From NCBI GenBank assembly GCA_039545335.1, contig BCIN01000005.1, positions 1,457,946 to 1,499,165 on the forward strand: a DNA stretch of 41,220 bases. Reading direction: 5' to 3'. The translations under genes and the position numbers were made by a program. The stretch is from Kondoa subrosea (taxonomy: Eukaryota). Shown piece after piece: positions 1-41,220 of the stretch (positions are counted from its first letter, which is position 1; each line of letters opens with the position of its first letter). Under the pieces are notes generated by a model. That model had not been told where the DNA came from. It saw nothing but the letters and a program-made list of their open reading frames with translations, and made no database searches.

Positions 1-125
1 TCCTTCTTGTCTTTAACATCGTCGACTCTCTTGCTTTCAACAACCGCTGTTGCTGCACTCTTGTTTGCCAACTGTGAGTTCAGTATAAAATGTAATCAGG
101 CGTTACTAACGCTGGCAAACAGATC

Positions 126-1225
126 ATGCATTCTAACGTTCTTCTCCCTGTTCTTCTTCTCGTCGGTACGGTCATAGCTGTCCCTCAACCTCAAGCAGAT
201 CCATCAGACCAACCTGCTTGCGTTCAGCTATGCATAAGGAAGAAGATGGAAGAAGCCAGTGAGTCTGCCTATACTACCGTAAGATGACATGTTCTGATAG
301 CATCGATGACAGAATATTTGGCCCCTGATTGCGATAGCTCCAACATCGCTTGCCTTTGCTCGACCACTTCCTTCACTAAAGCTTACGCCAATTGTCTCAA
401 AGATAACGTATATCTTTGCAAGAGGCTATGCTTTATGAGAAAGCTAACATTTGATGTGTAGTGCCCAGATGGCGATCTTGTTGCAGGAGCTGCTTACGAA
501 ATGAAGCTTTGCGGGAAGGCGTAGGTCTTGTCCATTTCTTTTGTAACAGCAGCTGACGTGGTAGAACAAAGGGATACTTCCATGAGTGGCGCGGATGTTG
601 CTTCATCAGGTACGTATGATCATTGGCTTGGTCTTCCTCCACTGGCTCTGCTGATACCAGCTTGCAGAGAAGTCCGAAGCTCCTTCAATGACAAGTTCAA
701 CCTCAGCGGACAAAACAAGCAGTACTGCGGATTCAGCTGCTGCGGGAGCTGGTAAAGTCAAGCCTAGCGTCACCTCCTCCTCTTCTTCAGACAGGTAAGT
801 CTGCCACTGAGACATATTGCAGCATCAAATTTACATTTCTCGACGCAGTGCTGCATCTCCTACATCCGAGATGATAAGTATGATCAGCTCAATCAAAGAT
901 GGAGCCATGTCAACCATGAAATCAGGCAAAGAGGATACAGCTGAATCAGATAAAGAGGAAGGCAAGCATTCTGATGAATCCATGAAATCCGAAGCTGCGT
1001 CCAAGGTGAGCCCACTGATGTGATTCTGGATCATTTTGGCTAATCCTTGTACAGACATCACAAATTGGAGCTGCAATCACTTCGGCTGCTTCTAGCATCA
1101 AGAACGATATTATCCCAGCTCTTCCTTCTGCCAGTATTATCTCAGCATCTTCTTCGGCAGTCAAGCTTGTCACACACACTTCTGGCTTGATGCTTTTGGT
1201 TGGAGCGATCGCTGCAATGCTCTGA
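126..1225 (+). CDS. Secreted CFEM-domain protein, probably GPI-anchored (multi-exon)
   Basis: Manual splicing gives a signal peptide MHSNVLLPVLLLVGTVIA. The 8-Cys CFEM pattern follows: PACVQLC...PDCDSSNIACLCSTTSFTKAYANCLKDNCPDGDLVAGAAYEMKLC. Then a Ser/Ala-rich stalk and a hydrophobic C-terminus GLMLLVGAIAAML* (TGA 1223-1225). Confidence 0.85.
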
Positions 1226-1547
1226 AATCGCATATAAACGGCAGTGTCTACTTTTCTCTTGTATAAATCAGCAGAAAGCCAGCATCAAGTGTAATACAGT
1301 CTCCTATAGACATGTACAGAAATAGTCATTAGAGACATCGGTCCGCTCCCCTTCAGTTCTAGGCGCGTTCACACACTTCTTTTCCAGCACCAAAACACTT
1401 CGTTCAGTCGTCCTCCTGCTGGTCAGGCTATACACAAACACAATTTGCGGACTCTCACACTTGGCATCTCTGATCTGCATGACACTCGTTTAACCAGAAA
1501 ACACTTCAATTTTGACGCTTTGGCCTGTGGTGCAGTAAGCAGCCAAA

Positions 1548-4500
1548 ATGCAGGAAACTCCTTATCAGCCAGTCGTAGCAAGCTCAAGTAGAAGAATAGG
1601 ACGCGCCGCGTTGCTGGAGATCAATACTAGTGAGCGATCACAAAGGTTGCATCCTGAAAATCTGTCTCCCTCGAATGCTCTATATTGCGCTTCTGCTCCT
1701 ACACGCGGCACTCATGCATCTAGATCTGACTCAACATCAAGCCGCACGTCGCTGGCATCTGCTGGTTCACCCATTCAATGGTTCTCTCCAGCTGCTTCAC
1801 CGCTGCAATCTGGAACAAACTCGCTCGACTGGTCTTCCGTACCAGTCACACCAAGTCGAAAGGGTAAAGAAAGAGCCATAGATGATGGGTTGACACGCGA
1901 GAACAAGCGCCTAGTGGATCTGGAGAGTTGTACGGGACAAGATGAGCTAGCGCCGAAGCAAGGCTCAGGTCTGCTGCCGTCGTTTGCTGGTTTGGGCCTA
2001 GGCTTGGACACATCTGGGTCGACAGTATCCACTGGTAAATCCGATTCTTACAGCTCAATCTTTCGCAGAAGATCTCGCTTCGACAATTCCAATACTTTAC
2101 CGACTCTTGCAACCTCACCGCCCCTTATGCCGATTCAGTTTGAATCGCCTGACTCCTCTACCTCTTCTATTTCTCTTGCATCTTCTGTCACTTCTTCAGC
2201 TTCAACTCAAAGCTCAAACCTACTGCATCTTTTCCCTTCTCCTTTCTCATCACTAATGCAAACAAAGTCATCAAACAACTATCTGGATCGCCTTCGAGTA
2301 GCAAGCTCGCCGAATCGTCGGCGGCACAGAAGGGACAGTCAAGCTCTCGGACTAGCAGCAAAACTGCCATTACTTCGATCTGTCAACGGTCTAATTGCCT
2401 TACTTCTGCTGGCAGGAACTTTCATGCTGCTTAGATTCGCCTTCAGTCCAAATCACACACCTGAAGACATTCATTTACCATCTTTCGGCTCCCTTTCCCC
2501 ACCTGTTGCAACTGGCTCCTCTTTAAAGTCATCAAATTTTCTCAGGAGATTCTTCAATATCCTGCCTTTGAAACGCGCGCCAACAACACTTACTACTAAT
2601 CCAGTTACGAATAATTTCCGCGAAGCACCTCATCGCGATACTTTAGTACTTTATCGTATCCTAGGCAACGATCTTCCTCCACGCCATGTTCTTGGTCAGA
2701 CATTACGCAATCTGAGATTCATGTTGGAACAAGAGTCGACTTTCACAACAGTCCAGCTCCTCTCCCGTTCCAATCTGTCAGGTATAAGAAAAGTAGAGAA
2801 ATACTTTATCCTCAACCGCATCTCTTCCGTAGAAACACTCAATGCCATTCGTGCTCTGCTAATGGAGTTCCGAATCCCTCAAGATCGAATCCTGACTATC
2901 CCTTTCGAGTGGTCTGAATACGAAAGGAGGGATATACGATGGGATGGCGGTGTGGCTGAAGCTCAGGGTGTTTGGAACATCGGACGACCGGGAGAGGAGC
3001 TGATCGAGCTCAAAGCCAGCGAGAACAAGACTTTAGCTGAGAGTGCGTTGAGCTTTCTTATCCTGGTTTGAGCAATGCTGATGCGACCTATGTAGTTGCT
3101 GCAGCTGAAGACATTCCTGGCAAGACTGCCGACAGAAATTTCTCGGCTGAAGGGATTGGAAGGTTGAGAGCAATTGATTTCACATATCACGATAAGAATA
3201 TCTATGCTATCAATAATGTAAGTATTTTGTTCCTCTCATTCATATCATACTGATGCCTATCATCGACAGAATGGCGGTCGAAACTTTGCCTTGAAACATG
3301 GTCGAACTCTGCCTCACGCTCGATGGATCCTACCCCTAGATGGCAATTGCTTCTTCACTCCTCCAGCAATGCTTTCACTGATCAACAATCTCGAGAAGCA
3401 TGGTGAAGGCGAACGCGCCAAGAGCTATGTTGTGATTCCAATGGCTCGACTCCTGGATAATTCCGCTATCCTCCATGCCAACAGTGACATCCATTCGGAG
3501 CTAGTCAATCGTACTCCTCTTCAGCAAGCAGCTCTTCTCGATGATATCGCCCAATTATCTCCCGAAGCACCCGAAGAACCTCAAATTGGCTTCCGCTTTG
3601 ACGCTACCGAATCTTACCAGCTTCAGATGCGCTACGGTCGCAGATCAAAGTTGGAACTTCTTTGGCGACTAGGTGCAGTTCCTCGTTCACGTAATCTGGA
3701 CCGAAGAACTCTGCCTTGGGAACAGTCTGACCGAGAACATCTCACTTCAGAATCTTTCGCTTCTATAAAAACTCGAGTCAGGGACACAAATGAAGTTGGA
3801 TACATGCACGCTGGCTGGGTTTATCGCTTATTCAGTGGTGATCAAAACCAAGAAATTCCCAGCAAAGAAGCAAATTCTTTGCGCAACATGAATCGGATAC
3901 GAGGAATCGTTGGCTTCCTAGAACGACTGGATGAAAAGCTCATTCGTGGTCAACTGTGTCGCGAAACAAGTCAATGCGGTTTCAACCGGAGGTTGACTTG
4001 GACTTGGAATCTGGACGATCTTGATCGAATGAGAAACCAGTATCGGGGGAAACAGCCAGCAATTCGCCAACGCATTCAAGATCTACGCAACGACGCTCTC
4101 ATAATGCAAGACGACCTCCATTTGGCTTTACGTGTCAATGCAGCAGGACTGAAGTCCTCAGATGTTAACGATGCCGCTCGAAACATCTCAACTCTGGCGC
4201 TTGCCGGCTATCTCAGCGACTCGAAAGACTTGATTCATTCTGCTGCTCAGCTCGTCCTGACTCGCTTCATAGCTAAACCGGAATCGCTACTCAAACAGAC
4301 TCTTACTATTTCAACATTACCTGGAGACGGCAGTGGCTACAACTTCCCTCATCTGCCACCATTTCATTCTGCAGCGCCTCTATGGATGTCTCTGCTGCAA
4401 TCAACCACAAAATTACCTTATCATGCAGCCCAATTTGACCCCACAACCTTACTTGATGCGTTGCGGCTGATCGAGGCAAGCAAAAGCACTCTTATTTCCA

Positions 4501-4799
4501 CACAAGCAATCAACACTCTCTTCTCACTACATCTTGCTCATCTTTTGACCGATAAAACCCAGCTTGATCTTTCTCATGCACCAATTTCACCTGAAGAAGG
4601 AGCTCAGTACGACATCCAGGTTGCAGCTTTAGCAGCTTATCTGGACGATGTTCGACTATTGAATCGAGTGAAGAACCGGTCTGTGCTTAGGTCAACACAT
4701 CAACAGCTGGATCAAGTTTTAGAGAAAGGTTTGAGAAATGTACGGGCACTAAAAGGCGCATCAGTGGACTTTGGAGATGTACAGAATACTCTATGGTAG
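1548..4799 (+). CDS. Type II membrane protein with a glycosyltransferase-like domain and a degenerate alginate-lyase-like C-terminal region (2 introns)
   Basis: ORFs 1548-3071, 3068-3253 and 3291-4799 join through GT-AG introns. One TM helix (LIALLLLAGTFMLLRFAF). Motifs LYRILGNDLPPRH, YAINNNGGRN, RWILPLDGNCF, EEPQIGFR, MRYGRRSKLELLWRLG and AGWVYRLFSG, which I recall from a fungal/bacterial family often fused to alginate lyase. Family assignment is from memory. Confidence 0.6.
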
Positions 4800-4995
4800 A
4801 AGACATATGCTGTGTTGTAATAGCTCATTCATGCATTTCGTTCTAATTTGGCAGTCAGAACAAATCTCGCTGACATTTCCTACAACAATCTACAGAAAGA
4901 CTTGCGTGCATGAAGCAAACGATAACATTTGGGACCAGCCCGTGAGAATGCATTTCTATAAGACCCAAACCCAAAATTCTACAGCCCCTAGGCGG

Positions 4996-7273
4996 TCAAT
5001 ACAGCCTTTGCTGCTTCTCCGAATCGGAAGAAGTGGTCTGCGGAGGCGAAATGATCATGTCTGCGAGAGATGGTGAGAGAAGCTCGCCTGCGAATACTGC
5101 AGGAGGCGCGATGAAATGTTGCTGTAGCTTATCAAGGTGATTTGCTGGTGTAGCCAAACGCGACTCCATGCTCGAAGTTGACGTGCTTGGGCTTGTAGAG
5201 GGATCGTCCATGTCCATCTCATCCGCCGAGCGTTTATCCGAACCTCCTTTGAGCTTCTTCTCCCATTCAACTAGCTGATAAATCAAGCCCATGTTTGGTG
5301 ACACCCACTCCGACTTGGCTTTGACAAATTCATAGGCTTGATGCATTCCCATATGTTCGCCAGCGTTTTGCAACATTACATAACCAATGACAGCACTTGC
5401 TGACCGACTGACGCCGCATTGACAGTGCACAAGTATTCTTCCTCCGCCTGAGCGTATTCGGTCAAAGAAAGCGAAGATGTTTACAAACTGTGTACAGAGA
5501 TCGGATTGGTCGTGATTCCATGGCAGTTTCATATATTCGATTGCCGGGTTTGTGAATCGTCGGTGAATTGAGTCGTTGGCGGCAGATGCTGAGGCAGAAG
5601 AAGCGGCGCGAGGTGGAGTCTTACGTCGAGTAGAAGGCGGTGAACGGGAAGGATTGCGAGGAGGAGAAGAAGACAGCTGAGATGGGGTGCGAGAGAAAGC
5701 TGCTTGCAGGTTAGGCGTGCTCGATGTGGGCCGAATGAGCAGGGAAACAGATCTTGGAGGAGAGCGCTTGGGAGCCATTGCTGGTTCAGGTGCTGCTTTC
5801 GGAGAAAAGGGCAGAAGCGTTGGTATCGAGTCAGTCGGTTCCTCCGTGCTGTCGCCCTCTGTTTCGTCTTCTTCCTCTATCACTTGTTCGCTTGCCCAAG
5901 GACAAAGTACTTCTTTAGCAACATTGAGTACTGCTTTTATCTGTAAGTTGGCCAGTATATGCGGATCTTTCGCGTTCTGATGGAGAAGCAGAGTCAGATT
6001 GCGCAAAAACACATCAATGGAATTCCGACGGACCTGTTCTGAGCCAAGATAAAGTCCAGGCAGAATTTCTATCGGCCCACTTTCGTACGGGAAAGCATCC
6101 TTGTCAGAATCGCCGCCCTCCACCTCTTTCCTATTGATCAATCGAACCGCATCACTACTGTCCCTCACTACATCCGCATCGGACCCAAATTCTGCTGCTG
6201 TACTTGTTGCTATAGGTCGATCATGAAGGTTGCCCACATTGAAAGCAGCAACACCCATATTGAGTTTCGGCAAACTTGTTCTTCTTCGCATACTCATTCC
6301 TCCCTTTCTGTACATCCAGAAAAGGTTGCATCAGACGATTGATCTTTCGCTATGATGTGACCAGGACTCACAATGCAGCTGACATAGTCATACCTGAGGC
6401 TAGACCAGGAGTAACAGCAGGTTTCCTGCTTGACGGTTGATTCGATTGATGATTGTTGACGTTCTTTGACATCGATACGCCTTCGAGAGGCGAAGGAGGA
6501 CAGGATTTGGTTTCTGTTGATGCTGTTGAAGGGACGACAAGAGACAGCTTCTTCTTGTTCAAAGCTCTTTTTGGTCTGTTTAAAGAATCTGCATGCGCCT
6601 CCGATGAAAGCCTAGAGGAAGAGGCCAAAGGGAAAGACAGAGGAGAAATGAGATTGATGGATAGAGAAGGCGATGAGTTTGGCATATCAGATGATATCGG
6701 AGGACTGTAACGACTGTTATCGCCTGGCTGAAGCTGACTTGACCATGACTGGATATTTCTGTTCAGCGACGACTGTAGATACGAAGCACAGATATTAGTA
6801 AAGTTGAACAACTTGATTTCCCTTTGTGTTGGAAAATAGCATCCGACAAGACTCACATCTGATGATCTAGCTATTGCTTGACCATTGACTGGACAAGCTG
6901 GCGAGACTGGAGCAGAAGTGAGAGCAGTTGCTACTGTGTTGATAGAGGATATGGATGACGAGACAGACAGAGTATCAGAACCGTCTTCTGTTGCGCTTCG
7001 AATTGAATCACCAGCTTCACTGAGCCGTCGTCTGTATCTAGGTCGATTGTGATGTCTTGAGTCAGTAGAATATGGAGAAGGCTGAGAGTAAGAAGTCATC
7101 ATTGCTACAGAATCATATTGAAAGGAAGACAGATTATTGTGTGCTTCGAAGCTATTGTACGCTGGCGAAGAGGGATGTATTGTAGAGTTGCTTGAGTTTA
7201 AGCTGAATTCCATGTCTTCTGATTGCTGTGCATAGCTTGAGAGTGGCGCGGCGCGCTTTGATGGTGAAGTCAT
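4996..7273 (-). CDS. Dual-specificity (MAPK) protein phosphatase, Msg5/Pmp1-like
   Basis: GPIEILPGLYLGSE, VLNVAKEV, KLPWNHD, catalytic loop VHCQCGVSRSAS and SPNMGLIYQL. Long Ser-rich N-terminus in ORF 6368-7273. Several introns. Confidence 0.9.
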
Positions 7274-8553
7274 GCTCTTGTGACAGATTTGACAGATTCA
7301 ACTTATTTGCAGCGAATGGAGCCCTAACAGAACGTAGGTGTGGATCAAGCGTGAGTACCGGAACGCTCAACTTGCTTGGAATGCCGGATCCAGCAATAGA
7401 AGTGTCGGAGTACAGCTTCGAACGTATTTCTTGAAAGGAACGCGTGAACGGTTGGAGCTTGATTTGTGTATTTGTGCGAGACCACAGCTACAGTACAGTA
7501 CAAGGAAGCCGTGGATGAGTGCAGGCTTGCTTGAAACAGGAGAAGAGGGTATCAATGCCAATGGGAATGAGCTCTTTCTTTGCGGGAAGGCGATGCTTGT
7601 GCGCAGTCTTGCTGCTGCTGCTACTGCTGCTGGCTATGCGTTGCTGCTAATGACTGTTGATAAGACAGATCCGTTGACAATTGTCCAGTTGTCTGCGCCT
7701 TTGCTTAAATTGAGGACTATTGTCTGCGACTGGGCTGAAATGAGCAACGTTGCGAGATAGCAGTTGAACGATGCAACGCAGGACAGCCTAGATTTCAAGC
7801 TAAAGCATTGGTGGACCTGGTCTAAGGTAGATTCAAAGCCGAAACATCAGGCAAGGCATGATGAAACACGAGACATGTTTCCACTTTCCGCGTTGCACGA
7901 TTCTCCGCTCTGTTGCTACATGTAACTTTGTTATGTCTACATAGTGATACATACGCGACACTAGACGTCACATCGTTGGGCATTCGCCGCGCGATTACAG
8001 TATGACCATCACGTTTGCGTTGCGCGTTTGAGAATCTTGCACATCTTGTAAAGCGAGAGAAGAAACCATAAGCCATAAACCAATGTGAAGTACGAGAAAG
8101 TAAGCCCAGATTACAGACAGACGCATGAATGGATTCGACATGATGCATAGAAATGACCTTTTTCGTCAAAGATAAGCTCAGCACCGTAAGCTTAGCACCG
8201 CGAACTCGAGAACAGACAAGCTGTTTAGTGTCAGGGATCTACCCTAGATCCCAAATGAGATTATTGTTCTGCAAGAAGGTGATCATTTTCATTCTCGCTG
8301 TACGACCTGGACAACATGGCAGAAACCCTGTTTCGATATTTTGCGACGATATAAAATCGCGACTGATCCTCAAGAAGAGGCGGCAAGTCAGTGAAGTGAA
8401 TCTGCGCAAGTCGCAAGAGCAGAGAATGCAGAGACAGAATTTTAGACAAGCGACCGCATGACGAGAGAGGGAAACAGTCATCAGCGAGCGATTATCAGTG
8501 GCTCTTGTGCAGAGAGAGAACGTCAGACTGAGTAGTATATCAAGGCACAACCC

Positions 8554-8730
8554 ATTCGAAAGTTCAGAAGCATAAATCGAGTCGACCAGAATGAATTGAA
8601 GCATTGCGTGCACAGAAAACAAGAGTTCGGATTGCAACAGCACGCTCTCTACGGCAGCGAGACCTTAGTAATCCTGAGATAGTGGCGTGGCTCCGTCGGC
8701 GGTTTTTCGAGAAGGTTGCGATTTTTCGAA
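8554..8730 (+). promoter_or_regulatory. Possible heat-shock elements upstream of YDJ1
   Basis: Imperfect nGAAn/nTTCn arrays: TTCGAAAGTTCAGAAG near 8555 and TTTCGAGAAG near 8705, 130-290 nt upstream of a chaperone ATG. Confidence 0.3.
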
Positions 8731-8840
8731 TTGAGCCCTTTATCCATTCGACGATATCCTCTGGTTTCCAGATTCTCACTCTAGAGCTATACCCTTCTGC
8801 CTTTCATTGCATCTGATATCTCTTCTACTTAAGCTGTGAC

Positions 8841-10508
8841 ATGGTTGCGTACGTTTTCTATCTCGACTGTTCAGGCAGGATTATTGTCTCACATATGGCA
8901 TGCGATACAGTGATAACAAGTTTTACGACCTTTTAGGCGTTAGCCCGGATGCCTCAGATGCTGAATTGAAGAAAGCTGTACGTTCTTGTGCAAAGCTTTC
9001 TATAGGATTTGGCTCATTAGTCATAAATTGCAGTACCGCAAGAAAGTGAGCAGCTTTATAATTAAGCAGCAATGGTGCTGATCACGCTCTTTATCGGTAA
9101 TCAGGCAATGCAACTTCATCCTGGTCAGTCAAAGTTTTCTCTGTCAAAGGTTGTAGCTTATATAAGCCAAATACAGACAAGAACCCTGATACAGCAGATC
9201 TATTCAAAGAAGTGAGTTCTTTGCATCGGCGGATAGAATTACGCTGAATATGTGTTTCTTATAGGTTTCTCATGGTTGGTAGTTCTACCAATTCGCAGGA
9301 TTTTTTGCTCACCGCTAGTATAGCCTACGAAATGCTCTCTGATCCTCAAAAGCGACAAATGTATGATCAATATGGCGAGAAGGGCTTGTCAGAAGGTGCT
9401 GGCGGAATGGGTGGTATGGATCCTCAAGATCTCTTCTCTCAATTGTTCGGCGGTGGAGGAGGTGGTGGTTTCTTCGGCGGAGGAGGCGGAGGAAGAAGAC
9501 CTCAAGGACCAAGAAAAGGCAAAGATTTAGTTCATCGGATCAAAGTTTCACTCGAAGATCTTTACAAAGGCAAAACTACAAAGCTTTCTCTACAAAAGTC
9601 AGTACTATGTGGCAAGTGCAACGGAAAAGGAGGAAAGGAAGGAGCTGTCAAACCTTGTGGTCCTTGCCGAGGTCAAGGTGTTCGTGTTACGCTCAGGCAA
9701 TTGGGACCTATGGTTCAGCAAGTCCAGCAACCTTGTAACGATTGCAACGGAGAAGGAGAAATCATTAACCAGAAAGATCGATGTAAAACATGTATGGGCA
9801 AGAAGACAAATTCGGAACGCAAAGTCATTGAAGTTCACATTGATCCTGGCATGAAAGACGGTCAAACGGTTGTTTTCAACGGGGAAGCCGATCAAGCTCC
9901 TGGTATCATTCCTGGTGATGTGGTTATTGTTATTGAAGAGAAGGAGCATCCAGTTTTCAAGAGGAAGGGAGACGATCTATACATGGAAGCGCAAGTTGAT
10001 CTCTTGACAGCTTTGGCTGGTGGGAGCATCGCTATACCGCATCTATCAGACAAGATTATCAAAGTCAACATCCTTCCCGGCGAAATTTTAAAGCCAGGTT
10101 AGTTCTGCAGTGTAAAAGGGGGTCTACTTGAAGAGCTCATGGTCGTTCTATCAACAGGAGCACTCAAGGTCGTCAAGGAACAGGGTATGCCCTCTCATCG
10201 TCATCGCGACCTGCAAGACCTATACATTCGCTTCACCGTCAACTTCCCGGAGACCCTTCCTGAACAGTCCTTTGCTCTTCTCGAACAAGCTCTGCCTCCA
10301 AGAGTGGAACCTACGATCCCGAAGAAAGGCTATGTCGAGGATGTCTATCTCTCTGATGTCGATCACGCACAGCAAGCGAGGAAAGAAGATGCAATGGATG
10401 AAGATGAAGACGAAGGACAAGCTGGTCCAGGAGTACAGGTGAGTCTTTCTTCTCTGTTCTGTTGCAGCTGGCTCAGAGGTGTTGCTTTCGCAGTGTGCTC
10501 AACAATAG
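8841..10508 (+). CDS. YDJ1: Type I DnaJ/Hsp40 co-chaperone (Ydj1/Mas5)
   Basis: J-domain assembled from small exons (MVADNKFYDLLGV...AYRKKAMQLHPDKNPD). G/F-rich region, four CxxCxGxG-type zinc motifs, and a C-terminal CAAX box CAQQ* (TAG 10506-10508). Confidence 0.95.
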
Positions 10509-11034
10509 TGTGTTGTGTTTCGGGTCGCAGGTGATTAATCTAGATTGAGGTTATAGATCGTTGAATGCATTCGTTGTATATAGTCATTGGGCGAATGATA
10601 ATCATTGTTGCACGTGCCTAAACACTGTATCTTTCGACTACAGGATACCAATCTCGTAGTGGATTTTTTCTTTCATTACGTGACACCACTTTGCTGCTTC
10701 GAGGAGCTTGCGCGACGTATAACGATGCCTGGACAGCGCCCACGCGTCATATGCCTGGTATGCCTCGTTTCTACTATGACTCCCTTCACTTTGCAGCAAC
10801 TTCTCTAAACTGCTGCGTTGCCAAGTTTCGTGTGCTCAGCTTTTGTTTCTTTGAAAGTACTGCAATTGGCGGCAAATGTCTTGAGGCCAGGCTCAGCTGA
10901 TGTGATTGCTTATGTGAAGCAAAAACAAAATCGCCTTTTGCGTCCGAATTCCGCTAGCGCAGTGTTCCGCTGCAAAGCTTAAATTTGTATGATGGTTGAC
11001 CTGTTGGAGGATTGCTCAACTGATCTATACGGCT

Positions 11035-11050
11035 TCTCTCTCTCTCTCTC
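11035..11050 (+). repeat. (TC)8 microsatellite upstream of the RGS-LOV gene
   Basis: Read directly: tctctctctctctctc. Confidence 0.8.
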
Positions 11051-11336
11051 TTCGTTCTTTAGAAGGGAACCGCCTTTGTCTTTTTAACTTCGTTTGTTTC
11101 CGTTGAACATCTCATCGCGACACCGCTCCAATTCTGGATTCAAGCACAACAAGCAATTTATCCGCGCTCCACCATCAGCTGAACACCAAACAGATTAGGG
11201 CTACTACTACAGATATCTTTGGCGAAAGACCTCAACTCAATTTCAAGTTCAGCCATTCGGGCTATCTTGACTGGTGGAACCTATTTGTTGCGCAGAACAC
11301 GCTTGATCAAGGCTCTTCCGCGCCCAACCAGTCATA

Positions 11337-13749
11337 ATGGCAGAGATTGTAGCAGAGACTTCAAGCAAAGGCAGGAATTCTTGGCTCTCCATACCTAAAG
11401 GATTGAAGAACCGCAAATCCAGCAAGAATCTCAGCATAGATCTGGCAGTGAAGGATGATAAGCCAGCAAGAAGCAGATCCACTTTCACTGCGCCTCCCAT
11501 CAGTCAAACATCCAGTGCAGATACAGAGAGTGATAGCGGCGCGAAGCCTTTGTTGACTACTCGCAAAACACATCGGTCTCAAATCTCTTCAGAAAGTGGC
11601 TCCTCTAGTGTTTCAGCAGTACTATCTGCTGGGTCTTCTTCTCAACCATCACCTTTACCTTCGCCAATAGCAGTCACTTTTCCAGCTAAAGCAACATCGC
11701 TCAAGTTTACAACTGCGGCACCGATGGCGAATTCAACACCAGCTCACCCACATACTAGATCTAAGCCATCAGAGCCTAAACAAATCGCGTCACTCCTCAG
11801 TCGCGAGAGTCTACGTAAAATATTGGATGATCCCGTTGGTTTATTTAAGTTTGGCACCTTTTTAGCTAATGAATTAGGAGCCGTGTGTCGGTTCTCATCA
11901 TCTCCGATTGCCATGCTGACCAGAATTTTAGGAACAACTCTGCTTTTGGCTGAATGCGGAGCAACATCGATCCGACCTCAACCGATTACAATCGCTCAGT
12001 CGACGTCTACACGATCTTCACGTTCCCAGCTCTGCTCCTCTTGCTCTTAATATATCTTCCGGAGAACGAAGAATGCTGCAGCAAAAAGTAGCCGAGTTTG
12101 CAACCATGCTGGATCCTTTTGCTCAAGCTAGAGAAGCCGCCTTTGTGTCAATGCATGGCGATGCTTGGCCTCGCTTCGTCAAGCATCGGCTTAGCTTGGC
12201 TCAGAATGCTGTCATTCGGGATGAGAATAGGGGAGAGGTTAGTCTTCTGTTTGCCTAGTCTTGCATAGCTGAAATGTCTTCTTAGTTTGTTGACAGCTTT
12301 TGCTTAGCAGGTGAGTAGCTGCGCGGCGAGCACGCTCTCCGACTGATTAGGGCTGGCAGAGGTCACGCAAGGAAAAGATCAGCCTATAGTCATGCTCAGT
12401 CAGGGCTTCGCCAAACAAAGTGGCTATCAGCTAGAGGATGCACTCGGCCACAATTGTGTGAGTGCTCATCCTGTCAGTCTAGCATACTATAAGTGACATG
12501 CGTGGCTAGCGCTTCCTTCAAGGCCCAGGCACTTCGAAATCTGCTATGTCGCGGATCAGAACCGCCTGTAGACTAGGTCTGCCGGCACAAGAACTTCTTC
12601 TGAATTACAAAAAGGAGAAGACACCGATGTGGATTCTTCTTCGCATAGAGGTGAGTTTGCCCGGCAAATGGAAACCTTCGAGCCCTTTTTGATGGTTATG
12701 CAGCCTCTTCGAGACGCAGACGGAACGCTTCGCTACTTACTTGGACATCAGTTCAATGGTGAATATACATCGCAAAGAGCTAATTCTTGGAAACTCATTT
12801 TCGTGTAGTATCGAGTCGGACTTCAGATCTTTCCTACCTTATATCGGATGCATTGGACGACGAAGATGCAGGGTCTGATGCCCCTATGGTCGCTATGCAG
12901 CAGTCGCAAGCAGAAGAAGCCATGAAGAGTCATATATCCTCCCAATTAGGCGCAGCCGAACGCAAAGGATTGTACGTTCTATCTGTGACTATCAAGTCTT
13001 TGGACTCATTATACCTACCAGACCTTCTCGAGGAGGACCATGTGCTTCGCAACCGGGTGATCGAGACAGGCGAATGAAAGACGCAACAGCTCTGGCTTTT
13101 GAAGCCACTTCAGCTCGTCCCCAATCAAGAGATAGAAAGGGACCTCCATCGGTCGCTGCTCCGGTAGGCGGACCGCGGCCAACTTCTGCTGCTGGGTGGA
13201 ACAAACCTTCAACAGCTCGACCTATGTCCTCTAATGCTCGCAAGGAAACCTTCGGAGCCAGTTCTTCTCTTGCCGAGAGGCAAGCTGTGCGCGATATTAC
13301 ACAGATTGGAGAGCTGGAAGGCGAAGCTCAATGGCAATCCGATGTGAGTCAAAGCTTATGGTATAATAAACAGGCCTAATAAATCGCATTCAACAGGCCT
13401 TAGCACGCTTCTGTTTCGTAGATCCTTCAAGTGCCAGGATCTTATACTCTTCTCCAGCTTTGCCTATAGAATGGGCCCAAGGCGAGAGCATAATGGATGC
13501 ACTGAGCAAAGATAATCCAGATGTGTTGGATCGAGTGAAGGAAGCTTTGCAGAAGACAGAAAGCACAAGAGTCGATGCACAGCTTCAGATCACATCTGCC
13601 ACACCGCAGAAAGTTACTCTTAGCATTACTGTGAGTTCCACTGCTGTTGTTTTTGTTGATTCATTCGCTAAACGGCTTTGCAGCCTCTGCTTCAAAATGC
13701 TTCAGAGGTTGGCGGAGTTGTAATCATGTTTGGCGCAAACTATGTATGA
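11337..13749 (+). CDS. RGS-LOV-(PAS-like) blue-light photoreceptor-like protein (BcLOV4-type architecture)
   Basis: Spliced RGS domain (LRKILDDPVGLFKFGTFL..E..AEQLCFWL...LALNIS...DAWPRF). LOV domain FCLAE...DQPIVMLSQGFAKQSGYQLEDALGHNC|RFLQGPGT...ELLLNYKKEKTPMWILLRIE|PLRDADGTLRYLLGHQ. C-terminal PAS-like domain ending GGVVIMFGANYV* (TGA 13747-13749). Confidence 0.88.
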
Positions 13750-14361
13750 GAGATTGCGGAAGGGATTCGTTAGCTACATTGTACATTATTTTTGGGTAAT
13801 CGGGTCATCATGAATGGGCAGGCTCAATCATCGATCAGCATTGATCTCTGTGTAGTGAAGAGTAGTAAAGTAGTAAGATAGAGAACGGTGCTTCGTTTCG
13901 ATGTGATATGTATTACATTGCATAGCTATACGCAAAGGCCCAAAGACCCAGTTCCTGCCTGACCCTTGTTGTTCCAAACAAATCCGATTTCGCCATCTCC
14001 ATTCAAGCCTTAGTAAGTCCAGTACATCCTCTATCCAATGTTCACCACCAAGCATCTTCATCACAGCAGACAAGAGATGGGAAAGACCCGAAGGCGCCGT
14101 CCATTGACCCAAAACGTGAGATCAACACCAAAAAAGGTGGATCTAAACAACGTTCATGAAAGTCGATTTCTTGCTACTTCACTGCTTTAGCCTCTCTGGC
14201 CGATGTGAATGAAATAAACATGGGTCGAGATTAGGTAAGGGGTTTCTTGAACAGATGAAAAGGTTTGGGATGGAGAATAGGTCGATTATACTACACTGCG
14301 ACCAAAATGAGATGATTGCTCATACAAAGAGAAACAAGGACACTCACAAGCTCATTTCCTC

Positions 14362-15423
14362 TCAAAAGGAAAACGCAGTACCAAACACTTCTTCCTTCGG
14401 TGCGCTTGTTTCGTTGAAGAGGAAGGGATCGTGATCTGAGGTGAAGAAGAAAGGCTGTTGGTCAAGGCCAATCTCCTGCGTTGCCTGATTCGAAGAGTTT
14501 GAAAAACCGAAAGCGTTCTCGTCGAAGAGGGGGAATTCTTGAACCAAATTTGAGAGGACGTCTTGATCGGCTGTGCTGATGTAACCAAAGCTGTTGTCTT
14601 GTTGCCCAAACAATGAGTCTGAATAGAGCTCCTCTTGGCAATTGTCGAAATTCGCGGCAGGAATACTTGCTCGCGTGCTACGAGCGAAGTCGACGGTTCA
14701 CCAAGTTGAGCTCCAGGAGATATCAGAGTAGAGGCAGCCAAAATCTTTGCATCGGTTGAAGTTGCAGGATAGAGAGGTGTGAGCAGGGTTTGAGGATTGT
14801 AGCCAAGATCCAGGACCGGGGCAGACGGAACGGAGTTTTGCAGTTCGGATGGCGACAATGAGAAAGCAGAAGACGTAGAAGCAGACTGTTGTGCTGATGG
14901 TTGATTGTTGATCATCATTTGCGACAGCCACTCGAGTTTTCCTTCAAAAGCTTCCAACCGGCTTTGTACTTGAGCACCTTCGGTTTTCGATTCAGCAAGT
15001 TGTTGCCGCAGAAGAGCGTTCTCAGCCTCAAGTTCTGCCAATCGTTGCTGATCTGCTGAGAGAGCAGAGGGAGCTTGAGGCTGAGCGAAAAAGGGCTGAG
15101 CGAGTTGTGCTTCTAGTAGCTGCACTTTGGCTTCAAGCTGTGAGGTGTGCATAAGCTGGGCACACAGAGAATATGTGACGACTACGTACCTCTTCCGTGT
15201 AAGCCTTTCGCCTGTCCCTTGAAGCTTGCGCCGCCTGCCTGTTGCGTTCCATTCTGTCCTCTTTCTTCTTGGCCAAAGGGACAGCGGCTGAAGTAGCTTG
15301 ACCGGTAGCTTTCCTCTTGCGGGTTGTGACAACAGCTGGAGCATCATCTTCTTGCTCCGAGTCGACTTGAGCTCGACTTCTTTTGTTGCTTCGTGAGGAA
15401 TTTGAACTCGGCGAGGCAGACAT
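14362..15423 (-). CDS. HAC1: UPR bZIP transcription factor, HAC1/XBP1 family (Hxl1/Cib1-like); the unspliced form ends at 14352
   Basis: bZIP KKKEDRMERNRQAAQASRDRRKAYTEE|LEAKVQLLE with a conventional intron at 15138-15189. Removing 20 nt (14658-14677) between two 7-nt-loop hairpins shifts into the acidic/aromatic ORF 14362-14613. Confidence 0.88.
14644..14694 (-). other. Ire1-type non-spliceosomal intron structure (20-nt intron, 14658-14677)
   Basis: Minus strand: GCTCG-TAG^CACG-CGAGC and ATTC-CTG^CCGC-GAAT hairpins, enclosed by a GTCGA/TCGAC basal stem. Confidence 0.85.
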
Positions 15424-15840
15424 GGTAGCAAGTATAGATGGTTACTAAGGATCAAGGAGGCTACAAATCATAGCCTGGAAGGCAGTACGTGGCAGTTCGC
15501 GAGTGACACGTCGACGATTCGGGACGAGGAAGCGAGATTTCCTTCGAGAACCTCACCGAACTGCGCCGTGGCAAACCGCTTACTAATTGAAAGTTAAGCT
15601 GGCATGATATAAGCGGAGCTTCTCAAAAGGCTCCTCTCAGCCTCTGTATCGCTCATGACTATCGCATAAATCACAACAGCCGTTCGCCGGAAAAGCGAGC
15701 CTGTCTTCTCACCGATCAGAATTTCCGCTGGACATCTGTGCTTTGCAGGCTTGAGTCTATCGGGTCCTTTACATATGTCTTGCTACTCTCGGTGCTGGTC
15801 TAGTGCTGTTTTCCGGATGACTCCTTCTCAACTTTGTCGC

Positions 15841-16923
15841 ATGGCCTTCATTAGTTTTCTGCTCAATTTCCTGTTCGTAGAACTTTCTGTCTTGCTCCAT
15901 TGTCAGGTCTCTTCTTGCTACGACCGCAGCTGTCCGTACAGCTACTCGTTTCCAGCCTATCATCGATACACTGTATGTAAGCTTGGCCAGCAATGGAAAC
16001 GTCAAATCATCCGCGTGACAAGAGTCGTTGCACCAAAAACGACTGGCCTAGCATCAGATTCAACTGTTCTATTATCGTTACAAACTCAAGATTATACTGA
16101 AATACTTCAATTTCCTCAAACTACAGACGCCGGGCGTCAACCCACTTCAAATGGATCAGATATCTCCCTCGTTACTTCTCTCCCTGCTTCAGTTACTCCG
16201 TCTTCTTCTTCTTCTTCTTCTTCTTCCACTATGTCAGAGAACAACTCGCAACCTGCAAATGAAGATAGCGGACCCTTTCCATGGTATTACGTAGTCGCAG
16301 GGGTTGGAGCTGCGCTTGTTCTGGTCGCATGTATTATTATGTATTATCGCCGAACCGCTAGAAGTAGGAACAAGGATGGGGCAGCTTTCAGCAAAAGGTA
16401 CGGTGACGAGTCTTTCAACGCCAAATCACGTCTCATCATTTACTTGGTCATGGAACAGTTCGACAGTCAGGTCTACTGAAGGCAAACCCCACGAATGGGA
16501 CTGGCAACCACCTTCAATTCCTCGTGAAGCAGAATCACCCTCCTTCATCAACATGGACACGGTCTCTTCGGCTGCCTCGCTATATAGCAAGCGCGACAGT
16601 CAGATTGTTACATTTCCTCCTACACCACTGAACCAGCGACAGAAACCTCCTTCCTCGCCAAGTGCATCGGATTCAGCATTGAGCTGGTACAGAAAGTTCG
16701 TTCTCCAGATGACCCAGTCTTGCTATTTGTAATGATATGACCACCTCATAGCTTCGATGAGTCTCTGGACAATCCTTTTGAGGCTTTGAGCAGTCCTGTG
16801 TCTCTTTCGCCTCTAACCGAAACAGCTAACAAGCATCCCAACCTAAGAGTGCCTTCGTCTGTTTACACAAGAGATTCTTATGCTGGTACATCAAGAATGA
16901 ACAATGCTCAGGCTTCGGCATAG
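15841..16923 (+). CDS. Single-pass membrane protein of unknown function (Ser/Thr-rich ectodomain)
   Basis: Ser-rich stretch, TM segment WYYVVAGVGAALVLVACIIMYY followed by RR, and a spliced Pro/Ser-rich tail ending AQASA* (16921-16923). Start codon uncertain. Confidence 0.6.
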
Positions 16924-17199
16924 TATGTGTCCTCATTATTCCGGCACATTGCTGATATATCAAACAGCTATAATGATCTCGATGATCACTCATCGCATAC
17001 AGGGCAGGACAAACATGTAGAACTGGGAACAGCGTTGTAATGTGAACAATTCCTTGTAAATAGCAAACGCAGATGTACAATACACCTTCAGATTTCCCGA
17101 TATAATTCCAGCTTGAGTTCATGATTATCGCTTCGCAGAACGCAGGAAAGATCACCAAAAGGGGTTCGATCATAGTTTACTTCTTCTTTTGGGTTCTTG

Positions 17200-19504
17200 T
17201 TAGCTGTTAAGATGGTTTTGAGCTAAAAAGGAGGGTTCAGCTATTTGCTCGTGAGAGGGTTCTGAGAAACAGACCTTTGCAGAGAACCAATGGCGAACGT
17301 TGGTGCTCGACCCCAAAACAATGAGCTTTCGTAGACCAGCTTGAAAGGTTGGTGAACTCAGGACGAAACGGACAGCCAGCAAATCGGCAGATTGCAACAG
17401 AGAGATGAGAGCATTTAATGGCATGGCCAAGAACCTATCTTCCGTCTGTATTTGAGTATCTTCCAATAAGCTGAAGCAGAGCAAGCTCAGCAAAGCTGGA
17501 GATTCTGTGCGAAGCATGGCTGTTGCCGTGAAGGCGAAGAAGGATCTTTCCGCTTAGATCGATAATTAGTATTGAAAAGCGCTCAAATGCAATTGAAGCG
17601 CACTATTACAACTCGATTTGAGAAGGTGATTGAGCATCAAATCCAAGTTCTCCGTGAAGTCCAGTTCTATAGCAATGGCAAGCAATACCGTAACTCTCCG
17701 AATTTCCGCGCCGACCTTCCTGTCATTGTCGTGCTCGGGCTCCACTATGATCTTGTATAGCTGGACAACAGATCGCACAAAAGCTTGATTGGCGCGTAGA
17801 GAGCATACTACGCCTTCAATCAGAAGACGATACAGACAGACCGACGGACTGACCGATACAAGGCTGCCTTACTGCTAGAATGATCGACATATGTAAATAT
17901 GCGAGCAAATGAACCGCTTCTCCGTCATATGCGAAACGATCGACAAGCGAAGCAACTCGATTCGATACTAATCGAGAGACCACTTAGCGCGGCCATATTC
18001 TGATAGGGCTGAACATACAAGCAGAGATATCCAAGACATCCACAAAGCTGGCGCAGGCAGAATTGGAAACAAAACACAAGTACTGCAAAAAGCAGGGACC
18101 TAGTGACGTTGAGCTCAAGAAAGTCAGGGCGTTTGGCGTTAGGGATTCCATGAGAAAGTCATGTAGATTGCCGCCCCTCGTATTTCTAGCTAAATTGCAA
18201 AGAACAACGAGCGACCTCTTCTGGCTCTGTTCGTCTGATAAGCGGAGCAAAGCCTATGTGTCAAGGTTCAGCACTGGCTTGAGCGCTCTCGTTGATTTGC
18301 ATACCTTAAATGTAGGTATCAGGTAACGTTCATGCTGAGACAGTATGGTAATGCACGGATCAGCCGAACAATGAGTGAAAGGCGAATTGAAGAGATGCAA
18401 GATTTCTATTTCAACTTCGTAGCAAGCGACGAGCCAAGCATGAGTCTAATACGTCAGGATACTTAGCTTGTACAACAGAGCTGATTTTTGAAACCGCACG
18501 AAATGAATTAACGGTTCTGCATATTCCGGAAATTGGTGACTTGCAGCGAAAATGAACGGAATCGCAACCGCAGCGTGATCGTAAAGAATTTGTAAGGCAA
18601 CAGGAACATTGCATTGTAGCATGTCAAGGAGCGCGTCAAGCAGCTTCACTGCCAAAAGAGGTCGGAGATCTGATTCAAAATTGATCGAAGTCTGTTCTGG
18701 ACCGATCAATATCAGTTAGGAAATAAATGACTTAAACCTACAGCATAGAGTATCACGAGGTGGGCTTGGGTGATAGACTGTAATTCATGCAGGTCTGTTG
18801 CCGTAATGAAGCTGTACAGACTAGCTATCGTTTGCTTGGACCTAGATTCTGCATGATCAGGTCTGAGCACTAACCACATCACCCAGCTCCACGTACAGGG
18901 GCTGGTCGAGACTGCAGAACATGAAGGCGATAGCCATTGCCTTTAGGTGAAGAGGTTCGTCCAGCGGCAGGATTGCGTGAACCTCGGTAGGTAGGCGCAG
19001 CATCGATTCGTTGAAATCATGAGACACTTGTAGCAATATCGATGATATACGTGAAAGTAAAGTGTCTGCGCAGGTGCATATCATCCAATCGTTTCCGTCT
19101 TGCTGGCCCCGAACCACTTCACGAACAGAGTCTCGCAGGTTGAACACTCCTTGAACAAAGGAAGCAGTAACTGGGCAATCGATAAGATGCAACCGCGCAT
19201 GAGATTTGTAGATGAGAGGCATACAAAGAGCAGCCAAAGCAGGCGTGAAAGATTCGTCCAAGTCACATTCGGGACTAGAGCCTGGTTCGAAACAAGTGAG
19301 AAATGCCTCCAGAGCTACGCAAGCAGTATTGATGGCGGCTTCTTCTTCCTCTGACGCGTTCAGTAAGCTGAAAGCTGGCGCTTTCAATGCAGCAATGCGA
19401 TTGACATGCTCGAGCACATCTTGAGCGAGGAGAATAACAGGTTGTTGCTCTAAGGGTCGAACAGTACATTGCGAACCGTCTTCCTCTGATTCTAGAAAGG
19501 ACAT
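17200..19504 (-). CDS. Hypothetical multi-exon, Leu-rich helical protein
   Basis: Chain of co-oriented minus-strand ORFs (18857-19549, 18446-18709, 17984-18250, 17566-17778, 17200-17517) separated by intron-like gaps. ATG at 19504 in an ACCATG context. No motif recognised; 3' end approximate. Confidence 0.55.
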
Positions 19505-19802
19505 GGTGGTGCTCTGATTTTGACCTGATGAAAAAAAACAAGCCAGCACGACAGCGTGTCATTGCGGCATACAGCCGCATAAAGATCGCTTGCATAGGAG
19601 ACTATGCATGATAAGGCATCTCCCACGGCTTGCCGGTAGAAGAGCGCTGTGATGTTCAACGATTTGACTTTCAAGCATAATGCTGACTAAGCACATAGCT
19701 CCTCCCCAATACCCTCAACTCTGACTTCTACGAAGCTTAGAATTCAGGCATAGCTTCAGATGAGTAGTAGTCAGTAGCAGAAGGATTTGGGCGTAGAACA
19801 GC

Positions 19803-22606
19803 CTATTGCAAAATGCAACAGTATCGCAAGCACCTGCACAGGCGGTAAAACGAATGGATTTGCATGTATGCAGAAATGCAACAAGAGTTTGCATCTGGCT
19901 CAGCTGACTCAAGCGACTCAAAACGATGACCATATGAGGCTCTAAGCAGCCAAAGGCATTTCAGAAAGGGTACACATATTACCGAGATGCCGTTGTTTCC
20001 AAAGCGCGCTGAACAATCGAGATCGCGGTGGGAGAAAGTTGAGGTCCATCTGTCTTTGGAACAGTCTGTTGTGGTAAAGCGGAATCTACGGCCTTGCGTT
20101 GTCGAGCGGCTGCTTCTTGCTCCCTTTTTCTTGCTCTCTGCTTTTTGGTAGGAGATCTGAAGGGCGAATCCTTTTCATATCCAGCATCCCGTTTCTGTGA
20201 ATATCGTAATAAGTAGATGAATGAAGAACCTTAAAGTTTAAAGCTGCTTACTATGGGCTTCAGTACCTCTGCTAAGGGTGCGCCTTGATGCAAGAGATCT
20301 CTCGCGCGAATCAATTCCTATGGACAAATTCTGAGCATTGACGCCAGCGCGCAGGACAAGGTACATAACACACCTTGTGGAGATGATCAGCAACTTTGGT
20401 GTTGACATTGCCTACAGTATTTCTTGTGAGTATAAACGGGTCCAAGATGGCCAAACGACTGTTACACCAATTGTGAGGTTCTTGGAAAGTGACCAAGAGG
20501 CGGGGCTCAATTGCAGGTTGTCTTTGCTCCGGTTTCGAAGGTGATGCTTCTTTGGGCAGAGCATTGCCAAGGCTCGGTTTCTTTGCATCTGCTACTGTTG
20601 CAGTCTCTGTCTGTTCGTGCTCGATGTCTTCTTGCTGCGTGACGGCGACTGCTTCATCCACTTCTGGTGTTTCTTCCTCCTCATCTCCTTCTTCCGACCA
20701 CGGATCTGTCGATCTGTCTTCTTTGGTAATCGTAGTAAACGGATACTGTCTAACAACGACATGCTCATCGTGCTACAAGATCAATCAGAGGGGGCCATTG
20801 AAATACCGGCGGTCTTACCCGTATCGAAACAATATGTTTGTCGAAAGCAAAGGTACTATAGTAATCGAAGAAACCAAAAACGGCGTTCTCGAGTGTGCAA
20901 GGAGAAGACTCCCAACCCTCAGCCGGACTAATTTGATACGATGTGTCGTAACCGATGGTTGCGATGTGTTTTGCAGGCTGTTTCCCCCTTGCTCTTGGGC
21001 GACTTCGTTCCATCTGCCACCAGATCGCATCTGCTGAGGTTGGCTGTTCAGGTAATTTTTGTTGGAGATTAGGTAAAACATTGATTGTTTGAAGGTAGGA
21101 GATTAAAAGTAGAATATATGAATAAGATGAAAGCGATACACTGAGCAGATATTTTAGATAATGCTCGACACGGAGAGTAGCTGCCTTACGGCCCTTTGCT
21201 GCCACTCGGATCGTTCAGTTTTCGCTGTTTTGCCCAGAACTTGATCAATTTAGCCATAGGGAAGGTCAGCTGCGGAGCTATACGAAAGTAGCTTTTGAGA
21301 AGGTGAGAATTGCGTAGGCCTGGAAATGTTTGAGACTTCCGCCACATAGTTACCATGCATGCTCACCAAGCTGTTCATTTGTATTAATGTCCGCCTGCAA
21401 TCCACTTTCCAGCTCAAGCTTAACAATTGGCACTTTCGCTCGCACAGGGTTGACAGCTGCGAGACCCAATTGCCTTGCGTACTTTGATATCCGATTCCTA
21501 ACATAGCCAATTTCGTACATTCGAGGCAAACGACCATCCAATTCTGGCCCCCGATATCCGTTAGGTAGAGCGTGATCGATTATGCATAGCTGTTCTTATT
21601 TTCAGATAAGATAGACACAGAAGCAAGTGGCACAAACATCCAAGTCACTTGTGGCTGAAGCAATGCCTACAACAGTGCTTCCAAATGGAACAAGCTCGAA
21701 CCGTTCAAAACTCCGTTTTGTGAACGACCAATCTATAGTCCTCTGTAGGTCTCTAACAAGTTGCTGGCGAACTCTGATGGCTGACGGGCTAGGTTCCGTC
21801 AACTGAAGTCAACTTTCAGTTCGCTGCGAAACACTGCAGCAGTAACAACTGACTTGCGATAGAGACTTTATTTGTTCGCTGAGAGTTTCTCCAGCTCCTG
21901 ATATGCGATCTAGAAGACTTGTTTGATCATCGGAAGAAAGTTGAGGCTCGGCTTTGTGTCTAGGGATTTGGGGAGCTCGAGGTGTCAGCTTCTGCTTATG
22001 CAATGCGATGCGCTGAGTAGATGGACCTTGCTGCATTGAAGGAGATTCTATTTGCCGTCCTTTGCCTTTCGCCGGGGATGAAGGACCGGCAGATCCATCG
22101 AGAGTATGAGATTTCGTGTTGGGAAGCAAAAGAGCTCTAGTACCGGAATCTTGCGACGCCTTTGACGTTAATGCACCAGTTCGCTCCGAAGGAGATGCTT
22201 GATGCTGGGATATATTGCGCTCGAATCGAGGCCATTGTGAAGAGTTAGCCATTGGCGCAATTCCAGTACTAGACTGCTTGTCTCTTGCAACACGTCGCTT
22301 CTCTGAACGAGTCTTAGACTTGCTAGAAGTTCCTTGAGAGATCGCAGTGGCATGTGCAAGCCTAGCAGATGTGCTCATAACTGGCTGTGACGATTCCACG
22401 ATGGACAAGGGAGCTGAGTCTGCGCTGGGATGAGAGGTATTCGCTTCTGGTAAGCGATGTACTGAGGGTTTCCGTTGACGTCTGCCCTGTTTAAGGCTTG
22501 TAGACATGGAAGTGCTATGCCCAATCTCCAATCCGCTAGGAGCGTCTGTCATTGTGCTAAGCCAAAGGTATCTCTTGCCTGTTGGTATATAAAGCGAACG
22601 AAGCAT
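19803..22606 (-). CDS. Non-canonical poly(A) polymerase / terminal uridylyltransferase (Cid1/GLD-2/Trf family)
   Basis: Pol-beta NTase motif FELVPFGSTVVGIASATSDLDVC, AKVPIVKL...ADIN, LSSYSYILLLISYLQ, and PAP-associated LAILDPFILTRNT. Multi-exon; both ends approximate. Confidence 0.85.
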
Positions 22607-23167
22607 ACAGCTTCAATTCATTGAGGTATGATTGTCGAATGTGGTCAAGCGTGTCATTGATGATGATTCTGAAGACTCAAGAGTGTCTCGCGCTGAGGAT
22701 TAATGAGATGCTAAGTTTTCTACATTGATTTAAATCTTTTGTGGACACTCTGCATGAGCAATACCTTCTCAGGTCACTTAGTCCAGAAGTCATCTTGATC
22801 GAAGACACATGTAGTAGCAATCTGTATCAGTCTCAAGTTATGAAATAGAAAGAGAGACCGCGAACAGAAGGCTTGACTGATACCTTCCCTGCAAGTTGAG
22901 ATGAAGAAACAGAACATAGGCAAGACTAGACAAATCTTGACGGCGAGAATGGTGCAGGACAATCGGTAAAGCTCAGCGCAAAGAGGTGCTTGAAGCACTG
23001 CACAGCCTGAAGGGAGAGCTGACGATATGTAGTGGAAGAGCAACAAGCCCAGTGACATCCTGTTTGTACATCTGTCATTGATACTTTTGCGCACCACCGA
23101 ATGAGTATGATATCAGGCAGACTAATAAGACGACATACCTTAAACTATCCCCTAACGGATATATCAA

Positions 23168-23877
23168 TCAATCTACACTAATCCCTCTCCTTTCTAGCTG
23201 AGCAGTATTGACCGAGTCTGCCAAACTACGCTTTTTGAAATGAGCGAGACGAGCTTCTTCCCTCTCTTCTCTGTTGAAATGCCTTCTGTTGCTGCTCAAA
23301 GTACTTCCCGCAGCATCGAAGGTGCCTATGACCGTGCCAAGAATCTGCATACAGTGTCACGATCAGACAAAACATTTGCGAATGCGAGTGAACTCACTGC
23401 GCATGCACCAAAAGCCTGAGGTATCGATCTGTTTTTCAACCCAGCCAAGAATCCGGCCGCACATCCCCCTCTGGCCACAGGAGTTAGCCAAATCAAATTG
23501 ACCAAAGCAAGCCGGTCTAGTTGACTCAGACTCACGCTACACCATTCAAAGCATCATCTGTTTCCCTAACATTGGCTACTGTCGAGTCCACAAAGGTAAA
23601 ACCGACTCCCATTGCTGTGAAGAGACCGATAGTCCCGCCTGTTCGAGTAAAGACACCTTTTGCTCCCTCGTTGTGTGTGTGTAGCGAGTTTTGAATAGCT
23701 GATACAAGAGTGCCGACGAGAGCTGATTGTGTACCAACTGTTGTAGGCACAGTTGTGTGTAAGCATATAAGTCAGAGTATACTGATGAAAGAATAAACCT
23801 CTGAAAGTCCTTGAAACAGTATCTCTTGCTGTGAAAGCTGCGCCAGAGTTGGTTGCAACAGGTCCAGGAGCAGCCAT
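23168..23877 (-). CDS. NDUFA11: Complex I subunit NDUFA11 / 21.3 kDa (Tim17 family)
   Basis: LVSAIQNSLHTHNEGAKGVFTRTGGTIGLF...ANVRETDDALNGVAGGCAAGFLAG...REEARLAHFK across 4 exons. Confidence 0.85.
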
Positions 23878-24366
23878 CTTGTGATTCGTAGATGCAGGAG
23901 ACAAGGAGCTGCCGAGTTTTGTTTGGTCTTGTGTACAAAGATGGGCGAGATCAAGCAGACTATTCAGGCTCTATCAAGGTATATGAGGACACCTGATATC
24001 GTGCTAGATGACTGTTGCAGAGCCGAGGTCAAATGTAAATCTAGCTTTATATGGCTGCACAAAGACAACCGCTCGAAGCAGCCAACAACGCAGATCTTAG
24101 TGTCTGGCGAGAAATCAAGGGTGCTCTACGCATAACATTGTATTCCTATAGTACATTTCCAGACTTCTTCCGCATCCACATTAAAACCCGTCGCCCATGA
24201 TACTTTGAACGGGTGTTGCCTAGATAGGTAATTGTAAGCGTGCCTTTGCAGCATAGCAAGACGAGAAGTAACGAACGTAGTTGACGTGAAGCAGCTGTTT
24301 TGTAAAGACTTCATTTTGGTCGCAGGAAGCGAAGCGATCCAACTTACATAAGTGGTCGAAAGACAG

Positions 24367-25236
24367 CTAAGACATTTTTGCCTTACTCAGATCCAGTTCA
24401 GGGCTGCAACGCTGTCAGCTGTAGGAATACGTGGAGCGCACATAAACCCACTGTTGTTTCTGGAACTTGGCAAGCATCTGAATTATTTTTTCAGCAAGAG
24501 GTAGAAGTAGTACGACAACTACCTACCTCTTGCTTCTTCATTTCGTCGGATGTTGGTTTGCCCATTTGCTACTCATCTGATTCAACTTTTCGTCTGATGA
24601 AGCAGCGAGAGTACTTACTTTTTGCTGATTGTCAAACATCATCTTCTCTACCATAGCACGCGTTTCGCCATCTAGATCTGATAGCTTCGAATTGTCTGGC
24701 TGGATCTTGGTTGTATCGATCGTCGGACCACCTTGGATCACGCAATTCCACCATTCCATTTGATTCGCTTTCTCCAGGTGAAGCATAATTTCGCGCTGAT
24801 CATCTACAAAGATACTTTAAGCCTGTGTTTCTCGTCACTTGTTGAGACAAGAATCTCACCCAAAGTCCAGGTAGAGTCATCCAATTTGACATCGTGGCAA
24901 AGTTTGCCATCAATGATAGTTTCACTTGAACCTTTCAGCGCAACTTTGAGAGTGGACTTCTTGATTTCGACCGTGAGCTGTTTGGCTCGAGTACCAGCGG
25001 GGACAGGTATAACAAGATCCACGTCGCCCAAAGTCTGTCTCCATTTGTAAGGGAGACTGGCTTGACCAGCGTCTTCATGTGATTTTCTTGCAGCTTCATA
25101 TTCAGCCTGCTCGTTTTCTGCATTGACAACGCATATTACTAACTGTTGACACGCAAAAGTGTGCCCATTGTGCGAAAACCAACTAACCTGTCAGCTTATC
25201 CAGTTCAGCTTGAGTCTTTTTAGGAAAGTCGTCCAT
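24367..25236 (-). CDS. nudC: Nuclear movement protein NudC (p23/CS domain)
   Basis: LPYKWRQTLGDVD...DDSTWTL...LEKANQMEWW...IDTTKIQPDNSKLSDLDGETRAMVEKMMFDNQQK|QMGKPTSDE...PELDLSKAKMS*. Confidence 0.95.
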
Positions 25237-25575
25237 CTTGCTATGAGGCACTACAAGTTATAGTGTGCTTCAGTTGAGCCGACAAGAGCCAATTCGCAAC
25301 CTTGAGTTTCGAGAAAGAAAAACACAAGTCTTTCCAACACCGCGAGTCTCTCCTTGTACAGGCCAGCATACCTGATTGGCCGTTCCAGCCAGGTCTGTAA
25401 GGCGTCCCTCTACGCAGCATCCCAGGCTAGAGGCTACCGATCCTCTTCAAAAGTCACGCGCCGCTCAGTAGGGCAGCTTACCTTCGGATCATATCGACGC
25501 CTTTCTCAAGACTCATTCTGCTAAGCTGTCTCGTTGAACGAGGCTCAGGTATCGCTGTTGGACTTCAGACATTGG

Positions 25576-28399
25576 ATGTACCCAAATCCCTACTATCAGC
25601 CTCAATATTCGTATTCTTCTGCCCCGAGCCCTTATCCGCAACATCAGCAGCAAATCCCATATTATACTCAAGGCTACCCTTCTATCCAAGCACAGCAACC
25701 AGTCTTTTACTCAGGTCCAGCTCAACAGCAATATTCATATACAGCTGCTCAAGTTTCAGGAAATTGGCCGCAGCAGCAAGGTTCATCTGTACAGCAAGCA
25801 CCGTTAGTCTGGCAACAAGCAAGACCAGCTTACGAACAGTATCCTCCTCCTCCTCAGATCCCCTACCATCCTCTACAGCGTTATCAACAGCACTTGCAAG
25901 CGCCTGCTTTTACTCAGTCTCCTAGGCCTGCTCATCAATCGATTGAAATCTTACCTGACTCTGTCATACCTACAAGTCCTCTTCTCTTATCTAGTCAACC
26001 TCCATCCAGAACTCCATCCGCTGCATCTTTTCGCTCAAATACTTCTCAGCGATCTACAAGCTTGAATCAGGCCAATCTTGCTACTCACACAGCAGCGATG
26101 GCTACCAATAGCTTTGCCGATTATGACGTGAGCAGCCAGCGATCCCTTGCGCCTATCTTTGGCTAACACATCTATAGACGACTGTCCGCGACGTCAGCAG
26201 GTTGACTGTCGACCGACTCAAGAATGTCTTACGCCATATGAATCATCGTCTTGGTCATGCGCATAGAATGAGCGGATTGAAGGCAGAATTGGCAGGTCGA
26301 GTCCGTACTGCTTTGGACAACAGTCGAACAGCAAATGATGCTACTGCTTATGCCGAAATCAAGCGCGCTGTTACCAGTCCATATAATATCTCGATTGGAT
26401 CAGCAGCTAGCGACACTACTACTACCCCTTCTACAACTTCGCAACCGACAGCTTCCACCTCAACTTTACCACCACCTCCTCCCGCAACGGCTTATCTACC
26501 ATCTCACCCAGGCAACTTACCTACTACTTCTGCTGCTCCTGCAAGTCAACCGCCTTCCCTTGCGAATCTGAATCCAACTGCTGCGACTTTCGCAGCTAGA
26601 GCATCTCAGCCATATGGCTTCAGCCAATTCAACAACAGTGGTATACCAATCGGGACTTCCATGCCAGCAACTTCCAGCGCTCCTCCTCAGCGTGGTATGA
26701 GTTTCTCTCTTCAGCATGGCAGCCAAGCTTGGAGAGCTCCTCCTCCTCCCATGGCTTCTACTTCAAATGCTCCAGTGGCTCCTCCAGCTTCGTCGTCGGC
26801 TTCTTCTTCCAATACTGCACCTCCTATTGCTTTCAGAACGAATCCCTTCTTCCAGATCATTGAAGCTGTTAGCACAATTTCTGTTTGTCCTAGTAAGTGG
26901 TTGAGCGAGTTTTTTCTCCCCGGAGCTGAAGCTGAATTTGCGCGGAAACAACAGAAGCACCATCTGGCGATCGAAAGAGTACGGTCGGTGTCATCAATCT
27001 CACACCGCAGCACAAACAAATGTTGCAAGATGCTCGTAATGATTCAAGCAAGCCTCAGTATCAGCTTCGACTTTTCTGTACCTCTGAATCTTACTTCTCC
27101 TTACCTGTTTCATCTTACCCTTATCATCGGCCGCAATCCACCCTTGGTCATCAGCCTCAAGGACCTGCACCAGTTGAATTCCCTGCTACTAGCGAAGTCA
27201 AGCTAAACAATACTGCTCTGAATGCGAATCTCAGAGGTATCAAAAAGAAAGAAGGATCCACTGTACCGCCAGATTTGGGAAAAATGGTTAGCGGAGTAAG
27301 AGCGTTAGATTTGAGGCCGAACGGAGTCAATAGAGTGGAATTGGTTTACATCAATTCCGAAAAGGTGGGCTGGTTCACTGCTGCTTCTAGAAATGGTCCA
27401 ATACTGCAGGCAGAAATACTTCTTCCTGGTCATGTTGGTTGAATACAAGGATACAGCCCATCAAGTTGCTCAACTAAAGAAGGGTAAAACCAAACCCATG
27501 GAGGAAGTAGCTCGTGAAGGTGAGAATCCATACTGCCAGGATTTGCGTCGCTGATGTTGAAATCAAAAGTCGTTGCGCAAAACTCCGATCCTGATATTGT
27601 GGCTACATCTTCTGCTTTGTCGCTCAAATGTCCAGTATGTATCTCTTCTGAGCTGTTTGATACAATCAGCTGAAACCCTTTTTGTCCAGCTAACTTTTAT
27701 TCGAATGACCAATCCAACTCGATCATCGCAATGCTCACATATGCAATGCTTCGATGCCGAATCCTTCTATTCTATGATGGAGCAAACACCCATCTTTAAC
27801 TGTCCGGTCTGCAACAAACTGCTTAAAGTAGAAGATCTAGTCATTGATGGGTAAGTCGTTCTAAAACCTTTAGCTACAAAGCAGTACTGATGGTCACAAT
27901 TAGATACACTCAACATGTTGCCAGTACAGTCCCTTCTTCCTATGATTCGGTAGTCGTCGAAATCGATGGCACTTGGCGAACGGAAGACAACAAGTACGGC
28001 AATAATGCAAAAGTTGGCACGGCTCCTTCTCGAGCTCCCAGTACAGAAGTCAAACCTCGACCTTCTATCTCTCGCAGTGGCTCCAATAATCCAGGAACTT
28101 CAGCAGCAGCAGCAGCTTCCGTTCAGATTTTGGACGATTCTGATGATGAAACACCGCTGCACAACAGAGCGGCGAGAGACTCTGCCATCAGCTCTAAATC
28201 CTCTTCTACCAATGCTGCATCTGCACCCCAAAAGAGTGCCGGAGCTGTGATTGATCTGACTTTGTCGGACGATGATGATGAACCTGCAGCGGCAAGCGGA
28301 AGTGGTGTTGCTCAGTTGGCTGGACAGAAGCGTCAAGGTTCAGACTATGGTCTGGCACCACCTCCAGCCAATCGACCGCGTTATGACTATCCTTATTGA
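25576..28399 (+). CDS. SIZ1: SIZ/PIAS SUMO E3 ligase (SAP-like, PINIT, SP-RING, SIM)
   Basis: SAP-like LTVDRLKNVLR..SGLKAEL. PINIT YQLRLFCTS..VEFP..NLRGIKKKEGSTVPPD. SP-RING LSLKCP|LTFIRM..PTRSSQCSHMQCFDA..FNCPVC. SIM VIDLTLSDDDDE. Confidence 0.92.
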
Positions 28400-28584
28400 A
28401 GAGCGGCATATTTGTATGATTACTTTTGATTTGGCAAAAAGCAGGAAGATGATTTTCCTCCTGACTGATATTGGGCTGTCTTGTACTTTCATGATTGATC
28501 ACTAAGCACATGTAGACATACTACAAAATGTTGACTTGCCATTACTGTAATATTAATACTCTCAGTTGTTGACCTGTATCCACC

Positions 28585-29447
28585 ATGGCAGCTATCCGCT
28601 TTATACAGCCTGTGCAACGTTCGACCTGCTTCGCGTTTGTTCGCTTCAGCTCTTCACAAAGCAATTCGCCAGCGCCTATCGCTCACTTGAAATCTGCCGA
28701 ACAAGCTTTGACAAGAGGACCAGAACCTGGTCAGCATGTAGCGTGAATCGCTTAGAAGCTGTTTCTTGTGTATGGGCCTGAGCTCTGCTCTCACAGAATG
28801 CCTCATGCACCTCCAAATGTTCCTTCATGGCAAGCTCCAGATCGTGAATTGATTTGGTCAAAGGGACAGAATCCTAGGTGTGCAGCTATACACCATTTCA
28901 CCAGATAGTAGTCTGACTATATCGAAATTACTCAGGCAGAATGCTATGCGTGGTCCTCGCTTTGAACAGACCAATATGGAATTCCAGCCAATGCCTCGGT
29001 CTGCTATTGAACTCATAGCTCAAGAGCCTATCCGGCTCGTCAATACACGGATAGCGGGATGCGATGGAGGTGAGTCACATAGTACGGTATTTTAGGGTCA
29101 ATCTGACTTCGGCATCAAGGCGGAGGTGCTTTAGGTCACCCGAAAGTATTCAGTAGGCCGATATCCTTCCGTCCGAGGGAGACACAACTGATATTTGATC
29201 AGTCAACCTGGATAAACCTGGGCCAAAAGCATGCGGGTCAGTTCCGCGTCAGATAATGTGTTCGTGTCCAGCTGATTTCCGCGCATTCACAACGCAGTTA
29301 CTGGTAAGCTACTGCTTGAGCGTGTATGTGATATGCTTTCTGACCCTGTTCCAGCGGCTTGAGGTTTGAGAGGAATGCGGTACGCTTTTAGTTCAAGTTG
29401 ATAGCAGAATCCAGCTTATTCTTCTGTTGCTTCAGGATCATCATTAG
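28585..29447 (+). CDS. NDUFS6: Complex I subunit NDUFS6 (13 kDa, zf-CHCC)
   Basis: Mitochondrial presequence-like N-terminus, then AMRGPRFEQT..QPMPRSAIELIAQEP..IAGCDG|GGGALGHPKVF|INLDKPGPKACG|YC|GLRFE; many short exons. Confidence 0.92.
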
Positions 29448-30057
29448 TTGTATTACAAGTATATCTGTGCCTCATGATCTGCTCCTGCTGCTTACTGGCT
29501 GTCTCTGTTTAGTTTGCTGTCTCTCGCTCTCTTGTTCTTTTACAATGATTGATCTTGATCAGCGTTGGTGTCCTTACCAGGTCTGATTCAATATTACATC
29601 TCTATTTTGTTCTGATTCTCTTGATCCTGTTCTTCTTCTCATTCACTCCTGATCGCAATCGCTTGGAAACGCCGCCGAGGGAATTGTTTGGAGCTGCATC
29701 ATACGCGCTCTGCAGCTGTTGCTCTGCGAGACGAATCAAAAGATCTCGACGATGCTCTATAACTGACACGTGAGGTATCTTCTCGACGCAAGCACTCGCG
29801 AGGAACGGGATTGAAGCGATGCCACAGTGCGAGCAAATAAATACATTGCAAGGCTCAACACATAGGTTTATAACAAGCTTTAGTGATGTGTCATATGAAT
29901 GGTCACTTTAGACTGCGAGCTGGTTCGCTGCGTCATGACTTTATGAATTCGCTTCAACCTTGCGCTTGGCTCTTCGTGAATTGATACCACCATCTACAGC
30001 TTGCCTGCGACTGTTATACCTAGATCCACTAGCCTATATCAAGCTCTACATATTACA

Positions 30058-31689
30058 ATGAGTGACAATGGAGCTGCAGAGCAATTCATGGGCATTACTG
30101 GATGTGATCTGTCAACCGCTCAAGAACACCTAGCCGCTGCAAATGGCTCTTTAGAGCTGGCTATGTCCTCTTTCTTCGAGATTCAGCAAGCATCAAGCGA
30201 GAATGATGCTGCTACTGCTGCAACTTCTGATGCTGGTCAAATGAACGAAGAGGCTGTCATTGATCCTGAATACACTGGTCCACGCACTCTCGACGGTAGA
30301 CCTGCTCCTGCAACAGCACCTGCCTCATCTTCTGGCACTTCAACGCCTACGACTTCGAAAAGGTTCGCATCTCTCAGGCTGAAATGCCTTTGCTAATATA
30401 TATACACGAGTGTACAGTCAAGGTAAAAAGACTGGCGTATCTAGTTTTCGTGATCTTCTGAGTGGAGGAGGGTCAAGTCAAGCTGCTGCTCAAGGATCGG
30501 ACGATGATGACAGCGATAGCGAAGGAGAACGCAAGAAACCTCAGAATTTCTTTACTGGTGGAGAGAAATCTGGTTTGGCTGTACAAGATCCCAATTCTGG
30601 CAAGCGCGGTGCAAACAAGCTGGTTTCCACTTTACTGAAGAAAGCTGCAGAGTATGTTTGGCTCCCTCCCTTTTTCGATACATTTGTTCACACCTGTTTC
30701 ACAGAGGTGGATCATCGCCTCGAGCTCAAGCACCTCCTCCGCAATCCTCCAGCTCTCGATACTTTGGCGGTGGCGGAAATACCTTGGGCTCAGAAGATGC
30801 ACCTTCGGTAGCTGTTCCAGATCCGAATGCAAGACCTGCAGCCAGCAACAGAATGCCAGGCGGATTAGGTGCTCAAGATGAAGACGAAGATGATGAAGAT
30901 ATGGATAGCGATGCAGGAGAAGTTGCTACTCGAGTGCTTACCTTTTGGCAAAATGGGTTTTCGATCGAAGATGGTTCGTTCTCGTGCTTGTGCCTGCTGC
31001 ATCGAATCTTACCTAAGATTGTCTTCTCACAGGTCCGTTGCAAAGCTATGATGATCCTGCTAGCAAAGCCCTTCTCGAATCACTCAATCGCGGTACTGCA
31101 CCTCTTAGTGTACTAGGCATCAAATTCGGTCAAAGAGTCGATTTACAGATCGCCAATCGTCAGCAAGAAGAATACAAAAAGCCACCTCCTCGACCTATGA
31201 AACCCTTTGAAGGTGGTGGAAACAGACTTGGCTCACCTGCCCCTTCTATAGCAGGTGCTGGATCTTCACAACCGGCTCCACCTGCTGCTCTTTCGGAAGA
31301 GAGAAAGGAATACAAGCCTACTGCAGTCTTTGAAGTTGATCCAAATCTACCCTCAACTCAGATTCAGATTCGATTGGGAACGGGAGAAAGGTTAGCCTGT
31401 GGTAACCCTCTTATCTGTACAGACCTGAAAATGACGAATAGATTGGCTGCTCGCTTCAATCATACACACACCGTTGGCGATATCATTCGATACATCAATG
31501 CGTAGGTTTCAGATGATAGCTAGCTCTCCGAAATGAGCTAATGTTATTTTCCAAAGATCTCAAGCTGGCGTGACGGCTCGTCCATATGTTCTGCAAACCA
31601 CCTTCCCTAACCGTGATTTGAAGGATGAGAAGCAAACAATCAAGGATGCAAACTTGCTGAGCTCGGTGGTTACAATGCGCTATGTATGA
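30058..31689 (+). CDS. SHP1: UBX-domain Cdc48/p97 cofactor Shp1/p47 (UBA-SEP-UBX)
   Basis: UBA-like QFMGITGC..A..L.A.N..LE.A..SFF, FFTGGEKSGLAVQDP, SEP LTFWQNGFSIEDG..YDDP, SHP box FEGGGNRLGS, and UBX RFNHTHTVGDI..TTFPNRDL. Confidence 0.93.
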
Positions 31690-31952
31690 CCTATGCATTG
31701 AGAATGCCCTGTCAACGGCAAATGTACATGTATATTAGTACCCATCGCGCCTAGCTCAAATACAAGACAATCAACTAATTTGATCGCAAAGACCGGCCTA
31801 AACACACGAGCATCGTATTTAGAAGTCACAAATATGCACTGAAAAGGTGGTATTGGAGTCAGCAAGGACAAAGAACACATCGTCTTACCTATTGGCAAAA
31901 CCGTCAAAGCTTCAGCAAGTCATCCATGGCTTTCCGTCCCAGCTTCGCAGTA

Positions 31953-33029
31953 CTACAGCTGCCAAGCCATTTCAAGCAGCTCTTCATACTTGAATTCCCT
32001 GCCCGTCTTGCCTTGAAAGTCTGCCAGCAGTCTTCTTTCCTTTGACCTTTCGTTCTTCTCAGCATAGAACCGCTGCAGACGCATGCATAAAAGTTGAGCA
32101 TCGGTTTGAGAGATGAGCTGTCCAGATCCTGAATCACTTGCTGTGATTTCACCACGAAGCAGAACGATACCATGCGAAATGGCAAGATCAGTGTAATGTG
32201 TTAGAATGAGGGCTGGTTGAGCAAAAGTCCCGTGGCTCTTGTACGATGCTAAAGAAGTAAAGAGAACAGTAGTCGTTTCTGGCGTGCTTGCCGGCATGGC
32301 TGAAGGAGAAGGAACGAATGCCCATTCGAGAAAGATGTTTTCCGCTCCAGTTGTTCCGTCAGATGTTTCTCGAGGCAGAGGAAGGATGAAGCGCAGATTC
32401 TCGCGAGCTATTGCGGTCATTCGCCTGTAGGTTTCGACGGGGATGACGGCGCCTAGTTTCGTTGTTGATTTGGCTGAAGCATGGTAAGCTTTCCAAAGGG
32501 CAGAGATCTCCTCGGCTGAAGGTGCAGGATGCCTTGTGAGAAGCTTCTGTAGGTCTACGATGTCCGAAAGAGGCTATAGATACCTTGAGCTCGGCTGAAA
32601 CTGGAGAGCGGACTGCTGACCTTGATGCCGCTCTTGCTCTTCGCTTGATCGATCCCGCTCGGCAATGAAGGAGCTACAACAGCAGAAGGTATCTGTTGCA
32701 GAGATGAATTGCTTGATAGCTTGGGAGCCGGATTGAATGGCTTGATTGGTTTCACTTTTTCAGCTTGACGAGCCTTGTCCTTCAACGTCTGCAAGTCTAC
32801 TCCTTTCCTGGCGTCCAGATGAACAAGAACTCAAGATAAATATGAAATTCACTCACGCCTTTGCCGCAGCCTCCAGCGCCTGCCCATACTTCTGTTCATA
32901 CTGTTGCCGTTTTTGAGCTATCCTTTCCCGTGAACCTATCAATGCCTCTGGCACGTCAGTGGTCAAACATCGGAAGCTGCTGCATCTCTTGCAGGATAGA
33001 AGTGGTCGATATAACAGGCTTGTGATCAT
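31953..33029 (-). CDS. ATP11: Mitochondrial F1-ATPase assembly chaperone Atp11
   Basis: EISALWKAYH..LGAVIPVETY..FILPLPR..FLEW..TVLFTSLASYK..QPALILTHYTDL..GIVLLRGEI..DAQLL..LQRFY. Presequence-like start MITSLLYRPLLSCKR. Confidence 0.92.
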
Positions 33030-34190
33030 CGTGTCTTGACAACCCGCTGATTGGCTTCAAGCTACAAGAGGTGGCTTTCTGCAACTTGCTTACAGATGAG
33101 CAGAGTCCGCAACAGTTAAGCATGATCATGAAATCATCTACACAAATAAATAACTCTCGCTTGCTACTAAGACTTCCGCTGCCTTGCTCAAGCTTGAATT
33201 CACTCTCCACTCTGCCTTCCAGCTACTACAATGATCGAATCCAGCTCGCCCTTTGCTTCTAAGCTTGCGACTTACTCCTACTGATAGCTTTGGCTCGAGA
33301 GAAAAGCACTGCTCGAGACGGAAGACTGCTTGCTGCTGCCAGGGCCTTGACTGAACTACACCGATTTGCCCTTTTACTGTTGACTGCTCTACTTGCGCGA
33401 CTGCTTTCACGACTTTTCTCGGAAGACTTGAAGACTCTACTCGCTTACACTCTACTCTTCAAAGCTTGCTGACGGGCAGCTCGCGCTTTTCTTTCCCTTT
33501 CTGCCTGACTGATCAAAGATGCTTGCTGTCAGCTTCTTCTGCTCTCAGGTCTACTGCTACCGATCAAGATCAGACTGACAAGGAGCTCTACGGAAGCTGA
33601 GACACAAGACTCTGAACTCAAGCTCTATCCGGCTTTCATCTCTACCTTTTGCAAAAACATCTCCTCACCGGTTTCTGCTCTGCTATTTCGACAGACTATC
33701 TTATGCTCAGCTCTGGCTTACTCCCGCTCGCTCGAGCGCGGCACTTGACTGAAGCTGAGCACTGAAAGCTACACCTCTTGTTTGACAAGCTGCGACGCAC
33801 TTTCTTGCTGCTTTACCACTTGCTACTTCGCNATTTGATTTGACGCACAGAAGATAGCTTTCAGCTAGACTTTCTTCTGTCTTTGCAGGCTCGACTTTGA
33901 CCTGCTACTTTGTGTGTAACATCTTGAAGCTGCGTTTCGGTCGATGACGAACTTGAAGGCTCGGCGCTTCCAAGCAACAGCAACTGCAGGACACAAATGA
34001 AGACTGGCTAGAGCGAAGGTCTTACTAGTCATAGGACTTTGTTGCTTTTTTCCAAGCTTTTGCAAAGGAAGAGTTGAAGTATGAGAGGTAAAATGCGAGC
34101 GTGATCTACAGGTGTGCTGGAAGCTGAGTCTTGTATCAGAGGAAGATAGTTGAGTTTGAAGCTGGAGGTGAGTATCTCAGGGAGATAGTT

Positions 34191-34249
34191 GGATTGTATC
34201 GAAACTAGTTGCAAGGTAGTTTCGCTAATGCTTCTTCAGTCGATAATCC
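34191..34249 (-). ncRNA. Type I hammerhead ribozyme (PLE-associated type)
   Basis: Minus strand: GGAUU-AUCGA [CUGAAGA A] GC-AUUA-GC [GAAA] CUA-CCUUGCAAC-UAG [UU^] UCGAU-AC-AAUCC. Full catalytic core, 10-bp stem I with an AC bulge, 2-bp stem II, short stem III, GUU cleavage triplet. Confidence 0.8.
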
Positions 34250-35049
34250 GAAAGACAATTGAGATGAAAAGACTCTCAAGCAAGTTTCTGAGCCTTAAGT
34301 ATGCGACATTGCAAAATATTGTTATTCTATTGTGCTCTGGACACGTGCAGTATAAGCTCATAAACAGCCTGTTTGCTGCTATGAATACTCTGAATAACAT
34401 CTGTAGTCCCATTGAAGAGCCAGCTATGTTTTTTGCTGTGAAGTCAGTGACTCTCTTCCTGTATTGACGGTGTGGTCTCAGGGATCAATGTAATAGCTAT
34501 GTGTGTAATGACTTCATTGTACTGTGTCTGCTCTCATGAGGCAATAGCTCTGTTCAAAGCAGATTGCTCGAATTCTTGTTTGCACTCGAACCGTCATGTC
34601 TCGTGAATACCTTGACTGCAAGTAGTCTGTATTGCTTCAAGATGGATTATACCTGACATGTAGAGTCATTTCCTCGAGTCTCCGGCTTTATGAGCTCTTG
34701 AACTTTGAGAGAAACTTTGGGTTGTGTAAAAAGTGATGGAAGGGTGTAATATGAAGCTGCTCTGGCCAGATCGTGACAAGCTCTGATGCGCACATCAGTA
34801 TCAGATCAGGTAAGGAGTTATTGTGTTGAAAGATGTCAACCTGACATCTCCCACTCCTTGGACAGTCTCCACTAGCTGTTTGCTCGTCTTTGATGGAGTC
34901 AACGCGTAAGAACCTCCTTTGCGCGATGTATGCTTCCTTCATCATGTCCTATTAGCGAACTCTGATGATCTCTGTGAGACAGCATTATATCTTTTGAACA
35001 GCCGCTATGTTCAGGTTGTTCTATATTCCAGTGGACTTCAATAAGGAAA

Positions 35050-35800
35050 GCAGCCTTCTACTCAGATCAAAGTTCCTATGCGTACATGGGTGAACGAGAG
35101 AAGATTCAGAAGTAATTGCGATTCATTACTTCCGTGAGTTCGCTTTCCGCGTTCTCGTGTGCTTGGCTTATCTGGTTCTGCTCCTCGTCAGGATCAACAC
35201 AGAACGTTGCTATACTGGAATATTCGATTGCAGATCTATAGTTCTTGCTCTATTGATGTTCAACCTATGGTCAATATGTTTGGCAATCTTTGGTTATTAT
35301 CACTTTCAACTTTCTCTAGTCGCTATTACCTTCTACACCTACGTAGAAGACGCTTGGAAGATCCACATATGAAGTTCCTTGTTGTTATGTGATGGAATGG
35401 ACTTGCGTTCTGATGAACTGCAATGAATTCGTGAGTTTCTCTCATATCACTATTAAGAGTACAAGTCTAAGGCTTAAATGTGTGATATCAGGTACTGCTC
35501 ATTCACTCGTATGCATCTTTGTGAAGGTTGTTGCAGGATTACTTATCAGTTTCTCCTGGACCAATTCAGGCTGGCAAGAACTGTTCGTGGATTTGGTTCA
35601 TGCAAAGGTCTCCTTCAAGTCTATTCTTCGACCTATTAGAGCGTGCGTTTTTGCTCTATTGGGGTCTTTGTCGCTGAGCTGACGTTTTTATGACTGCTTA
35701 GCTCAAGCAGTGAAACAATGAACTTGATCGCTATTGTAGGTGTCTTAATGGAGTTAGCTCCTTCAGCTGATCATCTTCATTGTATCGATGGCTAGGTGAT
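35050..35800 (+). pseudogene. Degenerate intron-containing gene remnant, identity unknown
   Basis: Three well-formed plus-strand introns (35134-35191, 35431-35491, 35643-35701; the last has a GCTGAC branch site). No stop-free spliced frame found. Confidence 0.35.
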
Positions 35801-36437
35801 ATCTCTGGTCATATCTCCTGCTATGTCTCGTATTCAATTACAGAAATATGGATTGGTTCTGCTAGAATACGATTTATGACAGGCGTAAAGGCGATAATAG
35901 GTCAGTTCAGCGGCTTCCAGGTTATGAACGTCGATTTTAATGGAGCTGGATAGTTATATCTCTCAGGTTTGCACCGCCTGGTTCCTGTGATCGAGCGTGC
36001 GCTGAATCCCTATGCTTCTATAGGGTAGATCTGGTTGCTGGGTCAAGCTATCATGACTGAATAAGATGACTTAAGTACAAGAGTAGGGCGGGAACCGAAA
36101 CATCAAGTAAGTAAGACCTTTTTACTTCTTATTCAGGATAGTTTGCTCAAGCTTGTCTATAGCTGGGCCTATTATTCATATCATCTGGCAGTACTGCTAT
36201 TCAGCAATGGGTGAGTCACCTCTTTGATATTGTCAGATAGGTTAGTCTTATGGTCCTTCTTCATCGTTAGAGAGAGTCCGTTAGAGAGAGAGTCTTTAAT
36301 AGGAGGGCTTTTACTATGGAAAGTTATGAGGAGTAATTCAATGTGTTAACAAGTGTTATAGTAGTGTTATGTAATGTATTATGCTAGACAACAGCCAATG
36401 TATATAATGCGATGTGACTTGTCACTTGTCAACCACT

Positions 36438-37397
36438 TTACTCTTGCTGCAGATTGTCTAGCTTCGCCATTATATCTTTATGCCCAGTACTCAGATGCAT
36501 AAAGCATCTCCAGCCATGTCCCATCTGGTCTAGCACCTTGGCTTTATGAATCTTATCAAATTTCTTCGACTTGCAAAGATTGCATTCGTCACCTTGCTTC
36601 CCGTACCAGTTTGGCCAGCGTGCATTGTTTGGTTGATTGATCAGATGTACGTTCTCATCTGTGATTCGCAAGCCTTTGTGCTGATTCAAGCGGCTTCTCC
36701 AGACCTTTTGCTCTTGAACAGAGAATTGATCTTTGCTGTTTGCCTGATAGAACGAACGCTTTCTAGTAGCAGTAGCATTGGTCATGTCTTTCAAAGGTGT
36801 GTCCTCGAGCTTTCCCTCCTTGGTCATAGTTGAGAATATGTCCAAGCAGGCTTCTGTGTCTGCTAAAGCTGAGTGAGCATTCTTTAGCTCTTTACCGGTA
36901 TAGTACATGAGAGCTGTGCTCAAATTTCTTTTGATACAGTCCTTCTGAAAGCTTTGGAACAGATCTGTAATGATGCAAGAATCGATGTTGTGCGATACTT
37001 TGCTTCTGTTCATTTCTGCTCTCAGGAGAGGTAAGTCAAAAGCTTCAATGTTGTACCCTACTAGATTGCAGTCTCTGAAGACAGGTACTAGTTGTTGGGC
37101 TATTGATTTGAAGCTTGGGCATTGCTTCACGTCGTGATTTGTGATTCTATGAATCTTAGTGCTTTCTTCAGGTATGTTCACCTGTGGATTGAAGCGTATC
37201 GTTTTAGTCTGACGTTTCCCATTAGGGTGCAATTGAATTACTGTAGGTTCTACTATCCTGTCTTTCTGACAATCTAATCCTGTTGTTTCTAGATCAAAGA
37301 TGACTGTTCGTCTCTTGATTTGGAGATTATGTCTGGCATTCTTAAGCTTTATTCGTTCTAAGACTTCTGTTTTGGCAAGATCTTTATGCTTGGTCAA
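36438..37397 (-). CDS. DEDDh (DnaQ / Pol III epsilon-like) 3'-5' exonuclease with a Cys/His-rich C-terminal extension
   Basis: ExoI VIFDLETTGL..DRIVE, ExoII LVGYNIEAFDLPLL, ExoIII AHSALADTEAC. Tail ECNLCK..H..C..H..H. No AUG upstream of ExoI in this frame, so the true start is probably in ORF 37394-37591. Confidence 0.9.
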   Translation of the reverse strand: MTKHKDLAKTEVLERIKLKNARHNLQIKRRTVIFDLETTGLDCQKDRIVEPTVIQLHPNGKRQTKTIRFNPQVNIPEESTKIHRITNHDVKQCPSFKSIAQQLVPVFRDCNLVGYNIEAFDLPLLRAEMNRSKVSHNIDSCIITDLFQSFQKDCIKRNLSTALMYYTGKELKNAHSALADTEACLDIFSTMTKEGKLEDTPLKDMTNATATRKRSFYQANSKDQFSVQEQKVWRSRLNQHKGLRITDENVHLINQPNNARWPNWYGKQGDECNLCKSKKFDKIHKAKVLDQMGHGWRCFMHLSTGHKDIMAKLDNLQQE

Positions 37398-37686
37398 GTT
37401 TGGAACAAGGTCTTTTCACTTTGGCTCGGTTCAGTGCATGCATACAGCGGAGCTGCAAGGTGTGCTGTGAGCTCTAGACTCTGGGGCTGTTTCTGATTCT
37501 CTTCTTTCAATAGTGTATATGTTTTCTCCTTCCAGGCTGTGAGCCTTTCTTCAAACAATCCTTTAATCATTGATGTCCTGATAATGATCATCAGATTGAT
37601 TGATTATCAAGGTGTGTGTTTATATAGTGTCATGTTTTTGTTGTCTGGTTTACATTAATATGAGCTTATCTTTCTAGTACGATGTA

Positions 37687-40377
37687 TTACAATCCCTTTA
37701 GCTTTCGCGCGGTAAGTATTCTACGGTTCAGTTTTGGAGGTAGCGAAACACACATAGTGATCTTTTCTTTGGATAAGAAGCTAGGTATGTTTGGTTCTTT
37801 GGCTATGGCCTCTGAGAATTGGTCCAAAGCCTTTCTGACTTCTTTAGTATCTATAGCAGGATTCTGTTGGAGATGGAAGAGTAAAGGTATGTCCTTTATC
37901 TTTTCCTTAGGTTCTAGATATGCTGCTCGTCTCGCATAGTCGACACCTGAAAGCGCTTTGGAAATGAATTTGTCAGAGTAGCCTCTGCTCTTCAGTCTTT
38001 CTCTGAATAAGACTAGTAAGCTTTCGTAGTCTTCTCTGCATGAGTTCGTTCTAACGTATCTTATAGCTTCGCCTTTAATGAAGGCTGCCTTCATTGCATC
38101 GTTGTGATAGGACTTTGCTGGCAGGTAAGAATATCTGTTCATTGGCTTTTGATATGTCCTGATGTCTAGCTTTCCTTCTTTTCGGAATCTTTTGCCTGTA
38201 CTAATCTCTAGATCAAGCATGATAGCTCTGTCCTTGGAGATATCAGAGGTGAGTTTGATAGTCTTCTCGAGTGCATTTAGTTCCTTGAAGAACTGTTGTA
38301 CTTGCTCGTGAGTGCATATAAAGAGAGCAAATATATCATCTACAAAGCGTCTGTATAGTTTTAATAGTCCGCTCTTTTGCCATTTTTCGACAAGTGCCTT
38401 TTCAACCTCTTCCATGAACAGATTCGCCAGATTTACAGCGCAAGGAGTGCCCATGGCGGTGCCTCCCTTTTGTCTATATACCTTGCCTAAGAAGATGTTG
38501 TAGTTGCTTTGCATTGTTATCCTCAAGGCTTCACAAAGAAATCTCAATCTATTAGAGTCGTATCCTTCTTCCTGGAGTCTAGCAGCAATGAGACTTATAG
38601 CTCTATCTGTTGGTATGTTTGGGTACATTGCTTCTATATCAGCTGTCGCTAACCATAGGTCTGCATTGCGTTCTAGCGTTGTAGCTAATTGGCTGTCATG
38701 TTCAATAATGCCAATCAACTGGCTGCTGTCTCTAAGACATATTGATGATCTCTTCACATACGGCGCAAGTTCTACATCGATCCACTGGGAGAGTGCGTAA
38801 GTAGACCATCCGCAAGATGGTGTTATAGGTCTGCTTGCTATCTTTGGAGGTTTGTGGATTTTTGCCAGTATGTAAAAGCGAATGAGCTGATCTGGAGTAT
38901 CCTTTGTTATCCAGGCTCTTTCTTCTTCTGTTAGTTCCTTATAGGAATCGACAAGTCTCGAAATTGATTTTCTTACATTGAACAGTATGACATCCTGGGG
39001 TAGGTCTATTTGTTCGTAAGTGCTCTCATCTTGAAGATGTTTATGGCATTCGCTGATGTACCATGTAGTATCTACTGCTGTATATCCTAAGTTTTTGTCA
39101 GCAGCAATGATGAGAATTTCGTCATCGAGTAGCAGCTTTTCTAAAGCTTGATGGCTAGCAATGGGTAGGTTTCTCTCCTCCTGTTTAGTTTCAGGCAGTT
39201 TACGTAGTGCCTTGCGTAGGCAGTTTAACTGGGTCTCTACGAAGCTGTCTTGCGGTTCTGGATGGAAAGACGATCTTTTCCTCCATCTCGAGGGCGGAAT
39301 GATCATGTCCTCAACCTCTGCTTCTTATTCGGGTGAGTTATACTCTACGTGAAACATTTGACGAAGTCTGATCATGCGTTTAAAGCGCTGGAATCCGCTT
39401 TCAAGTGAGCTTTTATCTCTTCTTGGTATATCAATGAATCTTAGCCCCATGGCTAGAGCTTCTTTCTCCAGATCTGTGAGTTTCCTAGTAGTCAGGTCAT
39501 TGACTTGTATGTCTTTGACTCCTAGTGTCAATAGGTTATTTCTCGCTTTGGTCTCTTCGACTGTGTAAGTCTTCTTTGCTCCTCTGCGTCCTCGTCCTCT
39601 ACGTTTGGAAGAAATAGTACTGATAGCATTGTCCGTAGAATTACTACTACAAGGGGCTGTGAACTCTATGGTCTGCCCCTCCCTCTGCCTCTGCCTCCTC
39701 TGAATGTTGGGGTTTGAGAGTGATGGTGAGTCTTGGCTTTCTTGTGAGTTCCGTCGTTCTGACGATGGTGATTCTCCTTTCTCTTCGAAGGACCAGCAAT
39801 CTAATAGTGATTTAGCTGGGTTGTGTGTTTGTGAAACCGAATGGCATACTGGAGCGCTATGTCTCAAGGCAAGTTCTTCCTTTGCCTTGTTGACCCTCTT
39901 CTCGAAGCTTTCTGATTCCAACTTCCAGGCAGTATCTGCTTCCTTCAAGGCTATTTCCTTTACGATATTGGCTTCCCCTTGCAACATCAAGAAGACTGCT
40001 TCTATGATTCCATCGATCTCGCTATCCCAAGTATCTGCTAGGCTTGCATCTACCAACCTTTTGCTTTCAATGACGGATTTGGCTTTCTTGTAGGTTACTT
40101 GAATGAAGTTTCCTGAAAGAATGTCGTTGATCTGCTTTTCTAGTTGCTCAGCACTGTGGCTGCAGATGATGTGCATGCGGGCTCTCTGGTATGTGGTCCA
40201 TAATTGAGCTGCTTGTTGGTCCAATTCTTCTCCTAGGCTCTTGATACCTGCATCTGGAGCGAAGATTGGAATAGAGGAGAGAACGAAATTTCCTTCTGTA
40301 GAGGATTGGTAGCGTTCTTTCCAGTGTGGCATACTAGAATGAGACTGTAGCAATAGATTAGTAAACATAGGCGACAT
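37687..40377 (-). pseudogene. Penelope-like reverse transcriptase (ORF1-RT frame, about 896 codons, one in-frame TAA at 39325-39327)
   Basis: PLE N-terminal motif NDLTTRKLT..E..AL..GLRF, ADKNLG, FYILAKIHK..SRPI, DIEAMYPNIP, GTAMGTPCAVNLANLFM, YRRFVDDIF, LDL, and thumb YQKPMNRYSYLP..SYH..FIKGEAIRY..RLKSRGY. ORFs 39325-40377 and 37687-39306 are in the same frame. No GIY-YIG found. Confidence 0.92.
39666..40377 (-). CDS. Predicted spliced ORF1 protein (helical/coiled-coil with a basic RGG tail)
   Basis: Removing intron 39801-39849 (GTATGC...GCTAAA...TTAG, 49 nt) gives ...KAKEELALRHSAP|IAGPSKRKENHHRQNDGTHKKAKTHHHSQTPTFRGGRGRGRGRP* (TAG 39666-39668). Confidence 0.65.
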
Positions 40378-41220
40378 TAGAGATAATGTTAGCCTACTCT
40401 TGACTTTTGCTCACTTCTCAATCCAAATACGATTATTTCCACATGACTGCAGACATAGGTGTATGTCCTACAATCCATTGTTCAGATTTCGTCTCAAAGG
40501 CTCTCGAGAGTGCCCTCTTAGATGACTGTGACTTACCAGAAAGGAATAAGGTAAAGGGTATGACCAACCAGCAGATACATCCACTGCATCACAAATGACT
40601 GATCAGTAATGGAACAAGATAGCAATGTGCGCGTATAGCTCACAAGTGCTTCAAGGCATGCGTGGAGGTAAGCTTCTCTTCAATCAAACCGCTTTCAAAC
40701 CACCTTCTTCTCCTCAATCATTCATTCTCACTGTTATCCTCATTCTCCGTTTCTTTGCTCTATCGAAGAAGTATCCGTGCAACACGATCATTACGTCCAA
40801 GCCTGTTCACAGCGTTCAGCATCAGTGCCTTACAACCTGTCAGTAAGTGAAGCCCGTACTGGAGAGCTNTCAATCTGAGCGTTGCAATCAGCTGAGTACT
40901 ATGTGTGTGAAGCAGTATAACGCACTTGAAGATACACATGACACTCAAGCAAGCAGAATAAAGTAATAGAAGCAANGGGANCAAGTGACATTGAGATTGA
41001 GTATNTGAGCGAGTGAACGGCATNANTNTCCAACGCGANCAGGTGNAGTAGCCATAATCCGAACGTTTCCAAAGTAGCAACAATCAATCCATATAGCTAT
41101 AGCTCATTGAGCGCCTTTGCCTGGAGCTGGATTTCTCTGCTTCTTTCTCATTCGTATTCCTGCTGTCTATTCACCAGCGGCGGGTATGTTCACATCCTCA
41201 ATAAGCAGAGGGTATAAAAA

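Follow-up and report, generated by a model that had tools for sequence, protein, structure and literature searches.

A Penelope-like element of a fungus that pairs an endonuclease-free reverse transcriptase with a conserved DEDDh exonuclease

Introduction

What does a gene for a 3′-5′ exonuclease do directly behind the reverse transcriptase (RT) of a Penelope-like element (PLE) that carries no endonuclease? The question was raised by a 41,220-nucleotide (nt) stretch of DNA, here referred to as the window, in which the initial annotation had noted a PLE-type RT without an endonuclease, a DEDDh exonuclease downstream of it, and a hammerhead 2.2 kb further. All three observations were confirmed on the minus strand. 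In the best explanation of the locus, positions 34.07-40.4 kb hold one copy, inactivated recently, of an endonuclease-deficient PLE of a Pucciniomycotina fungus, and its exonuclease would serve to trim 3′ ends for priming; we give this reading, mechanism included, a probability of about 0.6. That the element is a PLE and that its RT and exonuclease are linked is, taken jointly, highly probable. A fungal origin had also been proposed, and a host DnaJ gene closest to those of Pucciniomycotina yeasts bears this out. The host is a yeast-like basidiomycete.

Results

The element encodes a PLE-type RT and no recognizable endonuclease

The RT occupies positions 37687..39324 of the minus strand (545 amino acids [aa] and a TAA stop) and was identified from its open reading frame (ORF), Pfam, related RTs, and phylogenetic trees. 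Pfam matched RVT_1 alone, with an E value of 1.1e-6 and 28.9 bits, slightly below the cut-off of 29.6. Among 80 relatives recovered by an RT profile search, 18 loci have the canonical PLE architecture, in which the RT carries a GIY-YIG domain at its C-terminus; furthermore, one protein match (P0043) bears PF01541, and RTs of its type and the window RT fall into one tree. The motif DKNLGY (39082-39099, minus strand) and the catalytic DD of motif C (38335-38340, minus strand) were located by alignment. Residues D76, K77, N78, L79, G80, and Y81 were invariant in 18 sequences, as were Q392, K393, and H407 together with the subsequent conserved block in the thumb region after RT7. The GIY-YIG relatives have DKG where the window RT has DKN (the names of the N-terminal DKG-type motif and of the thumb region follow Craig 2021 and PMC13159263).

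The ORF proper (37690-39324) terminates in LKGL, directly followed by the TAA at 37687-37689, and RT relatives of 660-940 aa share this C-terminal end position. No Pfam match to GIY-YIG, HNH, APE, or integrase was found in the three main ORFs, and the six-frame check for GIY-YIG and HNH that had been proposed earlier returned no endonuclease in 89 segments of at least 40 aa across positions 33000-41220. The ORF end and these empty searches uphold the description of a PLE-type RT that stops at LKGL without a GIY-YIG domain. With no endonuclease in any of these frames and an RT akin to GIY-YIG-fused RTs, the element is likewise an endonuclease-less PLE, as claimed.

Upstream of the RT, the N-terminal part of an ORF1-RT polyprotein lies at 39328..40377 on the minus strand (stop-to-stop frame 39328-40410, first ATG at 40377). 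No Pfam family matched this part. Its last ~70 residues are conserved: a tblastn search with residues 290-359 matched 17 loci, directly upstream of their RT. ORF1 and RT are divided by an in-frame TAA (39325..39327, minus strand), which has the same letters in contigs from the sample; since relatives read through this point as one continuous ORF, the TAA represents a premature stop in the window copy.

A likeness of the RT to Naiad and Chlamys elements, suggested in the initial annotation, found no support: the N-terminal GIY-YIG domain is missing, and the motif reads DKN instead of DKA or DK with another residue. Naiads have DKA and an IFD insert of ~20 aa between RT motifs A and B, and Chlamys elements have DK plus a variable residue (Craig et al. 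2021). The spacing between motifs A and B was 59-60 aa in 12 rows of the exonuclease-bearing clade described below and 59-61 aa in 11 rows of canonical GIY-YIG relatives; because the two are equal, the RTs of the clade give no sign of such an insert. A Coprina element has been reported to have DKN (PMC13159263). The statement that some Chlamys elements carry DEDD exonucleases found no backing: Craig et al. (2021) use neither "Exonuclease" nor "DEDD" in their main text (0 occurrences).

The exonuclease is of the DEDDh type with a predicted epsilon-like fold

Downstream of the RT, a DEDDh 3′-5′ exonuclease frame of 325 aa plus stop lies at 36438..37415 on the minus strand (ORF 36441-37415) and was assigned by Pfam to PF00929 (RNase_T; 3.2e-22). 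It retains the full set of five DEDDh residues, namely DxE in Exo I, D in Exo II, and Hx4D in Exo III, its catalytic codons on the minus strand being D41 (37293-37295), E43 (37287-37289), D127 (37035-37037), H181 (36873-36875), and D186 (36858-36860). Between the RT stop and the opening of the stop-to-stop frame lie 272 nt, in agreement with the ~290 nt given at first; the accompanying claim that the frame is complete failed on comparison with the closest relative, P0066 (55% identity). The N-terminus of P0066 matches a segment in another frame (37397..37591, minus strand) whose ATG at 37589-37591 sits 95 nt past the RT stop, and we therefore place the gene start at this ATG and a frameshift near 37394-37415. 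The window copy is thus defective in two places, with ORF1 separated from the RT and the exonuclease severed from its N-terminus.

The body of the element is otherwise one piece, and a second variant was absent from the contigs of one sample. The outer limits of the copy are best approximated by 34070..40361 (strand not assigned), the part that one unbranched contig covers in sequencing runs containing the window; beyond both positions, contigs split into repeated or variant sequence. The stretch was present in no RNA run. No direct or terminal repeats (pseudo-LTRs) flanking the window element were found.

In the predicted structure of the exonuclease, residues 31-200 reach a pLDDT of 80-95. 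The best structural matches were the Pol III epsilon proofreading subunit (TM 0.83-0.84 on target), DnaQ domains, the DinG exonuclease, and TREX1/2, with RNase T likewise among the matches, and the sequence matches were the same kinds of protein. The predicted fold points to a DNA-type, epsilon-like enzyme. A DEDDh fold as such does not discriminate DNA from RNA substrates. It is quite improbable that the exonuclease acts on RNA, maturing the element transcript (for instance by shortening a 3′ tail or the hammerhead product) and so exposing the correct 3′ region of the template to the RT. PF00929 is the RNase T family, the exonuclease of one relative (L002) weakly matches the exoribonuclease family PF16473 (24.7 bits, below the cut-off), and the A-run found before telomere-like junctions in relatives (see below) would fit a tailed RNA; in addition, passages of the Terminon papers suggest 3′-end processing of RNAs or single-stranded DNA for the DEDDy ORFs of those elements (PMC5408684, PMC6431247). 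However, the nearest sequence relatives of the window exonuclease are bacterial ExoX-like or epsilon-like proteins, and its top structural matches are DNA enzymes.

Those bacterial relatives, Bacteroidales proteins of 253-286 aa, share the epsilon fold, the five catalytic residues, and 38-48% identity over the domain. In contrast to them, the element proteins have an N-terminal extension of ~110 residues and sit in a eukaryotic retroelement, and the window exonuclease ends in a Cys/His-rich tail common only to P0066. The bacterial matches pair PF00929 with PF20600, and no such pairing is recorded for P0066.

The exonuclease is a conserved component of a clade of PLEs

The proposed search for conserved linkage, conducted by tblastn, revealed a same-strand exonuclease downstream of the RT in 24 of 80 metagenomic RT-related loci, all of which rank among the closest RT relatives. 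One exonuclease frame covers the tblastn match in 23 of the 24, and two of these frames (L003 and L004) exceed the contig ends. The first exonuclease ATG lies 2-104 nt past the RT stop in 20 loci; in two others, the exonuclease ORF and the RT ORF share 118 nt, and in one the distance is 316 nt. The window copy, with its gap of 95 nt, agrees with these 24 relatives in position, strand, and spacing.

Phylogenetic analysis united the window RT, P0001-4, 22 exonuclease-linked loci, and loci L019, L020, and L059 in one clade with an SH-aLRT support of 99 (82 rows, LG+G4); support for the exonuclease clade was 100 under LG+C20 (33 rows). RT copies without an exonuclease and copies with a GIY-YIG domain had been named as the findings that would speak against the linkage. 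The exonuclease is missing in just 1 of 25 informative clade members, and 18 of 18 GIY-YIG loci fall in a separate clade. In one member, L019, the place of the exonuclease is taken by an accessory ORF with an F-box-like domain, and an additional ORF of this kind occurs in some other members of the clade. The catalytic D, E, D, H, and D were invariant in 39 exonuclease sequences, and the ratio dN/dS was 0.08-0.26 for the exonuclease in 8 of 8 pairs and 0.10-0.18 for the RT. Purifying selection acts on the exonuclease, including its catalytic residues; the linkage is beyond chance, and the element contains the exonuclease as an integral and conserved component. The unit of the clade consists of an ORF1-RT polyprotein, a separate ORF for a DnaQ/epsilon-like DEDDh 3′-5′ exonuclease, and ~2 kb of noncoding DNA; a type I hammerhead like those of fungal PLEs also belongs to it. 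A literature search yielded no description of an endonuclease-less PLE RT with a DEDDh exonuclease ORF, in keeping with the suggestion of a possibly undescribed lineage, and the clade of exonuclease-bearing PLEs is apparently both widespread and undescribed.

It is very unlikely that the window exonuclease is an unrelated neighbor gene or a separate bacterial capture, independent of the exonuclease of the metagenomic clade. Such a capture would account for an identity of 38-48% to Bacteroidales proteins against 20-25% to the other clade exonucleases, for the Cys/His tail seen only in the window and P0066, and for an N-terminal extension that is unmatched by a profile of the metagenomic clade (L-clade). 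However, within the clade the exonuclease diverges faster than the RT (e.g., 47% versus 71% identity), and an exonuclease identity of 20-25% is therefore expected at 35-37% RT identity. In BLAST alignments, the matches of P0066 to L021, L024, and L014 begin 33-85 residues before the exonuclease domain, and the L-clade profile recovers P0066 at 1.3e-24, ahead of the ~250-aa proteins among the matches listed; both results speak for a common origin of the ORF. The shared position, strand, and spacing also argue against both a neighbor gene and a separate capture, and chance adjacency is at odds with the single compositional domain and the single unbranched contig that run through RT, exonuclease, and hammerhead.

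A role outside integration chemistry, as a counter-defense or accessory factor that degrades small silencing RNAs or stray nucleic acids, for example, is highly unlikely. DEDDh enzymes that trim small RNAs exist, some members carry the F-box-like accessory ORF, and the position behind the RT can hold accessory genes, since L019 has its F-box-like ORF there. Nevertheless, retention in 24 of 25 members across deep divergence (RT identity of 35-40%) fits a core function better.

A putative hammerhead ribozyme lies beyond a noncoding stretch

The exonuclease is followed by a 2.2-kb noncoding stretch (34249..36437, minus strand), which contains no long sense ORF and is of low GC content and A-rich on the sense strand, with a make-up like that of the coding part; relatives have a comparable, conserved noncoding stretch of ~1.7 kb. 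At its end, 2.19 kb past the exonuclease stop, lies a type I hammerhead-like motif (34194..34248, minus strand), recognized by a descriptor, a covariance model, and its likeness to the published fungal PLE variant. It is composed of helix I with 6 bp (10 with a bulge), a CUGAAGA core with an extra A, helix II with 2 bp and a tetraloop, GAA, and helix III with 4 bp, and cleavage is predicted between 34203 and 34202.

Rfam returned no family for the site at the gathering threshold, nor any at E<=10 over 8.2 kb or 201 nt, and the bare core pattern occurs at chance rate (5 found versus 5.96 expected). The site is the sole match in the window to a helix-aware descriptor, which matched 10 of 300 shuffles, and a covariance model trained on four other loci, with the window excluded, ranked it first (22 bits, E value of 7.8e-5; runner-up at 11.4 bits). 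The hammerhead noted originally thus stands as a putative ribozyme. A total of 19 loci contain 21 sites with related motifs that show compensatory helix changes, each on the RT strand (the motif parser resolved 20 of the 21). The motif matches a variant known from fungal PLEs (Cervera and de la Pena 2014, PMC4209133); unlike the published examples, it has a helix II of only 2 bp, its self-cleavage is predicted, and it lies 2.2 kb after the exonuclease, outside any recognizable terminal repeat. In 13 loci of the clade, the hammerhead is positioned 0.6-1.2 kb upstream of the RT ORF and not after the exonuclease, which makes the 3′ boundary of the window copy and the role of its hammerhead uncertain. 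One relative (L079) has hammerheads flanking the ORF on either side.

Telomere-like junctions and a possible role in priming

Several relatives are joined to telomere-like sequence. One locus (L012) opens with ~17 CCCTAAA repeats, followed by the element in the 5′-to-3′ direction, and an A-run succeeded by a CCCTAAA-like run lies ~1.7 kb past the exonuclease stop in L002, L009, L011, L012, L015, L017, and L029. In the subclade of L002, telomere repeats are followed by head-to-tail arrays of the element, and every 3′ junction bears short telomere-like runs. Exact overlaps of contig ends in relatives indicate tandem units, and the inferred unit lengths of relatives are 7.8-11.8 kb. No CCCTAA-type telomere run was found near either end of the window element; its repeated flanks and its closeness to the end of the window suggest a location near a chromosome end.

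A role of the exonuclease in trimming 3′ ends for endonuclease-free priming is the one that we tentatively favor, at slightly below even odds. The element RNA would be copied from an exposed chromosomal 3′-OH at an eroded telomere or a break, without nicking, as in Athena and Coprina. The exonuclease would act on this DNA 3′ end and remove unpaired or overhanging nucleotides until the end pairs with the template, whereupon the RT would extend it. Telomerase cleaves primers, and DnaQ domains trim the 3′ overhangs of prespacers in CRISPR adaptation; by analogy, both would be parallels. A broader scenario, possible though doubtful, is that an old and widespread clade of endonuclease-less PLEs replaced nicking by end processing, having captured a bacterial-type DnaQ exonuclease once, which was then kept by selection and either prepares ends and breaks as primers or proofreads cDNA. 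If true, these elements would come closer than any other free-living analogue to a telomerase-plus-nuclease machine, and they would be the first group of retroelements to have an RT and a 3′-5′ exonuclease as core enzymes.

Alternatively, the exonuclease might be a proofreading partner of the RT that excises misincorporated nucleotides from the cDNA and enables faithful copying of long units, an unlikely role that is conceived by analogy with epsilon, which proofreads for Pol III, and ExoN, which does so for coronavirus polymerases. The epsilon proofreading subunit as top structural match, the agreeing sequence matches, the tight placement of the gene behind the RT, the length of the units, and a purifying selection as strong as that on the RT would all suit proofreading. 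However, many other retroelements of comparable length do without it, and the exonuclease occurs in 0 of 18 GIY-YIG-bearing relatives of similar ORF size; the association with endonuclease loss and with telomeric ends favors a role in priming.

Comparison with other known systems

Coprina elements, which occur in fungi and in some other eukaryotes, are PLEs that lack an endonuclease and are associated with telomeres. They share with the window element a fungal host, a PLE RT with a long N-terminal extension, the lack of GIY-YIG, and the DKN motif (PMC13159263), as well as a hammerhead of the fungal PLE variant (PMC4209133); in relatives of the window element, as in Coprina, the ORFs are oriented with the telomere behind them, and short telomere repeats separate the element from the chromosome. 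By description, Coprina is set apart by a single ORF (PMC13159263) or, in Coprina-1_Alen, a coiled-coil ORF1 plus an RT ORF, and the descriptions consulted mention no exonuclease, whereas the window clade has a conserved DEDDh ORF after the RT.

The Athena elements and Terminons of bdelloid rotifers are, according to parts of the two papers describing them, telomeric PLEs with an endonuclease-deficient RT, head-to-tail arrays, hammerheads, and accessory ORFs that include a 3′-5′ exonuclease of the DEDD superfamily (PMC5408684, PMC6431247). The initial annotation was thus right to ascribe DEDD-family exonucleases to Terminons, but the same passages describe these as DEDDy, RNase D-like enzymes, confined to a subset of the families of giant multi-ORF elements, which reach up to 40 kb. 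The exonuclease of the window clade, by contrast, is DEDDh (PF00929, epsilon/ExoX-like), immediately follows the RT in compact units, and has been retained by nearly all members; the window host is a fungus, and the relatives are metagenomic. A Terminon-type DEDDy assignment of the window exonuclease was rejected on its match to PF00929 and the H in its third motif.

Eukaryotic mobile elements with a DEDDh (DnaQ) accessory exonuclease are also known in KolobokD (PMC9587614). Unlike the window element, these are DDE-transposase DNA transposons of animals, with a TREX/ERI1-like exonuclease, and are unrelated to PLEs.

Results

The reverse transcriptase is of the Penelope type and lacks an endonuclease

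The reverse transcriptase (RT) of the element lies on the minus strand of the window (37690-39324), comprises 545 amino acids and ends with LKGL followed by a TAA codon. Upstream of it and in the same frame, we found a 361-amino-acid stop-to-stop ORF (ORF1; 39328-40410, minus strand; first ATG at 40377), which is followed by an in-frame TAA (39325-39327, minus strand). Pfam returned only a borderline RVT_1 match for the RT. A protein search with 8000 candidates scored revealed 65 relatives at E ≤ 1e-3, the best of which were 40 to 41% identical. The nearest relatives are single ORFs of 660 to 940 amino acids that read through the position of the window TAA and have their C terminus at the same position as the window RT. 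Precomputed Pfam assignments on RT relatives include PF28514 and PF26215. A metagenome scan with the RT alignment yielded 320 confirmed stretches, of which the best 80 (loci with L numbers) were analyzed. Eighteen of the more distant loci among these best 80 of 320 carry a C-terminal GIY-YIG domain on the RT, the canonical architecture of endonuclease-bearing Penelope-like elements (PLEs), and the window RT is therefore of the PLE type.

No GIY-YIG, HNH, APE or integrase domain was detected by Pfam in the three main ORFs or in 89 six-frame segments of positions 33000-41220, in agreement with the initial annotation, which had described the element as endonuclease-less. In the RT alignment, neither the DKNLGY motif nor the catalytic aspartates vary. 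The spacing between motifs A and B is 59 to 60 amino acids, compared with 59 to 61 in the GIY-YIG relatives, which carry DKG at the site where the exonuclease-linked RTs described below have DKN. Naiads are described as having DKA and an insert of about 20 amino acids, and an N-terminal GIY-YIG as common to Naiads and Chlamys (Craig et al. 2021), and DKN has been reported from a Coprina element (PMC13159263). As the window RT has neither the Naiad insert nor DKA nor an N-terminal GIY-YIG, the likeness to Naiad/Chlamys perceived earlier is unsupported.

The window copy carries at least two lesions

The exonuclease frame of 325 amino acids (36441-37415, minus strand) matches RNase_T (PF00929; 3.2e-22) and contains the DxE, D and Hx4D residues. 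Its closest protein, P0066 (401 amino acids), is 55% identical over 91% of the query. The first ~110 residues of P0066 match a short upstream frame, which starts with an ATG (37589-37591) 95 nt past the RT stop and runs to 37397 on the minus strand. This match exposes a frameshift near 37394-37415 between the short frame, encoding the N-terminal part, and the 325-amino-acid frame. Hence, the exonuclease ORF itself was correctly recognized in the initial annotation, but it is not complete, its N terminus being cut off by the frameshift.

Among public sequencing runs, only two contained this stretch; both are DNA runs from the same sample, from which the assembly may also derive, and no RNA run was listed. 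In the contigs of both runs, positions 34070/34575-40361 form one unbranched piece with 0 to 2 differences, and the contigs turn deeper or variant on either side of it. Both the TAA and the frameshift are present in these contigs, for which no variant is listed from 34463 to 40521. Because the frames are open apart from these two disabling lesions, inactivation of the window copy looks recent. Programmed read-through or frameshifting at the TAA and at the break in the exonuclease frame would be a possible explanation for the same interruptions, but the frames of the relatives are continuous at both positions.

The element is flanked by eukaryotic genes, which encode ATP11, a dual-specificity phosphatase and a chaperone of the DnaJ/Ydj1 type. 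Proteins of Pucciniomycotina yeasts (Rhodosporidiobolus, Sporobolomyces, Rhodotorula and Cyphobasidiales) resemble the DnaJ fragment most closely (69 to 77% identity), and no named species closer to it than these yeasts was found. The element was therefore correctly called fungal. The G+C content of the 34- to 41-kb region is 0.40 to 0.45 versus about 0.44 to 0.51 in the remaining window, and the sense strand is A-rich from ~33 to 40 kb. Scattered Ns, which are low-quality or gap bases, occur at 40870-41050, just upstream of the 5′ end of the element and about 170 to 350 bases from the end of the window.

RT and exonuclease are linked across a well-supported clade

When the 80 loci (the best 80 of 320) were searched by tblastn with the window exonuclease and P0066, 24 gave a match, always on the same strand and downstream of the RT; the remaining 56 yielded none. 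Since three pairs are near duplicates (L005/L010, L013/L014 and L015/L029), about 21 exonuclease-linked loci are independent. One exonuclease frame spans the match in 23 of the 24 loci; the frames of L003 and L004 reach contig ends, that of L009 is shortened at the N terminus and that of L001 is interrupted. The first ATG of the exonuclease is located 2 to 104 nt past the RT stop in 20 loci and 316 nt away in one; in two others, the exonuclease and RT ORFs share 118 nt. The RT-exonuclease linkage proposed from the window is thus real.

A quick tree search under LG+G4 with 82 RT rows united the window, its protein relatives P0001 to P0004, 22 exonuclease-linked loci and the loci L019, L020 and L059 in one clade (SH-aLRT of 99), here referred to as the exo-clade, and placed all GIY-YIG rows in a separate clade with a support of 97. 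The same exo-clade received a support of 100 in a 33-row tree under LG+C20+F+G4. Two loci were outside the tree owing to the 400-amino-acid cut-off for RT frames: L038 (397 amino acids) and L001, which has no single RT frame of that length. The RTs of L020 and L059 run to the contig ends, making these loci uninformative on the exonuclease, and L019 is the only informative member of the exo-clade truly devoid of it.

None of the five catalytic residues varies among 39 exonuclease sequences. The dN/dS ratio of the exonuclease was 0.08 to 0.26 in all eight pairs, with 0.10 to 0.18 for the RT. A profile of 15 clade exonucleases retrieved 34 representative clusters at E ≤ 1e-30 from 1.84 billion proteins, and P0066 (1.3e-24) ranked above proteins of about 250 amino acids. 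A complex prediction for the RT core and the exonuclease of L002 scored 0.01.

Some relatives carry a third ORF of about 455 to 470 amino acids with an F-box-like domain (PF12937), which is absent from the window, where no homologue was found. It is located behind the exonuclease (L007, 5189-6547; L013, 5187-6560; L014, 5182-6555; L038, 3053-4468), and in L019 (3798-5162) directly behind the RT, in the place of the exonuclease. The PF12937 match was above the cut-off in L019 (26.1 bits) and below it in L007 and L038 (about 19 bits). Of 31 other ORFs scanned in the long loci, 30 contained no Pfam family.

The exonuclease is epsilon-like and was probably captured once

A structure model of the window exonuclease, built with 21 aligned sequences, was confident for residues 31 to 200 (pLDDT of 80 to 95) and poor beyond. 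Its best structural match was the proofreading subunit epsilon of Pol III (TM of 0.83 to 0.84, normalized to the target), with DnaQ domains, the DinG exonuclease and TREX1/2 as further top matches and RNase T lower in the ranking. Apart from P0066, the exonuclease relatives among the matches listed have 224 to 286 amino acids, and the named ones are from Bacteroidales; thirteen such proteins were 38 to 48% identical to the window exonuclease and P0066 over the exonuclease domain. These data suggest a bacterial source of the module. The window domain (36858-37295, minus strand) is closer to Bacteroidales proteins of 253 to 286 amino acids (38 to 48%) than to the exonucleases of related elements.

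The window exonuclease shares 20 to 25% identity with those of the metagenomic clade members, and the latter share 22 to 30% with Bacteroidales proteins. The module may have been captured a second time in the fungal lineage. However, we favor a single ancient capture, which would have been followed by faster change in the metagenomic lineage, because the exonuclease diverges faster than the RT within the clade (e.g., 47% versus 71% identity) and because BLAST alignments of P0066 to L021, L024 and L014 reach 33 to 85 residues upstream of the domain. A scan of viral contigs with the exonuclease alignment revealed one unrelated locus only (26% identity).

The C-terminal third of the window exonuclease ORF (36441-36800, minus strand) is a Cys/His-rich tail with a CxxC ... 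CxxH ... H pattern. It is strongly conserved with P0066, whereas the other element exonucleases all lack it and have a basic tail of the KRK type at their C terminus. The tail had no match in Pfam or Atlas and was poorly modeled; it may form a small zinc-binding domain.

The hammerhead motif is of a kind known from fungal PLEs

The exonuclease is followed by a 2.19-kb noncoding stretch (minus strand) without a long sense ORF or a Pfam match and then by a hammerhead-like motif (34194-34248, minus strand). Rfam detected no hammerhead in the window or in 40 loci. A simple descriptor found canonical minimal PLE hammerheads, with a long helix II and a 1-bp helix III, in both endonuclease-less and endonuclease-bearing relatives, at 2706-2751 in L025, 4493-4538 in L026 and 2014-2075 in L045. 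As the Rfam gathering thresholds miss those of L025 and L026 (L045 was outside the Rfam set), we did not count the Rfam result against the window motif. The bare core pattern occurred in the window at chance level. A descriptor that additionally required three helices had a single hit across the 41 kb of the window, on the sense strand of the element. Of 300 dinucleotide shuffles, 10 gave a hit with the same descriptor, a generous figure given that the thresholds were set after the site had been seen. The minimum-energy fold of the 71-nt region was unremarkable (z of -1.45; 18 of 200 shuffles folded as well).

The unusual layout of the window motif recurs on the RT strand in L048, L061, L076 and L072: a CUGANGA core is followed by an extra A, a 2-bp helix II capped by a tetraloop, the GAAA segment, a helix III of greater length, UU and an open helix I. 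In the first three of these loci, the motif lies 300 to 400 nt past the RT stop and about 80 to 120 nt ahead of the next ORF. A covariance model built from these four loci alone ranked the window site first (22 bits; E of 7.8e-5, with rough calibration and filters off), the next best hit scoring 11.4 bits, which bore out the hammerhead of the initial annotation. A related motif is present in 13 exo-clade loci, where an A lies on either side of a 2- to 4-bp helix II, and the 20 parsed sites display many compensatory changes in helices I and III (at least nine helix I and at least ten helix III pairings). Cervera and de la Pena (2014) describe type I hammerheads in fungal telomere-associated PLEs, in which helix III is large, the size of helices I and II varies and one base at the 5′ end of stem II stays unpaired; for an example from Serpula lacrymans, they showed monomeric self-cleavage. 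The features match this description, and the window motif is therefore a predicted ribozyme of a known PLE hammerhead kind.

In the exo-clade loci, the hammerhead precedes the RT ORF by 0.6 to 1.2 kb, whereas in the window it follows the exonuclease. No second hammerhead or terminal repeat was visible upstream of ORF1, where the alignment of 40880-41150, a stretch with Ns, to the hammerhead region was unconvincing. The true 3′ end of the window copy would therefore lie somewhere between 34203 and about 34070, and the hammerhead could stem from a lost neighboring copy.

Relatives adjoin telomere-like repeats

The window offered no direct sign of a telomere: no CCCTAA-type run was found near the element, and the element has no terminal repeats. 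Its 5′ end points to the window end, about 0.8 kb off, and both flanks are repeated in the genome: 33500-34075 on the 3′ side is 5 to 8 times deeper, and 40361-40860 on the 5′ side exists in two to three diverged variants. This setting is compatible with a subtelomeric site and with the orientation that Coprina-1_Alen was reported to have. At 33939, 34070 and 40425, loose contig ends enter short TTAGCGAG-like repeats.

Among the relatives, L012 opens with an array of about 17 CCCTAAA units, behind which the element runs in the 5′ to 3′ direction. An A-run and a short CCCTAAA-like run occur about 1.7 kb past the exonuclease stop in seven loci (L002, L009, L011, L012, L015, L017 and L029), and L010 has a 12-nt C-rich run only. 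In L012, the same sequence follows the CCCTAAA-like run and the 5′ telomere array. The contig start and end overlap exactly (45 to 220 nt) in L002, L007, L013, L015, L018, L024 and L079, which indicates head-to-tail arrays or circular assembly paths with predicted units of about 7.8 to 11.8 kb. L079 has a hammerhead on either side of the RT ORF.

The ~1.7-kb noncoding stretch that separates the exonuclease stop from the telomere-like junction (L002, 5085-6747) has matching stretches in L005, L009 to L012, L015, L017, L018, L022 and L029. It is 72 to 85% identical between loci, at least as conserved as the RT ORF and always more conserved than the exonuclease ORF, and the synonymous divergence of the same locus pairs is 0.5 to 1.9. 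It contains repeated hairpin-like modules and no ORF over about 108 amino acids common to the loci. By its conservation, the stretch looks like a constrained RNA or DNA element.

Discussion

The RTs of PLEs form the sister group of telomerase, and the unit described here bears on the question of how endonuclease-less PLEs obtain and prepare their primers. The family combines an RT with intact catalytic motifs and no endonuclease, a DEDDh exonuclease under selection with an epsilon-like fold, and a hammerhead; telomere-end arrays occur in the relatives. Reverse transcription would start at an exposed 3′ end of the chromosome, the mode of priming put forward for Athena and Coprina (Craig et al. 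2021; discussion of PMC13159263), and the exonuclease would make this end usable as a primer by trimming it. Proofreading, maturation of RNA 3′ ends and counter-defence are rival readings of its role, and the DEDDh fold alone does not decide among these and trimming.

Of the known systems, Coprina and Athena/Terminons come nearest. Coprina elements are fungal and endonuclease-deficient as well, but their descriptions give either a single ORF or an RT ORF plus a coiled-coil ORF1 (PMC13159263). In the endonuclease-deficient Athena/Terminons, some families are described as carrying a DEDDy RNase D-like exonuclease among many ORFs (PMC5408684; PMC6431247). Recruitment of an exonuclease by endonuclease-deficient PLEs is thus not a rotifer peculiarity. 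In the literature searched, we found no description of compact PLE units in which nearly all members keep a DEDDh exonuclease, and the architecture may possibly have been catalogued before.

Conserved over deep divergence, with invariant catalytic residues and located behind telomere repeats in part of the clade, the compact RT and exonuclease unit offers a defined two-protein system for end-primed reverse transcription. The exonuclease can also serve as a marker gene for annotating elements of this clade, which standard annotation presents as a weak RVT_1 match beside a "DNA polymerase III epsilon-like" gene.

Follow-up and report, generated by a model that had tools for sequence, protein, structure and literature searches.

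What hammerhead ribozymes do in Penelope-like elements (PLEs) is not yet settled (PMC8557442, PMC11167929), and PMC8557442 calls their function in these elements unclear. The locus described here raises the question in a concrete form. Within the window (the whole stretch of 41,220 nucleotides of Kondoa subrosea DNA that was analysed), a hammerhead-like motif accompanies a PLE-type reverse transcriptase (RT), and the original prediction was that the ribozyme may define the processed end of an element RNA of 6 kb or longer. Is the motif a hammerhead, does its predicted cut coincide with the end of the element and, if not, on which form of the RNA is the element copied?

A type I hammerhead on the reverse transcriptase strand

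Every hammerhead part that had been named was found on the minus strand, the strand of the RT (Table 1). The CUGANGA core, GAAA and the NUH triplet occur in the right order, and the topology is that of type I, with three stems, ends in stem I, closed loops II and III, and a G10.1–C11.1 pair. A bulge in stem I and a 4-nt loop II form a candidate tertiary contact; loop II is not conserved among relatives.

Table 1 Features of the element, its hammerhead motif and its surroundings (positions are those of the window unless another contig is named)
Feature	Position	Strand	Details
Subtelomeric duplication, host DNA under the element	31911-34075	.	includes ATP11 gene
C5 junction	34068-34075	-	8-nt match to C-rich telomere strand; plus strand GAAGAGTT
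Stretch duplicated on C2 (right end)	34070-34604	-	535 nt, 99.6% identical
Tail, cut site to inserted 3' end	34076-34202	-	126-127 nt, G-poor (10% G)
Imperfect tandem duplication in tail, just below stem I	34117-34193	-	about 35 nt
Type I hammerhead ribozyme motif	34249-34191	-	predicted cut 34203^34202
Stem I	5' strand 34249-34240; 3' strand 34202-34191	-	6 bp, 2-nt bulge, 4 bp
Core C3-A9, CUGAAGA	34239-34233	-	
Extra A between positions 9 and 10.1	34232	-	kept in 7/7 aligned motifs
Stem II, GC/GC	34231-34230 with 34225-34224	-	2 bp, G10.1-C11.1 and C-G; loop AUUA
GAAA	34223-34220	-	
Stem III	34220-34204	-	A15.1-U16.1 plus CUA/UAG (3 bp); 9-nt loop
Palindrome UUGCAA in stem III loop	34214-34209	-	
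GUU triplet	34205-34203	-	directly before predicted cut
DEDDh (DnaQ-like) 3'-5' exonuclease ORF	36438-37415	-	325 aa stop to stop
PLE-type reverse transcriptase	37687-39324	-	545 aa, DKN motif
N-terminal part of RT reading frame	39325-40323	-	split off by in-frame stop 39325-39327
Separate LTR-like repeat, starts TG	40324-41220	+	interrupts element's 5' part

Thermodynamic prediction gives a less favourable picture of the inner stems. Unconstrained folding of the region does not return the hammerhead, which at −6.5 kcal/mol lies 3.8 kcal/mol above the minimum-energy fold (−10.3 kcal/mol); the latter retains stem I and is without stems II and III. Pair probabilities are 0.58–0.99 for stem I and 0.03–0.09 for stems II and III, a competing inner fold of the motif reaches −9.5 kcal/mol, and isolated stem III is predicted to be unfolded.

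The motif is the single descriptor match in the whole window. Across 300 dinucleotide shuffles, the descriptor matched six times at a loose setting (stem I ≥ 5, II ≥ 2 and III ≥ 2) and never at the observed stem lengths. The bare core pattern is common, with 3,543 matches genome-wide, and is hence uninformative; matches to a tighter core pattern are confined genome-wide to the two copies of the motif. The 80 viral-contig loci that share the 16-base core pattern served purely as a control, and none has the full fold.

Searches with hammerhead models gave a divided answer: an Rfam scan returned no hammerhead match at E ≤ 1, whereas models built from PLE relatives placed the motif first. Because sequence-only alignments put stem III in the wrong place, these models were built up from a pair that aligns without gaps. 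Made from two distant relatives, a covariance model ranked the window motif top (E = 0.038), as did one from four relatives with the window excluded (25.2 bits, E = 3.7 × 10−4; next best score, 13.7 bits), these E-values being rough. The covariance model R2 failed to recover the hammerheads of the relatives L069 and L110.

That the resemblance is due to chance is hardly credible. The absence of an Rfam match, a thermodynamic z-score of only −1.7 for the hammerhead region and the commonness of the core pattern would speak for it; the shuffle control, the viral-contig control, the relative-built model, the covariation described below and the placement of the motif in the 3' repeat of a PLE all speak against it. 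At the level of sequence, the motif is thus confirmed as a real hammerhead, for which self-cleavage is predicted.

Hammerheads of related elements covary

The relatives examined are the best 80 of 453 loci from metagenomes whose RT resembles that of the window. Among these 80 loci the descriptor picks out 10 hammerheads, where shuffles run with the same descriptor lead one to expect 0.4; the count is partly tuned, the descriptor having been widened after some of the relatives' motifs had been seen. All 10 lie on the RT strand, which bears out the expected association with PLEs elsewhere among these best 80 of 453 loci.

In a structure-based comparison of the window motif with the hammerheads of its six most similar relatives (seven motifs), all core positions and the NUH triplet are kept in every motif. 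Pairs 1–5 of stem I are paired in 35 of 35 cells, with two or three pair types each and compensatory changes, and pairs 1–3 of stem III in 21 of 21 cells, with up to five pair types. A separate set of pair counts, taken from a model-fitted alignment, leans toward that model. The G–C and C–G pairs of stem II are invariant (7/7). Covariation is therefore seen with the six relatives, and within the genome there is none because the only two copies are nearly identical. The original placement of the hammerhead in the 3'-terminal region of the element, the putative pseudo-LTR, holds, and covarying hammerheads are present in its relatives.

Of the best 80 of 453 loci, 13 have, downstream of the RT, a homologue of the exonuclease encoded in the window. 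In a midpoint-rooted tree with FastTree local supports, from which six of the 80 loci were left out as too short (one exonuclease locus included), the other 12 form a single branch (support 1.0) and the window RT is its sister (0.94). This branch and the window belong to a part of the tree without GIY-YIG motif matches, separate from the GIY-YIG branch; two pairs of loci in the exonuclease branch are identical in the RT region. Four members of the branch have hammerheads (L034, L035, L036 and L038), seven other exonuclease loci stop 3 kb or less after the RT, and L042 and L040 have no convincing hammerhead in the 5 kb and 10 kb, respectively, downstream of the RT. In the four hammerheads, stem II is flanked by an additional A on each side, one following A9 and one preceding G12, and the latter is why the standard descriptor misses them.

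The surroundings of these four hammerheads are also alike. A TATA-like box lies 65–112 nt above the hammerhead core and a GTRAGT splice donor 13–25 nt below the cut, which may place the 3' tail within a retained intron. Neither signal occurs near the hammerheads of the window, L069 and L110. On the plus strand of the window, a perfect splice-donor-like word lies within the tail duplication (about 34165–34170). The tails of L036 and L038 finish with a CCCTAA-like stub, 153 and 159 nt past the cut, respectively, and recur upstream of the ORF as a pseudo-LTR; as they continue there into the 5' leader, internal priming is indicated. L035 and L110 assemble with terminal overlaps, as expected of head-to-tail units.

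Two relatives have a third ORF of 458–472 aa (L036:5187-6560 and L040:3053-4468) with a weak F-box-like match; the matches (E = 5 × 10−4 and 9 × 10−4) fall short of Pfam's cut-off, and the ORF is a possible host-manipulating cargo gene, judged from its sequence. An element with a GIY-YIG motif has a second hammerhead-like motif (L050:2922-2966), in which C replaces U4 and stem III is short and palindromic.

An interrupted element without an endonuclease

The element spans at least 6.2 kb, from 34077 to about 40323, in agreement with the predicted 6 kb or longer. Its exonuclease ORF matches Pfam RNase_T (3 × 10−22) and has the motifs D41/E43, D127 and H181/D186. The RT matches RVT_1 at 1 × 10−6, slightly below Pfam's cut-off, and its best homologues, mostly 760–940 aa in length, share 34–41% identity with it. 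As a PDB sequence search with the RT gave only weak RT matches and no telomerase, the PLE identity rests on motifs and homologues. We found no GIY-YIG endonuclease in the element, either as a Pfam match or as a motif match.

Similarity to homologues runs on across the in-frame stop that divides the RT frame, and relatives have one continuous protein of 760–940 aa. The stop is present too in public contigs, perhaps from the same sample. With its RT frame interrupted, this copy has probably lost its autonomy. The LTR-like repeat, which begins at about 40324, hides the true 5' end of the element, and no upstream pseudo-LTR (the 3'-end repeat upstream of the ORF) is visible in the window copy.

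The assembly contains a single copy of the RT and of the exonuclease. Genome size, gene content and the layout of the relatives suggest that the host is probably a fungus. Outside the RT, no DNA similarity to relatives was detected, the 2.2-kb stretch between the exonuclease and the hammerhead is without protein similarity to relatives, and the readable tip of contig C5, which contains the window, does not match the N-terminal profile of the relatives. A survey of sequencing runs found no RNA run with the element and two DNA runs, which perhaps derive from the source sample and are not independent.

The LTR-like repeat is 94% shared with the left end of C7 (L116:1-2658). There, it occurs in two copies on either side of a copia-type gag ORF of 350 aa, which contains a zinc-knuckle-like motif; pol is missing, and a purine-rich tract precedes the outer copy. 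The structure may be a non-autonomous LTR element with gag alone and a preference for chromosome ends.

Two junctions with telomere-like sequence

The right end of C5 is no more than 15 kb from the window, and the 5' end of the element faces the chromosome end. An alternating 10-mer (unit GAAGAGTTAGCGAGAGTTAT) is identified as the telomere repeat because it caps six contig ends: the starts of C1, C2, C3 and C6 and the ends of C2 and C4 (L009, L011, L014, L019, L023 and L025). A loose end in the contigs further supports this assignment, and short internal copies occur on C2, C3 and C5. The two 10-mers, AGAGTTAGCG and AGAGTTATGA, are unusual in having no G run and are irregularly mixed at the ends of C1, C2, C3, C4 and C6; the motif was not found in a literature search.

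On C5, the element follows GAAGAGTT inside a subtelomeric repeat. The duplicated host DNA under the element, ATP11 included, is shared with C2 (90–94%) and partly with C4. The subtelomeric repeat of C2 and C4 diverges from C5 at the junction, and so the chromosome was cut back there and the element added. Telomere repeats have been added at several points within this duplication. The C2 copy follows a 14-nt telomere tract and is 5'-truncated at 535 nt by terminal telomere repeats. Junctions, orientation and telomere cap are thus all read directly from the assembly.

Both copies join at telomere-like AGAGTT, 126–127 nt downstream of the predicted cut, and do so at two separate sites of the subtelomere. 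With just 6–8 nt matching the telomere strand, and three further 8-nt matches inside the element, it is the shared position of the junctions that counts as evidence. DNA template switching at the AGAGTT microhomology is another possible origin of the C2 copy and would leave one clear retrotransposition junction, that in the window.

Cleavage does not define the inserted end

Because both copies and the two relatives run past the cut, by 126–127 nt in the window element and by 153 and 159 nt in L036 and L038, cleavage does not define the inserted end. The expectation that the cut marks the end of the element fails at this point; the cut may still define the end of some RNA species. The hammerhead lies on the RT strand near the 3' end, which is what the expectation had in its favour. 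It is contradicted by the junctions, with their 126–159 nt of sequence past the cut, and RNA cut at this site would lose the telomere stub and, as is established for hammerhead cleavage, end in a cyclic phosphate, which makes this reading very improbable. The inserted DNA spans the hammerhead and the tail beyond it, so the site was whole in the template RNA, whether it had never been cut or had been rejoined. Reverse transcription must therefore start internally, on uncut or religated RNA.

We consider it probable that the motif is the pseudo-LTR hammerhead of an endonuclease-less (EN-minus), Coprina-like and telomere-attaching PLE with an added DEDDh exonuclease ORF, which uses internal stub priming and an uncut template, with cleavage as a side step. 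The priming, the cleavage and the form of the template, as we infer them, would work as follows. The eroded 3' end of a chromosome would pair with a stub of 6–8 nt inside the RNA that is complementary to the telomere and would prime the RT there; the RT would read back through the intact hammerhead site into the body of the element, and telomerase would cap the truncated product. Cleavage would be a side step, slower or gated by protein, by which precursor RNA is trimmed: the units of tandem arrays would be cut apart, and transcripts from the pseudo-LTR promoter would lose a short 5' leader. This last role is suggested by the four relatives in which the hammerhead lies 65–112 nt below the TATA-like box and 13–25 nt above the splice donor.

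An obligatory circle is a possible alternative, although we think it somewhat doubtful. The hammerhead would cut tandem precursors to unit length, the ends would be ligated, and the RT, primed at the telomere stub 126 nt beyond the ligated site, would copy across that site. This predicts the same genomic layout, which fits an uncut and a religated template equally. A circular template is proposed in PMC4209133, the terminal overlaps of L035 and L110 are those of head-to-tail units, and a promoter-proximal hammerhead together with a 3' hammerhead would give compatible ends. However, PMC11167929 reports that the main substrate in vitro is uncut RNA and that reads neither start nor end at the cut site; the lack of a visible upstream pseudo-LTR in the window copy also weighs against a circle.

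It is improbable that the hammerhead now serves mainly as a structure (a fold that binds protein or presents the stub) or is all but inactive as a monomer, or that it cleaves only as an intermolecular dimer through UUGCAA. The weak stems II and III, with the predicted unfolding of stem III and the inner fold described above, point in this direction, as do a self-duplex of −8.1 kcal/mol and the observation in PMC8557442 that successful PLE clades lack hammerheads, which may be passengers. The retention of the core and the NUH triplet in all seven motifs argues against it. As for the dimer that the original prediction had raised, the motif is not of the minimal dimeric type, having a real stem III of 4 bp; the palindrome is missing from three of the four closest relatives (L034, L036 and L038), and a 6-nt palindrome would occur in a 9-nt loop by chance in about 6% of cases (arithmetic for equal base use). 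The self-duplex is no better than those of the same three relatives (−8.2 to −13.1 kcal/mol), any stem III of these hammerheads can strand-swap with similar predicted energy, and fungal PLE hammerheads are described as stable monomers in PMC4209133. Some weight is left to a dimer because stem III of the window motif is weaker than that of its relatives. The hammerhead probably works as a monomer.

Relation to known telomeric PLEs

Hammerheads of fungal telomeric PLEs are already known: as PMC4209133 (Cervera and De la Pena 2014) describes, type I hammerheads occur in the flanking repeats of telomeric EN-deficient PLEs of fungi and protists, PLE hammerheads have a conserved base between positions 9 and 10.1, and that of a Serpula PLE cleaves as a monomer. 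Going by this text description, the window motif is similar in its type, its position in the flanking repeat of an EN-minus PLE, the extra base at 9/10.1, the G10.1–C11.1 pair, a real stem III and the lack of an evident loop–loop contact; it differs in that stem II has only 2 bp and stem III (4 bp) is weaker than the published 'large helix III'. The minimal dimeric hammerheads of metazoan PLEs, in the same source, have no stem III or one of 1–2 bp, a palindromic loop of 2–4 nt and a long stem II, unlike the 4-bp stem III, 9-nt loop and 2-bp stem II found here.

Athena and Coprina attach to telomere overhangs and have reverse-complement repeats adjoining their hammerheads (PMC8557442), and a fungal Coprina family lies between telomere repeats (PMC13159263). 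Several traits of EN-minus telomeric PLEs of the Coprina/Athena type are present in the window element: a DKN RT, no GIY-YIG domain and chromosome-end copies, of which the truncated one on C2 is capped by telomere repeats. A telomere-complementary 3' junction is found at both sites, at 6–8 nt a short match that rests on position. As Coprina is described in these two sources, the element resembles it in its DKN-type RT without GIY-YIG, its chromosome-end site, its telomere-ward 5' end and, in the C2 copy, telomere repeats at both junctions; this likeness is by description, the RT tree holding unnamed loci only. It differs in its downstream DEDDh exonuclease ORF, to which two relatives add the weak F-box-like ORF, and in the alternating 10-mers of its host's telomeres. 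A literature search yielded no paper on the exonuclease-bearing clade; papers of 2007 and 2017 from the Arkhipova laboratory may pre-empt the points about the exonuclease and the tail. The available text of bioRxiv 10.64898/2026.07.22.740005 adds nothing on fungi.

PMC6431247 describes the terminons of bdelloid rotifers, in which the exonuclease is of the DEDDy type and a telomere stretch follows the hammerhead directly. Shared features are an EN-minus RT, an accessory DEDD exonuclease, a 3' hammerhead with a telomere-complementary stretch and 5' truncation by telomere repeats. Terminons, however, reach 40 kb with multiple ORFs, whereas 6.2 kb of the window element are visible and its relatives measure about 8–11 kb; the stub that directly follows the terminon hammerhead is 126–159 nt away in the window element and two relatives. 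Identity with terminons was rejected on the visible 6.2 kb and on the DEDDh, rather than DEDDy, motifs.

For the anole Poseidon element PAc, PMC11167929 reports an internal RT start, a hammerhead that needs protein and cleavage that is dispensable for insertion in vitro. Reverse transcription in PAc starts downstream of the hammerhead and the tail is left in genomic copies, as in the window element; PAc is equipped with a GIY-YIG endonuclease and its priming involves no homology, whereas the window element would prime by telomere homology.

A wider scheme, which we regard as unlikely, would join these features in a small fungal terminon clade with an RT, a DEDDh exonuclease and sometimes F-box-like cargo. 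A hammerhead below the pseudo-LTR promoter would make a unit-length, intron-retaining circular RNA, primed 126–159 nt past the ligation by a stub that tracks the telomere repeat of the host (here the alternating 10-mer), and the exonuclease would trim the chromosome end to a matching site.

The window hammerhead leaves knowledge of the ribozyme class unchanged. For telomeric PLEs it contributes two exactly placed junctions with an unusual telomere repeat and a cut-to-end distance of 126–159 nt in three different elements, which make the locus a small test case for uncut versus circular templates and for priming by telomere homology.

Follow-up and report, generated by a model that had tools for sequence, protein, structure and literature searches.

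Among retroelements, Penelope-like elements (PLEs) stand closest to telomerase, and they are known for introns that are kept in their genomic copies. A recent survey (PMC8557442) calls the significance of this retention unknown, and the legend of its figure 1 mentions that introns are conserved and that a frameshift can set ORF1 apart. A 41,220-nt stretch of DNA from Kondoa subrosea (hereafter the window) raises the question of whether such an intron may switch an element between two proteins. A sequence-only reading of the window had proposed that splicing of a 49-nt intron gives a gag-like ORF1 protein and that its retention gives a fusion with the reverse transcriptase (RT); a lack of conservation of the GT/AG sites or of the RG-rich spliced frame in homologs was set beforehand as the refutation test.

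The window contains one copy of a fungal endonuclease-less PLE on the minus strand. The element consists of one long frame, with a helical N-terminal domain, a linker and the RT, followed by a gene for a DEDD exonuclease (Table 1). The RT ORF matched Pfam RVT_1 just under the cut-off (E 1.1e-6; 28.9 bits, cut-off 29.6). Its ADKNLGY and KIHK..RPI motifs were invariant in alignment A1 (17 homologs), and it ends in ..KGL directly after the thumb, as in relatives. No match to a GIY-YIG endonuclease was found in any of the three ORFs, and PF01541 was present in only one of 65 RT homologs (P0043). Pfam searches of the element found no LTR-type domains (Gag, protease, integrase). The exonuclease ORF matched RNase_T (E 3.2e-22) and aligned to the second ORFs scanned in relatives, five of which carried RNase_T and the sixth RNase_H_2 only.

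Table 1. Features of the PLE copy, in positions of the window.
Feature	Position	Strand	Basis
Exon 1 (helical N-terminal domain; 176 aa between first in-frame ATG and donor)	39850..40377	-	Frame open from 40410
Intron, 49 nt, GTATGC / GCTAAA / TTAG, phase 0, 3n+1	39801..39849	-	Sequence reading and relatives
Overlap: 44-aa basic tail (+1 frame) / open linker (retained frame)	39666..39800	-	Coding evolution of +1 frame in relatives
Continuation of the retained frame (linker; basic RR motif; conserved RT-associated N-terminal motifs NL..LGV.. and LA.G.RFI..P)	39328..39800	-	Fused to RT in homologs
In-frame TAA interrupting the N-terminal/RT frame	39325..39327	-	Sequence and alignment A1
Penelope-like RT ORF (545 aa and a stop codon), without endonuclease domain	37687..39324	-	Pfam RVT_1, homologs
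DEDD 3'-5' exonuclease ORF (RNase_T family), second gene	36438..37415	-	Pfam RNase_T
Candidate 5' intron, 53 nt, GTAGGC..TACTAAT..CTACAG	40345..40397	-	Relaxed intron pattern search

The AlphaFold model of exon 1, built from alignment A2, was all-helical, with three extended helices spanning residues 43-73, 76-107 and 111-174, and had a mean pLDDT of 67. No Pfam family matched exon 1, and Foldseek gave no PDB match at an E of 0.001 or below; the term gag-like, as first applied to the N-terminal protein, holds only as an analogy for a helical domain. Should the candidate 5' intron prove genuine, translation may begin upstream of the ATG used here. In relatives, gene models place a separate 5' exon in a different frame.

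The closest RT homolog of the window copy, among the 65 found, was 41% identical. No near copy of the element was present in protein collections: a word-based search with exon 1 returned zero matches, and HMMER against 1.84 billion representatives gave only two weak ones. The intron region could be compared in 22 metagenomic relatives, whose RT is 33-36% identical to that of the window copy. Nineteen of these are among loci L001-L024; the other three (L027, L054 and L059) were the only loci with this arrangement in a scan that covered L025-L071 of the loci up to L080. N-terminal domain, linker and RT were joined in one ORF, roughly 650-976 aa long and ending in ..KG[LF], in the 17 best of the 65 homologs, and an uninterrupted ORF of this kind was also seen in all 19 region-bearing loci among L001-L024.

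No second copy of the element and no terminal or direct repeats were found in the window. The repeat (TTAGGG)2 was absent from both strands of the window at up to one mismatch, and the telomere unit of the host itself may differ. The element lies at the end of the window with its 5' end outward, a placement that is compatible with a chromosome end and does not demonstrate one. No Rfam family reached its gathering score in the window or in five related loci, and no hammerhead ribozyme was found at E <= 1 in positions 33000-41220.

By direct reading and by script, the intron in the window copy was as first described, with its GT at 39849-39848 (GTATGC), GCTAAA at 39816-39811 and a TTAG ending at 39801 on the minus strand. 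The donor falls on a codon boundary (codon 188 of the long frame from 40410), and the length is 3n+1. Removal of the intron places exon 2 in the +1 frame as IAGPSKRKENHHRQNDGTHKKAKTHHHSQTPTFRGGRGRGRGRP, followed by TAG at 39668-39666. This tail of 44 residues is basic and ends in RGGRGRGRGRP. A length of 49 nt is plausible, since the ORF-bridging introns of the host were 50, 53, 53 and 64 nt in a small sample. Frame 0 runs through the intron without a stop, and the other two frames each meet one. We searched the 2724-nt frame with a relaxed pattern that required GTRNGY, a first YAG after 40-70 nt and a CTRAN branch, and compared the result with 500 block shuffles. Two candidates were found against 0.83 expected; for candidates of phase 0 and 3n+1 length, the count was one against 0.10 expected. 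Taken by itself, the evidence from the window is barely above chance and suggestive only, and its significance comes from the relatives.

In the relatives, a phase-0 GT was present at the alignment column of the window donor, at the end of the N-terminal domain, in 22 of 22 copies. The splice signals are thus kept in every relative that has the region. The donors read GTGAGT, GTAAGT, GTAAGC, GTGAGC, GTCAGT, GTAAGA or GTAAAA, and nearly all copies have a branch-like motif of the CTAAY/CTGAT type (ACTAAT/ACTAAC) before the acceptor, which by eye is weak in L018 and L059. The first YAG defines an intron of 46, 49, 52 or 55 nt, always 3n+1, and length differences among copies occur only in multiples of 3. 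Frame 0 was free of stops in all 23 introns (the window and 22 relatives), compared with 3/23 in the +1 frame and 0/23 in the +2 frame. A shuffled intron interior would be free of stops with a probability of 0.26-0.67 per intron, and by hand count the 23 introns form about 15 clusters below 70% identity. The window signals are weaker than those of the relatives, both at the donor GTATGC and at the branch CTAAA, which departs from CTRAY. Exon 1 of the window is only 11-22% identical to exon 1 of the relatives; the homology of its intron with theirs therefore rests on position and architecture.

These comparisons bear on the possibility that no splicing takes place, that the GT...AG arose by chance or reflects the encoded protein (an 'ANVS' motif), and that the element makes one long protein only. 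This reading has in its favor the weak statistics of the window and a long ORF that is unbroken in all relatives, yet it fits poorly with the way the island is conserved. In five copies of group A, invariance was confined to the 5' site, the 3' end and the ACACTAAT block, and changes in the intron interior were spread over the three codon positions as 11/9/11, with no codon periodicity. The island is conserved as DNA (GTRAGY, branch block, YAG). Downstream, the substitution pattern is that of a coding sequence in the +1 frame and not in the long one, and annotated gene models use exactly these junctions, as described below. We regard the absence of splicing as very improbable.

We next consider the frame that splicing would open. 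Counts of conserved columns per frame (7/117, 3/107 and 5/102) were too crude, and substitution counts were therefore used instead. In a frame-blind nucleotide alignment of the relatives, changes in the overlap numbered 82, 82 and 141 at positions 1, 2 and 3 of the spliced frame (p 1e-5), and the peak stayed on position 3 of the spliced frame whichever frame was used for alignment. Control regions counted in frame 0 had the pattern normally expected there, with 166/138/336 for exon 1 and 381/263/677 for RT-N. Over eight non-overlapping pairs of relatives, pN/pS of the overlap was 0.52 in the spliced frame, 1.08 in the third frame and 1.11 in the retained frame. As judged from these substitution patterns, the +1 frame downstream of the intron is under purifying selection in the relatives. 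The RG-rich frame was also conserved in form, as +1 tails in homologs carry R[YF][HQTN]PY and an RG-rich end and then stop. The R[YF]HPY motif is absent from the +1 tail of the window itself.

Two annotated fungal proteins, P0066 of Russula emetica (275 aa) and P0070 of Lactarius psammicola (281 aa), consist of exactly exon 1 plus the +1 tail, in gene models that may be transcript-based or ab initio. In tblastn, the first block of P0066 ends at L003:2519, before an intron at 2520-2568, and the alignment resumes in the +1 frame; that of P0070 picks up again at L017:1065, with the base that directly follows the intron. P0066 matched no Pfam family, and P0070 had sub-threshold matches only. The same data weigh on a different pairing of the window donor, in which GT at 39849 is joined to a CAG at 39702-39700. 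The resulting intron of 150 nt would shorten the linker and leave the frame unchanged; its length is a multiple of 3, and a pyrimidine-richer ..CTCACCATCACTCTCAAACCCCAACATTCAG ends at 39700. The inferred introns of the host are only 50-64 nt, in the relatives the conserved acceptor is the first YAG, at 46-55 nt, and the stretch that would be removed is under +1 coding selection and is included in the annotated products. We give this longer intron very little credence. A second intron that would restore the frame after the tail, using the GT in ..AAT GTA AAT.. of some relatives, was dropped because by eye this GT is absent in L015 and L017.

The frame that is retained without splicing was examined in the overlap and downstream. 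Both frames are free of stops over the 135 nt of the overlap, as originally stated, but this is weak evidence of dual coding because the third frame is also open for 50 codons, owing to a content of only 13% T. Across all 23 overlaps (6-19% T), the retained frame was free of stops in 23/23 and the third frame in 14/23. The retained frame showed no amino-acid constraint in the overlap, with the pN/pS of 1.11 given above. The one argument for its translation there is its openness, which is partly compositional. Further downstream, R275/R276, L319, G322, F325 and P329 of the retained-frame continuation were invariant or nearly so in A1.

An arrangement of this kind could also arise if splicing were constitutive and the RT were reached by -1 ribosomal frameshifting, or by re-initiation, in or after the overlap. 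The RT frame is indeed -1 relative to the spliced frame, and a canonical X XXY YYZ heptamer occurs in 6 of the 23 overlaps; the figure legend in PMC8557442 describes separation of ORF1 by a frameshift with a pseudoknot. The remaining 17 overlaps, the window's among them, have no canonical slippery heptamer. Frameshifting would also leave unexplained why stops are avoided in frame 0 of the introns (23/23, versus 3/23 and 0/23 in the other frames) and why intron lengths change only by multiples of 3. We consider this route to the RT unlikely.

At the level of the family, a switch between splicing and retention, from a short protein to an RT fusion, is supported, since splice signals, selection on the +1 frame, openness of frame 0 and gene models agree in the relatives. 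Where the intron is removed, the ribosome would enter the +1 frame and make the helical domain with a basic tail of the RGG-box type, ending in the window copy at 39666. Where the intron is kept, its 16 sense codons would be read through and the frame would continue toward the RT. One transcript population would presumably give an abundant short protein and a rarer N-terminal-RT fusion, the fusion coming only from unspliced RNA. The unspliced RNA must also be the template of new copies, because the intron persists in every copy. Partial splicing may set the ratio of the two proteins, and the RG-rich tail may bind RNA or import the protein. We consider it probable that the window holds a PLE copy in which a phase-0, 3n+1 intron switches between a short RG-tailed protein and an N-terminal-RT fusion.

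The retained frame of the window copy itself qualifies this. Retention had been said to keep the frame open into the RT; the frame is open from 39800 to 39328, but the in-frame TAA at 39327-39325 precedes the RT core, which lies downstream from the DKNLGY motif onward. At this site, within a variable segment, each of the 17 aligned homologs carries a sense residue. Introns that would remove the TAA were sought by eye, and the candidates, of 31 and 59 nt, were not multiples of 3 and the first was too short. Because the TAA precedes the RT core, the long product of the window copy is probably truncated, barring stop read-through or an assembly error.

The start of the exonuclease gene appears disrupted. 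Its frame has no ATG before the first catalytic motif, and among 13 formal solutions for an intron joining it to the ATG at 37570, none was convincing. Given the stop ahead of the RT core and the broken start of the exonuclease, the window copy may be defective. It could then be a dead relic with inherited signals, in which no switching takes place and at most the short protein is still made. The TAA, the exonuclease frame that lacks both an ATG and a clean intron to an upstream one, and the want of a second copy, terminal repeats, telomeric repeats or ribozyme in the window and of a near relative in protein collections all favor a relic. Set against it, the TAA is a single stop in 907 codons and there is no frameshift across the RT relative to the relatives; Ns lie nearby in the assembly, so a base error is possible, as is stop read-through. 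We place the chance that the window copy is a relic at a little short of even.

The proposed switch resembles, in part, other ways of making two products from one RNA. Retroviruses and many retrotransposons set their Gag/Gag-Pol ratio by frameshifting or stop read-through. As in those systems, one RNA region here would be read in two ways, for an abundant short protein and for an RT fusion that is long and rare; the choice would differ in being nuclear, made by the spliceosome and not the ribosome, and no conserved slippery site was found. Drosophila copia uses a splicing strategy of the shGAG type. For the Ty1/Copia shGAG of Arabidopsis EVD and other plant Copia elements, the abstract of PMC5580714 describes alternative splicing that yields a subgenomic mRNA for the structural protein, while unspliced RNA gives the full polyprotein, with structural protein in excess of catalytic protein. 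The element described here shares with these the splicing of a single-ORF retroelement RNA, a likeness that is functional only, with no sequence relationship. In Copia, which has LTRs and encodes Gag and Pol, splicing takes out the protease region and is coupled with premature termination, whereas here an intron of 46-55 nt would redirect translation into an overprinted tail, and the element is of the non-LTR, telomerase-related kind.

Among PLEs, the nearest comparison is with Athena and Coprina. Passages of PMC13159263 describe a fungal Coprina with an ORF1 that has coil and disordered regions and an ORF2 with NLS, DKN, RT and thumb; the DKN motif is given as typical of PLEs, and Coprina as typically having one ORF and Athena two. 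The present element is like both in its PLE-type RT with DKN, the lack of GIY-YIG, a coiled-coil or helical region before the RT and introns kept in genomic copies. It differs in having a DEDD exonuclease as its second gene, and neither telomeric repeats nor hammerhead ribozymes were detected. It also departs from what those passages on Athena and Coprina describe in that intron removal would lead into an overprinted +1 frame with an RG-rich tail. No prior description of such a switch was found in the literature searched; papers on Athena, Coprina and Terminons in PNAS 2007 and MBE 2017 could contain one.

For the fungal endonuclease-less clade as a whole, we lean slightly toward a model in which the mini-intron acts as a nuclear 'frameshift'. 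Spliced RNA would give an abundant chaperone-like protein with a tail resembling a PY-NLS and RGG box (R[YF]HPY plus an RG-rich end), and intron-containing RNA would be the sole source of RT and the sole template of viable progeny. If this is true, a conserved intron that changes the frame, with selection on both outcomes, would explain the retention of at least that PLE intron. Retroelements would then have three ways of balancing structural protein against RT: ribosomal frameshifting or read-through, the splicing of Copia shGAG, and this intron. A practical gain is that 'hypothetical proteins' in annotated Russulaceae genomes can be recognized as the short product of such PLEs, and that annotation of these elements as a single ORF is seen to miss a protein.

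On the minus strand of the window, GTATGC begins at 39849, GCTAAA occupies 39816-39811 and TTAG ends at 39801, as the sequence-only reading had described. The segment is 49 nt long (3n+1) and its donor falls on a codon boundary. From 39800 the +1 frame, the one entered by splicing, encodes the 44-residue basic tail ending RGGRGRGRGRP that had been proposed, closed by TAG at 39668-39666. Retention of the intron had been expected to keep the frame open into the reverse transcriptase (RT); the frame does stay open past the intron, but a TAA precedes the RT core. That both frames are stop-free in the overlap (39800-39666) was true and carries little weight: the third frame is likewise open (50 codons) because this stretch is only 13% T. 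Searched alone with a relaxed intron pattern, the window had 2 matches in 2724 nt where chance predicts 0.83; one of them is in phase 0 and 3n+1 long, where chance predicts 0.10. These statistics are suggestive only.

Features of the window element and of the second gene in its relatives
Feature	Coordinates	Strand	Description
Long frame, part before the stop	40410-39328	-	open reading frame
In-frame TAA	39327-39325	-	sole stop interrupting the long frame
Reverse transcriptase part	to 37690	-	same frame resumed after the TAA; Pfam RVT_1
DEDD 3'-5' exonuclease ORF	37415-36441 (within 36438-37603)	-	RNase_T, E 3.2e-22
Second-gene DEDD exonuclease of relatives	L001:4023-5084, L006:3455-4594, L017:3280-4371, L019:3708-4739		RNase_T

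Positions 1-33000 of the window resemble ordinary fungal genes with short introns, and G+C is 0.41-0.43 over the element versus about 0.47 elsewhere. The RVT_1 match to the window RT had an E of 1.1e-6, slightly below the curated cut-off. The protein collection held 65 RT homologs, the best at about 41% identity; the best 17 of the 65 are single proteins of 660-940 aa in which the NL..LGV.., LALGH.FIP.P stretch is joined uninterrupted to the RT. The window RT carries a DKN motif but lacks GIY-YIG, which makes it an endonuclease-less Penelope-like element (PLE) in the Athena/Coprina sense. Searches for telomeric repeats and hammerhead ribozymes found neither. Near the 5' end of the element lies a 53-nt intron-like segment (GTAGGC..TACTAAT..CTACAG, 40345-40397, minus strand); in relatives, too, the gene models place a 5' exon of its own in a different frame, the gap being some 50 nt in L027, L005 and L008.

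A metagenome scan returned 80 loci with related elements (L001-L080), of which L001-L024 were inspected first and L025-L071 in a later scan. Five of the first 24 (L004, L009, L010, L011, L023) end at a contig edge before the intron region, which the remaining 19 hold. The element in L001-L024 is one long ORF with terminal ..KG[LF]; in most, another ORF, about 290-390 aa long, comes after it. RNase_T matched 5 of 6 of these second ORFs scanned (the sixth, L022, matched RNase_H_2 only), and those of five relatives could be aligned to the window exonuclease. Throughout this PLE family the second gene is a conserved DEDD exonuclease, and the same pairing of N-terminal/RT ORF and exonuclease ORF in the relatives indicates that the three parts in the window are one family-typical element. 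A fungal Coprina with two ORFs is described in PMC13159263, which gives one ORF as typical of Coprina. Some relatives (L006:5189-6547, L018:3798-5162, L012 and L013) also have a third ORF, some 455 aa long, that weakly resembles an F-box (E 7e-6 and 1e-3). The L010 contig opens with a 15-nt tandem repeat (positions 2-120, reading SNHAL repeated) immediately upstream of the element's linker.

At the alignment column of the window donor, 19 relatives share a protein-level island, NVS or AVS, written in DNA as AAT GTG AGT, AAT GTA AGT, GCA GTA AGC and similar; it is a predicted phase-0 5' splice site. By eye, nearly all have a branch-like motif of CTAAY/CTGAT type ahead of the acceptor (weak in L018 and L059), and the first YAG comes at 46, 49, 52 or 55 nt. 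Three loci from the later scan (L027, L054, L059) show the matching arrangement. Including the window, 23/23 introns are 3n+1 long, with length differences always multiples of 3. Among five group-A copies, the intron is invariant only at its two ends and in the branch block ACACTAAT; changes in the interior spread 11/9/11 over codon positions, a pattern unlike that of coding sequence. All 23 introns are nevertheless stop-free in frame 0, compared with 3/23 in +1 and 0/23 in +2. Shuffled interiors would be stop-free in frame 0 with a probability of 0.26-0.67 each, and the 23 introns form about 15 clusters below 70% identity by manual count. The simplest reading is that selection maintains the splice signals and, with them, an intron that can be translated through. 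Splice sites or an RGG frame unconserved in homologs were to count against the sequence-only reading; both are conserved across the family.

Past the acceptor, every relative has a +1 frame that stays open for 38-78 codons before its stop, and the tails contain R[YF][HQTN]PY and then an RG-rich end (e.g. ..RGRGM stop). In the window the tail also ends in RG repeats but lacks the PY motif. By eye, the motif varies at +1-frame third positions (AGA/AGG, TAC/TAT/TTC, CCT/CCC/CCA, TAT/TAC), changes that alter amino acids in the long frame. Substitutions were counted as minimum changes per column in four groups (17 loci). A +1-frame alignment gave 89/95/176 changes on +1 positions 1/2/3, and a nucleotide-only alignment 82/82/141 (p 1e-5); the peak kept its physical position with retained-frame, third-frame or nucleotide-only alignment. 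Control regions showed the usual frame-0 pattern (exon 1, 166/138/336; RT N-terminus, 381/263/677). Over 8 non-overlapping pairs, the +1 frame had a pN/pS of 0.52, the third frame 1.08 and the retained frame 1.11. Both measures suggest that the protein under selection in the overlap is the post-splicing product. The retained frame is stop-free in 23/23 overlaps versus 14/23 for the third, and appears to be kept open but otherwise free to vary, like a linker. The R-x-x-P-Y beside RG repeats (tails of L001-L024, L027, L054 and L059; proteins P0066 and P0070) is reminiscent of a PY-type signal for nuclear import set against an RGG box, a motif that binds RNA.

Selection on the +1 frame, together with splice signals conserved at the DNA level, contradicts the view that the element is not spliced. 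A 150-nt in-frame intron ending at CAG 39700 is also contradicted: host introns are 50-64 nt, and the coding tail would be removed. Conserved introns, and an ORF1 separable by a frameshift with a pseudoknot, are described for PLEs in PMC8557442. Constitutive splicing followed by -1 frameshifting to the RT is improbable here, as it leaves unexplained a stop-free intron that changes length only by 3n, and a canonical slippery heptamer occurs in only 6/23 overlaps, the window's being without one.

Annotated proteins use the same junctions. With exon 1 of L014 as query, 13 proteins were retrieved, 118-286 aa in length. P0066 (named at source as a hypothetical protein of Russula emetica) and P0070 (Lactarius psammicola) pass directly from the N-terminal domain to the +1 tail, which has RYHPY or RYQPY and an RG-rich end. 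In tblastn, the first block of P0066 reached L003:2519, the base preceding the intron (2520-2568), and resumed in the +1 frame; P0070 resumed at L017:1065, the first base past the intron. These gene models are an independent use of the predicted junctions by an annotation pipeline. P0069 (Russula brevipes) shares the donor region and continues in the third, glutamate-rich frame, perhaps because that copy uses a different acceptor or has an indel. The four metagenome ORFs P0067, P0068, P0071 and P0076 read through the intron unspliced.

That the window copy is defective is a real possibility. Its TAA stands before the RT core at a site holding a sense residue in 17/17 aligned homologs, and its exonuclease frame has no in-frame ATG; the ATG at 37570 is in another frame, and no convincing intron was found between the two. 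However, its 907 codons contain no further stop or frameshift, and assembly Ns lie nearby. The window has 10 scattered Ns, at 33832 and 40861-41052, both adjacent to the element and on its 5' side, indicating limited local assembly quality that bears on both the TAA and the exonuclease frame break. Nonsense mutation, assembly error and read-through are all conceivable explanations of the TAA.

For the family, the switch first proposed between ORF1 alone and an ORF1-RT fusion appears to be the best reading. Its closest functional parallel is the Ty1/Copia shGAG strategy (PMC5580714). In full texts other than the two primary papers on Athena, Coprina and Terminons, which may hold a prior description, searches turned up nothing on a PLE intron that switches the frame into an overprinted tail. 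Spliced RNA would yield a short protein comprising a helical N-terminal domain and the basic RG-rich tail, and intron-containing RNA the fusion of that domain to the RT. Exon 1 was modelled as three long helices (pLDDT 67), with no PDB match at E <= 0.001 and no Pfam family. The intron is present in every genomic copy and its precise 3n+1 loss would put the RT out of frame, suggesting that only unspliced RNA can serve as the template for replication. Partial splicing would set the ratio of short protein to fusion.
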